A DNA stretch of 64,000 nucleotides, from NCBI GenBank assembly GCA_964016885.1, contig OZ024744.1:36642001-36706000 (forward strand), given 5' to 3'. The position numbers and the translations under genes were made by a program. The stretch is from Eledone cirrhosa. Its lineage: Eukaryota. Below are positions 1 to 64,000 of the stretch, in pieces (within the stretch, counting starts at the first letter, position 1; each line of letters opens with the position of its first letter). Under the pieces are notes generated by a model that had not been told where the DNA came from, made no database searches, and was given only the letters and a program-made list of their open reading frames with translations.

Positions 1-6
1 ATATCA

Positions 7-1486
<1,480 letters not shown>

Positions 1487-1511
1487 TAATATATATATAT
1501 ATATAAATTAA

Positions 1512-2390
1512 CGAGAATCGTATTTCGGCTATTGGAAATTAGCGAAAAACAACTTCCGAGTTGTGTGGAAAGTGCTCCATAGAAGCGACTGGGCTAGAAC
1601 TACAACATAAGTTAAAAGGCCAAACACACTGAGACGATGGTTAAACCATTATCCGCACAGCCATAGAAACGACCAAGTAATTCGGGTCAAACAAATAAAA
1701 TATGATTGAAAAATTATACCCGGATCCCTGGAAGGTTGGTAAAATATCCAGCATTTGGGTTTCTGCAACTCCTAAATCAAGTACTGTCTGCTTAGACAAA
1801 TAATGTTAAGCTTTTGGTAAGATGATTGAACCAGGAAGTCACTTTCTCAACAGGCTTTTTGTTCAAGTGCCAAGTGAAGGACGGACCGTTATCAAAACCC
1901 ACGTGGGGCTCGACAAGGAGGGCAACCCTTAATTTTGGCGGATGAATTCAGTACGTGTGTTATTATTGCAAAATTGCCTTTCATCCTTACGGGGTCGATA
2001 AAATAAAGTACCAGTAATACACTGGTTAATTTGCTGGCCTTGTGCCTAACGTAGAAACAATTATTGAAAAATTGCAAAATATCACAAAACGAATTAAGTT
2101 CCCAACAATGGTTTTAAAATTAACAAAAGCTATTCATCAGTCAATAGAATTAACTAAAAATTCAAGAAAATTAACTGGTCAATAGCTAGACTCGGGAGAT
2201 GAATACAAATATAAATAGCGAGAATCGTATTTCGGCTATTGGAAATTAGCGAAAAACAACTTCCGAGATGTGTGGCAAGCGCTCCATAGAAGCTAATGAA
2301 CTAGAACTACAACATAAGTTGAAAGGCCAAACACACTGAGACGATGGTTAAACCATTATCCGCACAGCCATAGAAACGACCAAGTAATTC
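1512..2390. repeat. Pair of ~172-bp direct repeats (1512-1683, 2219-2390) flanking ~535 bp
   Basis: CGAGAATCGTATTTCGGC...GACCAAGTAATTC is present twice with a few substitutions; a SINE fragment lies between them (~1975-2060). Confidence 0.85.
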
Positions 2391-2561
2391 TAGTTCATAT
2401 ATGTATATATATTGTTATACTTTGGGAGGGTCATGTTGCCAATAAGAAACACACGCACCAGATGCTTCACTTCAATTTATTATTATAAATTTATAAATTT
2501 ATGAATTTATAAATTTCCAGTTGGTTGGTTGGTTCCACAACCAGATGGTTGTTTATATATT

Positions 2562-2604
2562 GTCAAAGTTCTTTCGTCACACATTCTGTGCCCTCTTCAG
2601 TGAC
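2562..2604 (-). ncRNA. Minimal type I hammerhead ribozyme, second copy in the inverted arm
   Basis: Reverse complement of 3664-3706 with one stem II mismatch (GGCACA instead of GTCACA). Confidence 0.65.
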
Positions 2605-3663
2605 TGGGGGTGCTTTTCTTTGTTTTTGTGCCTCTCGTTTGTTCTGTCCTATGCCATTTTGTTTCTGTGTGTGTTGTGTGCTCAGTCTGCGCATGCGCCA
2701 CATTCGGGTGTCTGTGTGTGTTTATATTCGTTTATTTATTTGTTTATTTACATGTTACAGGTTGGTTGTTTGTTCTATGTGCGTGTGTGTTTTCATTTTG
2801 TCCTTAATTGTAAGTTGTGATGTTGCTGTTCCACTCATATTTTCTATTTAATTTTGGTTGTAATTCTTTTATATTTATTGCCTCTGTGATTTGTCTAAAC
2901 ATTGCGTCTTTTCTGTGTGTAGATTCTATTTTTATTTCATGCGGCCCCTGGAGGTGAATTGGCTTGCAGGTTTGGAGGGGCCTTGGATAGGCATAGACTC
3001 GATGTTGGGATGGTGGAAGGACCGGGTGCCTCCGTGGGAACACTTATTGGTAGGACGTGCCATTTTCGGGGACCCCCTTGTGTAGATGGGAAATGTGTGG
3101 CCTGTGGGTTGGGCCCCCATGTTGGCTGTGAAACTGGAGATGTGGTGTGTGGCATGGGATGTGCTGAGCGACGGTGTGGAGACAGAGGTGTAGTGTGCAT
3201 GGGCGGGGCGGCTCGTGGTGTGGGGGAGCGGATGGGTGGGCGCTGGCGGGACCTTCGGGATAGTGGGGGGTCGTCTGTGCTCTACCAACATGCTAAAATA
3301 GAACATAAGGGTAAATTAGAGAACATAGAAATAAAAATAGAATCTACACACAGAAAAGACGCAACGTTTAGACAAATCACAGAGGCAATAAACATAAAAG
3401 ACTTACAACCAAAATTAAATAGAAAATATGAGTGGAACAGCAACTTCACAACTTACAAATAAGGACAAAATGAAAACATACACGCACATAGAACAAACAA
3501 CCAACCTGTAACATGTAAATAAACAAATAAATAAACGAATGTAAACACACACAGACACCCGAATGTGGCGCATGCGCAGACTGAGCACACAACACACACA
3601 CAGAAACAAAATGGCGTAGGACAGAACAAAGGAGAGGCACAAAAACAAAGAAAAGAACCCCCA

Positions 3664-3706
3664 GTCACTGAAGAGGTCACAGAATGTGTGACGAAAGAAC
3701 TTTGAC
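3664..3706 (+). ncRNA. Minimal type I hammerhead ribozyme
   Basis: Stem I GTCA/TGAC; core CTGAAGA plus one extra G; stem II GTCACA-GAATG-TGTGAC; GAAA; vestigial stem III G-AA-C; UH site CUU. Confidence 0.75.
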
Positions 3707-4139
3707 AATATATAAACAACCATCTGGTTGTGGAACCAACCAACTGGAAATTTATAAATTCCTAAATTTATAAATTTATAATAATAAATTGAAGTGAAGC
3801 AACTGGTGCGTGTGTTTCTTATTGGCAACATGACCCTCCCAAAGTATAACAATATCGGTTTCAACACACGTTTTTAGATAAAGAATCTTGCTAAACAAAT
3901 TCAGAAACGATATATATATATATAGTAAAAAGAAAAGAAAAACAGTAGAAAATGCGAAAGGGATTTTCTCTCAAAATAACATCAATACATTTATTTACAA
4001 AATAGGAATTTCTGCATTAATTGTACCGGTTTCAGATTTTATGCTTTTTCACACGACGGAAGTGTATAATGATGTTAAATTGCATATTAATAAAAATAAT
4101 AAGAATATGGCGAAAAAATTGTTTTACATACATATCTAG

Positions 4140-7100
4140 GGAGAAAAGTTCACAATTTAGATGACGGACACAATGTACGCGTTCGACACCTCCGCTCGAC
4201 CTTTCTGAGATAGCTTCTTCTCGGCCCATTTCTTGGTGAGAGGACACTTTTCTCACCACCTCGTCCCAATTTTTGTCCGTCTGGAGGCCTGGAATGAACC
4301 ACGCCCCTAGCAATTTAACCCGTCCGTCCGTCCAGCGCCCGACGACGCTGTTGAACTGAATGGACCTTCCTATCCGAGTGCCGAGCTGCAGGCCCACCGA
4401 CTTTTCCTGGTTAATCATTGCTCCTGTCACTGCATCGTATTCTCTTAGTGTGGTGCCGATCACCTCGATGTGTTTGGCATTCGACACCACTACGATGACA
4501 TCGTCTGCGTATGTTGTCACTGTTCTTCCACATCCCAGTTCGCGCGGGACCCCCCTCAACACATCCAGTTTGTGCAGTAATGGCTCGAGAGTCAATGTGT
4601 ACAAGAAGGGACGAGAGGGCGCATCCTTGGCAGACCAAGCGCATGATGTTGAAGGGTTCCGAAAGGTTACCCTTCACTCTCACACCAGAGCAGATGTCGC
4701 TGTGCATGGCAGAGATCCAGCCTCTGAAGACGGGCCCCAAGCCAGCCACCCTCAGGACTGCCGCTAGATAACGATGGTCGACCCTATCGAAAGCTTTCGA
4801 CTGATCTAAATTGATCAAGGTTCCACCCGTGCCAGGTATCCCAGCTAACCCCTCTACGATGTATCACATGAGGTGGAGGTTGTTGTGAATGGACCTGTCT
4901 GGAATGGCGCATGTCTGCGCCTCTCCCAGCAGACCACCGACGACAAGCGCCAACCGCTTTGCTAGCACCTTGGCCAAAATCTTGAACTCACAGAGCTGGG
5001 AATTCTAATGTTCGTAGGGCAGACAATCCAAACCAGGCTATTTAACCATTATGCAGCCAGTCATTGCCTCCCATTCTTCAGCGGCTGTTATCGGCTTTTT
5101 ACAACACTCAATCTCAGTGACCGAGAACGCCGGCAGTCCGTCGAGATAGGAACTAAAGTCCATTCCGCGATCCGGCCCGCCACCGCCCCTGAACAGTTGA
5201 GCGAAGTGTCGCTGAAAAGCTTCACACATTTGCCCGGGATCGAGTAACATGCGCCCGTCGTAGTCCACCAAAGACCGGACCGTGGCTTTGTTGCCACGAC
5301 GCGCCTCCGCCACTCGAGCCCATTGAACGGCTTTCGTCCCCTCGTGTCTGAGAACACGCGCGCTAGCTCTGACAACGCAGCCTCCGGGCTTTGCGTTGAA
5401 AAATTTGGTCGAGAGCCAATTTCGCCGCAAGTACGTCGGTCGCGATGCCTTTACTAAGCGCCTCCTCTAATTTGCAAAATTGTTCTCCCTCTGCTCTATT
5501 CTTCTCTATTGCTAACGCCTTAGTAAACCTAATGGACTCTATTCTAATCACTCTTTTCAGGACAAACGACAATTTGTTCTTGGCGATGGCCCCCGTTAAC
5601 GTCCGCTTAACAAATTAGCTAATCCGGTCTCTGTAAGCTTTGCGCGCTGTTAACGACGCGTTTAGCTTCCAGTAGCCGGGTTCCTGTCTATGAAGCCTAT
5701 CTACGTCAAACACACAGATCACAAATTTGTGGTCCGTGTAGTCGACTATCTTGAATTGTGGCCAGCCTATGCTAGGCATATCTATTTCCCTACAAAATAC
5801 CCTATCTAGATAAGATCTGGATGACTCGATGCGGTTTGTCCAAGTCCACATTGGCACAATTGGGAAATCCAGACGGTACCTGTCAGACAGTTGAAAACGT
5901 CCGAGCAGGTTTGCGGGGCTTTTACATACTCCTCCCATATCCGCTAATCTTACACAATCCCAGCGTGCATCTAAGATCCCGCTCCAGTCACCCACTAACA
6001 CTACTAACACCTTTCCAAGAAAGGTCTTCTGCCGCCAGAAGAAGCCAGGCCGTCCTGCTCCCGTTGGGGCATAGACGGCCACTAGCCTGAAAGCTTGCCC
6101 TTCTCCGCTGGTCACGTCCAGCACCAGCAACTTACCTTCTGGGTCCAAGAAGATGGCCCGTATCTCGATATCCAGACTTCTCCGGAGCAAGACAGCCCCC
6201 TCCCCCCGATCCCGGACGGCTTGCAGATGTGTACATCTCGTAGCCGCTGAAAATGGGTGGGAATGCCCGTGCCTCGGAGATTCTGGTCCCGCTGAGGGCC
6301 ACCACTTCTATGTTTAGCGGCCTGAGATCGTTGAGCAGGTGGCCCTGCTTCCCAGATGACCCCAGGCCACGTGCATTTATGCTACCTATCCTGAGAGAAG
6401 CCATGTTGGCTAGGACAGGTGGAAAACAAGTGATAGGGGAAAAGTAAAAAAAACTTTACCTGTGGCTCTTTTTTAGGAAGGGGGTGGGTGACCCATCCCT
6501 CCGACCAATGGTGGGTTTCTCCACGAGAATGTCTGTGAATATTCTTTTAGTGATGTTCCCTCGGTCGTCTCCAATTAATGTGGGGAACATTTTTTTTAAT
6601 GTCATGTTTTTTTTTGGGGGGGGGGGGGGTGATTTCTATAATTATTGTGTGTGTGTGTAGGGGGGGGGGGTGCAATGCTAGTGGTCTGCATGTGGTTTGT
6701 TTCTGTGATGTTGGTGTGGTGTTGAATGTAATTTAAAAGCTTTGTGTTGTCTGTTTCTATGGCTGTGTATTGTGTCTGCTGTTTGGGTGTTGGTGTTTTC
6801 TGTGTTTGCTGTGGTGTTGTTGGAGGTGACGATGGGGTAGATGGTAAGGGTGGTGGTTATATTGTAGGTGGTTGTGGGTGTGTGGCTGTTGATGGTGGTG
6901 GAGGAGTTGGGGTCATTTTCATTTTCTTTTTTTGGTTTCTTTCTTCCTCTTTTTTTTTGGGGGGCAAAGGTAGGGAGTTCTTCCTTTTTTTTGCTGGGAT
7001 GGATTTCCATCCTTCGGCCTCATCGCACTCCTTGTCCGATTTAGCAATATCGGGAAGGGGCATGCTCTCCATTGGTTCTGTTGGTGGTGGAGGAGATGGT

Positions 7101-7227
7101 GCTTTTGTTGTTGGTTATAGTAATTTTTCTTCTGACACTGTGATCTTGGTTGGTTTGTCCACTCCAGTCGCGGGACACGGCGTAGGGATAAAGGGGAGCG
7201 CGTTCCCGTCTTGGCGAGTTTGGGGCT
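4140..7227 (-). mobile_element. Tx1/L1-like LINE fragment (ORF1 3' half, APE endonuclease, RT), degenerate
   Basis: ORF pieces IGSINARGL, LVGDW, SYLDR, TDHK, GYWKLN, LDQSKAFDRVDH, QGCALS and YADD; homologous to 51192-54633; frameshifted. Confidence 0.93.
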
Positions 7228-8040
7228 GAACACCCCAACGACGACGGGTTGCTTGCCCTCCTCGACTTCTAAATCAACATCACGGATCAGGAAGGGATTA
7301 ACACCAACTTTTACCGCAAGGCAGCCTGCAGAGACGTCTTCGTCCACTACAAATCTGCCCTCCCTAACAGTGCTAAAAGAGGGTACATCACGAACGAGAT
7401 CACGCGGATTAAAAATAGATGCAGCGATCCCGTGAGTGGTGTTGCCCATACCAAGCGGCTCCACAGGGTGCTGGGGACTAATGGATACCCAGCATCATAT
7501 ACAAGCAGAGTAAGAAACACCAGACGCAAGAGGCAGAGAAACACCCAAGGCAAGTGCTTTCTTAATATCCAGCACTTGGGTGAGAAAACCACTAACGCTA
7601 TCCGCAGAGCCATATGGAGGGAAGGCTTCTACATCCACTTGGCCCACTCGGGGCCCTCCCAACGGAGATGCCTCTCCAAGAAACCCGAAAAATTGGCTGA
7701 CGCGTGTTCCCTCAGCAACTGTCCGATGTGCCAGAGGAACTGTTGCTTACGCACGTACGTCGTATACAAGGTAGAATGTGAAAAGTGTAACGACCTCTAC
7801 ATCAGTAGCACCATCTGGCCACTACATGTCCGGATCAAGGAGCACATCAACACTAGGGCCTTGTCTTTCCGGAAACATATAATCAAATGCAGAAACAAAG
7901 ATGGAAGGCCCATTGTCATAGTGTTAGCGACGGAACACAACGTCAGCTCTTTAAGAATCTAGGAAGGACTTTGGATCAAATGCCTCGAACCACAAATAAA
8001 TAACCGATCCGAGAAAAGTGAGTCGAGATGGCTGGTGTAA
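7228..8040 (+). mobile_element. Penelope-like element 3' fragment (RT C-terminus plus GIY-YIG), degenerate
   Basis: LLALLDF...FYRK...VHYKSALP, then C-rich linker, VVYKVECEKCNDLYISST...LHVRIKEH and EGLWIKCLEPQIN. Confidence 0.88.
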
Positions 8041-9149
8041 CAAATGAAACAACAACAACACACATACACAGCAGCAATCGAGAGATTGTTATTGTGTATA
8101 TATCGTGTCCACCACCCACCGACTAACAGACAACAATCAAGCAGACTACCAATACCAACACCACACCTCCCAGTATAAAAGATTGAATATAAGAAATTGA
8201 CAGCGAAGGTGTGTACACACTGACACATCACCACCCCACTAATCTGGTATAGACGAACTGCCTCGACCTTTGTCTGACCGCAGCTATTCTGCACTCACGC
8301 GCATCCCACAGAGTAGTTCAGTTGTACACACACGATAAACAACAGAGGCCACGTGTTGTCCCTCTACGACTAAAAACTTCCCCCCTCGGAAAATCCCCAG
8401 TTGATGTATGCGAAATCCGAAATAAAGGGACAATTAAATCACTTCCAAGGTAACTCTATCTCGTGTTAATATTTTTATACTCTTTCCTACGTTCCTCTAC
8501 ACCCTATACGTCTCTTTCTACATTTGCTCTTACATCCCTCTCTCATTACTACCTGATTCTGTTACCGGAGATCTACCCATCTACATTGTTGAGGCTTCCG
8601 AAATGACCAATTATATATATCTGTTAGAACACGAAAAGTGTGAAACAACAGAATGTTCACTTTTCGTGTTCTAACATATATGCCTAGCTTCTTTAAAAAA
8701 TTTTCGGGGATAGCCGTGGTGGTGGTGATCGTATGTCATTGGCTAATTTTCAACCAATCAGAGTACCTCTCTCTATATCTCTTCCACTGTTACTTACACC
8801 TGTTTCTCTCTATCTGTTCCGTCTCTATATATATCTCTTACTCTTTCGCTTTGCACTCCTCCCCTTCAATACCATCTCTCCCCCTCTCTATATATTTGTT
8901 ACTCTATCGCTGCACGCTCCTCTCCTTCAATATATCAATTACACACGCTTTACACTCCTTTATCCCCAGCGCCCCTATATATACACCCCCCCTCTCCCGC
9001 ATCTATATTTTAATGTACCGTTGCACCGTGAATATATGTGTCTATATATATATATATATACATATATATTGTATATACACATTCATGTATGTGTATACAC
9101 ACTCATGTATGTATATACACTGGTTTTATGTGTGTATTGTAAATTTGTA

Positions 9150-9257
9150 CTGTTAAAACACGAAACTAACATTCGATTGACACTTTGATTACCTGTACAG
9201 GCAATAGTTATTAGAATGCTGTTGAAGTGTGTATATATTTTTGGGGGACATCCTGTA
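9150..9257. mobile_element. Probable Tc1/mariner-type terminal fragment
   Basis: Ends TTTTTGGGGGACATCCTG|TA, i.e. TA-CAGGATGTCCCC on the minus strand; no partner TIR found. Confidence 0.35.
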
Positions 9258-9804
9258 TATACACACATTATATATAATACAATAAACAGATAAATACACA
9301 CATATATATATGAGCTTATTTAATTATAAATATTGTGAATTTTTAACTCAGTTCAATTATATATATAAATGGCTTCTACAGGACTAGAACTGTTTCATTC
9401 GAAAGAAATCATCATAATATTGAGAGGGGGGACTAGATAAAATATTTCAAATCAAATGTGTATAAGTTATAAGTTAAAATGTATAAATAGAGACGATAGT
9501 GGAGGTATATCTGTTTAGTGGAACAGTAGACGATAGAATTAAATACAGACGATAATCTCCCTTTAATGAAACAGCAGACGATAGAATTAAGGCAATTTAA
9601 ATTTTAAGCATTTGCATTTTTGCCTTTCATCGTTACGGGGTCGATAAAATAAAGTACCAGTAATACACTGTCACTAGACGACTTTCAAATTGAATTGTTG
9701 GTTCCATTTCTTTAGTATTTTCAATTGTAGTTATCTACTTAAAAAGCGTTACACGGTTAGAGACATAATTCGTAAGTTATATCTTCCCTATTAAACCATT
9801 GCAT

Positions 9805-9982
9805 TTGGCAGTATCGGTAGAGGGTCGGACGCCATGCTTTCCAGCATAGTTACGTCCCTTTGCGATCTGAGTTCAAATCCCGCCGAGGTTGACTTTGCCT
9901 TTCATCCTTACGGGGTCGATAAAATAAAGTACCAGTAATGTACTGGGTAATTGCTGGCCTTGTGCCAATAGTAGAAATAATT
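9805..9982 (+). mobile_element. tRNA-derived Nin/Deu-domain SINE
   Basis: A box TGGCAGTATCGG, B box GAGTTCAAATCC, core GACTTTGCCTTTCATCCTTACGGGGTCGATAAAATAAAGTACCAG, tail GCTGGCCTTGTGCC. Further copies near 9615-9670 and 10565-10735. Confidence 0.88.
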
Positions 9983-11287
9983 ATTTCGCCTACAATAGAA
10001 CAAAAATGAAATGTTCTTTAAAGAAACAGGAATATAACTTTATAAAAAAAAAAGTTGCATCCGCTTCTTTTATCATTGATAATTTTTTCGTTTTAATATT
10101 AATTGTTTTTTGTAGTTGTTTATATTAAAAATCTTACTGTAATATTTACTTAAACGAAGGCAAACATCTAAACTTATAGATTAATCTTGAGCGAAGGACT
10201 AGATAATTAGGTATATTTTGTAATATTATTAACTAATTATTATAATTAACGCGCATATTTTGCTATCCTCAAACACGTTTACACATGGCATGAAATATAA
10301 CTAATCCGAGATGGCTAGGTTTCATCTTCTAACTGGATATACGAAATCCATTATGTCTTGACAACAACATGAGGTACCATTATGTTATTCACAGACACAC
10401 TTTGTACACTGTTCCATATCAGAATGTATTTCCTTCGTCACATTCACAAACAGTATTGAAAATATGTTCTTCGGCAAATAAAAATGTTTTGTTCATAATA
10501 TTTCAACTAGCGATTGCTCTACTTCACGCACGACCACCATAAATTAATGACCAGCTCAACACAAGTATTGGTAGAGCGTCAGACACCATGCTTTGCAGTA
10601 TTGTTATGGTCCTTTGCATTCTAAGTTCAAATCCTGCCGAGGTTAACTTCGACTTTCATACTTACTAATTCGATAAAATAAAGTACCAGTAATGGACTGC
10701 CGTAATGGATTTGTGCCGAAAAATAGAAACACTATTAATGTGCAATAAGAGCAAAATATAACGACATTGCTCAATTATTTTATCTAATGTTGTAATAACA
10801 CAAGGAAATGTTGTTTGTGTATTTTTTTTTATATTTGCTCATAGGCTTTTACAATTTCGCTCAGCCAACAACTATTAAAAAGTGAGTTGCTTAAGATAAC
10901 AATTTAATCACAAATTGTTGCTATCTTTTAATACACTCCAACAAGTCATCAAATTATGTACAATAAAAACAAATCTTATTAATTTGCTCAGGGAATATAA
11001 AGAAAATGTATATACACTGATAATTGCAATTGTATGTAAATATTTTGTTTTTGTATTGTATATTTTATGTTTTCTATTATGTATAATATATTGATTTAAT
11101 ATTGATTGTTTTTTGTAGTTGTTTATATTAAAAGTCTGAAAATATTTTTATACATCTTACACTAATATTTATAAGATAATTTATAATAACAATTACATAA
11201 TCTAATTACATTACAACGATAATTTATTATTAATATATATCCTGTTTAACTAGAGTTATTACAAGCGTTGCCTTAAAAAAATATTAA

Positions 11288-12243
11288 ACTAGACATGAAA
11301 AATGCGCAAGCTCAAAAGTGCCACAGAATGTTATAATAAACCTTCAAAAGTGTGGGACTAGAGTTGTTGCTAAAAAATATTGTAATCATTATATATCGTA
11401 CATTCTGTGGCATCCTTTATAAAAATAGCTTAAACCAACGAAGCCTTTATTTTTACGCTATTTCACTTAGTTAATTCTTAGAGTGTAACATATAAAAATA
11501 AATACATCTATGTTTAATGTAATAACAGCTATAAATAATTACGTAATATTATTATCATATACTCATAGTAACAAAATAATTGTGTTGAAACTTAATATGA
11601 TGCTTATATGAACGATCAAATCTATAATGATAATTTCTTAAATATACTAATAGTAAAATAATTTAGTTATCTATTGTTACATTTTCATAGAACTATAATA
11701 TTAACAATCGTATTGCATTATCAAATTTTTATCACTACAAACTTTCATATTGGAATTACCTTAAGTCACTTATTATTACTTCGCTTTCGTACTTTTACAG
11801 CTGTAGATATTGCGCTGTATCTTATATCTAATATCAATATCTCGTGGTAATTTGCATGAAGTGTAAAATAGGTTTATTAATAACTTTAATATGAAATGTA
11901 TTATACAGGGCTGCGGAGTCGGCCAAAAATTGACTGGCTCCAACTCAGGATCCGATACTCCACTATTTCCTAAATTTCAGCTCCGCAGCTCTGTTATTAT
12001 ATTAATTAATTTATTTTATAGTTGTAAATCATATTTTTATATGTTACACTCTAAGAATTAACTAAGTGAAATAGCGTAAAAATAAAGGCTTCGTTGGTTT
12101 AAGCTATTTTTATAAAGGATGCCACAGAATGTACGATATATAATGATTGCAATATTTTTTAGCAACAACTCTAGTCCCACACTTTTGAAGGTTTATTATA
12201 ACATTCTGTGGCACATTTGAGCTTGCGCATTTTTCATGTCTAG
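11288..12243. repeat. ~212-bp inverted repeat pair (11288-11500 / 12032-12243)
   Basis: Near-identical reverse complements around a ~530-bp AT-rich spacer. Confidence 0.92.
11906..11993. mobile_element. 88-bp hAT-like MITE
   Basis: TIRs CAGGGCTGCGGAG / CTCCGCAGCTCTG; 8-bp flanks GTATTATA / TTATTATA. Confidence 0.75.
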
Positions 12244-12328
12244 TATATATATATATATATGACTAAAGGAATTTTTTAGCCTGATAATGGGGTTTAGAAC
12301 CCTCAGATAAATGTAAAAAGATGAGTAT

Positions 12329-12399
12329 TGACGTACATGGGAGTCGAACCCACATATTTGGTTATCGCGACCACTGTGCTACCATTACACCAACACATC
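12329..12399 (-). tRNA. tRNA-like cloverleaf, inverted copy
   Basis: Reverse complement of 12657-12727 with one substitution. Confidence 0.7.
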
Positions 12400-12656
12400 A
12401 CCCATCTCTTTCCATTCAAATTAGAAATTACATTCTTAGCGAGTTTAAATGGGAAGTAAGTATGTTTTAAAACAGTGAGCATTTATCTGAGGGTTCTAAA
12501 CCCCATTATCAGACTAAAAAATTCCTTTAGTCAAAACTACGGTGAAAGCTATTTCTATTTTCTAATTTCAAACCTGCTCACTATTTCAAAACATACTTAC
12601 TTGTCATTTAAACTCGTTAAGAATGTAGCTTCTAATTTGAATGGAAAGAGATGGGT

Positions 12657-12727
12657 GATGTGTTGGTGTAATGGTAGCACAGTGGTCGCGATAACCAAAG
12701 ATGTGGGTTCGACTCCCATGTACGTCA
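12657..12727 (+). tRNA. tRNA-like cloverleaf (pseudo-tRNA; nominal anticodon CGA, G at position 33)
   Basis: Acceptor GATGTGT/GTACGTC, D arm GTGT-AATGGTA-GCAC, anticodon arm GTGGT-CGCGATA-ACCAA, T arm GTGGG-TTCGACT-CCCAT; T5 run at 12737-12741. Confidence 0.7.
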
Positions 12728-12862
12728 ATACTCATCTTTTTACATTTATCTGAGGGTTTTAAACACCATTATCAGACTTAAAAATTCCTTTAGTCAAAAA
12801 TACGGTGAAAGCTATTTCTATTTTCTAATTTCAAACCTGCTCACTGTTTCAAAACATACTTA

Positions 12863-12897
<35 letters not shown>

Positions 12898-13479
12898 ATG
12901 CACGAACACACTCATGCACATGTGTACTCACGCACACACCCATGTCATCGTTCCTGCACTCGTATATGTGTTGGATTTGTGGTTGTTGGTCTGTATTGAG
13001 TGGCTGCATGTATTGCTGTATGTGTGTGTTTATGTGTGTGTGTGTGGGTGCGTGTATGTTTACGGAAGAGAAATGAATTATGGGTAATTATATGGTGTGT
13101 GTGTGTGTGTGTGTGTGTGGTAGATGGTGGTGGCAGAGTTCTAAGGAAGAACTAGGGTGTGTGTTTTATATTTAGTAGTCAGAAAGGGTGTAAATGACGG
13201 AGGTTAAAGGACTGTGTCTTGGGTGAGGGAAGTGTCGGTATGATAGGGTCGGCACCGCCCGGGCGAATACTATGGATGGTGTAGTGGTGTGTGTATATGC
13301 TGTGTGGTGATGATAGTGCTGGTGATGCGTGCGAGTGCAGATGTACAAGCACACACATATAGATACGTGCAGTAAACAAAGAGATTTCATTAAGTGGCCG
13401 TATGGTGAGACTCTGGGGAAAGAATTTTTGGTTATTAATACCAGTCGAAGTAATTAGTGTAGAAGATGGCGGAATCTGT

Positions 13480-14050
13480 AACAATGGCCACGACAGTTGC
13501 TATTAATGTGGCTAACATCTGAAATCTGTTTTTTACAGACTATATATATATTGTCAACTGATGACCTTCCTCTTTTGTGTAGTATTCACTTGCTGGGGAT
13601 TTCTTGTTCCTGCTGTGCTTGGAGAAATCCTTCAAGGTGGGATGTTATGAACTTGGAATTCCATGTCAGGCTTTTAGTAAGATTTACCTCCTCTATGGTC
13701 TGGACAAGATGGCTGCTGACTTTTTTTTCTATTGAAAATGTTGTTTCAGTGCTTTTATGCGGGTCTCGTATGATGTTAATATAGACCTTTATGTCACAGC
13801 CACCTTGCTTGTGTTGAAATATTTATGTTAAAGTTTCCAGTAACACTTAGTATCTTGCGAGTCCTAACAACAATTTTGTTCAGTTCTTGCACTGTTGAAT
13901 ACAGCAGGCCAAATGTTGGTGTTGGGATGGGTGCAGCAAACAGCCATAATGCAAAGTATTATGGGAAATGTGTTTCTTGTAAGCTGAGAGTTCTAATGAC
14001 TTCTCTCATGGGATTTTGATTCTTGGTTCTCTCCTTATTTACGGGTTCTT
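13480..14050 (-). mobile_element. Old R4-like LINE fragment (post-RT region)
   Basis: Manual minus-strand translation FAAPIPTPTFGLLYSTVQELNKIVVRTRKILSVTGNFNIN resembles ORF 15051-15281. Confidence 0.6.
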
Positions 14051-14619
14051 CATATCAGACGTTCTCATCCTCTCCAATACAGATAATTGTATATATGTAT
14101 GCATGTATGCATGCATACATGAATGCATGTATGTATGTATGTGCGTGTTTGTATGTATGCATGTATGTATTGTGTGTTTATGTATGTATGCATGTACGTC
14201 TGATTTCATGATTTTATAAATATTTACCTATAGGGAGAGGGGGGAGAACGAAAGAGAGAGAGTCGGTTTCTGACATAGACACAAAACTCATTCACTTGAA
14301 TTTATACATCAATAACATAAATATGTGTGCATGTCTGAAAGTCTGCATGTGAGCGTGTATGTGTGTGCAGGTGTGGAAAGTATTATATGTGTATTATTGT
14401 ATGTATATATCTGTGTTTTGAGTGATATGTGTGCATGCACATGCTTAACATGCAGTTATTAGATGCAAAATATTTGGAATGTTTTACATATTTTTACTGT
14501 TCCATTAATGGATTGTACTTGTAATTTTTTAAGTAGTTGTGTTCTTTCTGTTTCTGTGAAGTTCAGTTTCTCAAAATTTGTACTGAGGTTGTTACTAACA
14601 TAATTCTAATAATTCTAAC

Positions 14620-15290
14620 ATAATATTAATTCTGCAGAGTCTGCACTTGTTATCACATCTAGGTGTTTTGTCTGCATCCCTATCTCTTTTGTGAATCAGG
14701 TATTTTGTATTGATTTCCTGTTCTTGGATTGCAAAAGCATATCCTTCAAAGTGGGAGCCAATATAGCAGTTGTTGGTCCAAGATAGACTATTTTCCTTAT
14801 CTATGCTACTCTCACTCTGGAGCTTCCTGGCAATATATGAATGCATGATTTTTTGCTGATAAGCATGCAGTTTTTCACCCATGAATTCACTGCAGTATTG
14901 CTAGGTGATTCCCCTGGGGGATTTCCCTGATGTGAGTTTTTGATTATCACGCAGGGAGTATTTTACAAGGAGTTTCTTCCCAACTCTCATGATCTTATCT
15001 TTCTCGTGCAGATATACTTACTCAATGGAGGGGCTCCTAGGCTTCGAGATTCATAGATGTTGTCGGAGGGATATGCTGCGACACTCAAATGCTGTCTGAA
15101 CTGATGTTAGGTCTCTGCTTCCCTGCTTACATTTCAAGTAGAGGCAGTCTATATCACTGTTGATATGTAAGTTTCCGGTGTTGTTTAGAATTTTCCGGGT
15201 TTTAACATCAATAGCTTGGATTTCGTCTAACGTCCAATTGAGTATTCCAAACGTTGGTGTTAGAACAAGCACAGCAAACACATTATTGTG
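14620..15290 (-). mobile_element. Old R4-like RLE LINE fragment
   Basis: PTFGILNWT..EI..IDVKTRKIL...H..SDID.LY; EGYAFAIQEQEINT; CRLC. These correspond to motifs in the element at 37745-41778. Confidence 0.8.
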
Positions 15291-15324
15291 TGCAGAGATT
15301 TCAGATAGATGACCAATTTACGAA

Positions 15325-15775
15325 GGGCGGTGGATTGGCAGTATCAGTAGAACGTCGGACACGATACTTTGCAGCGTACAGTTATGGCCCTTTATGTTCA
15401 GATTTTAAATCCCACCGATGTTAGCTTTGCCTGTCATCCTTGCAGGGTCAATAAAATAAAGTACCAGTAATGCACTGGTGTCGATTTAATCGACTATCCT
15501 TGCCCCTAAAAAAACTGTTGGTCTTTTGCCTAAATCAGAAGCCATTGTTATTAGGGCGGTGGATTGGCAGAATCGGTAGAGCATCGGACAACATGCTTAG
15601 TGGCATATAGTTACGGCCCTTTACGTTCTGATTTTAAATCCTGCCAAGGTTAGTTTTGTCTTTTATCCTTAAGGAGGTCGATAAGATAAAGCACCAGTAA
15701 CACACACCGGTCGATTTAATCGACTTTCTCCGCCCTTAAAATTGCGTGCCTAGTGCCTAAATCAGAAATCATTAT
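15325..15775 (+). mobile_element. Two tandem Nin/Deu-domain SINEs (15325-15547, 15554-15775)
   Basis: Each starts GGGCGGTGGATTGGCAG and carries the core and tail. Confidence 0.9.
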
Positions 15776-16269
15776 TATCATCATCATCTATATTACTAAA
15801 ACAGAGAATGTCTGTTTGTCTGTCTGTCTGTCCAATCACTAAAACTCGAGAACCACCTAACCGAGTTTTTTCAAACTTTACACATGTAATACTTATGGTC
15901 CCGTGCGTGTTTTGAGCAAAAAGATTTCAAATTTTCAATGTCCTAGGCACTGCATTAGGCGATTTAGCGATCTCTGTCTATAATTCTTAGTCTTTCTCTT
16001 TTTAGATAGATACATAGATATAACGTCGCGCCCTTATAATATCTGTCTGTAGGTCTGGCTGTCTGCATTGCGTCATTATGACGCGATCAGTGTGTATGTG
16101 TATATATGTATATATAGTGTGTGTATATATGTATATATGTATATATAGTGTGTGTATATATAGTGTGTGTATATATAGTGTGTGTATATATGTATATATA
16201 GGCATTGCTTTATATCTGGAGATCTCTCTACACTTGTCGTCACATGGTACCATGGGCCCAGCACTATGT

Positions 16270-16425
16270 GTCAATAATTGTCACAGGTGTAGTGTTTGTA
16301 CCAGAGTTTTCAAGTCGCTGGCTGGACTAAAAGTCACACTTGTTTAGTGCATCGGTGGGGTTCTCCTACATGGATATAAAGTAGTGGCCGTACTCGAAAA
16401 CGAGTTGGCAGCCACCATAGTGTGT
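16270..16425 (+). mobile_element. Probable RTE-like LINE 3' tip within the Helitron
   Basis: CSVCTRVFKSLAGLK resembles a terminal C2H2-like motif; followed by a short UTR and a TG-rich tail. Confidence 0.45.
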
Positions 16426-16947
16426 GTATGTATATATATTCTTATGCCAGGGAACGTCTTCACGAACCAAAGTATCGTCTTCCTCTTTCCCTTCGGTTGC
16501 AACGTTTTTCGAAATATTTGCATCTGCGTTCGCAGATTGATTTTTTTAGTTTCAGAAGATCCCGTTAAGGTTGAAAGCAACGATTCTTTGCTTAAACTTT
16601 AATATGTTTTTTTAATATATGTAAATATTTTTGCATACACAAAAAAAAAAAAAAAAAATATAAACAAACAAGGCCGGCGATTACAGAATCACATGCATCA
16701 CTGACAGATATTTTTGCATACACAAAAAAAAATATATAAACAAACAAGGCCAACAATTGCATACGATTACATCAGTTAGTCTTAGTGTACTTCATACTGC
16801 TGTGAGGTAGAAGATCCCGTTAAGGGTGAAAGCAGCGATTCTTTGCTTAAACTTTAAGTCAACGGTTCGGATATCACATGCATCACTGACGAGTTTACTC
16901 CATACTCTACCAGTTAGTCTTAGTGTACTTCATACTGCTTTTAGATC

Positions 16948-19900
16948 ATGCCTCGAAGGAAGAGATACCCCATTGGCCGAAATACTGCGATAGGGACAAA
17001 AGAAAGAACAAGGCGGGTAAACGATTCGTCAGTGGAATCTGCTATTCGACTGTCGCAAGATGCAGAACGTAGTGCCACCAGAAGAGCACTTGCAACATAC
17101 AAACAACGAACCAATCGCCGAACGGCTGATGCTGCATCAACTTCTGCTGCACGAGCTGCTGAGACAGAAGACCAGCTAAAACGTCGTCGGAGTGATGATG
17201 CTGCATAAACTTCGGCTGCACGAGCTGCCGAAACAGAAAACCAGCGTAGTAGTCGTCGGAGTGATGATGCTGCGAACACTAGTGCTGCGCGAGCTACACA
17301 GACCTCACAAGAACGAGATAATCAACTAGAAAGTAATGCTCAACGAAGAGCCTTTAGGCAGGGCATTTCAAAGCTGTGCCGCTTAAAATGGTCCTTCAAA
17401 GCCTTCGAGTACAACCCCGACTTCAACTATGGCAGCCACTCAGACATGATACTTGGGAGTATGTCAAAATCGTGCTCTTTTTGCAATACTAAAAAATGGT
17501 CAGGCGAAATACCTGGTATGTGCTGCGCAAACGGGAAGGTCAAACTGTACCCACTGGAGGATCCACCACAGACGTTGAAGCTCCTTCTTGCAGGTACAAC
17601 TGCAGAATCTAATCATTTCCTGAAAAATATCTGGAAGTACAATTGCGCCTTCCAGATGACACCTTTAGAGGCAATTATTGTCAAAGAGGGTGGATTTATG
17701 CCCACATTTAAAGTGCAAGGGCAGGTGTACCATAGAATTGGATTAATCCAGCCTACCGCCAATCAATTTCCTCAATTTCTTCGACTTTACTTCGTCGGGA
17801 ATGTCAGCGAACAGGCAGCCATGCGGAACTCCATTTCACCTGGTACCAACCTGGAGCTTATGAGGCAACTACATGACATATTACACACAAACAACAGCTA
17901 TACAATCAGTTTCAAATATGCCTTGGAATCAGCTCCTGCATCAGACTTTAATGTGGTCAATGACGCCTCAAACAGGCTTTCTGGGGAGCATTCGGGCCGC
18001 TACAATTTACCTGCTTGCAATGAAATCGCTGTCCTTCTCCATGGCGATCAGCACAACTCACGAGACATTGTTCTCAGGCGACAGGACTCTTCAGCGTATA
18101 AGTGAAACCCATAGATCTTATGACACCCTTCAGTACCCGCTTCTGTTTGTGCATGGAGAGGACGGATACCGATTAGGTCTTCCACAGCATAATCCAGAAA
18201 ACCCTGGGGATTCCGCCAAGAAAACCGTTTCCTGCATGGACTTCTACTCATGCCGCTTCATGGTCCGCCAAAACTCCTTCAACGACCTGCACCAGTCAAG
18301 AGACCTCTTTCAGCAATTCGCCGTTGATATGTGCGCGAAAATGGAGTCGGACAAGTTGTGCTTCATACGGTCATACCAGAGGCAACTGCGTTCCGAGAGC
18401 TACATCTATCTCCGCGATGCCATCAACAATGATGCAGCCTCCACCAGCGTAGGAAAACTCTGCATCCTCCCGTCCACTTTCACTAGAAGTCCGCGCTATA
18501 TGCACTAAAGGACGCAAGACGCTATGACTTACGTACGGCATTACGGTAGGCCTGACCTGTTCATAACTTTCACATGCAATCCCAAATGGAAAGATATTGA
18601 GGTAGAACTCTTCCAGGGTCAACAGGCCAAAGACATGTACACTGTAGAGTGGCAACAATGAGGCCTCCCCCAAGCTCATATCCTCATTTGGCTGTCCACT
18701 AAGATCAGATCCAACGACGTTGTCAAAATCATCTCCGCCAAAATCCCTGATCCATCTACCGACAAAATCCTCCACGACATAGTCATAAAAACATGGTGCA
18801 CGGCCCCTGTGGACGTGGTTTTAATTCAAAATCACCTTGCTTGAAAGACAGTATGTGCATCAAACGGTTTCCGAGGAAGTTTCTACCAGAAACCCAGACT
18901 GGCATTGACGGATATCCACTTTACAGGTGACGTAAACCCGGCGGTGGTGGTTTTACTGCAGCAGTTGGACAGCATGAAGTTGACAACAGATGGATAATGC
19001 CGTACTGCCCACTCCTATCCAAGACCTTCAATGCCCATATCAATGTGGAGTTCTGCAATTCAGTCAAGTCGATCAAATGTATATGCAAGTATGTAAATAA
19101 GGGGTTAGATGCTGCTATGTTCGGCCTTCAACAGGACAAAAGCCAGGATGAGGTTACACAATATCAAGTAGGCCGTTGCATCAGCAGCGACGAGGCCTTC
19201 TGGCGCAGTTTTGGCTTTCCCATACACCAAAGGCAACTTTCAACTGAGCAGCTTGTAGTCCACTTGGAAAATGACCAAAGGGTCTACTTCACCGATGTTA
19301 ATGCCGCTCAAATGGTGGAGGAACGACGGCAAACCAGCCTCACTGCCTTTTTCAAGCTTTGTCAGGACGATCCGTTCGCTCAAACATTGCTGTACCCTGA
19401 AGTGCCATCCTACTACAACAATGGGTGCGCAGAAGGGAAGGCCAACCTGTTGATGGGCATCCCGGCATAAAGTTTGACAGTTGTCTTGGAAGAGTTTACA
19501 CCGTCCACCCGAATCACTACGAATGCTTCTACCTCCGTCTGCTGCTGCATGAAGTAAGGGGACCGCAGTCTTTCCAGGACCTTCGAACAATCAACGATTG
19601 TGTATGCGGCACATACAGGGAAGCCTGCTTCAAACATGGTCTGCTGGAAGATGATGCACAGTGGAATGACACATTATTCGAGGCTGCTACTTCGCAATCA
19701 CTTCAATGTCTACAGGCTCTGTTTGCCGTATTACTTCAAACGTGCGAAATGGGTAATCCAAACTCTTTGTGGCTTAAGTATAGAGATGACCTTTCGGAAG
19801 ACTACAGACATCAGGCACTATTGCAGTACCCCGATATGGAAGGCACCAGTAAAGAGGTTTAAAATCGAGCACTAATTGACCTAGAGGACAGAATTGTTTC

Positions 19901-21326
19901 ACTTGGTGGAAATGATTTGCCCACATACGGTCTGACCAAAATACTCCAGTCAGGATTCGAGACACTTCCCACAGCTGTTCTACGGGAAAGGTCTTACGAC
20001 ATAGCTGCTCTTGCCCAATACCTCAATGAAATGGAACCACAACTGCTTCCAGACCAACGAAATGCTTACAACAGTATTGTTGACAACGTGCGCCGTCGAT
20101 CCGGTGGCATGTTCTTCTTGGATGCACCTGCTGGTACTGGGAAAATATTTTTAACCAAAGTCCTCCTCGCGAAAGTTAGACAACACGGACACATCGCGTT
20201 AGCTGTAGCCTCATCTGGGATTGCTGCTACTTTGCTGCCAGGTGGTAGAACAGCGCACTCCACATTTAAACTACCCTTGAATTTAGTGTCCTCTGAGACG
20301 CATTCTTGCAACATCAGTAAGAGTTCCGACCAGGGGCAAGTCCTCCGACGGTGTATTCTTATCGTATGGGACGAGTGCACTATGGCCCACAGAGGAGGCC
20401 TAGAGGCATTAGATATAGCTCTGAAGGATATCAGAGACTGTCAGGCTCCAATGGGTGGTGCAACGCTTCTGCTGTCTGGTGACTTTAGGCAGACTCCTCC
20501 TGTCATTCCTAAAGGCACAAGGGCAGATGAAGTACAAGCGTGCCTTAAGTCCTCACCATTATCGCAACATGTTACAACTCTCACTCTTTCCACTAATATG
20601 AGAGTTCGACTTCACGGTGACCAACTGTCTTCCCAGTTTGCTAAAGATCTTTTGGCACATGGCGATGGTAGTGTGCCTGTTAACGCGGCAGGGGAAATGG
20701 AGATCTGGCCACTTTGTTCTGTGGTTTCGTCCATCGAGGAGCTCAAAGACAAAGTATTTCCAAATTTGCAAGAAAACCTCCGTAACCATAACTGGTTGTG
20801 CGATAGGGCAATATTGGCTCCAAAGAACACCGCCATTAACAAACTGAACGACCAGCCAGGACATTTTCACATATGCAAGTCCGTTGACACAATGATAGAT
20901 CATAATGTGGCGGTAAACTATCCCACTGAATTTCTGAACCCATTGAACCCTCCAGGTCTTCCTCCACACATATTACGGCTCATGAAGGGAATTCCAATAA
21001 TGCTGCTTCGGAATCTGGAGCCACCAAAGCTATGCAACGGCACACGACTGGTTGTAAAAACATTGCTGCCCCATCTTATGGAGGCTACTATTCTTTCAGG
21101 AAGTAGACAAGAGGACGACGTATTCATTCCACGAGTTCCTCTCATTCCATCAGGAGCAGCCATTCCATTTTCCTTTGAGAGGCTTCAATTTCCAATTTGT
21201 GTCAGCTTTGCAATGTCTATCAACAAATCCCAGGGTCAGACCCTAGCTGTTGCTGGTCTTCTTTTGGAAGAGTTATGCTTTTCACACGGGCAACTATACG
21301 TTGACTGCTCAAGAGTGGGATGGTGA
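16948..21326 (+). pseudogene. Helitron Rep-PIF1 helicase, broken by stops, frameshifts and a deletion
   Basis: CC.NGKVKL, FKVQGQVYHRIG, LQYPLLF, PDLFITFTCNPKW, EWQQ*GLPQAH, SIKCICKYVNKG; helicase DAPAGTGK, GGRTAHS, IVWDE, GDFRQT, LCNGTRL, INKSQGQT, FSHGQLYV. Confidence 0.95.
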
Positions 21327-21392
21327 ACATACGACGAAACATTGAAAGGAGTAAGACCACACCACTCTCCACCACTGCAGTCCCGCATGCTT

Positions 21393-21505
21393 CATCATCA
21401 TCATCATCAGGTCGAGCTTGTTCGGCCTTCTACGACACGTTTCCTCCATTCACCTCTGTCTCCCATAGCGTTTGCCAGTTCTTCCGCAGTGCATCCAGTA
21501 TCGTC
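21393..21505 (-). mobile_element. RTE-like LINE 3' tip with (GAT)n tail within the Helitron
   Basis: Minus-strand translation DDTGCTAEELANAMGDRGEWRKRVVEGRTSST*; an empty-site paralog lies at ~21810-21900. Confidence 0.7.
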
Positions 21506-23069
21506 CTGCTCTGTAACTATTGGTTTGATTGTACCATAGCACAACAAATACATGTTCGGTATGTCGAATGCCTTTTTACTTAACCCTATTGTCTTCGTTT
21601 TCGAGGGTTGAACATTTCACTATCAGGCACCCAATTACGTTAAACCCCTGACCCAACCGATTTTTTTAAAACCTTTGCATATGCATTATGTTTCACAAAT
21701 TTTCTTGACTGAAAAAGGTTTCATATTTTTTCCTGGGGACCGCATTGTTTAGCATTTTGGTTGCGTTTGGGCCTGTAACCTGCAAACTATCCAACTAAAT
21801 TCCATCATGCTCTCCACCACTGGAGTCCCACATGCTTACTGCTCTGTAACTATTGCTTTCATTGTACCATAGCACAACAAATACATGTTCGGTTTGTCGA
21901 CAGGCCGTGTACTATTTCAGAAAGGAGGGATAAACATGCCAATCTATTTTTAGAATCCCGAGCAACGCCGGGCCATTCTGCTAGTCATTACTTAAAACGT
22001 TATTACTTTCGTCTTTTTATAATTTCAAAAGTTATTTTTCTCTTATATAATTCCGTCGATTTCCTCAACACAATAAAAGCAGCCTACATCTTCGAAATTT
22101 ATAGAGCACTGTCAGACTGACAAACTCTCGATATACAAGTGGAAATGTGTTGTGTATATTTAAAAATGCACTATTATCCAGCAGCATACTTTTCAGCAGT
22201 TCGATTGTAATCCTGATGATTGGGAAATTATAAGCGCCTTATCGCGTGTTTCAAAGCATACTAAAATGTCAATGAAGATAAAAAGAAATAAAATTTACGA
22301 TCGCGGATTGTTACTTAAACGGATGACCTAATAAACCATATATTCGCTCACGAAGAAATGATAATGTTCATTCTTTTATACAATTATTATTTCTGATTTC
22401 AAGCAACACCTACATATTCTGGTCGCGTCACAAAAATTTACCGAACGATTTATGAAAACTGGTCAATTATATATATGATATTTAGGAAATTGAAATAAGA
22501 TCGTTAATATAGGATTACAAATTAAAGGATAATATTTCAAATACGTCGTTCGTGTGATATTTAACCGAATTTTGACGTGTTTATCTTCGCGATGAAAATC
22601 CATCACTTGATGATACAGAAAAAGACGCACATCCTAATATTCGTATGCAGCCTGGCCAAATGGTGAAGTAATTTGCTTGGCAATCATAATGTCTTGGGTT
22701 AGATCACTGTGCATGATATTTACTATAGGTTTGGGTCAATCCATGAATTGTGAGTGAAATTGAATAGATGAAAACTGTTTGGAAGCTCGTCCGAGGAAGA
22801 GCAACTATAATTCAAAGGGCCCGTCTTGTCACGCTGAATCTCTTCAAGTATTAAGTTTAATATATATATGCCCATAGAATGTCCAGTCACTTGCACATGA
22901 AATTTAAAAAAGATTATTCTCTTGATTGAACAAATTGAACATTCTTCATCGAAGCTAACGGAGATCATTTCGAGATCATTTCCCTAAAGAGATCGAAAAA
23001 TTACTTTCTGATATACCAATGATATCGGAATGTATGTAACTTCATGAAATTATATTAATTTCTAATCTA

Positions 23070-23270
23070 GCTCACAAGGCCAGCAAAATTTTGGGAAAAG
23101 CTGAAGTTGATAAATTAACCCCGTACTAGACTGGTACATTTTTTTATCGACCTCGGGAGGATGAATGGCAAAATTGACCTAGGTGGGATTAGAACTAAAA
23201 ATGTAAAGAGCCAGAACAATTAGTACGGTAACGGTATTTTATCCGAAGTTTTACCATTTCTGCCAATCCA
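23070..23270 (-). mobile_element. Nin/Deu-domain SINE (diverged)
   Basis: CACAAGGCCAGCAA...CTGGTAC...ATCGACC...TCTGCCAATCCA. Another minus-strand copy lies at 23955-24085. Confidence 0.75.
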
Positions 23271-24130
23271 TCATACTTGTTTAATCGAATTATATTAAAA
23301 ATAATAAATCTGGAGCTATCCATGGTGAACATTGAAATGAAAATAATATAAATATAAAATCTAATGCCGATAGAATTTTTATCATGAAACAAAATGTAGC
23401 TTACATAATCATAAGAAAAAGTAATTGCAGTCAGAAAATTGCTCATTTAGTGAATGTGTGTATGGCATCAAATGTAAATTATAATTTTAAATTTGCTCCA
23501 AATAAAACAATAAACATTACAATCATTATGGTAATAGTTTTGTCGGTAATGTATACGAATCAAATGAATTAAATATTGAAACTAATTTGATATATATTAA
23601 ACATTTATATAAACATATCGGAAATAAATGTTATAGTTCAGTAAAAATCAATAATAAATTGATTATATTCGAATTGGAAAACGGTGCCACAAGAACTTCG
23701 ATTTAAATACATATACAATTAGCAAATCTCCAACATTAGAACTGATATCGATAAAATTAAAAGCTTATTGTAATATAAATATTCCAATTAAAGGAAAATA
23801 GCTACTAAACATTGGAAATAAATAGCCACAAATTACAGATGTGCTATTACTATCGATTATAAAAATGTTAAATAGTTATTCGGAATGTATTGGTTCAACG
23901 TATTTCACTAATTATTAATATCTATGCTCAATAATATTGCTAATGTTATTAATAATTGTTTCTACTTTTGGCACAAGGCCAGCAATTACGCAGTGAATTA
24001 CTGGTACTTTATTTTATCGACCCCGTAAGGATGAACGGCAAAGTTAAGCTCGGCGGAATTTGAACTCAGATTGTAAAGGTCCGATAACTTATGTGTATAA
24101 TATACTGACGGTTATTTTTCAACTTGTTAT

Positions 24131-24319
24131 CAGACCTGCCAACCGCTAAAAACACAACGGAAAGTATCATGAAAAGAAGTGCCCCAAAATGGGGAGAAAT
24201 GGGGCAAATGGGGAGAATTTACATAATGAAAGCTACACCCATGTTCACAAAAACCGGGAAACCGGTAGATCTCACAACGGTGAGATCTCCCCGTCCAACG
24301 GGGAGAGTTGACAGGTCTG
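24131..24319. mobile_element. MITE with CAGACCTGYCAAC TIRs and a 6-bp TSD
   Basis: TGTTAT|CAGACCTGCCAAC...GTTGACAGGTCTG|TGTTAT. Confidence 0.82.
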
Positions 24320-24835
24320 TGTTATGGTATGACTAATATAATATCCTTTTTAAACAACCAAATCGGTAAAAGTATTGTAAAGTGAAGTATTGTGAGTTAC
24401 ATGTGTGCTTCAATTGTTGCTATTTGGCAGCCGAACGGCAAAGTCCACAAATGTAACAGTTTTAAAAATTCATCAATAAATGACTGAAGTACTTCACCGC
24501 AGGATGCTAAGATATGATGAACTATGCCATAAACTAGAGGATGGAAAACATATTTCAGTATACTTGATTAAAAATACACATACTGTATCAATTTTTATAA
24601 AGAAGCACAAAGACTGGTATAAATACCTTTTCAGTTTGGTAGTACAAATGAATGCGACTTTGAATTCAACGTCCTGTCAATCAAATGTTATTTAATTCAT
24701 TGAATTGTACGGCGTATTTGAAGGATTTCATTCTCAGAACAACGACGAATAAAGATTTTAATTATTTATTAATATCATTTAAGAGTTAAAGGAAAATTAC
24801 TTAAAATTCAAAATTGCGATCAATTCCATAAATAA

Positions 24836-24870
<35 letters not shown>

Positions 24871-24871
<1 letters not shown>

Positions 24872-26174
24872 GAGGGGGGATCAAAAAGTTCGCGGAATTT
24901 TATCGTAGTAAGAAAAAATAGGTTAAAACAATATTAAACATGTCACAACATTGTCACTGGGTGTTTACCTTGCTATTAGTCACTTGCAGTCAGTCATGCA
25001 CGGACTACTGTACAGTACTGACACTCTTTAAAAAAAACTCTTTTTGGAACAATGGAAAATAGTTATTTTGAGATAAGATCGAATATCAAGTTTCTGGTGA
25101 AACTCAAATGGAAAGGGACACAGATTATGGAGGCTTTAGTTAAAGTTTACGGTACTACTGCTCCAAAGAAAACTGCTGTCTACAAGTGGATCCATCGATT
25201 CAAACAAGGGAGAGACGACCTTGAAGACAACCATCGCAGTGGAAGACTAGGAACATAAAAAAATGACCAAACGTTGAGGCTGCTCAAACTTTAATTGAAG
25301 AAGATCGAAGAATAACAGTTAATCAGTTAGCTAAGTCCCTAGACATTTCATATGGTTCGGCAAATTCAATTCTGCACGATAATTTGGGACTAAGCAAGCT
25401 TTCAGTGCGATGGGTCCCAAAAGCGTTGCGCCCTGATCAGCTGATTCTTCGAAGTGATCTGTCTTTGGCGATATTAAACAAAATTGAAGATGATGAAGAG
25501 AATTTCCTGACCAGAATCATCACCGGAGATGAAACTTGGATCTGCCAGTATGATCCTGAATCCAAACAGCAGTCAAAACAGTGGCTTCCACGTGGATCAT
25601 CGGGGCCAATCAAGTTTAAATCTCAAAAGTCGGATAAAAAAGTGATGGCCACCATTTTCTGGGATTCAGATGGGGTGATGCTAATAGATTATCTTGAAGG
25701 TCAAATAACTGACAAGAGCTTACTATGCAAATGTTTTAAGGAAACTGAAAGAGGCATTAGTCAAGAAACGAAAAGGGAAACTTCATGGTGGGATCTTGTT
25801 TGATCATGACAATGCACCAGCGCAGTCTGCGCTGGTTGCAAAAGAAGTTCTTCGAGAATTTCGATGGGAAGTGCTTCCTCACCCGCCTTATAGTCCAGAT
25901 TTAGCCCCATCAGACTTTTTCCTGTTTCCAAAACTCAAAGAAATGCTAAAAGGAAGCCGTTTTAGTGGTGTTGAAGAAGCTAAAAACACTGCCAACACAT
26001 GGCTTCGAACAAGGCCTTCAACTTTCTTTAGAGACGGCTGATGGAGTTGGAAGCATCGCTTTGTGAAGTGTATTGACCTGGATGGTAACTATGTAGAAAA
26101 ATAAATTGAAGCTAAATCATATTTTTTGAAAAATAGAATATTTTCTGAAAAATTCCTTTTTGATCCCCCCCTCG
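24871..26174 (+). mobile_element. Mariner (DD34D) DNA transposon, full length, inserted in (TA)n
   Basis: TIRs CGAGGGGGGATCAAAAAG / CTTTTTGATCCCCCCCTCG; TA flanks; ~1.3 kb. Confidence 0.97.
25052..26105 (+). pseudogene. Mariner transposase, frameshifted
   Basis: HTH region, RSGR, WVPK, ITGDETW, HDNAP and HPPYSPDLAPSDF are spread over three ORFs. Confidence 0.95.
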
Positions 26175-26207
26175 TATATATATATATATATATATATGAA
26201 AATGTAT

Positions 26208-27383
26208 AACCCCGACGGCAGAGCTCAAGCCATTTCGACGGCTATTTCTAGACTAAATTAGAATTTTTTACCGTAGTCATAGATAGCCGTACTTTTCAAG
26301 GGGTAATTCCTTATATGGGAAGATTGTAGTTGTCAAAAGGATTGATCAAAATTTCTTGTAAACAAAATTAAGCCTTTCATGGCGGGTGGTGGGGGGTGGG
26401 GTGGCTGAACTTGTCTGTAGAACAATGAGGGAGTGGGTGGAGCCGGTCAAGCGTTGAAAGTGAAATCTATACATCAAATTCGAGGGAGTGTGTATGAACT
26501 TAGACCAGTAAGAAAGCAGGCGAAATCAGAGAGTGGGACATTATAAAATTAAAAGGTAGATACATTGGGATTAAAACGTAATAATAGTGAGAAACAGTAA
26601 AGAATAATAAAAAAAGTAAAAATAAAAAAATCGTAAAGAATAATAAAAAACGTAAAGAATAATAAAAAATCTATAGAGTGTAAAGCAACTGGTATATTTT
26701 TAGCTGGTATTGCGTTTTCAGCCAATGTTATATATAATTTACTGGGGTGGGGTACTGAGGCTACAGAAGCCCGATAGGCTGCCTCAGTGTAGTGTAGGCG
26801 AAAGAGGAAAAGAAAAAGGAAGAGGAGAGAAAGTGGAAGGAAGTGATAAGACGAGAAAGAGGGGAAAAAGGAAGAAGTACATCTTCCTATGTATGCTGGG
26901 GTTCCCTATCTTGTTCGGCAAATGGGGTAAAGAAGGATGTTTCAGCCGTTGTCTACCCACCGGGTCATGAGAGGGTTTGAGGGCGAGGTAAGTCCTACAC
27001 AATCGGTGTTTACATGCCGTTACAAGTTCGTCTTTTTTGTTTAGGTGTTGGTCCTTCGTAAACAGCATTTGTATTATTTCCTCCGAGCATAAGTTACACG
27101 GACGGCGTCCACCCACCGCTATGAAAGGTTTAATTGTGTTTACAAGAAATTTCAACTAATACTTTTGACAACTACAATTTTCCCATATAAGGAATTATCC
27201 CTTGAAAAGTTCGGCTATCTATTACTACGCTAAATAATTCTAATTTAGTCCAGAAATAGCCGTCGAAACGGCTTGAGCTCTGCCGTCGGGGTTAAACATT
27301 TCCCTATTACCCACTCTGCTACCCTAAGTATTGAGTACTCTGGTGCGTTATGGTCCAACTGGTTCCTTACCACACCTCCTTCG
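26208..27383 (-). mobile_element. Penelope-like 3' fragment with ~180-bp inverted segment
   Basis: 26208-26390 is a diverged reverse complement of 27110-27293. The minus ORF has CNLCSEE...LNKKDELVTACKHR (GIY-YIG C-terminal CxxC...LN..EL...C.H). A related fragment lies at 30960-31160 (+). Confidence 0.75.
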
Positions 27384-27435
<52 letters not shown>

Positions 27436-27498
27436 GAGTTATTAACTCATATTGATACCCTGCAATTAACAAGCTCAAACTATAAATACTTAGTATTA

Positions 27499-27505
<7 letters not shown>

Positions 27506-27571
<66 letters not shown>

Positions 27572-27577
27572 GGAGAT

Positions 27578-27611
<34 letters not shown>

Positions 27612-27660
27612 GGAGATAGAGAGAGAGAGATAGAGAGAGAGAGTCAGATTGAGAGATAGA
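27506..27660. repeat. (TA)n/(GA)n compound microsatellite
   Basis: Read directly. Confidence 0.95.
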
Positions 27661-28574
27661 TAACACAATGGAACTAAATTCCCACCCACTGCCACTGCCT
27701 CCGTCGTTCCGCTCTCCTCACCGCTCACTATTATGAGTACATGGGGGCCCACGTTCTGGTCACCCCGTGGCCGTGGTGGACAGAACTTGATTTTGCTATT
27801 AGAACATCTACCAACATATTGAGTTGGATACTAACTGGTTCATGCCTCTAAACCATCGAATGTAGACAAAGAACAATATTCGCAAATAGAGAAAAGGGGA
27901 TATCATCATTTATATAGGGCCTGCGTAATTTTAATCAAATGGAGAACATTTTAAATTAATTGGTGGTCATAACCCTTTAATTTATTTATTCTCACAGGTT
28001 AAAAATCTATGGGTAGTTATGTCTCAACAACCGCTACGTTAAAAGATGTTATTGATATTTTATAAACCTGCAATACAATAAAACCTTCGAAAGAGAACAA
28101 AATTCTTGATGCATTATAAAGACTTCTGATTGGACCTGATTTCTAGTTATAAAAAGCATGTTTTATCTGGATTTGAAATACATCAAATTAGTGATGAAAA
28201 TCTAGATGAAACGCTAGTTACCAATACAGGAATTGAACCATCCATGAAGTCTGATATCAATATTATTGAATTAAACGATTCATCGATAATGTTTAACCGG
28301 AAAATTAAATATTGAAGACGAACATCTAAGAGAATATTGGATAAAACGTAATGCAATTAATTATCACGGGAGTTTATTAATTTTGCATTTCAATTTTCCT
28401 GGAGTAATTATTCCACAAACATTATGAAATATAATTTTGACTGCACGAAAGTCATTGGAGCATGGCTTGAATAAATCAAATGAAACGTTCATACTGCTAC
28501 TAGGCGAAAATATAATCCTATATAGATAGATTGTCCAATCATATTCACCATGTCAATAAGTTGCTAATGTTCCT

Positions 28575-28772
28575 GATAAAATATAGTTAATGGCCAAAAA
28601 GAATTAGTTAATGGATATAATGAATATTGTTAATGACTACAAATTGTAGTTAATGGTCTAAAAGAAGGCAGTTAATGGCCGAAAATATATATTTAATGGT
28701 ATAAAAATATTGTTAATGACGAAAAGAATATAGATTATTGTCAAATATATAGTTAAGGGCCAAAAACATATG
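28575..28772. repeat. Degenerate ~21-24-bp minisatellite (AAAATATAGTTAATGGCC-like)
   Basis: About 9 recurrences of a GTTAATG-like core. Confidence 0.8.
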
Positions 28773-28963
28773 GATCTTAGCAACGAAAACTTATCAAGTA
28801 TGCCAAATAAATTTACGTTAAAACATGGCTCATTGTTAATGATACCTTAAATCTTCTTATCAATCTACACTTCATCCACAATTGGAGACAACTCACTGAC
28901 TGAAATTCTGACTGTAGGAGCGACAGATACGAAACATTATGTCATTATTATTGCTAGTAAATA

Positions 28964-29705
28964 GAGCGGGGGATAGGCAGTATCGGTAGAGGGTCGGACG
29001 CCATGCTTTCTAGCATAGTTACGTCCCTTTACGGTCTGAGTTCAAATCACGCGAAGGTTAGCTTTGTTTTTCATCCTTACCGGGTCGATGAATAAAGCAC
29101 CAGTGATGCACTGGGGTCGATTTAATCCATTTACCTTTCCCTCCAAATTACTGGCCTTGTGTCTAAATCAGAAGCCATTATTAGGGCGGTGGATTGGCAG
29201 AATCGGTAGAGCGTCGGACAACACGCTGGGTGGCATAGAGTCACGGCCTTTTATGTTCTGATTTCAAATCCTGCCGAGGTTATCTTTGATTTTCATCCTG
29301 AAGGGGTCAATAAAATAAAGTACCTTTAATACACTGAAGTCGATTCATCGACCCCCCCCCCCCCCCAAAAAAAAAATATATATATATATTTGCAGTCCCT
29401 GTGCCTGAAGTAGAAACAATTATTATTATTAGTAAATGGGTGGTAGATTGGCAGTATTGTTAGAATGTCGGAATTGCTTAGCAGTTTCAGCTCTTTAGCT
29501 TCTGAGTTCAAATTTTGCGGTGGTCAGCTTTGTCTTTCATCCATTGTGGGGTCAATAAAATAAGGTACCAGTCAATGTCGGGGGTCATTATAATCGACTT
29601 CCCCCCCCTCCCCCCCCAAAAAAAAAGAATTCTAGCCTTGTACCTGAACTGGAAAGAATTATTGATGTCGAGAAAATGGTGGTGGATTGACAGTATCGGT
29701 AGATC
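28964..29705 (+). mobile_element. Cluster of three tandem Nin/Deu SINEs plus a head fragment
   Basis: Heads at about 28964, 29183, 29436 and 29677. Confidence 0.88.
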
Positions 29706-29717
29706 ATCAGACACAAT

Positions 29718-30130
29718 AATTGTTTCCACTTTAGGCACAAGGCCAGCAATTTTGGGGGAGCGGAAAGTCAATTAATTCAATCCCAGTGTCACTGGTACTT
29801 TATTTTATCGACCCCTTAAGGATGAAAGACAATGCTAACGCTCTGAAATAATATAAGTACCAATCAAATACCGGGATTAATATATAGTCAACTCTAATCT
29901 TCCATCAAATTTGCTGACCATGTGTCTACATAGGAAATCAATATTGATAATGTTTCTACTTTTGGCACAAGGCCAGCAATTACTCCAGTACATTACTGGT
30001 ACTTTATTTTATCGACCCCGTAAGGATGAAAGGCAAAGCTAACATCGGCGGGATTTGAACTCAGAAAATAAAAGGCCGTAACTCTATGCTGCAAAGCATG
30101 TTGCCCAACGCTCCGCAGATTCTGCCAATC
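29718..30130 (-). mobile_element. Two minus-strand Nin/Deu SINEs (29718-29840, 29950-30130)
   Basis: GGCACAAGGCCAGCAAT...CTGGTACTTTATTTTATCGACCC occurs twice. Confidence 0.88.
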
Positions 30131-31198
30131 AAAGTAATTCGCAATATTTAGTTCACATTCCTCTGAAGTCCATTTTGCTTTTTGTTCTTCCGCCGTTGAT
30201 AAATTAAAATACCAGTCAAGTACTGGTTTCGATACAAATGACTTTACTCTTACCACAAATTGCTGGTCGTTTGCCAATGTTAGAAATAATTAAATGGATA
30301 ACAAACTAACAGTTTCTATAAATTATATAATGGATGAGCAGTATTGGATTACTAACGCAAAACTGAACGGATTTGTGGCGCACTTACGAAAAAAAAAATT
30401 GGTTCAATTGTGCATTTGATTGAAAGAGACAATAATCAATGGAAACTACACCACAATTAGATTCGATTATGATACTGTCCGGCATCATTGCCGACAAGAT
30501 ACATTTAGGACAAATTCAATGAATGGTCGTTAGGCAAAATTGATTCATAAGCATTGTTTGATTCATAACGATCGTCGTTGCCACTTTCAGATTGCCACAA
30601 GCTGTACTACAATAGGGCAGTCCCTCGGGCAACAATGAACAGAAGTACGAAGTCATCATCATCAATTAAATGAGAAATTCATATTCAATTTATTGTATTT
30701 TTAAATTATAAAATACAATATTGTATTAACAATTAATGCAGCTTATTTGTGTACTAACTCCCTCATATTGTATTATCTTTCGTTACATGTCAATCATAAT
30801 TTATTTGGTAGTAGATTACAATAAACATATTCAGTAATTTAATTATTTTTTGTCATTATTTAACCGATATAATCAACATAAACTGTTGAAGCGGGAACTG
30901 TTATATCCCGCACAACGCATATTATTTTGGCTACATGTACACACACACATATATATATCAGGAAGGATTCAATTTGAAGCTGGTGAGACCGTTTCTGAAC
31001 AGAGTATTCGATACTTTGGGTAGTAGAGTATGGTTATATTAGAATGAGTCGAGAGCCCGACGGCTGAGCTCCTGCCATTTCAACACCTAGTTTCAGACTG
31101 ATTGTCGAAGACCATGGTGGTTAACTGGCTGTATCATCAGGGGATGTAGATTTTCCAACCCTCTAGCTCTTAATAATGTATATATGCATATATATATA

Positions 31199-31238
<40 letters not shown>

Positions 31239-31583
31239 TATATGTGTGTGTGGGAGAGAGAGAGAGAGAGAGAGCATTGAGTTGTTGCATGTATTTTACT
31301 TGTGTCTTTGGGACGTGTATATCACGTGCCTCCAACAACAAGGGCCTCACTTCTAAATAACCCTGTCCCATTTGATAACGTCAGTGGATGCTCTTATATC
31401 TGCACAAGAACTATAACATGTTTCTTTAAAGACAATCGTATTTCATATATGAAAACTGGTTTTGGGAACAATTACACTGTTTGAAAACTGCAACAAATAG
31501 TCCTATCTAAGTTGGCACGTAGGTGGTGAAGTTGAAAATGTTCCTAATTCTATATTGCTACAGGTACTATAAGGTAAGTTAAG

Positions 31584-31752
31584 AAAACCTGCCAAGCTAT
31601 AAACACCAAAACAGGGAATCCCATGACAAAAAGTGCCACGAAACGGGGAGAAATGGGGCAAAATGTGGAGATTTCACATAATGAAAGTTATACTTATTTT
31701 CACAAAGTGGGTGCGAAATCTCACTTTCGGCCGGGGAGAGTTGACAGGTCTG
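31584..31752. mobile_element. Second copy of the CAGACCTGYCAAC MITE family
   Basis: Shares GGGGAGAAATGGGGCAAA, ACATAATGAAAG and GGGAGAGTTGACAGGTCTG with 24131-24319. Confidence 0.75.
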
Positions 31753-33499
31753 GAAAAGTAGCGCTTAACTCTTGATTGTGAAGTGTGCCTAAGGTTCTGA
31801 TATACTGCAAATCTTAGGCATTTTAAACGTGATGGAACCCATCTCCCTCCATGTTAGAACGATACCGATTTCTTTCAGTGAAAGAAATAATCGACCCCCC
31901 TCCTCCCTAAAACGGAGTGTACTTTATTTATCGAACACGAAATGATGAAAAGCAAAGTTGGTCTCAGCAGGAATTGAAGTCAGAGACCAGTAAGCGGGAA
32001 TAAATATCAAGGCATATTACGTCGTCTTATATTACTGCAACAATTTATTTCTTCAAAATTTAAAGGATTAAGAGTACCTCATTATAGTTGCAGGTGATTC
32101 CAAGTCTAAGCGTATCAAAGAAGCCGCACATATTTTATATCCTATCAAACATTAAATATAACAGCATTATTATAGTAAACGAAACCAACAATATCCATTA
32201 AACACACAGTTCGTTTCTCACATCTCTTGATTCAGCTGAACATATTTTGACAAATCATTTTTTCTCTTCCCTTCTTCCTTCTTCTAGAATTCATTCTTGT
32301 CTTTCATCTATACATTTCTAGGCGTACATAATTAAATATTGTTGTGATAATCACGCGATCATGACTATTTTGTGTCTTCAGGCCGGTCAATTTATTCACA
32401 TTGACGGCTGTTAGTGGTATCTATTATTGCTTACTACATATAACTAATCGAATCGCAAAGCGAGCCAACACTCTTATAGTCAACAGATATTGGCAGCACA
32501 TCAGAATGATTTTTGCTAAATATAACTCTTTCTATTGCAAGTTCTATTGTTAATGTAGGTGACCTTTCAGAGTCCAGTGCCGGTGTTAGGTGTAGAGCGA
32601 TAGTTATATATAACAATTCAAATTACAAATTTTGTTGTCAATGGGTTAGCTCCTTTGATACTTTATATTTGCTATCTGTATTTTATACCTTGTAATGCAT
32701 TAAGTATTCTATCTCCAAAATCACATTGAAAAAACGATAAAGTGAAAAATGATATTAACGACTTTTGACAGACAGATATATTTTCTGTACATCCAACTGA
32801 TGGATAAACAAGAAAGTTAAGTGACTATATACAGCTTATTTCATATAGTTTAGTAACCACTACAAAAGAAGATTCTATTAAATTTGAAGTTGTATCATAA
32901 ACTGTCGATCAAAATTGGGTTAAATCCTTGCAATATAATGTAAATTGCTTGTAATTTTATATAACAAGCCAACCAAAATTGACTCCGGTTCTATGAAACA
33001 AAATTTTGCATTTTAAAGAGTTCCTATTAATATTAATTTTATTCAAGAATGTTTTGCTGTGTATTAAACACCATCCTAATAATGGAATAATCAATAATTT
33101 TAGAAAACCCTTCCAAAATTTCCATTAATAATTTATTTATTTAGTTGGATAGACTACATTGAACTATTTCTTCTGTTTCGTCTTCCCTTCTTTTAAGGTC
33201 GATAAATAAAGGACCAGCTCAGTACAGGGGTTGATTCTTTCTACCCCACTTTCTGTGGTCAAATTTGGAAAGAGATGGGCTGTACCAGGAATAAAATGCC
33301 CTTGACATTACAATGGTATCCCTACAGTTCTATTAGGGGCTATGGAAACTGAGTGTTAAGAGAAGTTAATTAACATTTTCAGTATCGTATATTTAATAAA
33401 ATAATCTCTATTGCAATTAATTAATTTCAATAGAAATACGGTAATGAATGGGTTAACATTTAAGGGTAGCTAAACCAGCGGCTATGGATCTAGTATATG

Positions 33500-33723
33500 A
33501 GATTATTTAGCAGGTGGTCACACATGCACGACACGAGGAAATTTAGTAGATAATTCGTTACCGGTTGGTTTTGCCCGTAAAATCTAACCACCGATTTTAC
33601 GGTTAGAGACCCAGGGACAGAGCCCAAGAGAGATGGTTGGATTACATCCATGAGCTTGACTGGTCAAGCTTGGAATCCAGCCGGATCAGTTGGAGACGGT
33701 TGTTTCTGATATGACCCTCCAGG
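33500..33723 (+). mobile_element. RTE-like LINE 3' fragment with (AAT)n tail
   Basis: RPRDRAQERWLDYIHELDWSSL...SWRRL resembles the RTE C-terminal RPRGRP..RW.D...WR motif. Confidence 0.6.
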
Positions 33724-33805
33724 AATAATAATAATAATTATTATTATAATAATAATAATAATAATAATAATAATTATAATAATAATTATTATTATTATAA
33801 TAATA

Positions 33806-36800
33806 ACATGGGGCAACGAGACACACTCCCTAAGATCCAGAACTCCAAACAGAACCAAAAGATAATACACAAGACTAACATAATTCTCAAAAACATTATC
33901 ATCACAAACAAACTAAACATTACTGATTTAAATCATCTCTATTATGCATCGGCTAAAGTCACCACTCACTTATGTGGAGTGAAGATAAAAAAAACAAAGG
34001 AATTCCCACAAGAAATCTACTTGGCAAGAGAACATCAATCGCCAAATAAACCTTCTCCGATCTGACATAGGCATTTTAACGAACTATAAAGTGGTGAACA
34101 TGATAAACAAAAATACAGTATAAAATCAACAAGTGACATAGACATGCTGATAGAAATAATCAAACGAAAAGTGTCGGCCAAAGCTGCTCGTATAAGGCGC
34201 TTTGAAAAACGATCTAGATTCTATAAGGACAATAATATGTTCAAAAACAACAAAAGAAACTTCTACAGAAAAATTGGTAAGTCAACAATAACTGCTAAAT
34301 CAATACCACCCAAGGAGGATGTGCAAGAATTCTGGGAAAAGATCTGGGCCGAAGAAAAAGTTCATAACATACATGCCCCATGGATAGACAGACAAATGAA
34401 AGATACAGCTCACCTTGAGGAACAAACATGGGAAAATATAACAGTTGAACAGTTGCGCTTGGCGCTAAGAAAAACCAGCAAATGGAAATCCCCAGGAAAA
34501 GACAAAATATAAAACTTTTGGATAAATGCCTTTACAGAGTCTCATGAGCTGTTAGACCAACTTTACAATGAAATAGTTAAGGAGCCAGAAAAGATACCAT
34601 CATGGCTAGTTAACGGCATTACATTCCTGCTTCCGAAGAATGATGAGACAAACAATCCCCAAAATTACAGATCGATAACTTGCTTGACCACAATGTATAA
34701 CATTTTAACATCAGTCCTAACTGAATACACATATGACCACCTGATAACAAATGACCTATTTCCCATTGAGCAGAAAGGGTGTAAACGAGGCTCATATGGC
34801 TGTAAGGATCAGCTTCTGGTTAACAAAATGATACTGGAAGATTGTTATAATAGACACAAAAATCTATTGATTGCTTGGATAGATTATAAAAAAGCATTCG
34901 ATAGTTTGCCACACAGTTGGATTGAAAAATGTTTAGAGATTTTCAAAATATTGTCAGGAGGTTTTTGTCATTCAGTATGAAGACATGGAAAACGACACTC
35001 CTTTTGAATAGTGAAACAAAATCACTGGAAGCTGGAGAAGTTAATATTAATTGTGGAATTTTTCAGGGTGACTCTTTATCACCGCTTTTATTCTGCATCG
35101 CACTTATACCATTAAGTAAAATGCTCAATGAAACAAAACATGGATATAGAGTCTATGACAAAACCATTAATCACTTGTTCTACATGGATGACCTGAAACT
35201 ATTTGCAAAAAATGATGAACAATTGCAAGGGCTATTATCCACTGTGGAGCAGTTCAGTGATGACATTAAAATGGAGTTTGGACTAGATAAATGCGCCAAA
35301 GCAACGTTCACCAGAGGAAAGCTGCTGAAGAGTTCAGACATTAATCTTGATCGGGGGAACGTGATAAGAGAACTTGATCAAGAAAAAACTTACAAATATC
35401 TAGGTGTTTGTGAAGGATACTGAATCAAGCACTCGACAATGAGGGAAAGGATAAGGAAGGAATGTTACCGTAGAGTAAGAGCAATCTTAAGAACGGAATT
35501 GAATGCAAGGAATAGGATCGATGCCATAAACACGCTTGCCATACCAGTAGTAACGTAGAGTTACAATGTCATCAACTGGTCAAGCACAGAGATCCGTAGG
35601 CTCGATACAAGAATTCGAAAACTCTTAACCATGCACAGAATGCATCACCCTAAGGCAGATATAGATAGAATATATCTCCCTAGGAAAGAAGGAGGACGTG
35701 GGTTAATCCAGTTAGACATTGCGTTGAAAACAGCAACAATTGGATTATCTAAATATCTCAGGGAATCACATGATTGGATGATCAAACTCGCTTTGAAACA
35801 CGAAAGCATCAAAAGATCATATTCCATTACAAAAGATGCACAGAGATACAGTAATTTCAGAAGTCCCATTTACTGCTGAAATGGAAAACACAGAAAAAGC
35901 AAAGCAGGTAAAAGTAACTGCAAAGAAAGAACTGCTACAGAAACTGGCTAAGAAATAGCAAGAAAAGCCTCTGTATGGAAAATACCCAGAGTGAGCTAAC
36001 AATCCTGATGTTGGCAAAACTTTAACCCATCAATGGTTGGCATCCTCTGGACTGAAATCGGAGACTGAAGGACTGATTATATCAGCACAAGATCAGTGTC
36101 TGCCAACAAAAAATTACCAAGCCAACATAATAAAAAATGGATGCAGCCCATTATGCCGTGTATGCAAAAAACAACCAGAGACCATTGACCATATAATTTC
36201 AATGTGCAGTCCTATAGCTCCAACCGAATACCTAAACAGGCATGACCGAGCTGCACAATACATACATTGGATAATGTGTAAGCATTTTGACCTGCCCCAT
36301 CAAAAGAATTGGTGGGAGCATCAACCACCTCCCATACTTGAAAAAGATCACATCTCAATCTTGTGGAACTTTAGCATCCAAACAGACCGAAAAATAGATG
36401 CAAATAGACCTGATATAAAATTGAAGGACTTCAAAAAGAGGGTATGCCTGCTAATTGATATGTCTGTTCCAATAGACAAGACTGTATCTATAAAAACATT
36501 TGAAAAATTGAGCAAGTGTAAGGACCTGGAGATAGAAATTGGAAAAATGTGGCAATTGAGAACTAAAACAATACCAGTGGTTTTAGGCGCTCTGGGAATG
36601 ATACCTAAGGGGTTTAATGATTACTTATCGCAAATCCCAGGAAACCCGCGTATAGGAGGAATACAAAAGATAGTACTAATGGGAACTGCCCATATACTAA
36701 GGAAGATTCTGTCAATATAAGTACATCACAAGTCTAAACACTAAAGATATGTGTGAGTATGTATGTACTTTCTTGAACATGGCGGACCTTGTTGTCTCTT

Positions 36801-36861
36801 GATGTCACTGGTTGTGACTTGGTGATAACTCGTATGAACATAAAGCAAGATAAATGCAACT

Positions 36862-36863
<2 letters not shown>
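33806..36863 (+). mobile_element. R4/Dong-like RLE LINE, 5'-truncated, between (TAA)n tracts
   Basis: WKSPGKD, WIDYKKAFDS, GIFQGDSLSP, YMDD, CRVC...H...C, RHD, RPD...ID...EKLSK; near-identical to 38678-41778. Confidence 0.95.
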
Positions 36864-36893
<30 letters not shown>

Positions 36894-37744
36894 TATTATT
36901 ATTATTATTATTATATATATTGTTATATCGCTCAAATATTCAATTTTGTATTATATATTTTATATTCAAAAAAGAAAATGGTTATAAATGGAAGAAAACT
37001 CCCTCTGTCTACTCTATATAGAACAGCCAAATAACAGCAATTTCACCAACACCAGAAACTTGATACACCACCTACCCCATCACCCCGCTGTGTACACTAA
37101 ATATAACAGCCAGATAACGGCAATTTCACCACCACCATCACCAATCCCAGCATCATAATAATAATTACTATTATTATTGTCTCAAGTTTTAACAAAATGT
37201 TTAATTCCAATTTTACGGGAATATCTCAACGCATATATTAAACATACGCGGCACAAATGCATAGATACTACAGATCAAACAAAACTAATCTATTCAACAC
37301 ATATATTAAACATACGCGACACAAACGCATAGATACTACATATAAAAAAAAAACTCAGTAACGACAACGCCACCGCCGCCACCACTCCATCCATCATTGC
37401 TACCACTACCCCATCACCGCCGCCACCACTCCTTCATTGCTACCACCACTATTCCCCTGTTAACTTAAGAAAGGGGAAGGTGGCGGTATCACTAGACAAG
37501 GGAGAGGCTAGCAAAAGATATAAATAGATTGACTTAGTGACCTGGCCACCGGCCAAACGTCAACAACTATGGCACTGCTGGCTCCCCCTTTCCTCACCAA
37601 CAATATAAAAAGCCCCAGCACCACCACCGACATAGCCAACAACAATAACAGGCAACTTCAGCAAAAAGTATATTATATTATTGTAATGCACTGGGTGATT
37701 GCTGGCCTTGTGCCTGGAGTGGAGACAGTTATTATTATTAATAA

Positions 37745-40700
37745 TTTCATTCTTAAGCCACGCAATGCTCACATTAAGGAACCACTCATGATAATAACAA
37801 TTTTAAAAAACAACAAAAAGAAAACCCCGTGACCAAGAAATACCGGGATGGCGGCCAGCGGGGAATAGCCGTGTCTCTAGGGGAGAACGACCCCTCTAGT
37901 CTTGGTTGACACTCGTTCTAGAAGTGGTAACACGAAATGATTACCCCTTGGCGGATAAGGATAAAACGTGACAAAATAAAGTAAATGTCTAATGATAAAA
38001 TCTCATACCGGATCGGCCATCACCCGGGTAAAAAAGGGCCGCGTCCCTCAGAGAGGAACCAGACTGGGGTCGAAAAATCAGCTAATGGTTCAAACCTTCC
38101 CATCACTTCGGAGCTGGAGACCTCCTATAACCGTAATACTCCTACTGTTGGCCCTCCATGCTCACCACCAACAAATCCAAAGAAAAAGAGAGAAAAATGG
38201 TCAAAGGAATATAATAAAGAAGTCCTTGAGGCTTTCTACACTGCCATGTACTACCCATCAAATACATCGAATACAGAACAGACATATATCAACTGGAAAA
38301 AGAAACATCCCGAAAACAGAGGCTATATTGACAGTAACAAACTAGCCAATATACGAAGGAATATTGTAAGAAAAAAGTTACTAACTGATATAAAAATTGA
38401 TCAGATCAAGCTATTAGCACAAAGTCAGCGAAGGGAAAATGAAACATGGGTCAGTGAAAACGAGGTAAACTGTAACACTTCGAACCCCTGGGTTGGGGCG
38501 CAATCACAGGCAGCAGAACAAATTAAAGAAAGGATCGAAAAAGTGGAGGGAGTGCATGCTCAGGATGAAACTCCAAATGAAAATAATGAGATCTAAATGA
38601 TAAAGAAATGAATGAGAATGAACTTGCCAACTTGAAGGATGAAATTATGATCGAATGGATGAAAATGAAAGAATCTGACATGGGGCAACGAGACACACTC
38701 CCTAAGATCCAGAACTCCAAACAGAACCAAAAGATAATACACAAGACTAACATAATTCTCAAAAACATTATCATCACAAACAAACTAAACATTACTGATT
38801 TAAATCATCTCTATTATGCATCGGCTAAAGTCACCACTCACTTATGTGGAGTGAAGATGAAAAAACAAAGGAATTCCCACAAGAAATCTACTTGGCAAGA
38901 GAACATCAATCGCCAAATAAACCTTCTCCGATCTGACATAGAAATTTTAACAAACTATAAAGTAGGTGAACATGATAAACAAACTAAACTTAGAAAATTG
39001 AAAAAAAAGTACAATATAAAATCAACATGTGACATAGACATGCTGATAGAAATAATGAAGCAAAAAGTGTCGGCCAAAGCTGCTCGTATAAGGCGCTTTG
39101 AAAAACGATCTAGATTCTATAAGGATAATAATATGTTCAAAAACAACCAAAGAAACTTCTACAGAAAAATTGGTAAGTCAACAATAACTGCTAAATCAAT
39201 ACCACCCAAGGAGAAAGTGCAAGAATTCTGGGAAAAGATCTGGGCCGAAGAAAAAGTTCATAACATACATGCCCCATGGATAGACAGACAAATGAAAGAT
39301 ACAGCTCACCTTGAGGAACAAATATGGGAAAATATAACAGTTGAACAGTTAAGCTTGGCTCTAAGAAAAACCAGCAAATGGAAATCCCCAGGAAAAGACA
39401 AAATACAAAACTTTTGGATAAATGCCTTCACAGAGTCTCATGAGGTGTTAGCCCAACTTTACAATGAAATAGTTAAGGAGCCAGAAAAGATACCATCATG
39501 GCTAGTTAACGGCATTACATTCCTGCTTCCGAAGAATGATGAGACAAACAATCCCAAAAATTACAGACCGATAACTTGCTTGACCACAATGTATAAAATT
39601 TTAACATCAGTCCTAACTGAATACATATATGACCACCTGATAACAAATGACCTATTTCCTATTGAGCAGAAAGGGTGTAAACGAGGCTCATATGGCTGTA
39701 AGGATCAGGTTCTGGTTAACAAAATGATACTGGAAGATTGTCATAATAGACACAAAAATCTATCCATTGCTTGGATAGATTATAAAAAAGCATTCGATAG
39801 TTTGCCACACAGTTGGATTGAAAAATGTTTAGAGATTTTCAAAATATCCCCCGTTGTCAGGAGGTTTTTGTCATTCAGTATGAAGACATGGAAAACGACA
39901 CTCCTTTTGAATAGTGAAACAAAATCACTGGAAGCTGGAGAAGTTAATATTAATTGTGGAATTTTTCAGGGTGACTCTTTATCACCGCTTTTATTCTGCA
40001 TCGCACTTATACCATTAAGTAAAATGCTCAATGAAACAAAACATGGATATAGAGTCTATGACAAAACCATTAATCACCTGTTCTACATGGATGACCTGAA
40101 ACTATTTGCAAAAAATGATGAACAATTGCAAGGGCTATTATCCACTGTGGAGCAGTTCAGTGATGACAGTAAAATGGAGTTTGGACTAGATAAATGCGCC
40201 AAAGCAACGTTCACCAGAGGAAAGCACCTGAAGAGTTCAGACATTAATCTTGATCGGGGGATCGTGATAAGAGAACTTGATCAAGAAAACACTTACAAAT
40301 ATCTAGGTGTTTGTGAAGGAGACGGAATCAAGCACTCGACAATGAGGGAAAGGATAAGGAAGGAATGTTACCGCAGTGTAAGAGCAATCTTAAGAACGGA
40401 ATTGAATGCAAGGAATAGGATCGATGCCATAAACACGCTTGCCATACCAGTAGTAACGTAGAGTTACAATGTCATCAACTGGTCAAGCACAGAGATCCGT
40501 AGGCTCGATACAAAAATTCGAAAATTCTTAACCATGCACAGAATGCATCACCCTAAGGCAGATATAGATAGAATATATCTCCCTAGGAAAGAAGGAGGAC
40601 GTGGGTTAATCCAGTTAGACATTGCGTTGAAAACTGCAACAATTGGATTATCTACATATCTAAGGGAATCACATGATTGGATGATCAAACTCGTTTTGAA

Positions 40701-41777
40701 ACACGAAAGCATCACAAGATCATATTCAATTACAAAAGATGCACAAAGATACAGTAATGGACTACAAATTTCAGAAGTCCCATTTACTGCTGAAATGGAA
40801 AACACAGAAAAAGCAAAGCAGGTAAAAGTAACTGCAAAGAAAGAACTGCTACAGAAACTGGCTAAGAAATGGCAAGAAAAGCCTCTGTATGGAAAATACC
40901 CAGAGTGAGCTAACAATCCTGATGTTGGCAAAACTTTAACCCATCAGTGGTTGGCATCCTCTGGAATGAAATCGGAGACTGAAGGACTGATTATATCAGC
41001 ACAAGATCAGTGTCTGCCAACAAAAAATTACCAAGCCAACATAATAAAAAATGGATGCAGCCCATTATGCCGTGTATGCAAAAAACAACCAGAGACCATT
41101 GACCATATAATTTCAATGTGCAGTCCTATAGCTCCAACCGAATACCTAAACAGGCATGACAGAGCTGCACAATACATACATTGGATAATGTGTAAGCATT
41201 TTGACCTGCCCCATCAAAAGAATTGGTGAGAGCATCAACCACCTCCCATACTTGAAAAAGATCACATCTCAATCTTGTGGAACTTTAGCATCCAAACAGA
41301 CCGAAAAATAGATGCAAATAGACCTGATATAATATTGAAGGACTTTAAAAAGAGGGTATGCCTGATAATTGATATGTCTGTTCCAATAGACAAGAATGTA
41401 TCTATAAAAACATTTGAAAAATTGAGCAAGTATAAGGACCTGGAGATAGAAATTGGAAAAATGTGGAAATTGAGAACTAAAACAATACCAGTGGTTGTAG
41501 GCGCTCTGGGAATGATACCTAAGTCGTCTAATGATTACTTATCGCAGATTCCAGGAAACCCGCGTATAGGAGAAATACAAAAGATAGTACTAATGGGAAC
41601 TGCCCATATACTAAGGAAGATTCTGTCAATATAAGTACATCACAAGTCTAAACACTAAAGATGCATGTGTGAGTATGTACGTTCTTCCTTGAACATGGCG
41701 GACCTTGTTGTCTCTTGAGGTCACTGGTTGTGACTTGGTGATAACTCGTATGAACATAAAGCAAGATAAATGCAACT

Positions 41778-41778
<1 letters not shown>
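37745..41778 (+). mobile_element. R4/Dong-like RLE LINE, near full length, followed by (AAT)n
   Basis: 5' UTR, coding region 37985-41634, 3' UTR and (AAT)n tail; the 5' boundary is approximate. Confidence 0.95.
37985..41634 (+). pseudogene. RT plus CCHC plus restriction-like endonuclease polyprotein (one frameshift, three in-frame stops)
   Basis: ORFs 37985-38596, 38608-40461 (RT, YMDD), 40534-40908, 40951-41229 and 41275-41634; the last four are in the same frame. Confidence 0.93.
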
Positions 41779-41834
<56 letters not shown>

Positions 41835-42569
41835 TTTTCTTTATTAACCACAAGCGTTTACATAAATTAGACATTAAGGACAGTAATAATAATAATAAGA
41901 AGAGATATTTCCTATCACTTAGTTTGAACAGAATTATTTGTACGGTGTTCTTAGATTCTTGATTATGATTAAAGATTTATAATACTATGTGACCCATGCA
42001 TATGTAAAACGCTTTAGTAATTGTTGTTGAAGATAATGATAACTTTCTTCCTGAAGTGGATGATTGCGTATTATTCTTTGTGTGGAAAGTCCTAACAGCA
42101 GCTGAGGTCAACATTGGATTTCATACTCCCAGGGTTGATAAAATAAGTACAAGTCAAGGACTGGGATCGATATAAGGGACTTTGCCTTCCACTTGAATTA
42201 CTAGCCTTGTGCCTGTTAGATTCTTTGAAACTGCAGTGGCCTCACAGCAAATGACTAAAATGAAAGTGATCACTGCTAGAAATAGTTGAAAGTACAGAAA
42301 AATGTTTGGTGGAAGCACCAATTAGGAATCGAACTACGCACCTCTCAGATTCTGGGATATTAAACAAACCAGATGTTTACATTTTAGCTACTGTAAAAAA
42401 AGGCGAGTATCAGGAGCCAGGACAACTTAGCGAAACGGTAACAATTTTACCTGATTTTTTAAAACAATTATTCATAGTAATCGACTATTATAATAGTGAA
42501 CTGCGTTAGGACCATTACATTTTCAAATTGAAATTTTCCCAAATGCTTTGTAAGTGACCAGATATTTGT

Positions 42570-42805
42570 TCATAGAATCGGTAGATCGTCGAACACGATT
42601 CTTAGCGGTATAAAGTTACGGCCCTTTACGTTCTGATTTCAAATCCTATCGAAGTTAGGTTTGCTTTCATCCTTACGGGATCGATAAAATAAAGTACCAG
42701 CAACGCACTGGGGTCGATTAAATCGACCCCAGTGCGTTACTGATACTTTATTTTATCGATCCTTCTCTAAAACTTTTGGCCTTGTGCCTAAATCAGAAAC
42801 CATTA
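42570..42805 (+). mobile_element. Nin/Deu SINE with internal foldback duplication
   Basis: Head, core and tail are present; 42678-42762 is a palindrome. Confidence 0.88.
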
Positions 42806-43719
42806 TTGTTGTTGTTTTTGTAAGCATCATTAAAGTTGTTGCTCTTGTTTAGATCCCTTCAATGTCAAATTTTTCTTTCATCCTTCCGGGGATGGTGTTG
42901 ATGATGAATTAAGTGCCCCTCAGGTATTGAGTTTGCACAATAAACCTCACCCTTCCTTTTTCCCAAAACAACAAAACATTGCTGGTCTTCTGCCTAATTT
43001 ATGAACAATTATCGCTAAATTAGCTTCAAGAAATACAAGCAAAAACAAACATAACACTAATTAATACAAAACTTCATACAGATGAACATTAATTAATGCA
43101 AAAACAAGTGAGAATAACTGACGTGGGGAATACGCGAAAACATTAATTAATGAAAAAAAAATGATAAATAAAAAAAGTAGAATGAACATTTTTTTTTTAA
43201 TGGTGGTGCATTCTTAATCTGGAGCATAGTGTCTGTACAGTGGAAATCAATTTTGGAAGATCATTTCGTGAATCTTAATAGGTAATTTAGATTACCGGCT
43301 CTATATTTAATTGATCATTAAACAAAAAAAGCCAATGAGATCACTGAGGCTGCGATAGTTCTTGCCGATTGATTTATTTGAAGAAAGCAATCAACAAACA
43401 TAAAAATAAACGCTCCCCTTCGTTTTTTCCCCTACATTTTAATAATTATCATCGTCATCGCCATGAGCATCATCCTCATCACCCTTATGACGAATTAACA
43501 AAATAGACCTCTACGTAGTCACTGAACTTGCTAAAAAAAAACTGCCCAAAATGGAAGAATTTTTTGATAATATAATCCTGTATATGAAGTGTTTGAAAGA
43601 TATGATTGGATGGTCATAGCTGGAATGCTATTGTTTCATTTATTTGTTCAGCTTGGGGTTGCATTTGGTTAAACAACAAAATCATGATTACCATCGTAAA
43701 TATAAATATTGAGTTCTAA

Positions 43720-43882
43720 TTTAAGCACAAAACCACCAGTAATGACTGGTACTTTATTTTATCGATTAGGAAAGATGAAAAACAAAGTTGACCTCGGTGG
43801 GATTTGAACTCAGAATGTAAATAGCCAGAACATATATCGCATTGGCATTTTATCTGACGCTCTACCAATTCTGCCAGTCCAC
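43720..43882 (-). mobile_element. Nin/Deu SINE
   Basis: CTGGTACTTTATTTTATCGA...GGATTTGAACTCAG...TCTGCCAGTCCAC. Confidence 0.8.
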
Positions 43883-44974
43883 TACCCTACCGCAACTATA
43901 CATATTATCACTATTATCTTCCTTCAACAGCTACTCCTTCTTTATCTTCTTGAGCACTACATCTTCCGTTTTCTTACTCGGTCTTAATGGTTGCTGTAGA
44001 GTATGTTCTGCTTATGCCAGATGGTGTTATCAAGCCCGGCGACGGTTTTACGTTTATAAGATCTATTTCAGTTTCTCAGCTTCGTTATGTATGGTTGTCT
44101 GGAGGGCTCAGGGATTACTTCATAAGGGACACGGTATTACGTTTTTTTTGTTCTTTTTTAAATTTCAACTTATTGCACTTTTATTTCCGCTGCCCATGTT
44201 TTTTTCTTTCTTTTTTTTCAAGCGGTAACAGCACAGCTTCCACATGAATTGATTCTAATTTGAATTTCCTCTTTTTGAATTGACTACTTGTTTAATGACT
44301 TTACAGTTTCTATTTTGATATGCACATTTTAAGGAAAGACAGGAAAGATACCGAGTGTCAGACCGGACTAAGAAAACAATATTTTACTGGATTTTCTGTT
44401 GCTAATGATATCTGCCGGTCGCAACACCTGGCAAAACGTAATTATTTCAACTCATAACGGACAGGGCCAGATTATATTTCAACTCCTTAACAAGTTGGCT
44501 AATTCATTTCTTCTGGACTGGCACTTTAACGACCCTGAAAGAATGGGGAGAAATTTGACTGCGGCGGTACTTGAAATCAAAGCGCACTAACGTTTACATC
44601 GCTTTAACTACTGTGCTATTCTGCTGCCTTCAAGGTCGACTGGAAATTTAGGAAAAATATAAAAATGTAGATAGATTTCATTATTTTAAAATGCAAACGC
44701 CTGACAGAGGGTATTTAGTTGGTTTCCTTACTCTCAATATTGCATTACTATTCGAGTCTTATGGAACCTCTATTCAATATCAAAAGTCTATTAATTAAAT
44801 TAGGTTATTTCGCTAATCATGGAAGTCTTCGTAGTTCCATTAAAACTCTGGAAATTGTACTTCGAATATCAACTCTTGGAAACAATACAATGTTTTCATT
44901 TATTCACAAACGTTACCACCACCACCAACAACAACAACAACAACAGCAACAATAACAACTATAATAATAATAAT

Positions 44975-45161
44975 TGTTTCTACTTTTGGAACAAGGCCAG
45001 CAAGTATCTCGGTGCATTACTGGTATTTCATTTTATCGACCCTATAAGGATGAAAGACAAAGTTAACCTCCGCGGGATTTGAACTCAGACCTTAAAGGGG
45101 CGTAACTCTATGCTAGAAAGCATGGCGTCCGACCCTCTACCGATACTGCCAATTCACCGCC
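44975..45161 (-). mobile_element. Nin/Deu SINE with (AAC/AAT)n tail
   Basis: Full head-to-tail match on the minus strand. Confidence 0.88.
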
Positions 45162-45299
45162 GGAATAAGGTTTCTCTAACAAACGGTTGCTAGGTGCAGC
45201 GTGTTAATTGATCTCAGATCAGTCCCTGATCTCAGAGGCTCAATATATTGTGTAGGATTATGGCAGTGCTAGAATAAAAAACACAGTCAATCCTTTTAG

Positions 45300-47340
45300 G
45301 ATAAGGGAAGACAGAAATCCAGATAAAAAGACCGAACCGAGACGAAAACAAACTTGTAAATGTAAGAAGAGATATTCTTAGAAACATAAGACTAACAGAT
45401 GCAGAGTTAAATGAAATTAAGAAAATAGTCGAAGATTTGAGAATACCAGTACCAAGAGGGGATAGAAATGAATATGAGACAGAAGGGACACCACAAAACA
45501 TATTGTCACTAGGAGATATTTCACAGAACATTGAACTGGAAATCAGGCTGTTAAAGCAATAATTGAAGAGATGGAACCTGATTTAACAGAACTGAATGAG
45601 GTTATTTATGCAGCAGCAACGTTAATAGAGAGGAAATGTGTGTTTAAAAAAAGCAACAGTGACACAATACTCACAAAAAATCACCCTGGAAGGTCAAATT
45701 TGAGAAAGAAATTGAAATAATAAGGGCGAAATATCGATCCTGGATGAAATATGGACTGGGATATCTGTGAATGGAAAACGAAGGAAGGAAAGTGACTAAG
45801 AAATACAAACTCATTTCAAAACCTGATATTCCACTAATCAAAGAAATCCCCTGAAAGCTCAAAGAATCAGAAGATTTGAAAAGCGAAATAAGTTTTACAA
45901 GCAAAATAAATTGTTCATGTCAGATTCAAAAAGATTTTATAGAGAAATTGGGACACGGACAATTCAAATAAAGGAACCTCCTTCAATTCATGAAATTGAA
46001 GAATACTGGAAAACAGTATAGAGTACAAAAACATCTCATAATGCAAATACAGGATGGAAGAGACACAATAACTTAGAAAGACAAATTTGGCAAGACATAA
46101 CTATGACAGAACTGGTGTTGGCACTAAAGAAAGCAAACAAATGAAAATCCCTTGGCATTCTTAAAGCGCCACATTTCTGATTAACTCCTCTAACTTCTAC
46201 CCATTATAAGCTGGTAAAATGTTATAGCGAAAACGTGCAATATCCCGAGAAAACTCCGGATTGGTTTGCACAATGTATTACTTGTCTCTTGCCAAAATCG
46301 ACAGAAACAAATATTGCAAAAAGTTATCGTGATATCACTTGCCTTCATTATATCATACAAAATTCTCATCTCAATTTTCACTGAGACAACCTACAAATTT
46401 ATGGATGAAAATCACCTTTTCCATATTGAGAAGAAAGGTTGTCTTCGTGGGTATTACGGGTGCATAGACCAAATTCTCGTTAACCGTATGATCCTGGAAA
46501 ATTGTCGTAACAAGCAGAGAAGTCTGAGTAGTGCTTGGATTGACGTTAATGAAATAAGAAACTGGACACCAAACACAAGAAACTTATGACCCAAAAGCAG
46601 ATGACGATCACCCCTATCTCCCCAGACAAAACGAGGGTAGATGAATGATCCAGATCGAGCTAGCATACATGATATCAACCATTGGACTCAATCAGAACCT
46701 TAAAACTACAGACAACTAGATGATGAAAATGGTTGCACATCACGAAATGAAGAGGTTACATTCAGTCACAAAAGAAAGTAGTAAGTTTGCGAAAGAATTG
46801 TGAATACATTTTGAAAAAAATGACGATTCTACAATTAAAGCAGCAAATAACATCAAAGTATTGGCAAAACATGGAGGTCAACAGAGACTGTGCACTAAAA
46901 GGGAGCAAAAACAACTGCATAGGCAGTATGTTCTCCATAGCAAAGAACCTGATGTAAATCAAACTCTCACCCATCAAGGATTGTAGAGTTTGGGGCCAAA
47001 GGCAGAGAGTGAGGGCTTCATTTTGACAGGACAAGACTTTCAATGTGCAACTTTCAAGGCAATGTTTTCAGAAATGGAATTGACTCAAAATGTTGATTCT
47101 GTGATGAGCATGTTGAGATCATAGACCACCTGGTTTCAGGCTGCAAGATATTACCTCCCAAGAATATAAAACGAGACACGATAGAATGGGACAATTCTTA
47201 TACTGCGTAATGTGCAGGTTTTATGGTCAGAAAACAGAGGGAATATGGTACAACCATCACCCAGATGCAGTAACAGGTGGAGAGAACATAACAATCCTCT
47301 GGGATTTCCCTGTGAATACTGACAGAACAATCAAGGCCAA
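45300..47340 (+). mobile_element. Highly degenerate R4-like RLE LINE (different subfamily)
   Basis: EKKGCLRGYYGCIDQILVNRMILENC...LSSAWID; WYNHHP....GENITILWDFPVNTDRTIKAN. Confidence 0.85.
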
Positions 47341-48942
47341 TCAAGCGATCCATCCGACAGGGATGCCCTCTCTCATGCTCATTCTCTACGTATTGACTCT
47401 AGAGCCACTACTGTGGAAGTTGGAGCTTTTGCAGGGCATCCCGTTGGAACCGGGACTGCGGAAACGGCGTCAGCTTATGCCGATGACGTGACAGTAATGG
47501 TGTCGAAAACCTCGGAAATCGGGACGATCGGCAATTTACTGCAGGAATACGAAAGGATCACAGAAGCAAAACTCAACCCGGACTAAACTGTCGGTTTGCA
47601 ACTCGGAACGTGGAGAGGCAAACCGGTATTTATGCTCACCCAGAAAGGTCGAGTGGAGGTGGCGAACACTTTCATAGCGCCCGTCATCTACTACCGCTTG
47701 ACCGTCATGCCTTGTCCCCGTGAATACCTCACCAAGAAGGAACGCATGCTCTTCCAATTCCTTTGGAAGAAGCAGGCTCCACTGGTGAGGAGATCGGTCT
47801 GCTGCCAGCACCCTTCCAACGGAGGGCTGGGAATTCCGTGACTGATGATGCGCAAACACGCTCTGAGGCTAAGGCATCTCCAGGTCTTCCTCACCGACCA
47901 ACCAGTGTGGGCCCTGTTTGTGAGACAACCCTTCCCGCAACTTGTCTCGCTGACGGAGCTGCAGTCCTGGGTCAAGCGGAGACCGAAGAAAATGGGCGCC
48001 TGGCACATTGAATACGCTCAGGCGCTCACAGTCCTGTCAAGCGGGCACAGCAATCAGTCTTGACTCCACTTAGACATTCTATGGAGGGATAATATGTTAC
48101 AAGTGCGACGACGTGCTTGGAGAGACTCTGGGCGTCGAAGACGACGAGCTCACCAGTCTGTTCGGTAGGACTTTCCGCCTGGGACCTATGGACGACTTGC
48201 AAAGGTCCCTGGCCTGGCAGTGCTATATAGTAGCTCTACCAGTACGAGACAAGATCTACAGGGATCCTTCCAAGAGGACGTGTCCAAGATGCGAGCAGGA
48301 CATTGAAACCGTCCTGCACGCAGTTGTACACTGCTTGGGCATAACCGGGCAGTGTACAACGCAGAACAACTGCTGTCGCGTATGGGACAAATCCAGTTGA
48401 CTGCCGAGTTCATAATAAGGATCAAACTGCCAACTTCTTTCAAAAACGAAAGAGAGGCGGTTTTTCCTCTGTATAGTGGCTATGGTAAAAGAGGTTATAT
48501 GGTGGGCAAGATTGAAAAGACCGAGGACAGATGCCTTTCACTCCGGACAACAACTCATTCACTCCTTTAGGTACCACTCTAGATGGAGAATCAGAGTGGA
48601 GAGAGAGGTACTGCACCCCAGTAAATTTACTGAAAGGTGGGTGAATGTAGCAAATATGGTGATTGGACGTTCTCTGTATATAAAACTTGAAGTATATAAC
48701 GGTTGAAGAAGAGAGCAAAAGGAAGAAAGGAGCACTTGCACAACATGCTCCTGTAGTTGAGGGTTGTTCTATCTACGGGGTATTAAACAACAACCCATTT
48801 GTAACGCCTCCCCACTATTGGGGATTTCGATCGTTGAATTTGTTTGTTAAAATTTATTTTTTACACGATTGTATGTAAAATATGCGGTATATGTCCTTGT
48901 ATTGTCCCCTGTTCTTGTGCGCCCTTGTGGCAAATAAAGAAA
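47341..48942 (+). mobile_element. Tx1/L1-like LINE, 3' part, degenerate
   Basis: YVLTLEPLL, LAWQCY..ALPVR, CPRCE...ETVLHA..HC; ends AATAAAGAAA. Confidence 0.92.
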
Positions 48943-48944
48943 TA

Positions 48945-48954
48945 TATCTATCTG

Positions 48955-49019
<65 letters not shown>

Positions 49020-49020
49020 A
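48945..49020. repeat. (CTAT)n / GATA microsatellite between LINEs
   Basis: Read directly; also present at 54851-54888 and 60813-60824. Confidence 0.95.
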
Positions 49021-49434
49021 CTAATCTAGCTGTCGTCTGTTCTACAGTGTGGATGTAATTCACTTCGCGCAGAAGTTTTGTTCAAATTTATTGCGGAAAT
49101 TTTGTGAGTTCAAATTTAATTTTGATACGATTGTGTAGCTTGACCCCCCCCGTCTGAACTGTCAGGTGGTGGGTCAGCTCATCTTTACCGCTCCTAGAGG
49201 TGAAAAACCTGTTTTAAAAGGTTTTGTGGCAAAAAAATTTCAATCGTCTAACAGAAATGTTAAACGCAGCGAACGAAAATAGTGGTGGGGGGACAGCGGT
49301 AAGAGTTGTAAGCTCGCACGCTTTAGTCCCCCCCCCCTTCCTTCCCAACTAACGTCATAGAGAAGGAAGGAAAAATTAAAATAAAAACAGACAAATCTGC
49401 GGAGAAAAAAAATGACGAAAACACAAATCTGGAC

Positions 49435-51158
49435 ATGGATTCCAACAACGAAAAAAAAAAATTTGAAAAATTGCATGACAATACTAATAACACAAACAAA
49501 GACACAACAAACACAAAAATAACATTTGAAAATAACACCATAACAGAAAGCAATGCAGACGACAAGATTTCATTTGCACAGACAACAAAGAAATCTTTGA
49601 CTTATATACCCGAAAATATTTCAGATGTGGCACGAAGAATCACAGACGCCAAACAATACATAAGTGAAGGAGAGAATGGTATTTTATCGGTAAAAATGCC
49701 TCAAGAATTCACCAAAGACATTGAAAGCCGAACGGTCAAGTTCCACACCATCAACAACATTTCTAAAAAACCTGAACAACCTTCTCAAGCAGATATCAAA
49801 ACAGTACTCACAGAAGTACTTAATGAAACCACTTTCATAAGAAAAGACAGACTGTATGGAAGCCTAGCAATTATCATGAAGAACGAATCGGCGCCAAAAA
49901 AATGTGCTTTGTCACCGATTTGTTCGAAAAATTTTACCTTTTATCCATCTTATATGGGTAAAAGAACTCAACGCATATGGCTGGATGCAATGATGCCAGA
50001 TGTGGACTACTGCTGGCTCATAGCTGGCTTCATCGATCCAGTGAATGACAACGTGATTTCATTGGGAAAACCACAGGCAATGCGTTCAGTGGAACAGGTA
50101 TAGAGCTGGTAGTGCAAATGAAGCCTGAACGCATCGCCCAAATACCCGACAGAATCCTATTAGAGGGCCACGGGTATATAAACATTAGCGTGGAGGGGAG
50201 AAGGCCATCCTGCCATATCTGTGCAGGCAGAGGGCACCTGAAGGCCGCTTGTCACCAACTCAACAAAAAGAAAACCCTGCTACCAACACCAGCTCCACAA
50301 CCACCACCACAACAGATAAACAAACAACAAAACTCAGTCCCACCCAACCCGTCCCTCAGTAAAACCACACCACCACCACAACACAAACAGTCACAACACA
50401 TTACCCCAAAACAAAATACAGGCCCACCCAACTCCTCACTCAATAAAACAACACAACCACCGCAGACACAACACACAACACAGTCTAACATAGTGACATC
50501 CATCTCCCCCACAAAGAAAACCAACACGGAAACATTACCAGCAAACATACCTCTTCCCTCCAACACTGAAGATAACCCAACGAATTCGGAGGAAAAAACG
50601 GAGTCCTTCAGACAGATTAAAAGGAAAAAAAGAAAACATGTGCAAAACACACAAGGCCAAACAACCCCCACCCAAATCTCAACACAATCCAACAAAACAG
50701 AAAACACCCCTCCAGCAACAAACAAAACCAAACCTGCCCCTCCCCTCTTCGAAACACACACACCATCCGAAAAAAATACATTACACTATACTTACATCAA
50801 CAGAAACAATAATAAATTAAATGAACTCATAAACAATAATCCTTCGGTACAAACCGAAGGTGTAAACTTTGTTTCTTCAGAAAACTACCCACATTTAAAA
50901 TTAATAAAGATCCCAATGAACCTCTACCAAAAACTAAAAAAGGAGTTTAAGGAGGACGTAGGACCACCCTCTGTCAAACCCATAAACCGCGTCCTACTAA
51001 AAAGCTTTCCCCCTCCCCTTCCCCTCCCCAACACAACTCCAAACACCCCAACCCCACCACACACTGACGAACCCACACCACCACAAGACACCCCTTCACC
51101 CAACACCCCCGACCCCTTGGAAGTCGTGCAACCCGAACCCCGGGAAGCGGAAAGGTAG
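49435..51158 (+). pseudogene. LINE ORF1 (gag-like CCHC knuckle), frameshift near 50100
   Basis: CHICAGRGHLKAAC (CX2CX4HX4C) followed by a Pro/Thr/Gln-rich region. Confidence 0.85.
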
Positions 51159-51191
51159 GTCTCTACACTCTCCTTTGGCTCTGCCGCCCAC

Positions 51192-54100
51192 ATGGATGTG
51201 TTAAGAGTAGGATGTTTGAATGCACGTGGCCTTGGCTCAATTTGGAAGCAAGCAAAGCTTCTAAATGACCTCAGGTCATGTAGTATAAATGTAATGGTTA
51301 TCTGTGAGACTCGAATCAGCGTCGTGCGGCAGCTGGCCCCCACCTTCGATGACTTTGAGGTGCATGCATCTCTCTGTCAACCTGGAGGTGGGGGTGGGGT
51401 TGTCGTACTGCTGCAAAAACATGTGGGTCTTGCCGTACAGGTTGTGCACTCGGACCCGGGGGGTCGTTTGTTGGTGCTAGACGTTGGCAGTAGTGAAAGT
51501 GCGGCCTTGAGACTGGTCGCCGTCTACTCCCCTTTCGGAGCTGAACGGCCCGACTTCTTCCAACGTTTGGAGACTTTTCTGGGAACGTCGCGTTCCCTGT
51601 TTCTAGCGGGGGACTGGAATTACATCCTAGATGCACGTTGGGACTATGCAGGAGCATGTCCTAATAGAGGGGGGGGGGTGTAACAGCCTCAAGGGGTTAC
51701 TCGACCGTTTTAACTTGGTCGATAGATATCGACTAGATTTTCCAACTGTGCCTACCTGGACTTGGAGAAACCACAGTGGTCAATCTAGATCGTACTTAGA
51801 TAGATTCTTAGTTAGAAGTAAGGATAGGGACATATTAAGCTGTCCAGAAATGCGCACGGTTGGCTACACGGATCACAAATTAGTGACCTGCGTAGTCAAT
51901 CTCGAGAAAACACATAAACAGGGTCCCGGTTACTGGAAACTTAATTTGTCTTTACCGGCAAAAGAGACTTACAGAAACCGGATTAGCAGATTAGTTAAGG
52001 AGAGGTTGACGGGTGCAATCGTCAACAACCGATGGTGGGCATCTCTCAAAAGAGAGATTAGAACAGAATCAATAAGTTATAGCAAGATGTTAGCTGCCGA
52101 TAGGAATAGAAACGAGAAAGAATTAACAGGTAAATTAGAAGAGGCAATCAAGAGCGAAGATGTGGCCAGAGTGCTGGCATCGAGGACGGCCTTGAACCAG
52201 TTTTTCGATGCAAAGCACGAAGGCTGCGTCATTCGAAGTAAAATACGTGCTCTAGGTAATGAGGGGCCCAAAGCCGTTGGCTGGGCCCGCGTGACAGAAG
52301 CTAAGAGTGGAAATCGATCCACCATCGGGTCGTTGCAAGACGAAGATGGACGGGTGATCCGGGAGCCTAAGCAGATGTGCGAGGCCTTTCAAAGGCACTT
52401 TGCCCGATTGTTCGGGCGAGGCGAGGGTCCGGGCGGGGGCGTGGATTTCGGTCCATACCTCGACGGCCTTCCGCGTCTCTCGAGCGAAGAGGCAGAGTCC
52501 TGCGAGAGACCAATCTCGGCTGATGAGATCGGAGATGCGCTGAGCCAATGCAGCAGACGCAAATCTCCAGGTCTCGATGGCATACCTTACGAACTTTATT
52601 TAGCAATGCCGGTCTTCTTCTCCGAACTCCTCGAAGCGGTCTACTGCAATTGGAAGAGGAACGGGAGAATTCCTTGTTCTGTAGCCAAGGGTGTAGTCAC
52701 GCTGGTGAGGAAGGACGAGAACAAGGGAGATAGTATAAATAATTTTCGGCCCATAACCCTGCTAAACACAGAGTTAAAGATTTTGGCCAAGGTGTTAGCA
52801 AAGAGGTTGGCGCTTGTCGTGGGTGGCCTGGTGGGAGATGCGCAGACATGTGCTATCCCATCCAGGTCCATTCACGATAACCTCCACCTCATGCGATACA
52901 TCATAGAGAGGGTTGGCAACAAACCCGGCTTCGGTGGGGCCCTGATCAACTTGGATCAGTCTAAGGCCTTCGATAGGGTCGACCATGGTTACCTGGATGC
53001 GGTGCTAGCGGCGGCTGAGTTCGGTCCTGTTTTCAGAGGCTGGATCACTGCCTTACATAGCAACCACATCTGTTCTAGGATCAAGGTGAACGGCTACCTT
53101 TCGAAGCCGTTCGAAATCACACGATCCATTCGACAGGGGTGCCCTCTCTCCTCCCTTCTGTACGTATTGACTCTCGAGCCTTTACTGAGGAAGTTGGAGT
53201 TGTTGCAGGGTATCCCCCTGGAACCAGGATTGAGCAAGGCGGTGTCGGCCTACGCCGATGACGTAACAGTAATGGTATCGACCGACTCGGAGATCGAGGC
53301 GATCGGTACCTTACTGGAGGATTACGAAAGGTTGTCAGGAGCGAAACTGAACCGGGAAAAATCCATCGGGCTGCAACTCGGAACGTGGAGAGGCAGACCG
53401 ATGCCTCCTGACAGTGTCGTCGGACACTGGACGGAGGGCCCGGTAAAGTTGCTTGGGGTCTGGTTTGGACCGGACCTCCAGGTGGAAAAGAACTGGAACG
53501 AGGTTACGAACAAGGTATTTGCACTAACCCAGAAATGGGCCAAGTGTAAGCTGTCCCTAAAAGGCCGGGCGGAGGTGGCGAACATTTACATAGCGTCCGT
53601 CACTTACTACCGCCTGACTGTCGTACCTTGCCCTAAGGAAACACTCACCACCATGGAACGCATGCTCTTCCAATTTCTTTGGAAGAAGTGCCCTCCTATG
53701 GTGAGAAGATCCATCTGCTGCCAACAACCTTCGAAAGGAGGGCTGGGGATGCCGTGGTTGATGATGCGTAGGCACGCATTAAGGTTACGGCACCTACAGG
53801 TATTCCTCACTGGTCAACCGGTGTGGGCTCCGTTCGTGAAACGAGCCTTTCCGAGACTCGTCTCGCTCACCGAGCTACAGTCCTGGGTCAAGCAAAGATC
53901 CGGAAAACTGGGATACTGGCACACTGAGTGTGCTCAGGCGCTCAGGGCTCTCTGGCAAGCGGGCCAGGCCATCGGTGGAGAATCCACCTCATCATTCTAT
54001 AGAGGGCTGGTGGCTAGCAGGGGCGATGACACCCTTGGAGAGTCGCTGGACATGGAAGAAGACGAACTGGCCAGCCTGTTCGGTAGGACTTTCGGCCCAG

Positions 54101-54633
54101 AACCAATGGACAACTTCCAGAAGTCACTGGCCTGGCAGTGCTACCGGGGGGCTCTACCCGTTCGAGAGAGGCTCTACAGACACGGGCGCCCGGGCAGGGA
54201 TCCCTCAAAAAAGATTTGCCCTAGATGCGTGCGTCACGAAGAAACCGCTGCGCACGCATTGGTGCAATGACCGGGCGTGGCTGATCTGTGGGGCTACGCC
54301 GAACAACTGCTGTCGCGGGTGGCGCCGATTCGATTGACCGCCGAGTCCGTGATGACAATCAAACCGCCTCCCCTCTTCACAAAGGAAGCAAAGGCGGTTT
54401 TTCTGTGCGTAATAGCCATGTTGAAAGAGGTTGTTTGGTGGACACAATTGAAAGGTCTGAGGTCAGGCAACTTCCTCTCTGGCCATAGTCTGGTCTACTT
54501 CTTCCGATATCACTTCGGAAGAAGGATAAGAATGAAGAGAGAGGTGCTTGGCCACAGGCAGTTTTATGAAAGGTGTGTGATAGTGGCGAGAATGGCTCGT
54601 GTAAATGGGCCTTCTCTGTATACCATCCTGTAG
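51192..54633 (+). pseudogene. LINE ORF2 (APE endonuclease, RT, C-terminal zinc finger); one frameshift, one stop
   Basis: CLNARGL, AGDWN, SYLDRF, TDHK, SPGLDG, FRPITLLN, LDQSKAFDRV, QGCPLS, YADD, CPRC...ET..H...; G10 run at 51669-51678; TGA at 54268-54270. Confidence 0.93.
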
Positions 54634-54888
54634 GTAAAGAAGTAAAGGAGAGGGGAGCACCTTCTCCCTGTGCTCCCCGGGCAAAGGATTGCACACTTTT
54701 TCGGGGGGTGGGTGCAACCCCCATCACGTCCCCTCCCTTTTGAGGTTATTTTCGATTATTTTCATGTTACACCCTTTTTACTCGATTGTATGTAAACTCC
54801 CCCTTTGTATTTGTACCTTCTTTTTATGCCTTTATGGTAAATAAAGAAATATATCTATCTATCTATCTATCTATATATCTATCTATCT

Positions 54889-57800
54889 GTTTATTTAGAC
54901 GTTGTTTACTTCGCTACGAAGTTTTTGTAAATCTATGGTGGTAAAACCGTAAGTTTTTGTTCAATTTTTATAATATTGTGTAGCTTGACCCCCCGCCTGG
55001 ACTTTCAGGCGATGGGTCAACTCATCCCCCTCCCCCACCAGGGGCGAAATATTCGTTTGAAAAGTTTTATCTATCGAATTTTGAAAAAATATCGTAGGAA
55101 GTTTGTTTACTCGATGAACGCTGCGTTTGGCGATAATGGTGGTGGAGATAATGGTGCGAGCTGTGTAGTCTTACTACATAGCTCACAGTCAACATCGTCT
55201 TATTGCCTTTACTTCTCCATAGATACTATGGAGATGGAAAGAAGAAACCAAATTGTAAAAAAGAATTCAAATCCAAATGACACCAAACAGTACAATGACA
55301 ACAAAAATAACAACAACACCAATAATGATGATAAAAACAAAAATGACAACAACAACAAAGAAAAAAATAAAGACATCACCAATAATACCAGCATCAAAGA
55401 CAACACTAACACCAAGGAAAATACGAACAATATCAACATCAGTGACAACAAGAACAACAACAATAATGACAACAAGAACAACAACAACGTCAGCAACAAT
55501 GATAACAACAACACCACCAACAACAACAGCAATACGAAGAACCCCATAAGCAAGGAAAAGGTTTGCTTTGCACAAACCGTCCAAAAGACCGAACTGTTTA
55601 CATACCTTGACATTTCCAATGCTAGGGAATTGTTAAGAGATGCAAAGCAGTATGTAACTTTTGGTGAGAGTGGTGCTTTCAGCATCACTTCTCCTCAACA
55701 GTTACGTAGAGAAACTATAATTTTTAGGACAGTTTCAAATGTGTCTAAAAAACCGGTCCAATTATCGCAAAACAACATTGAACTGGGTCTGACAAATTCC
55801 ATGAAGGATATTGCCTTCATCCAAAAAGGTAAACTTTTTGGAAGCATTTCGGTGTTGTTGAAAGACCAATTGACGGCACAAACATATTCTGTGTCGCCAA
55901 TTGTGTCCCCCCCTTTACACCTTTTTCCCCACATATATGGGAAAAAAAACCCAAAAATTAAAATTTCGAACATTACACCAAATATCTCGTGGATTTTGAC
56001 TGGCTTCATCGATTTCGAGGAAGACACCATCATTTCAGTGGGAAAGTCCTCCAGAGGCACATTCAATGGTACAAGCCTGGAAGTTCTGGTCCAAATGAGG
56101 CCAGAACGGATAGCTAAAATACTCCAACGTGTGTCTCTGGATGGGATTTCATACATAAACATTTCTGTTGAGGGTAGGCCGCCTTCATGTTACCACTGTT
56201 TAAGCAGTAGTCACCTGAAGGCTTACTGACCTCAGTTAGCTGCAAAAAAAAAGAAGCACTACTGCCAACACCCAAAACAACAAAACAACCACCACTACCA
56301 CCACAACAACAACAACAACAACACGCAAACATAACTAAAACAAGAACAACAAACCAAACTGCAAGCACAGTTTCACCCAACCCCACTCCACCTAAAACCA
56401 CTGCAAAAACACCCACAAACACAACAGCTCCCCAAAACATACCCCTACCAAATAACACAGACACCACAAAGGACGAGGCCCCGTCATCATCACCAAGTGA
56501 TGATGAGGGAGAGGCTCTCCGTTCGAAAAGAAAGAAGAAAAGACGCCACAAGAACAAAAGAGCAACAAACATCATTACAAACATACAACCACCAACACAA
56601 ACAACACAAACATTACAAACAAAAACTCCCCGTCCCGAAAACAAAACCACGACATCACTCCAAACACAAACACCTACAAATAAACGAAAGCACACACAAG
56701 AACTACAGACAAAAACAAACACAGCACAAGAAAATTACACTTACACATACATAAACACTGAAAACAAAACACTAATGGAGACTATCACGAACAACCCTTC
56801 GGTGAAAACTGAAGGGAATATTTTCGCACACTCTAATAAAAATAATAAAAAACTGAACCTAAAACTGATTTGGGTCCCTATACAAACTTATAGGTCCCTA
56901 AAAGAAACATTTAAAAAGGATGTGGGGAATTCCTGCGTGAAACCACTTAACCGCGTCCTTCTCAAATGTCTCCCCACCCCAGACACCCCCACCCCAGACA
57001 CCACCATCCCACCAGACACACGCTCCCCACCAAATATCTCCGTCACCACCCCAACGGCAACCACCACCCACCCAGACAACCCCTCCAACACCCCCATGGA
57101 AATTGTGCAGCCAGGTCCCCAGGAGACGAAGAAGGGAGTGATTTCTTTTACTCTTCTTTTAAATTTTCAGCGCCAACATGACCAATATAAAGTTGTATGC
57201 GGCCCGGGGATGCACTGGAAACAGGGCAAACTCTTAAACGACCTCTTAAACGACAGTATGGATGTAGTAGCCATTTGCGAGTCGAGGATCCACAGCGAGC
57301 AACAGCTGGCCCCCATCTTCGACGACTCTGAGATCTACGCATCTCTCTGTCAGCCGAGAGGTGGGGGCGGGGTTGCCGTTTTGCTGCGGAAACACCTGGA
57401 CGTCGTAACACAGACGGTACGTCTGGACCCGGAGGGTCGACTGGTGGTCCTAGACGTTGACGGTAGTGAAGGTGGAGCCTTCAGGCTGGAGGCCGCATAT
57501 GTCCCATCCGGGACACCGCGGCTAGACTCCTTCAAACGTCTAGAGACTTTTCTGGGAACGTCCCGCTCCTTGCTTTTAGTGGGGGACTGGAAAGGAATCC
57601 TAGATGCACGTTGGAACTATGTGGGAGTATGTCCCGATAAAGGGGGGGGGGGTGTAACAGCCTCAAACAGTTAATCGACCGATTTGACCTGGCCGATAGA
57701 TATCGACTAGATTTTCCGACTGTGCCACTGTGGACGTGGAGTAATCGTAGCGGAACATCTAGATCGTACCTAGATAGGGTTCTAGTTAGAAATAAAGATA

Positions 57801-60800
57801 GGGAAATGTTAAACTGCCCACAGATGTTCATGGTTGCCTATTCAGATCACAAACTAGTGACCTGCATGGTCAACCTTGATAGAGCCCATAGACAAGGACC
57901 GGGCTACTGGAAGCTGAACTTGTCGTTACCGACATGCAAAGCCTACAGTAGACGGATAAGCACTTTAGTTAAACAGTACTAGACAGGGGCCATTGTCAAC
58001 AACAGATGGTGGTACTTTCTTAAGAGGGCAGTTAGATTAGATTCGTTAGTTTTTAGTAAAGAATTAGCGTTAGATCTAAATAGGACCGAGAAGAAAATGG
58101 TAGATAAAGTAGAAGTGGCAACGTAGCGAGCATGCTAGCAACGAGAACGGCCTTGGACCAGTTCTTCGACGCAAAGCACAAGGGCTGCGTTGTCAGAAGC
58201 AAAATACGTGCTCTGGGTAACGAGGGAGCCAAAGCTGTTAGCTGGGCCCGGGTGACGGAAGTGAAAAGTTGCAACAAGTCCACGATTCGGTCTTTGAAGG
58301 ACCAAGACGGACGCGTGATACGGGAGCCGAAGCAGATGTGCTCGGCCTTTCAGTGGCACTTTGCTCAGCTGTTCGGGCAGGGCGGCGCGCCGGGAAAGGC
58401 TATGGATTTCGGTCCAGACCTCGACAGCCTGCCGCGACTCTAGGAGAGCAAGGCGAAGTTCTGCGAAAGGCCGATTTCAGCCGCTGAGATAAGGGACGCG
58501 CTGAGCTAATGCGGCAAACGCAAATCTCCAGGTCACGACGGTCTACTCTACGAATTTTACGTAGCAATGCTGGACTTGTTCTCTGTTCTCCTGGAAACGG
58601 TCTACTGCAACTGGCAGCAGAACGAGAAAAATCCAATTTCTGTGATCAGGGGCGTAGTCACGCTAGTCAGAAAGGACTAGAATAAGGGGCATGACATAGG
58701 CAAATTTCGGCCCATAACTCTGCTAAACACAGAGTTACAGATTTTGGCCAAGGTGATGGCAAAGAGGCTGGCGCTTGTCGTCAAAAACCTGGTGGGAGAA
58801 GCGCAGATATGCGCATCCTCGACGAGGTCCATACACGACAACCTCCACCTCATGCGATACATCGTAGAGACGGTTGGGTGTAAACCATGCTTCGGTGGGG
58901 ACCTGATCAACTTGGATCAGACTAAGCCTTCGATAGGGTTGACCATCGTTACCTGGATGCGGTACTCGAGGCGGCAGGCTTCGGACCCGTGTTCAGGGGC
59001 TGGATTGCTGCAATGAACAGCAGCAACATCTGCTCAAGGGTCAAGGTGAACGGCTACCTCTCGGAGTCATTCAATATCACACGATCCATTTGACAGGGAT
59101 GCCCTCTCTCCTCCCTTCTGCATGTACTGACTCTCGGGCCACTACTGCGGAAGTTGGAGCTATTGCAGGGCATCCCTCTAGAACCGGGACTGCGGAAAGC
59201 GGCGTCGGCCTGCGCCGACGACGTAATAGTAATGGTGTCGAGTACCTCGCAAATCGAGGAAGTCGGCATCTTACTGAAGGAATACGAAAGGTTCACAGGA
59301 GCGAAGCTGAACCGCGACAAGTCCATCGGTTTTCAACTCGGATCGTGGAGAGGCAAACCGATGCCTTCCGATGGCGTCGTCGGACGCTAGACGGAAGGAC
59401 CGGTAAAGCTGCTCGGGGTCTGGTTTGATCCGGACCTCCACGTGGAGAAGAACTGAAACGAGGTGACGGCCAAGGTGTTTGCACTCACCCAGAGTGGGTC
59501 GAGTGCAAACTATGCTTGAAAGGTCGAGCGTAGGTGGCGATCACTTTCATAGCGTCCGTCATCTACTACCGCTTGACCATCGGGCCCTGTCCAGCCAAAA
59601 CGCTCACCAAAATGGAGCGCGTGCTATTCTAATTCTTTGGAAGAAGCGGGCTCCTTTGGCGAGAAGATCCATCTGCTGCCAACACCCTTCCAACGGAGGG
59701 CTGGGAATGCCGTGGCTGACGATGCGCAAAAACGCGCTCAGGCTGCGGCATCTGTACGTATTCCTCACCGGCCCCGTTCGTGAGGCGAACCTTCCCAAGA
59801 CACGTCTCGCTGCCTGAGCTGCAGTCCTGGGTTAAGCAAAGAATGAGGAAAATAGGCGACTGGCACATCGAATGTGCTCAGGCGCTCACAGCCCTCTGGC
59901 AGCGGACCCGGCGATCAGTGGAGACTCCACTTCGTCATTCTATAGAGGGTTGGTCCGCAGCAAGTGCGACGACTTGGTCGGAGAAACTCTAGGCGTAGAG
60001 GAAGACGAACTGGACAGTTTGTTCGATAGGACCTTCTGCCCGGGACCGATGGACAACTTCCAAAAGTCCCTGGCCTGGCAGTGCTACCGAGGAGCTCTAC
60101 AAGTTCGAAACAAGCTCTACAGACATGGGCGACGGGCAGGGACCCTTCGAAAAAGATCTGTCCTAGATGCGTGCGAGACGAAGAAACCGTCGCGCATGTT
60201 ACCGTACACTCTCCGGGCGTTACCGACCTGTGGGGCTATGTAGAACGACTATTGTCGCGGATGGAACCAATCAGGTTGACCACAGAGTCTATGGTCATTA
60301 TCAAACCGCCATCCTGCTTCAAAAACGAAGGAGAGGCGGTTTTCCTTTGTGTGATAGCTATGGCGAAAGAGGTTATATGGTGGACCAGGTTGAAAGGGCT
60401 GAGGTCAGACACCTTTCTCTACGGCCAACAACTGATTCTTTTTTTCAAATACCACTTTGGAAGAAGAATCAGGATGGAGAGAGAGGTGCTGTACCCCAGC
60501 AAGTTTTATGAAAGGTGGGTGAAAGTGGCGAGAATGGCCCGAGTGAATGGGCCTTCTCTCTATATCAGCCTGTAGGTTGAGGAAAAGGAGGAGGAGAGGA
60601 AAGGAGTACAAACTCTTCGTACTCCTGGAGATGAGGGTTGCACATTTTTTCGAGGGTATGTGTTACCCATATGAACTGTCTCCCCCTATTGGGGAAAATC
60701 GACTAATTTTTAAATTGCATTTGTGATAATATTTTACACGTTTTTATTGTATGTAAACTTCCCCCTTTGTATTTGTCCTCTTCTTTTGTGCCCCTGTGTC

Positions 60801-60811
60801 TAATAAAGAAA
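54889..60811 (+). mobile_element. Tx1/L1-like LINE, full length, degenerate, diverged subfamily
   Basis: Colinear with 49021-54849. ORF1 ~55228-57140 has an Asn-rich tract and CYHC....H; ORF2 ~57178-60575 is broken by many stops. Confidence 0.94.
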
Positions 60812-60822
60812 CATATCTATCT

Positions 60823-61045
60823 ATCATCATCATCATCATCATCATCATCATCTTTTAACGTCTATTTTCCACGGTAACATGGCTTAGAGAAGTTGTCCCT
60901 TTTTTTGTGGCATGTTGGGCTAGGCGACCATGTCTCGCTCAATCAGAACTGTTTATGGCTTAGCTTCAACTGGCGGATGCCCTTCCTAACGCCAACTACA
61001 TTTACGGTGTGTGCTGGAAGCTTTTTATCGTGATACCTACTCGAC
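60823..61045 (-). mobile_element. Meta-domain-type SINE with (GAT)n tail
   Basis: Minus strand TGGCGTTAGGAAGGGCATCCGCCAG...GACGTTAAAAGATGATGATG. Confidence 0.7.
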
Positions 61046-61054
61046 CACTTTACA

Positions 61055-61156
<102 letters not shown>

Positions 61157-61162
61157 AACAAG

Positions 61163-61606
61163 AATGCAAGTCCGAAAAACCATTAGATAAAATATATACA
61201 GTATTTACTCTCCCAATCACCATAAATTTACCACATAAAAATCATTTAAACGGGGCTATAAGTTAAAAATGTACTTATGAAGAAATAATAGACAAATGAT
61301 TCAGATTATTTTCCGCGATGTACAGCCATATGACACTTATCTAATTATTTATTCTAGCCTGTAGAAATTGACTAGTGTAGTTAACTATTTGTCTAGTCAA
61401 TTTCTACAGGCTAGAATAAATAATTAGATAAGTGTCATATGGCTGTACATCGCGGAAAATAATCTGTATCATTTGTCTATTATTTCTTCATAAGTACATT
61501 TTAAACTTATAGCCCCGTTTAAATGATTTTTTATGTGGTTAATTTATGCTGATTCGGAGAGTAAATACTGTATATATTTTATCTAACGCTTCTTCGGACT
61601 TGCATT
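61163..61606. repeat. ~444-bp foldback palindrome (arms ~213 bp, 17-nt spacer)
   Basis: ...GTAGAAATTGACTAG-tgtagttaactatttgt-CTAGTCAATTTCTAC...; the arms pair out to AATGCAAGTCCGAA / TTCGGACTTGCATT. Confidence 0.95.
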
Positions 61607-61900
61607 TTTATATATAGCTCTGATTAATAATTATTTGCTTAATTAATTCTTCATTGAGCCACACCGTCAAAGGTTGCCAATCCCATATATGTATCTGTGA
61701 CTATGTCTGATTATATATATATACTTTGAATTATATATATCTTCAAAAGATCCCGTTAATGGTGAAAGCTGCGATTCTTTGCTTAAACTTTAATCCGTTA
61801 TTTTAATAAATATTTGTTATATGGTTTTATATATATTTATATATATATTATCATCATCAAGCCCTCTTCGGATTTTAGTCTTCACATTTATTTATATTAC

Positions 61901-61934
61901 TATATATATATATTTATATATATGTATATATATG

Positions 61935-61966
<32 letters not shown>

Positions 61967-62014
61967 AATATATATATATAGGTGTGTGTGTGTGTGTGTA
62001 AAAGATAAACAGAA

Positions 62015-62108
<94 letters not shown>

Positions 62109-62132
62109 GATATATGTGTGTGTGTGTGTGTG
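61901..62132. repeat. (AT)n/(GT)n microsatellite field; similar tracts at 61059-61156 and 62720-63095
   Basis: Read directly. Confidence 0.95.
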
Positions 62133-62746
62133 TCGTTACGTTAAGGAAGGTGATGCGCCGCGCAGTATAATCTACTATATTCACGAGTTCTTGGGTCAAA
62201 CCAAGGCTGCAGTAAAAATATTACATTACATTACATTACATTGCGTTCATTAATTCATTTCTTAATTCCGTGTTGTTTATTTACGCCGATTTAATTGATT
62301 CTTGTTCTTTTCCCATTCGTCTTTGTTATTAGTTTCTTTTCTATTTATATTTGTATTCACTTGTATATATTATAGTATTGATAAGTTGATTTCGTCTAAG
62401 TTGGTCGCCATCTGTCGTTGCAAAGACAAGGAGCAAATATGCTCAACTGGCAATCAACATTAGCTCTCTCAACATCTACTGCAATAGAAATAAATGGCAG
62501 TTACCACTACAAAATTTGACAAAGATGTTATTTTATTCGATAAATGTTATTTGCAAATTTCTTCCATTTAGTTTTGTTTTGTTTTTAGTTATTATTTATA
62601 TTTTTATTTTTATTTTATTTTCAAGAATGATGTCTTCTTACCACCATATATCATAGCACTATCTTTTCACTATTTGATAAGTTGATGAATACAAGATGAT
62701 TCAAATTTAAAGTTTGATGAATGTACATACATATATACATACATAC

Positions 62747-62791
<45 letters not shown>

Positions 62792-62974
62792 GAAAAGTAT
62801 AGAAATTATTGTAGCAAGAAGCCAACAGTATTCCATAATATATATATATATATACTTTCATACATGCATTCATATATGTATGTGTGAGAGATTTTGTCAG
62901 TGTGTGAGTGTGTCGTCGCGTGTGTACATGTGTATTTGTATGTATGTATAGGTATTCATACACATATACATAGG

Positions 62975-63005
<31 letters not shown>

Positions 63006-63006
63006 T

Positions 63007-63088
<82 letters not shown>

Positions 63089-63849
63089 ATTTATACGTAA
63101 ATATACAAAATATAATATAAAATTAAAGAACGTTAGACGTTCTCTAGCCAACGTCTAGCTCATTCAATGAACCTGCTAAATTGCAGTAATGCAGCTGCAA
63201 TTAGCTGTTCAGAGTGTACACATTTAGTTAAAAGCAGATACGGTGGCTGTGTTTTGGTAGGGAGAAAGGTAAAAATCTCAACTCCTGGACGATATTGTTT
63301 CTGAGCAACATAACTTCAGAAATGCAGATATTACATCCGCAATGTTTAGAAAGCCACCTAATATCAGCAGATATTTATGTAACCGGGCTGTTACGCGTCT
63401 TCAGCAGGACGCCTAAGTCATACGATAGGTCTATGAAGTGTCTGATAGCCATTACTACTGTATAAGGTTTTCACCAGTTCTTGCCATTCTCACACTCTGC
63501 CTCTAATGAAAAAGAGAAGGATTCCTATCGTAGACTACACATAGTTTGGTGGTTGAATTCACACAAAGTAATCCGCGACTAACAAAGAACTCAACCACCT
63601 TCCAACATATACGCATACATACCTAACCCGGTTTATGCATATATACATATATACATATATACAAGCAAATAATAGCTGATTTGTGATACAACTCCAACAT
63701 CAGTACTCAAAATTTAATATTAGGTAACAATAAATATTAGAAAGTATAAACTTATACAGGATATTGCAATCAGCACAGCTGGCAGTATAATATAGTATAA
63801 AAGTAACGAAGATCGCTGGTATCAAGTCAACGTTCTCCGGCCAATACAT

Positions 63850-63884
<35 letters not shown>

Positions 63885-64000
63885 CTGTATATATAATATA
63901 TCCGCTGCACCTCCTCCAGCCACGTCTATGGACTTCGCTGCACGGAGTGCAGCACAACCTAAGTCGGGCAGTCGGCACGTCGCCTGGGGGATCTGTTCAC

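Follow-up and report, generated by a model that had tools for sequence, protein, structure and literature searches.

The window analysed here, a stretch of 64,000 nt of the Eledone cirrhosa genome, contains one insertion of a high-copy repeat which is headed by a tRNA-like sequence, and most copies of this repeat break off in the T-loop of that head. Judging from the sequences, we put somewhat better than even chances on a repeat that is transcribed by RNA polymerase III (Pol III), copied into TA microsatellites by a Penelope-like (PLE) enzyme and mostly truncated beside the A58 of its head, because the host likely methylates this base.

The insertion, its repeat family and the tRNA-like head

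The insertion occupies window positions 12260-12864 as one member of a multi-copy family, with TA runs on both sides. Unit positions are counted from base 1 of the tRNA-like head (window 12657), and the A58 of the standard tRNA numbering corresponds to unit position 56. The features are as follows, in window coordinates:

12244..12260, no strand: left (TA)n target run, read from the sequence
12260..12481, minus strand: inverted arm, which begins at unit position 179, crosses the tRNA and has its "short" 3' end at 138 (repeat alignment)
12329..12399, minus strand: tRNA-like copy of the inverted arm (Rfam RF00005, 39.7 bits; ARAGORN)
12480..12481, no strand: 5'-to-5' junction of the arms, overlap of 2 nt (arm alignment)
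12480..12864, plus strand: direct arm of 1.46 units, which begins at position 87 and has its "long" 3' end at 205 (repeat alignment)
12639..12656, plus strand: 5' half of the stem that prolongs the acceptor stem (folds; retained in all four subfamilies, A to D)
12657..12727, plus strand: tRNA-like head, likely derived from tRNA-Gln (Rfam RF00005, 41.2 bits; ARAGORN)
12664-12674, plus strand: A box of the head
12706-12716, plus strand: B box of the head
12712, plus strand: A58 (unit position 56), putative m1A site; 5' ends of the family pile up 1-8 nt 3' of it
12717..12720, plus strand: CATG palindrome, the commonest joint of two T-loop-truncated arms (junction map)
12730..12747, plus strand: 3' strand of the extended stem, including the T5 run (sequence, folds)
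12737-12741, plus strand: T5 run, 9 nt past the last tRNA base
12865..12893, no strand: right (TA)n target run, read from the sequence

The direct arm of 385 nt contains a 122-nt direct repeat with a spacing of 263 nt (12480-12601 and 12743-12864, 96% identity), which agrees with the roughly 1.45 tandem copies of a 263-bp unit seen in the first-pass annotation, as do the preceding inverted copy, the (TA)n bounds and the T5 run after the tRNA. No further copies of the family were found elsewhere in the window. Because the whole tRNA head was retained in just 7 of 60 insertions of a 3'-selected sample, the window copy is an atypical one, belonging to the minority with a complete head. Its left TA run adjoins a distinct element of 963 bp (11285-12247) with terminal inverted repeats of 216 nt that are 99% alike and with high depth in public contigs, which looks like a young, abundant MITE. 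The window also contains Helitron pieces (17864-21326; Helitron_like_N and PIF1 helicase frames) and LINE-type reverse transcriptase/endonuclease frames at 38590-40461, 51631-54270, 56211-57674 and 4032-4673, whose motifs are not PLE-like.

In the genome of 3.0 Gb, we counted 1207 exact matches of a 21-mer from the tRNA and 4907 of a 17-mer from the 3' region, with no match of either reversed-pattern control. The family is therefore a high-copy one, with thousands of arms, far beyond chance. The multi-copy, non-autonomous RNA element proposed in the first-pass annotation is supported, and a single-copy unit is disproved. The unit is non-coding, 260-290 bp long and has a GC content of 38%. Subfamily A, to which the window copy belongs, has a unit of 260 bp (32 units differ by about 3% from the consensus), while those of B and C measure 290 bp and about 270 bp; subfamily D is older, carries U58 and was studied in its own sample of 50 of the 51 D matches. 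Loci were sampled by the position of the search pattern, giving 78 tRNA-selected and 60 3'-selected insertions (both from contig 1) and 35 spacer-selected ones. Before counting, we removed loci that duplicated an insertion already sampled, together with three near-identical repeats. This took out 10 of 70 loci selected on the 3' region, 9 of 87 selected on the tRNA (13 in the end statistics) and 10 of 45 from the fresh sample. A first sample of 30 loci, biased to long copies, served only for the consensus, base counts and within-locus distances, and the base counts omit two long arrays that ran past the locus edge. One long array (two loci) contains at least 7 units, perhaps more than 6 kb if the loci are continuous, and is more diverged than the dispersed copies. 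Between subfamilies, the tRNA is the best-kept region (63-67 of 71 bases vs. 104/129 to 121/136 in the 3' region), and among copies changes within the tRNA are as frequent as elsewhere in the unit (2.8%).

Both tRNA-like copies of the window score above the Rfam RF00005 cut-off of 29 and are called by ARAGORN, which confirms the complete 71-nt cloverleaf with A and B boxes noticed at first. The head is identical to genomic tRNA-Gln, the only isotype compared, at 42 of 71 positions, and an exact 18-mer of the tRNA-Gln D-arm is present in some older copies; a derivation from tRNA-Gln is likely on this basis. One of about 30 tRNA-Gln genes has stem-like flanks, which we rejected as a clue to the source since it may be a chance occurrence. 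A cluster of tRNA-Gln genes lies on contig 1, where one variant with a CTA anticodon is called tRNA-Pyl by ARAGORN. The pairing of about 11 bp between the flanks of the head turned out to be real and longer, extending over 19 bp in the family consensus, and the stem folds in all four subfamilies. The tRNA together with the stem gave folding z-scores of -4.1 (A), -2.5 (B) and -3.9 (D), whereas the whole 263-nt unit folded no better than shuffled sequences (z -0.12). It is possible that the long stem shields the RNA from RNase P/Z or holds its ends together. The initial argument from the anticodon arm against a translation tRNA held in part: G33 is only a variant, with U33 in 58 of 128 subfamily-A units and 37 of 40 B units, while the 27-43 mismatch is present in most units (repaired in 14 of 133 A units). 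With this mismatch, a pyrimidine at position 37 and a loop that varies across subfamilies, a functional tRNA gene was rejected. A sub-lineage of A with the repaired 27-43 pair is frequent among copies starting at the tRNA (8 of 13 arms with ends at 0 to +13) and possibly represents a monomeric SINE-like master. Such repeats inflate tRNA gene counts; those studied here are called tRNA-Ser.

Insertion ends and Penelope-like enzymes

Insertions of the family consist of one arm, or of two arms joined 5'-to-5', within (TA)n; the simple divergent two-arm structure accounted for 33 of 60 insertions in the 3' sample and 43 of 78 in the tRNA sample. Of 60 sampled insertions, 52 had TA no more than 20 nt away from their left end and 53 from their right end, and TA flanks recurred in the fresh sample. 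The 3' ends fall into two fixed zones, at about 155-176 and 203-211 in subfamily A, and of the 66 two-arm loci that could be classified, 62 combined a long with a short 3' end (p 1e-14); in the other 7 of the 73 two-arm loci, one end fell into neither zone. The same pairing was seen again in 15 of 18 loci of the fresh sample, which contained 20 two-arm loci. The median offset between long and short ends is 45 nt in subfamily A. At the junction the arms overlap by 0-4 nt in 47 of 73 two-arm loci; in sequence they overlap by 100-200 nt or more, and tandem units keep a 50-nt spacer upstream of the tRNA.

PLE insertions described by Craig et al. (2021) have a one-sided tail, an inverted 5'-truncated copy and a TA bias (PMC8557442), and Frangieh et al. 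showed that the two strands of the target are each extended by a PLE protein, which starts at two sites inside the RNA that bound the tail (PMC11167929). Divergent arms, partial tandems and paired long and short 3' ends thus support the PLE-type geometry of the first-pass annotation, and the element is very probably mobilised by a PLE enzyme. The variable permutation points considered there are not supported in that form: 3' ends lie in the two fixed zones and 5' ends pile up in the T-loop and at the tRNA start, so that internal initiation by a PLE enzyme plus run-off or stalling suffices without a circle.

A genome-wide search gave 10595 GIY-YIG candidates, 150 of which were scored. The autonomous loci that were read encode a reverse transcriptase with a C-terminal endonuclease and are mostly Neptune-like; the probable assignment to Neptune follows from the C-terminal GIY-YIG domain and an upstream CxxC motif (PMC8557442). 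No Naiad was identified among the 60 PLE loci read. Comparing the unit with these 60 loci (from the 150 listed GIY-YIG places), we found no match below E 0.3 except for one separate insertion of the unit itself, and the best match between unit and PLE in a 20-locus subset (E 0.011) was AT-rich. This missing likeness to an autonomous partner counts against the explanation favoured here.

One Neptune-type family, F2, also has its arms in TA (7993 exact matches of a 22-mer) and shows the same layout as the tRNA-headed unit, with 3' ends at +125-130 in 10 and at +174-178 in 16 of 30 arms. Relative to the hammerhead cut, 11 of 30 arms have their 5' ends piled up at -71..-63, and just 4 of 30 begin at +2..+11 after the hammerhead. 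The pile-up near -70 likely marks the transcription start of F2 and falls on an initiator-like stretch. Putative hammerhead-like cores were seen in several Neptune-type families about 130-215 nt before the 3' end; several of them have U3-A8 instead of C3-G8, and one has an altered GAAA. In the sense strand of subfamilies A, B, C and D, neither a strict nor a relaxed pattern of the hammerhead core motif found such a core, in agreement with the absence of a ribozyme from the first-pass annotation. A similar pattern does find the cores in Neptune 3' ends, which Rfam misses, so that a blank Rfam result says little. HDV-like or other ribozymes were found neither by eye nor by Rfam, which is insensitive here. 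A GAAAGCT stretch was rejected as a hammerhead half, being kept in neither C nor D and having no upstream core.

A58-dependent truncation and its explanations

The 5' ends of the copies vary and do not all lie at the tRNA start, as those of a unit beginning at its tRNA would. Position 64 is reached by 54 arms of the 3'-selected sample, and 41 of these end at 55-64. The stop rate per base was 0.076 at 55-64, 0.018 at 65-72, 0.002-0.006 from 73 onwards and zero at 45-54. Counting one arm per locus, 27 of 37 stop in the T-loop, and the same holds for 12 of 17 insertions with a single arm, in which a palindrome partner is lacking (ends counted at positions 55-66). The far edge of the pile-up is unit position 57, i.e. 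base 59, immediately 3' of A58; the exceptions are one arm ending at 56, which is explained by A's in the flank, and one ending at 55. Most T-loop ends lie at 61-62, where CATG joins two arms, or AT joins an arm to the TA flank, by microhomology. A symmetric 61/61 junction is the commonest single junction class. The CATG joint is borne by most contigs in two public runs, which come from one sample, perhaps the assembly's own, and therefore give no independent support.

Subfamily D keeps the T-stem, the CATG and the stem below the acceptor and has U58 in 20 of 20 readable copies. Only 1 of its 35 arms stops in the T-loop (2 if one doubtful boundary is counted), compared to 41 of 54 in the 3'-selected sample (p 9e-13; 2e-9 with the stricter count of one arm per locus). 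The T-loop truncation is thus A58-dependent across subfamilies, with D as a limited control, since it is older, differs at one further base of the T-loop and was perhaps copied by a different enzyme. Another pile-up is found where the tRNA begins, with ends from -9 to +8, and comprises 27 of 101 A, B and C arms passing the tRNA, the rest running on, and 9 of 23 arms in D. This fits a Pol III start. The tRNA is likely the Pol III promoter, as the first-pass annotation had suggested, while the processing by RNase P/Z offered there is not favoured because many 5' ends lie 3-9 nt upstream of tRNA base 1, where a transcription start fits better than an RNase P cut. A weaker pile-up occurs in the anticodon arm at positions 25-44 (4/13 on the first pass, 6/18 on the second, 7/33 in D), for which we propose other modifications or fold-back at the stem.

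The A58 of tRNAs is usually methylated in cells, and a reverse transcriptase that reads through m1A often misincorporates. Retroviral reverse transcriptases are established to stop before m1A58 (review PMC13191261), and Su et al. also describe this stop (PMC9021294). We consider it fairly likely that the T-loop pile-up is such an m1A58 stop, not a cut or an effect of structure. Since most stops are at 61-62 instead of 57, trimming must be assumed. Read-through copies showed no excess of changes at A58 in subfamily A (4/137, 2.9%, vs. 2.6% at other A's), one change in 43 B units and none evident in 29 arms ending at the start site, which counts against a methylated template.

In the proposed cycle, Pol III would start about 5-10 nt before the tRNA and read through the T5 run; such transcription with read-through is probable, although a T5 run that is conserved ought to terminate many Pol III transcripts upstream of the start sites, which counts against the whole explanation. 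The PLE protein would nick both strands of (TA)n, and reverse transcription would begin at two places inside the RNA that are separated by about 45 nt (in subfamily A, near 155-176 and near 203-211), yielding two arms, one with a short and one with a long end. On RNA carrying m1A58, the enzyme would halt at base 59, and trimmed cDNA ends would be joined by microhomology, mostly at CATG, to give promoterless stubs. A minority of unmethylated RNAs would be copied to the start site or through further units, producing intact or tandem copies like that of the window, which alone could seed new rounds; the long templates would be either circles or linear read-through RNAs. If this is true, m1A58 methylation by the host deprives about three quarters of the copies reaching the tRNA of their promoter. 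Thousands of 5' ends in the genome would then preserve the trace of an RNA modification that existed at the time of copying, and the lineage would be carried on only by an unmethylated, perhaps circular, RNA pool.

Arms which have passed one tRNA stopped at the next T-loop in 0 of 18 cases and 1 of 5 in the fresh sample, 1 of 23 in total (p 3e-9), and long arms stopped at an upstream tRNA start in 0 of 11 cases and 0 of 2 in the fresh sample. The rarity of second-pass stops implies that the block belongs to some RNAs and not to the sequence, and that two template classes are needed. Polymorphic sites agreed in 904 of 985 comparisons within loci (92%) vs. 15530 of 24468 between loci (63%), and rare alleles were shared in 51 of 580 vs. 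170 of 17632, showing that both arms of an insertion come from a common source. In 34 loci, tandem units differed at 268 of 6423 sites (4.17%) and opposite arms of the same register at 287 of 6821 (4.21%); with tandem units no more different than opposite arms, the units were alike at insertion. This fits the re-copying of one monomer, by a circle or a jump, and equally young uniform arrays.

The main propagating form might accordingly be a ribozyme-free retrozyme, in which a unit-length RNA, circular or nicked and held by the 19-bp stem, is copied repeatedly. The likeness of tandem units and the long arms that ignore upstream tRNA starts and mostly T-loops would suit it, the stem would hold both ends of a unit-length RNA in a circular fold, and linear Pol III copying alone would presumably shorten the arrays in every round. 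Young uniform source arrays or ordinary tandem-building by PLEs give the same pattern, though, few arms run long enough for testing, the 5' ends at -9..-3 speak for a transcription start, and a circle does not itself explain the A58 stop. We regard it as improbable as a general explanation; as a mere source of the long arms, compatible with the m1A58 stop, a circular template is a less remote but still doubtful idea.

Slightly less probable again is that the T-loop of the RNA is cut in an A58-dependent manner, as in the formation of 3' tRNA fragments, and that the PLE enzyme then runs off the new 5' end. A cut accounts for the edge near base 59 and the missing A58 misincorporation; fragments of 18 and 22 nt, cut in the T-loop, have been seen on northern blots (PMC9021294), and the 100-150 nt between this site and the start sites downstream of it roughly match the position of the hammerhead cut in autonomous families. 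It would require a nuclease that reads base 58, while the observed edge equals a known stop of reverse transcriptases, and in F2 only 4 of 30 arms begin just after the hammerhead.

We give very little weight to a joining or structural effect, with cDNA ends annealing at CATG or the enzyme stalling at the folded tRNA regardless of base 58. The abundance of symmetric 61/61 junctions and the symmetric joints at other palindromes (positions 53 and 64) would agree with annealing. The lack of a pile-up in D with the same palindrome and T-stem largely refutes it, single-arm insertions pile up at the T-loop too, second passes through the same sequence seldom stop there, and a block by the stem would act near position 90. 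Just as improbable is a tRNA-SINE which a LINE has mobilised and inverted at the 5' side through twin priming, or else a satellite or MITE that arose at the DNA level: the tRNA head with its boxes, the copies starting at the tRNA and the LINE reverse transcriptases in the window suit a SINE, but LINE priming fits neither the two fixed 3' zones, the long/short pairing and the lack of an own tail nor the long arm overlap and the tandem units with their upstream spacer, and neither a MITE nor a satellite agrees with 5' ends that vary and short arrays that are dispersed.

Comparison with known systems

The repeat resembles animal non-LTR retrozymes (Cervera & de la Pena 2020, PMC7229834; Li, Clavereau & Pollet 2026, 10.64898/2026.07.22.740005) in its non-coding unit of low GC content and its dispersed short tandems. 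Retrozymes have units of 150-450 bp with a GC content below 45%, a range that includes the 260-290 bp and 38% found here, and are proposed in these papers to depend on PLEs. Unlike retrozymes, which are defined by a type I hammerhead in each unit, the repeat has a tRNA head and no hammerhead was found in it, nor did it show any likeness to the pLTRs of PLEs; it is thus not a retrozyme by definition and appears to work like a PLE passenger. The main text of the 2026 preprint does not contain the word "tRNA".

Partial tandems, an inverted 5'-truncated copy, a one-sided tail, TA-microsatellite targets and head-to-tail multicopy insertions are shared with non-autonomous PLEs such as MRC1 (Chlamys) and with Naiad and Neptune insertions, as described in PMC8557442. 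The tail is about 45 nt (A) to 64 nt (B) long here, compared to 30-40 nt in the PLEs described there. MRC1-type PLEs generally share 3' sequence with an autonomous family, whereas the repeat shares none with the 60 PLE loci, and it differs from them in having its own tRNA-type promoter.

Like the repeat, SINEs derived from tRNAs (SINE2) carry A and B boxes in a tRNA head, at which a part of their copies begins. The repeat differs in its ends from internal initiation, its two-arm insertions, its tandem units with an upstream spacer and a cloverleaf preserved enough to pass the Rfam cut-off. With only 27 of 101 arms stopping at the tRNA start and with two internal 3' zones, we rejected an assignment to SINE2. 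The octopus repeat annotation, in the part cited here (PMC13282606), contains PLEs and many unclassified SINE families and describes no such tRNA-headed PLE repeat. In the literature searched, with Repbase, Dfam and subscription journals outside its scope, we found no description of a tRNA-headed PLE passenger, nor, within the same scope, of an m1A58 stop traced in genomic copies.

The halt before base 58 is like the strong stop of retroviral plus-strand synthesis, for which minor stops at 55, 54 and 37 are also reported (PMC13191261). In retroviruses, the tRNA is a host primer and the stop is needed (PMC13191261), whereas the tRNA of the repeat belongs to the very RNA that is copied, where a halt would cost the new copy its promoter. 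If the A58 reading is true, RNA modification becomes readable from the ends of genomic copies and comparable across subfamilies of different age, and tRNA methylation is a candidate host restraint on tRNA-derived mobile elements. We see even chances that the repeat represents a new class of SINE-like passengers of PLE enzymes, with the m1A58 methyltransferase as a brake and the 5' ends as a record of the modification. The co-existing subfamilies make the poorly known PLE cycle testable, and the 260-nt unit offers a minimal template in vitro.

A related design is that of the TRIMp3 elements Helenus, Ajax and Cassandra (Kojima 2024, PMC10886601), which likewise carry a Pol III promoter derived from a small RNA inside the repeated unit. 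TRIMp3 are LTR elements with PBS, PPT and target duplications of 4-5 bp (PMC10886601), whereas the ends found here vary as those of PLE arms do, and a target duplication is unreadable inside (TA)n. The tRNA-headed unit may be regarded as the PLE counterpart of the TRIMp3 design: Pol III passengers are known for LINEs (the SINEs) and for LTR elements (TRIMp3), and a PLE case would fill the empty cell.
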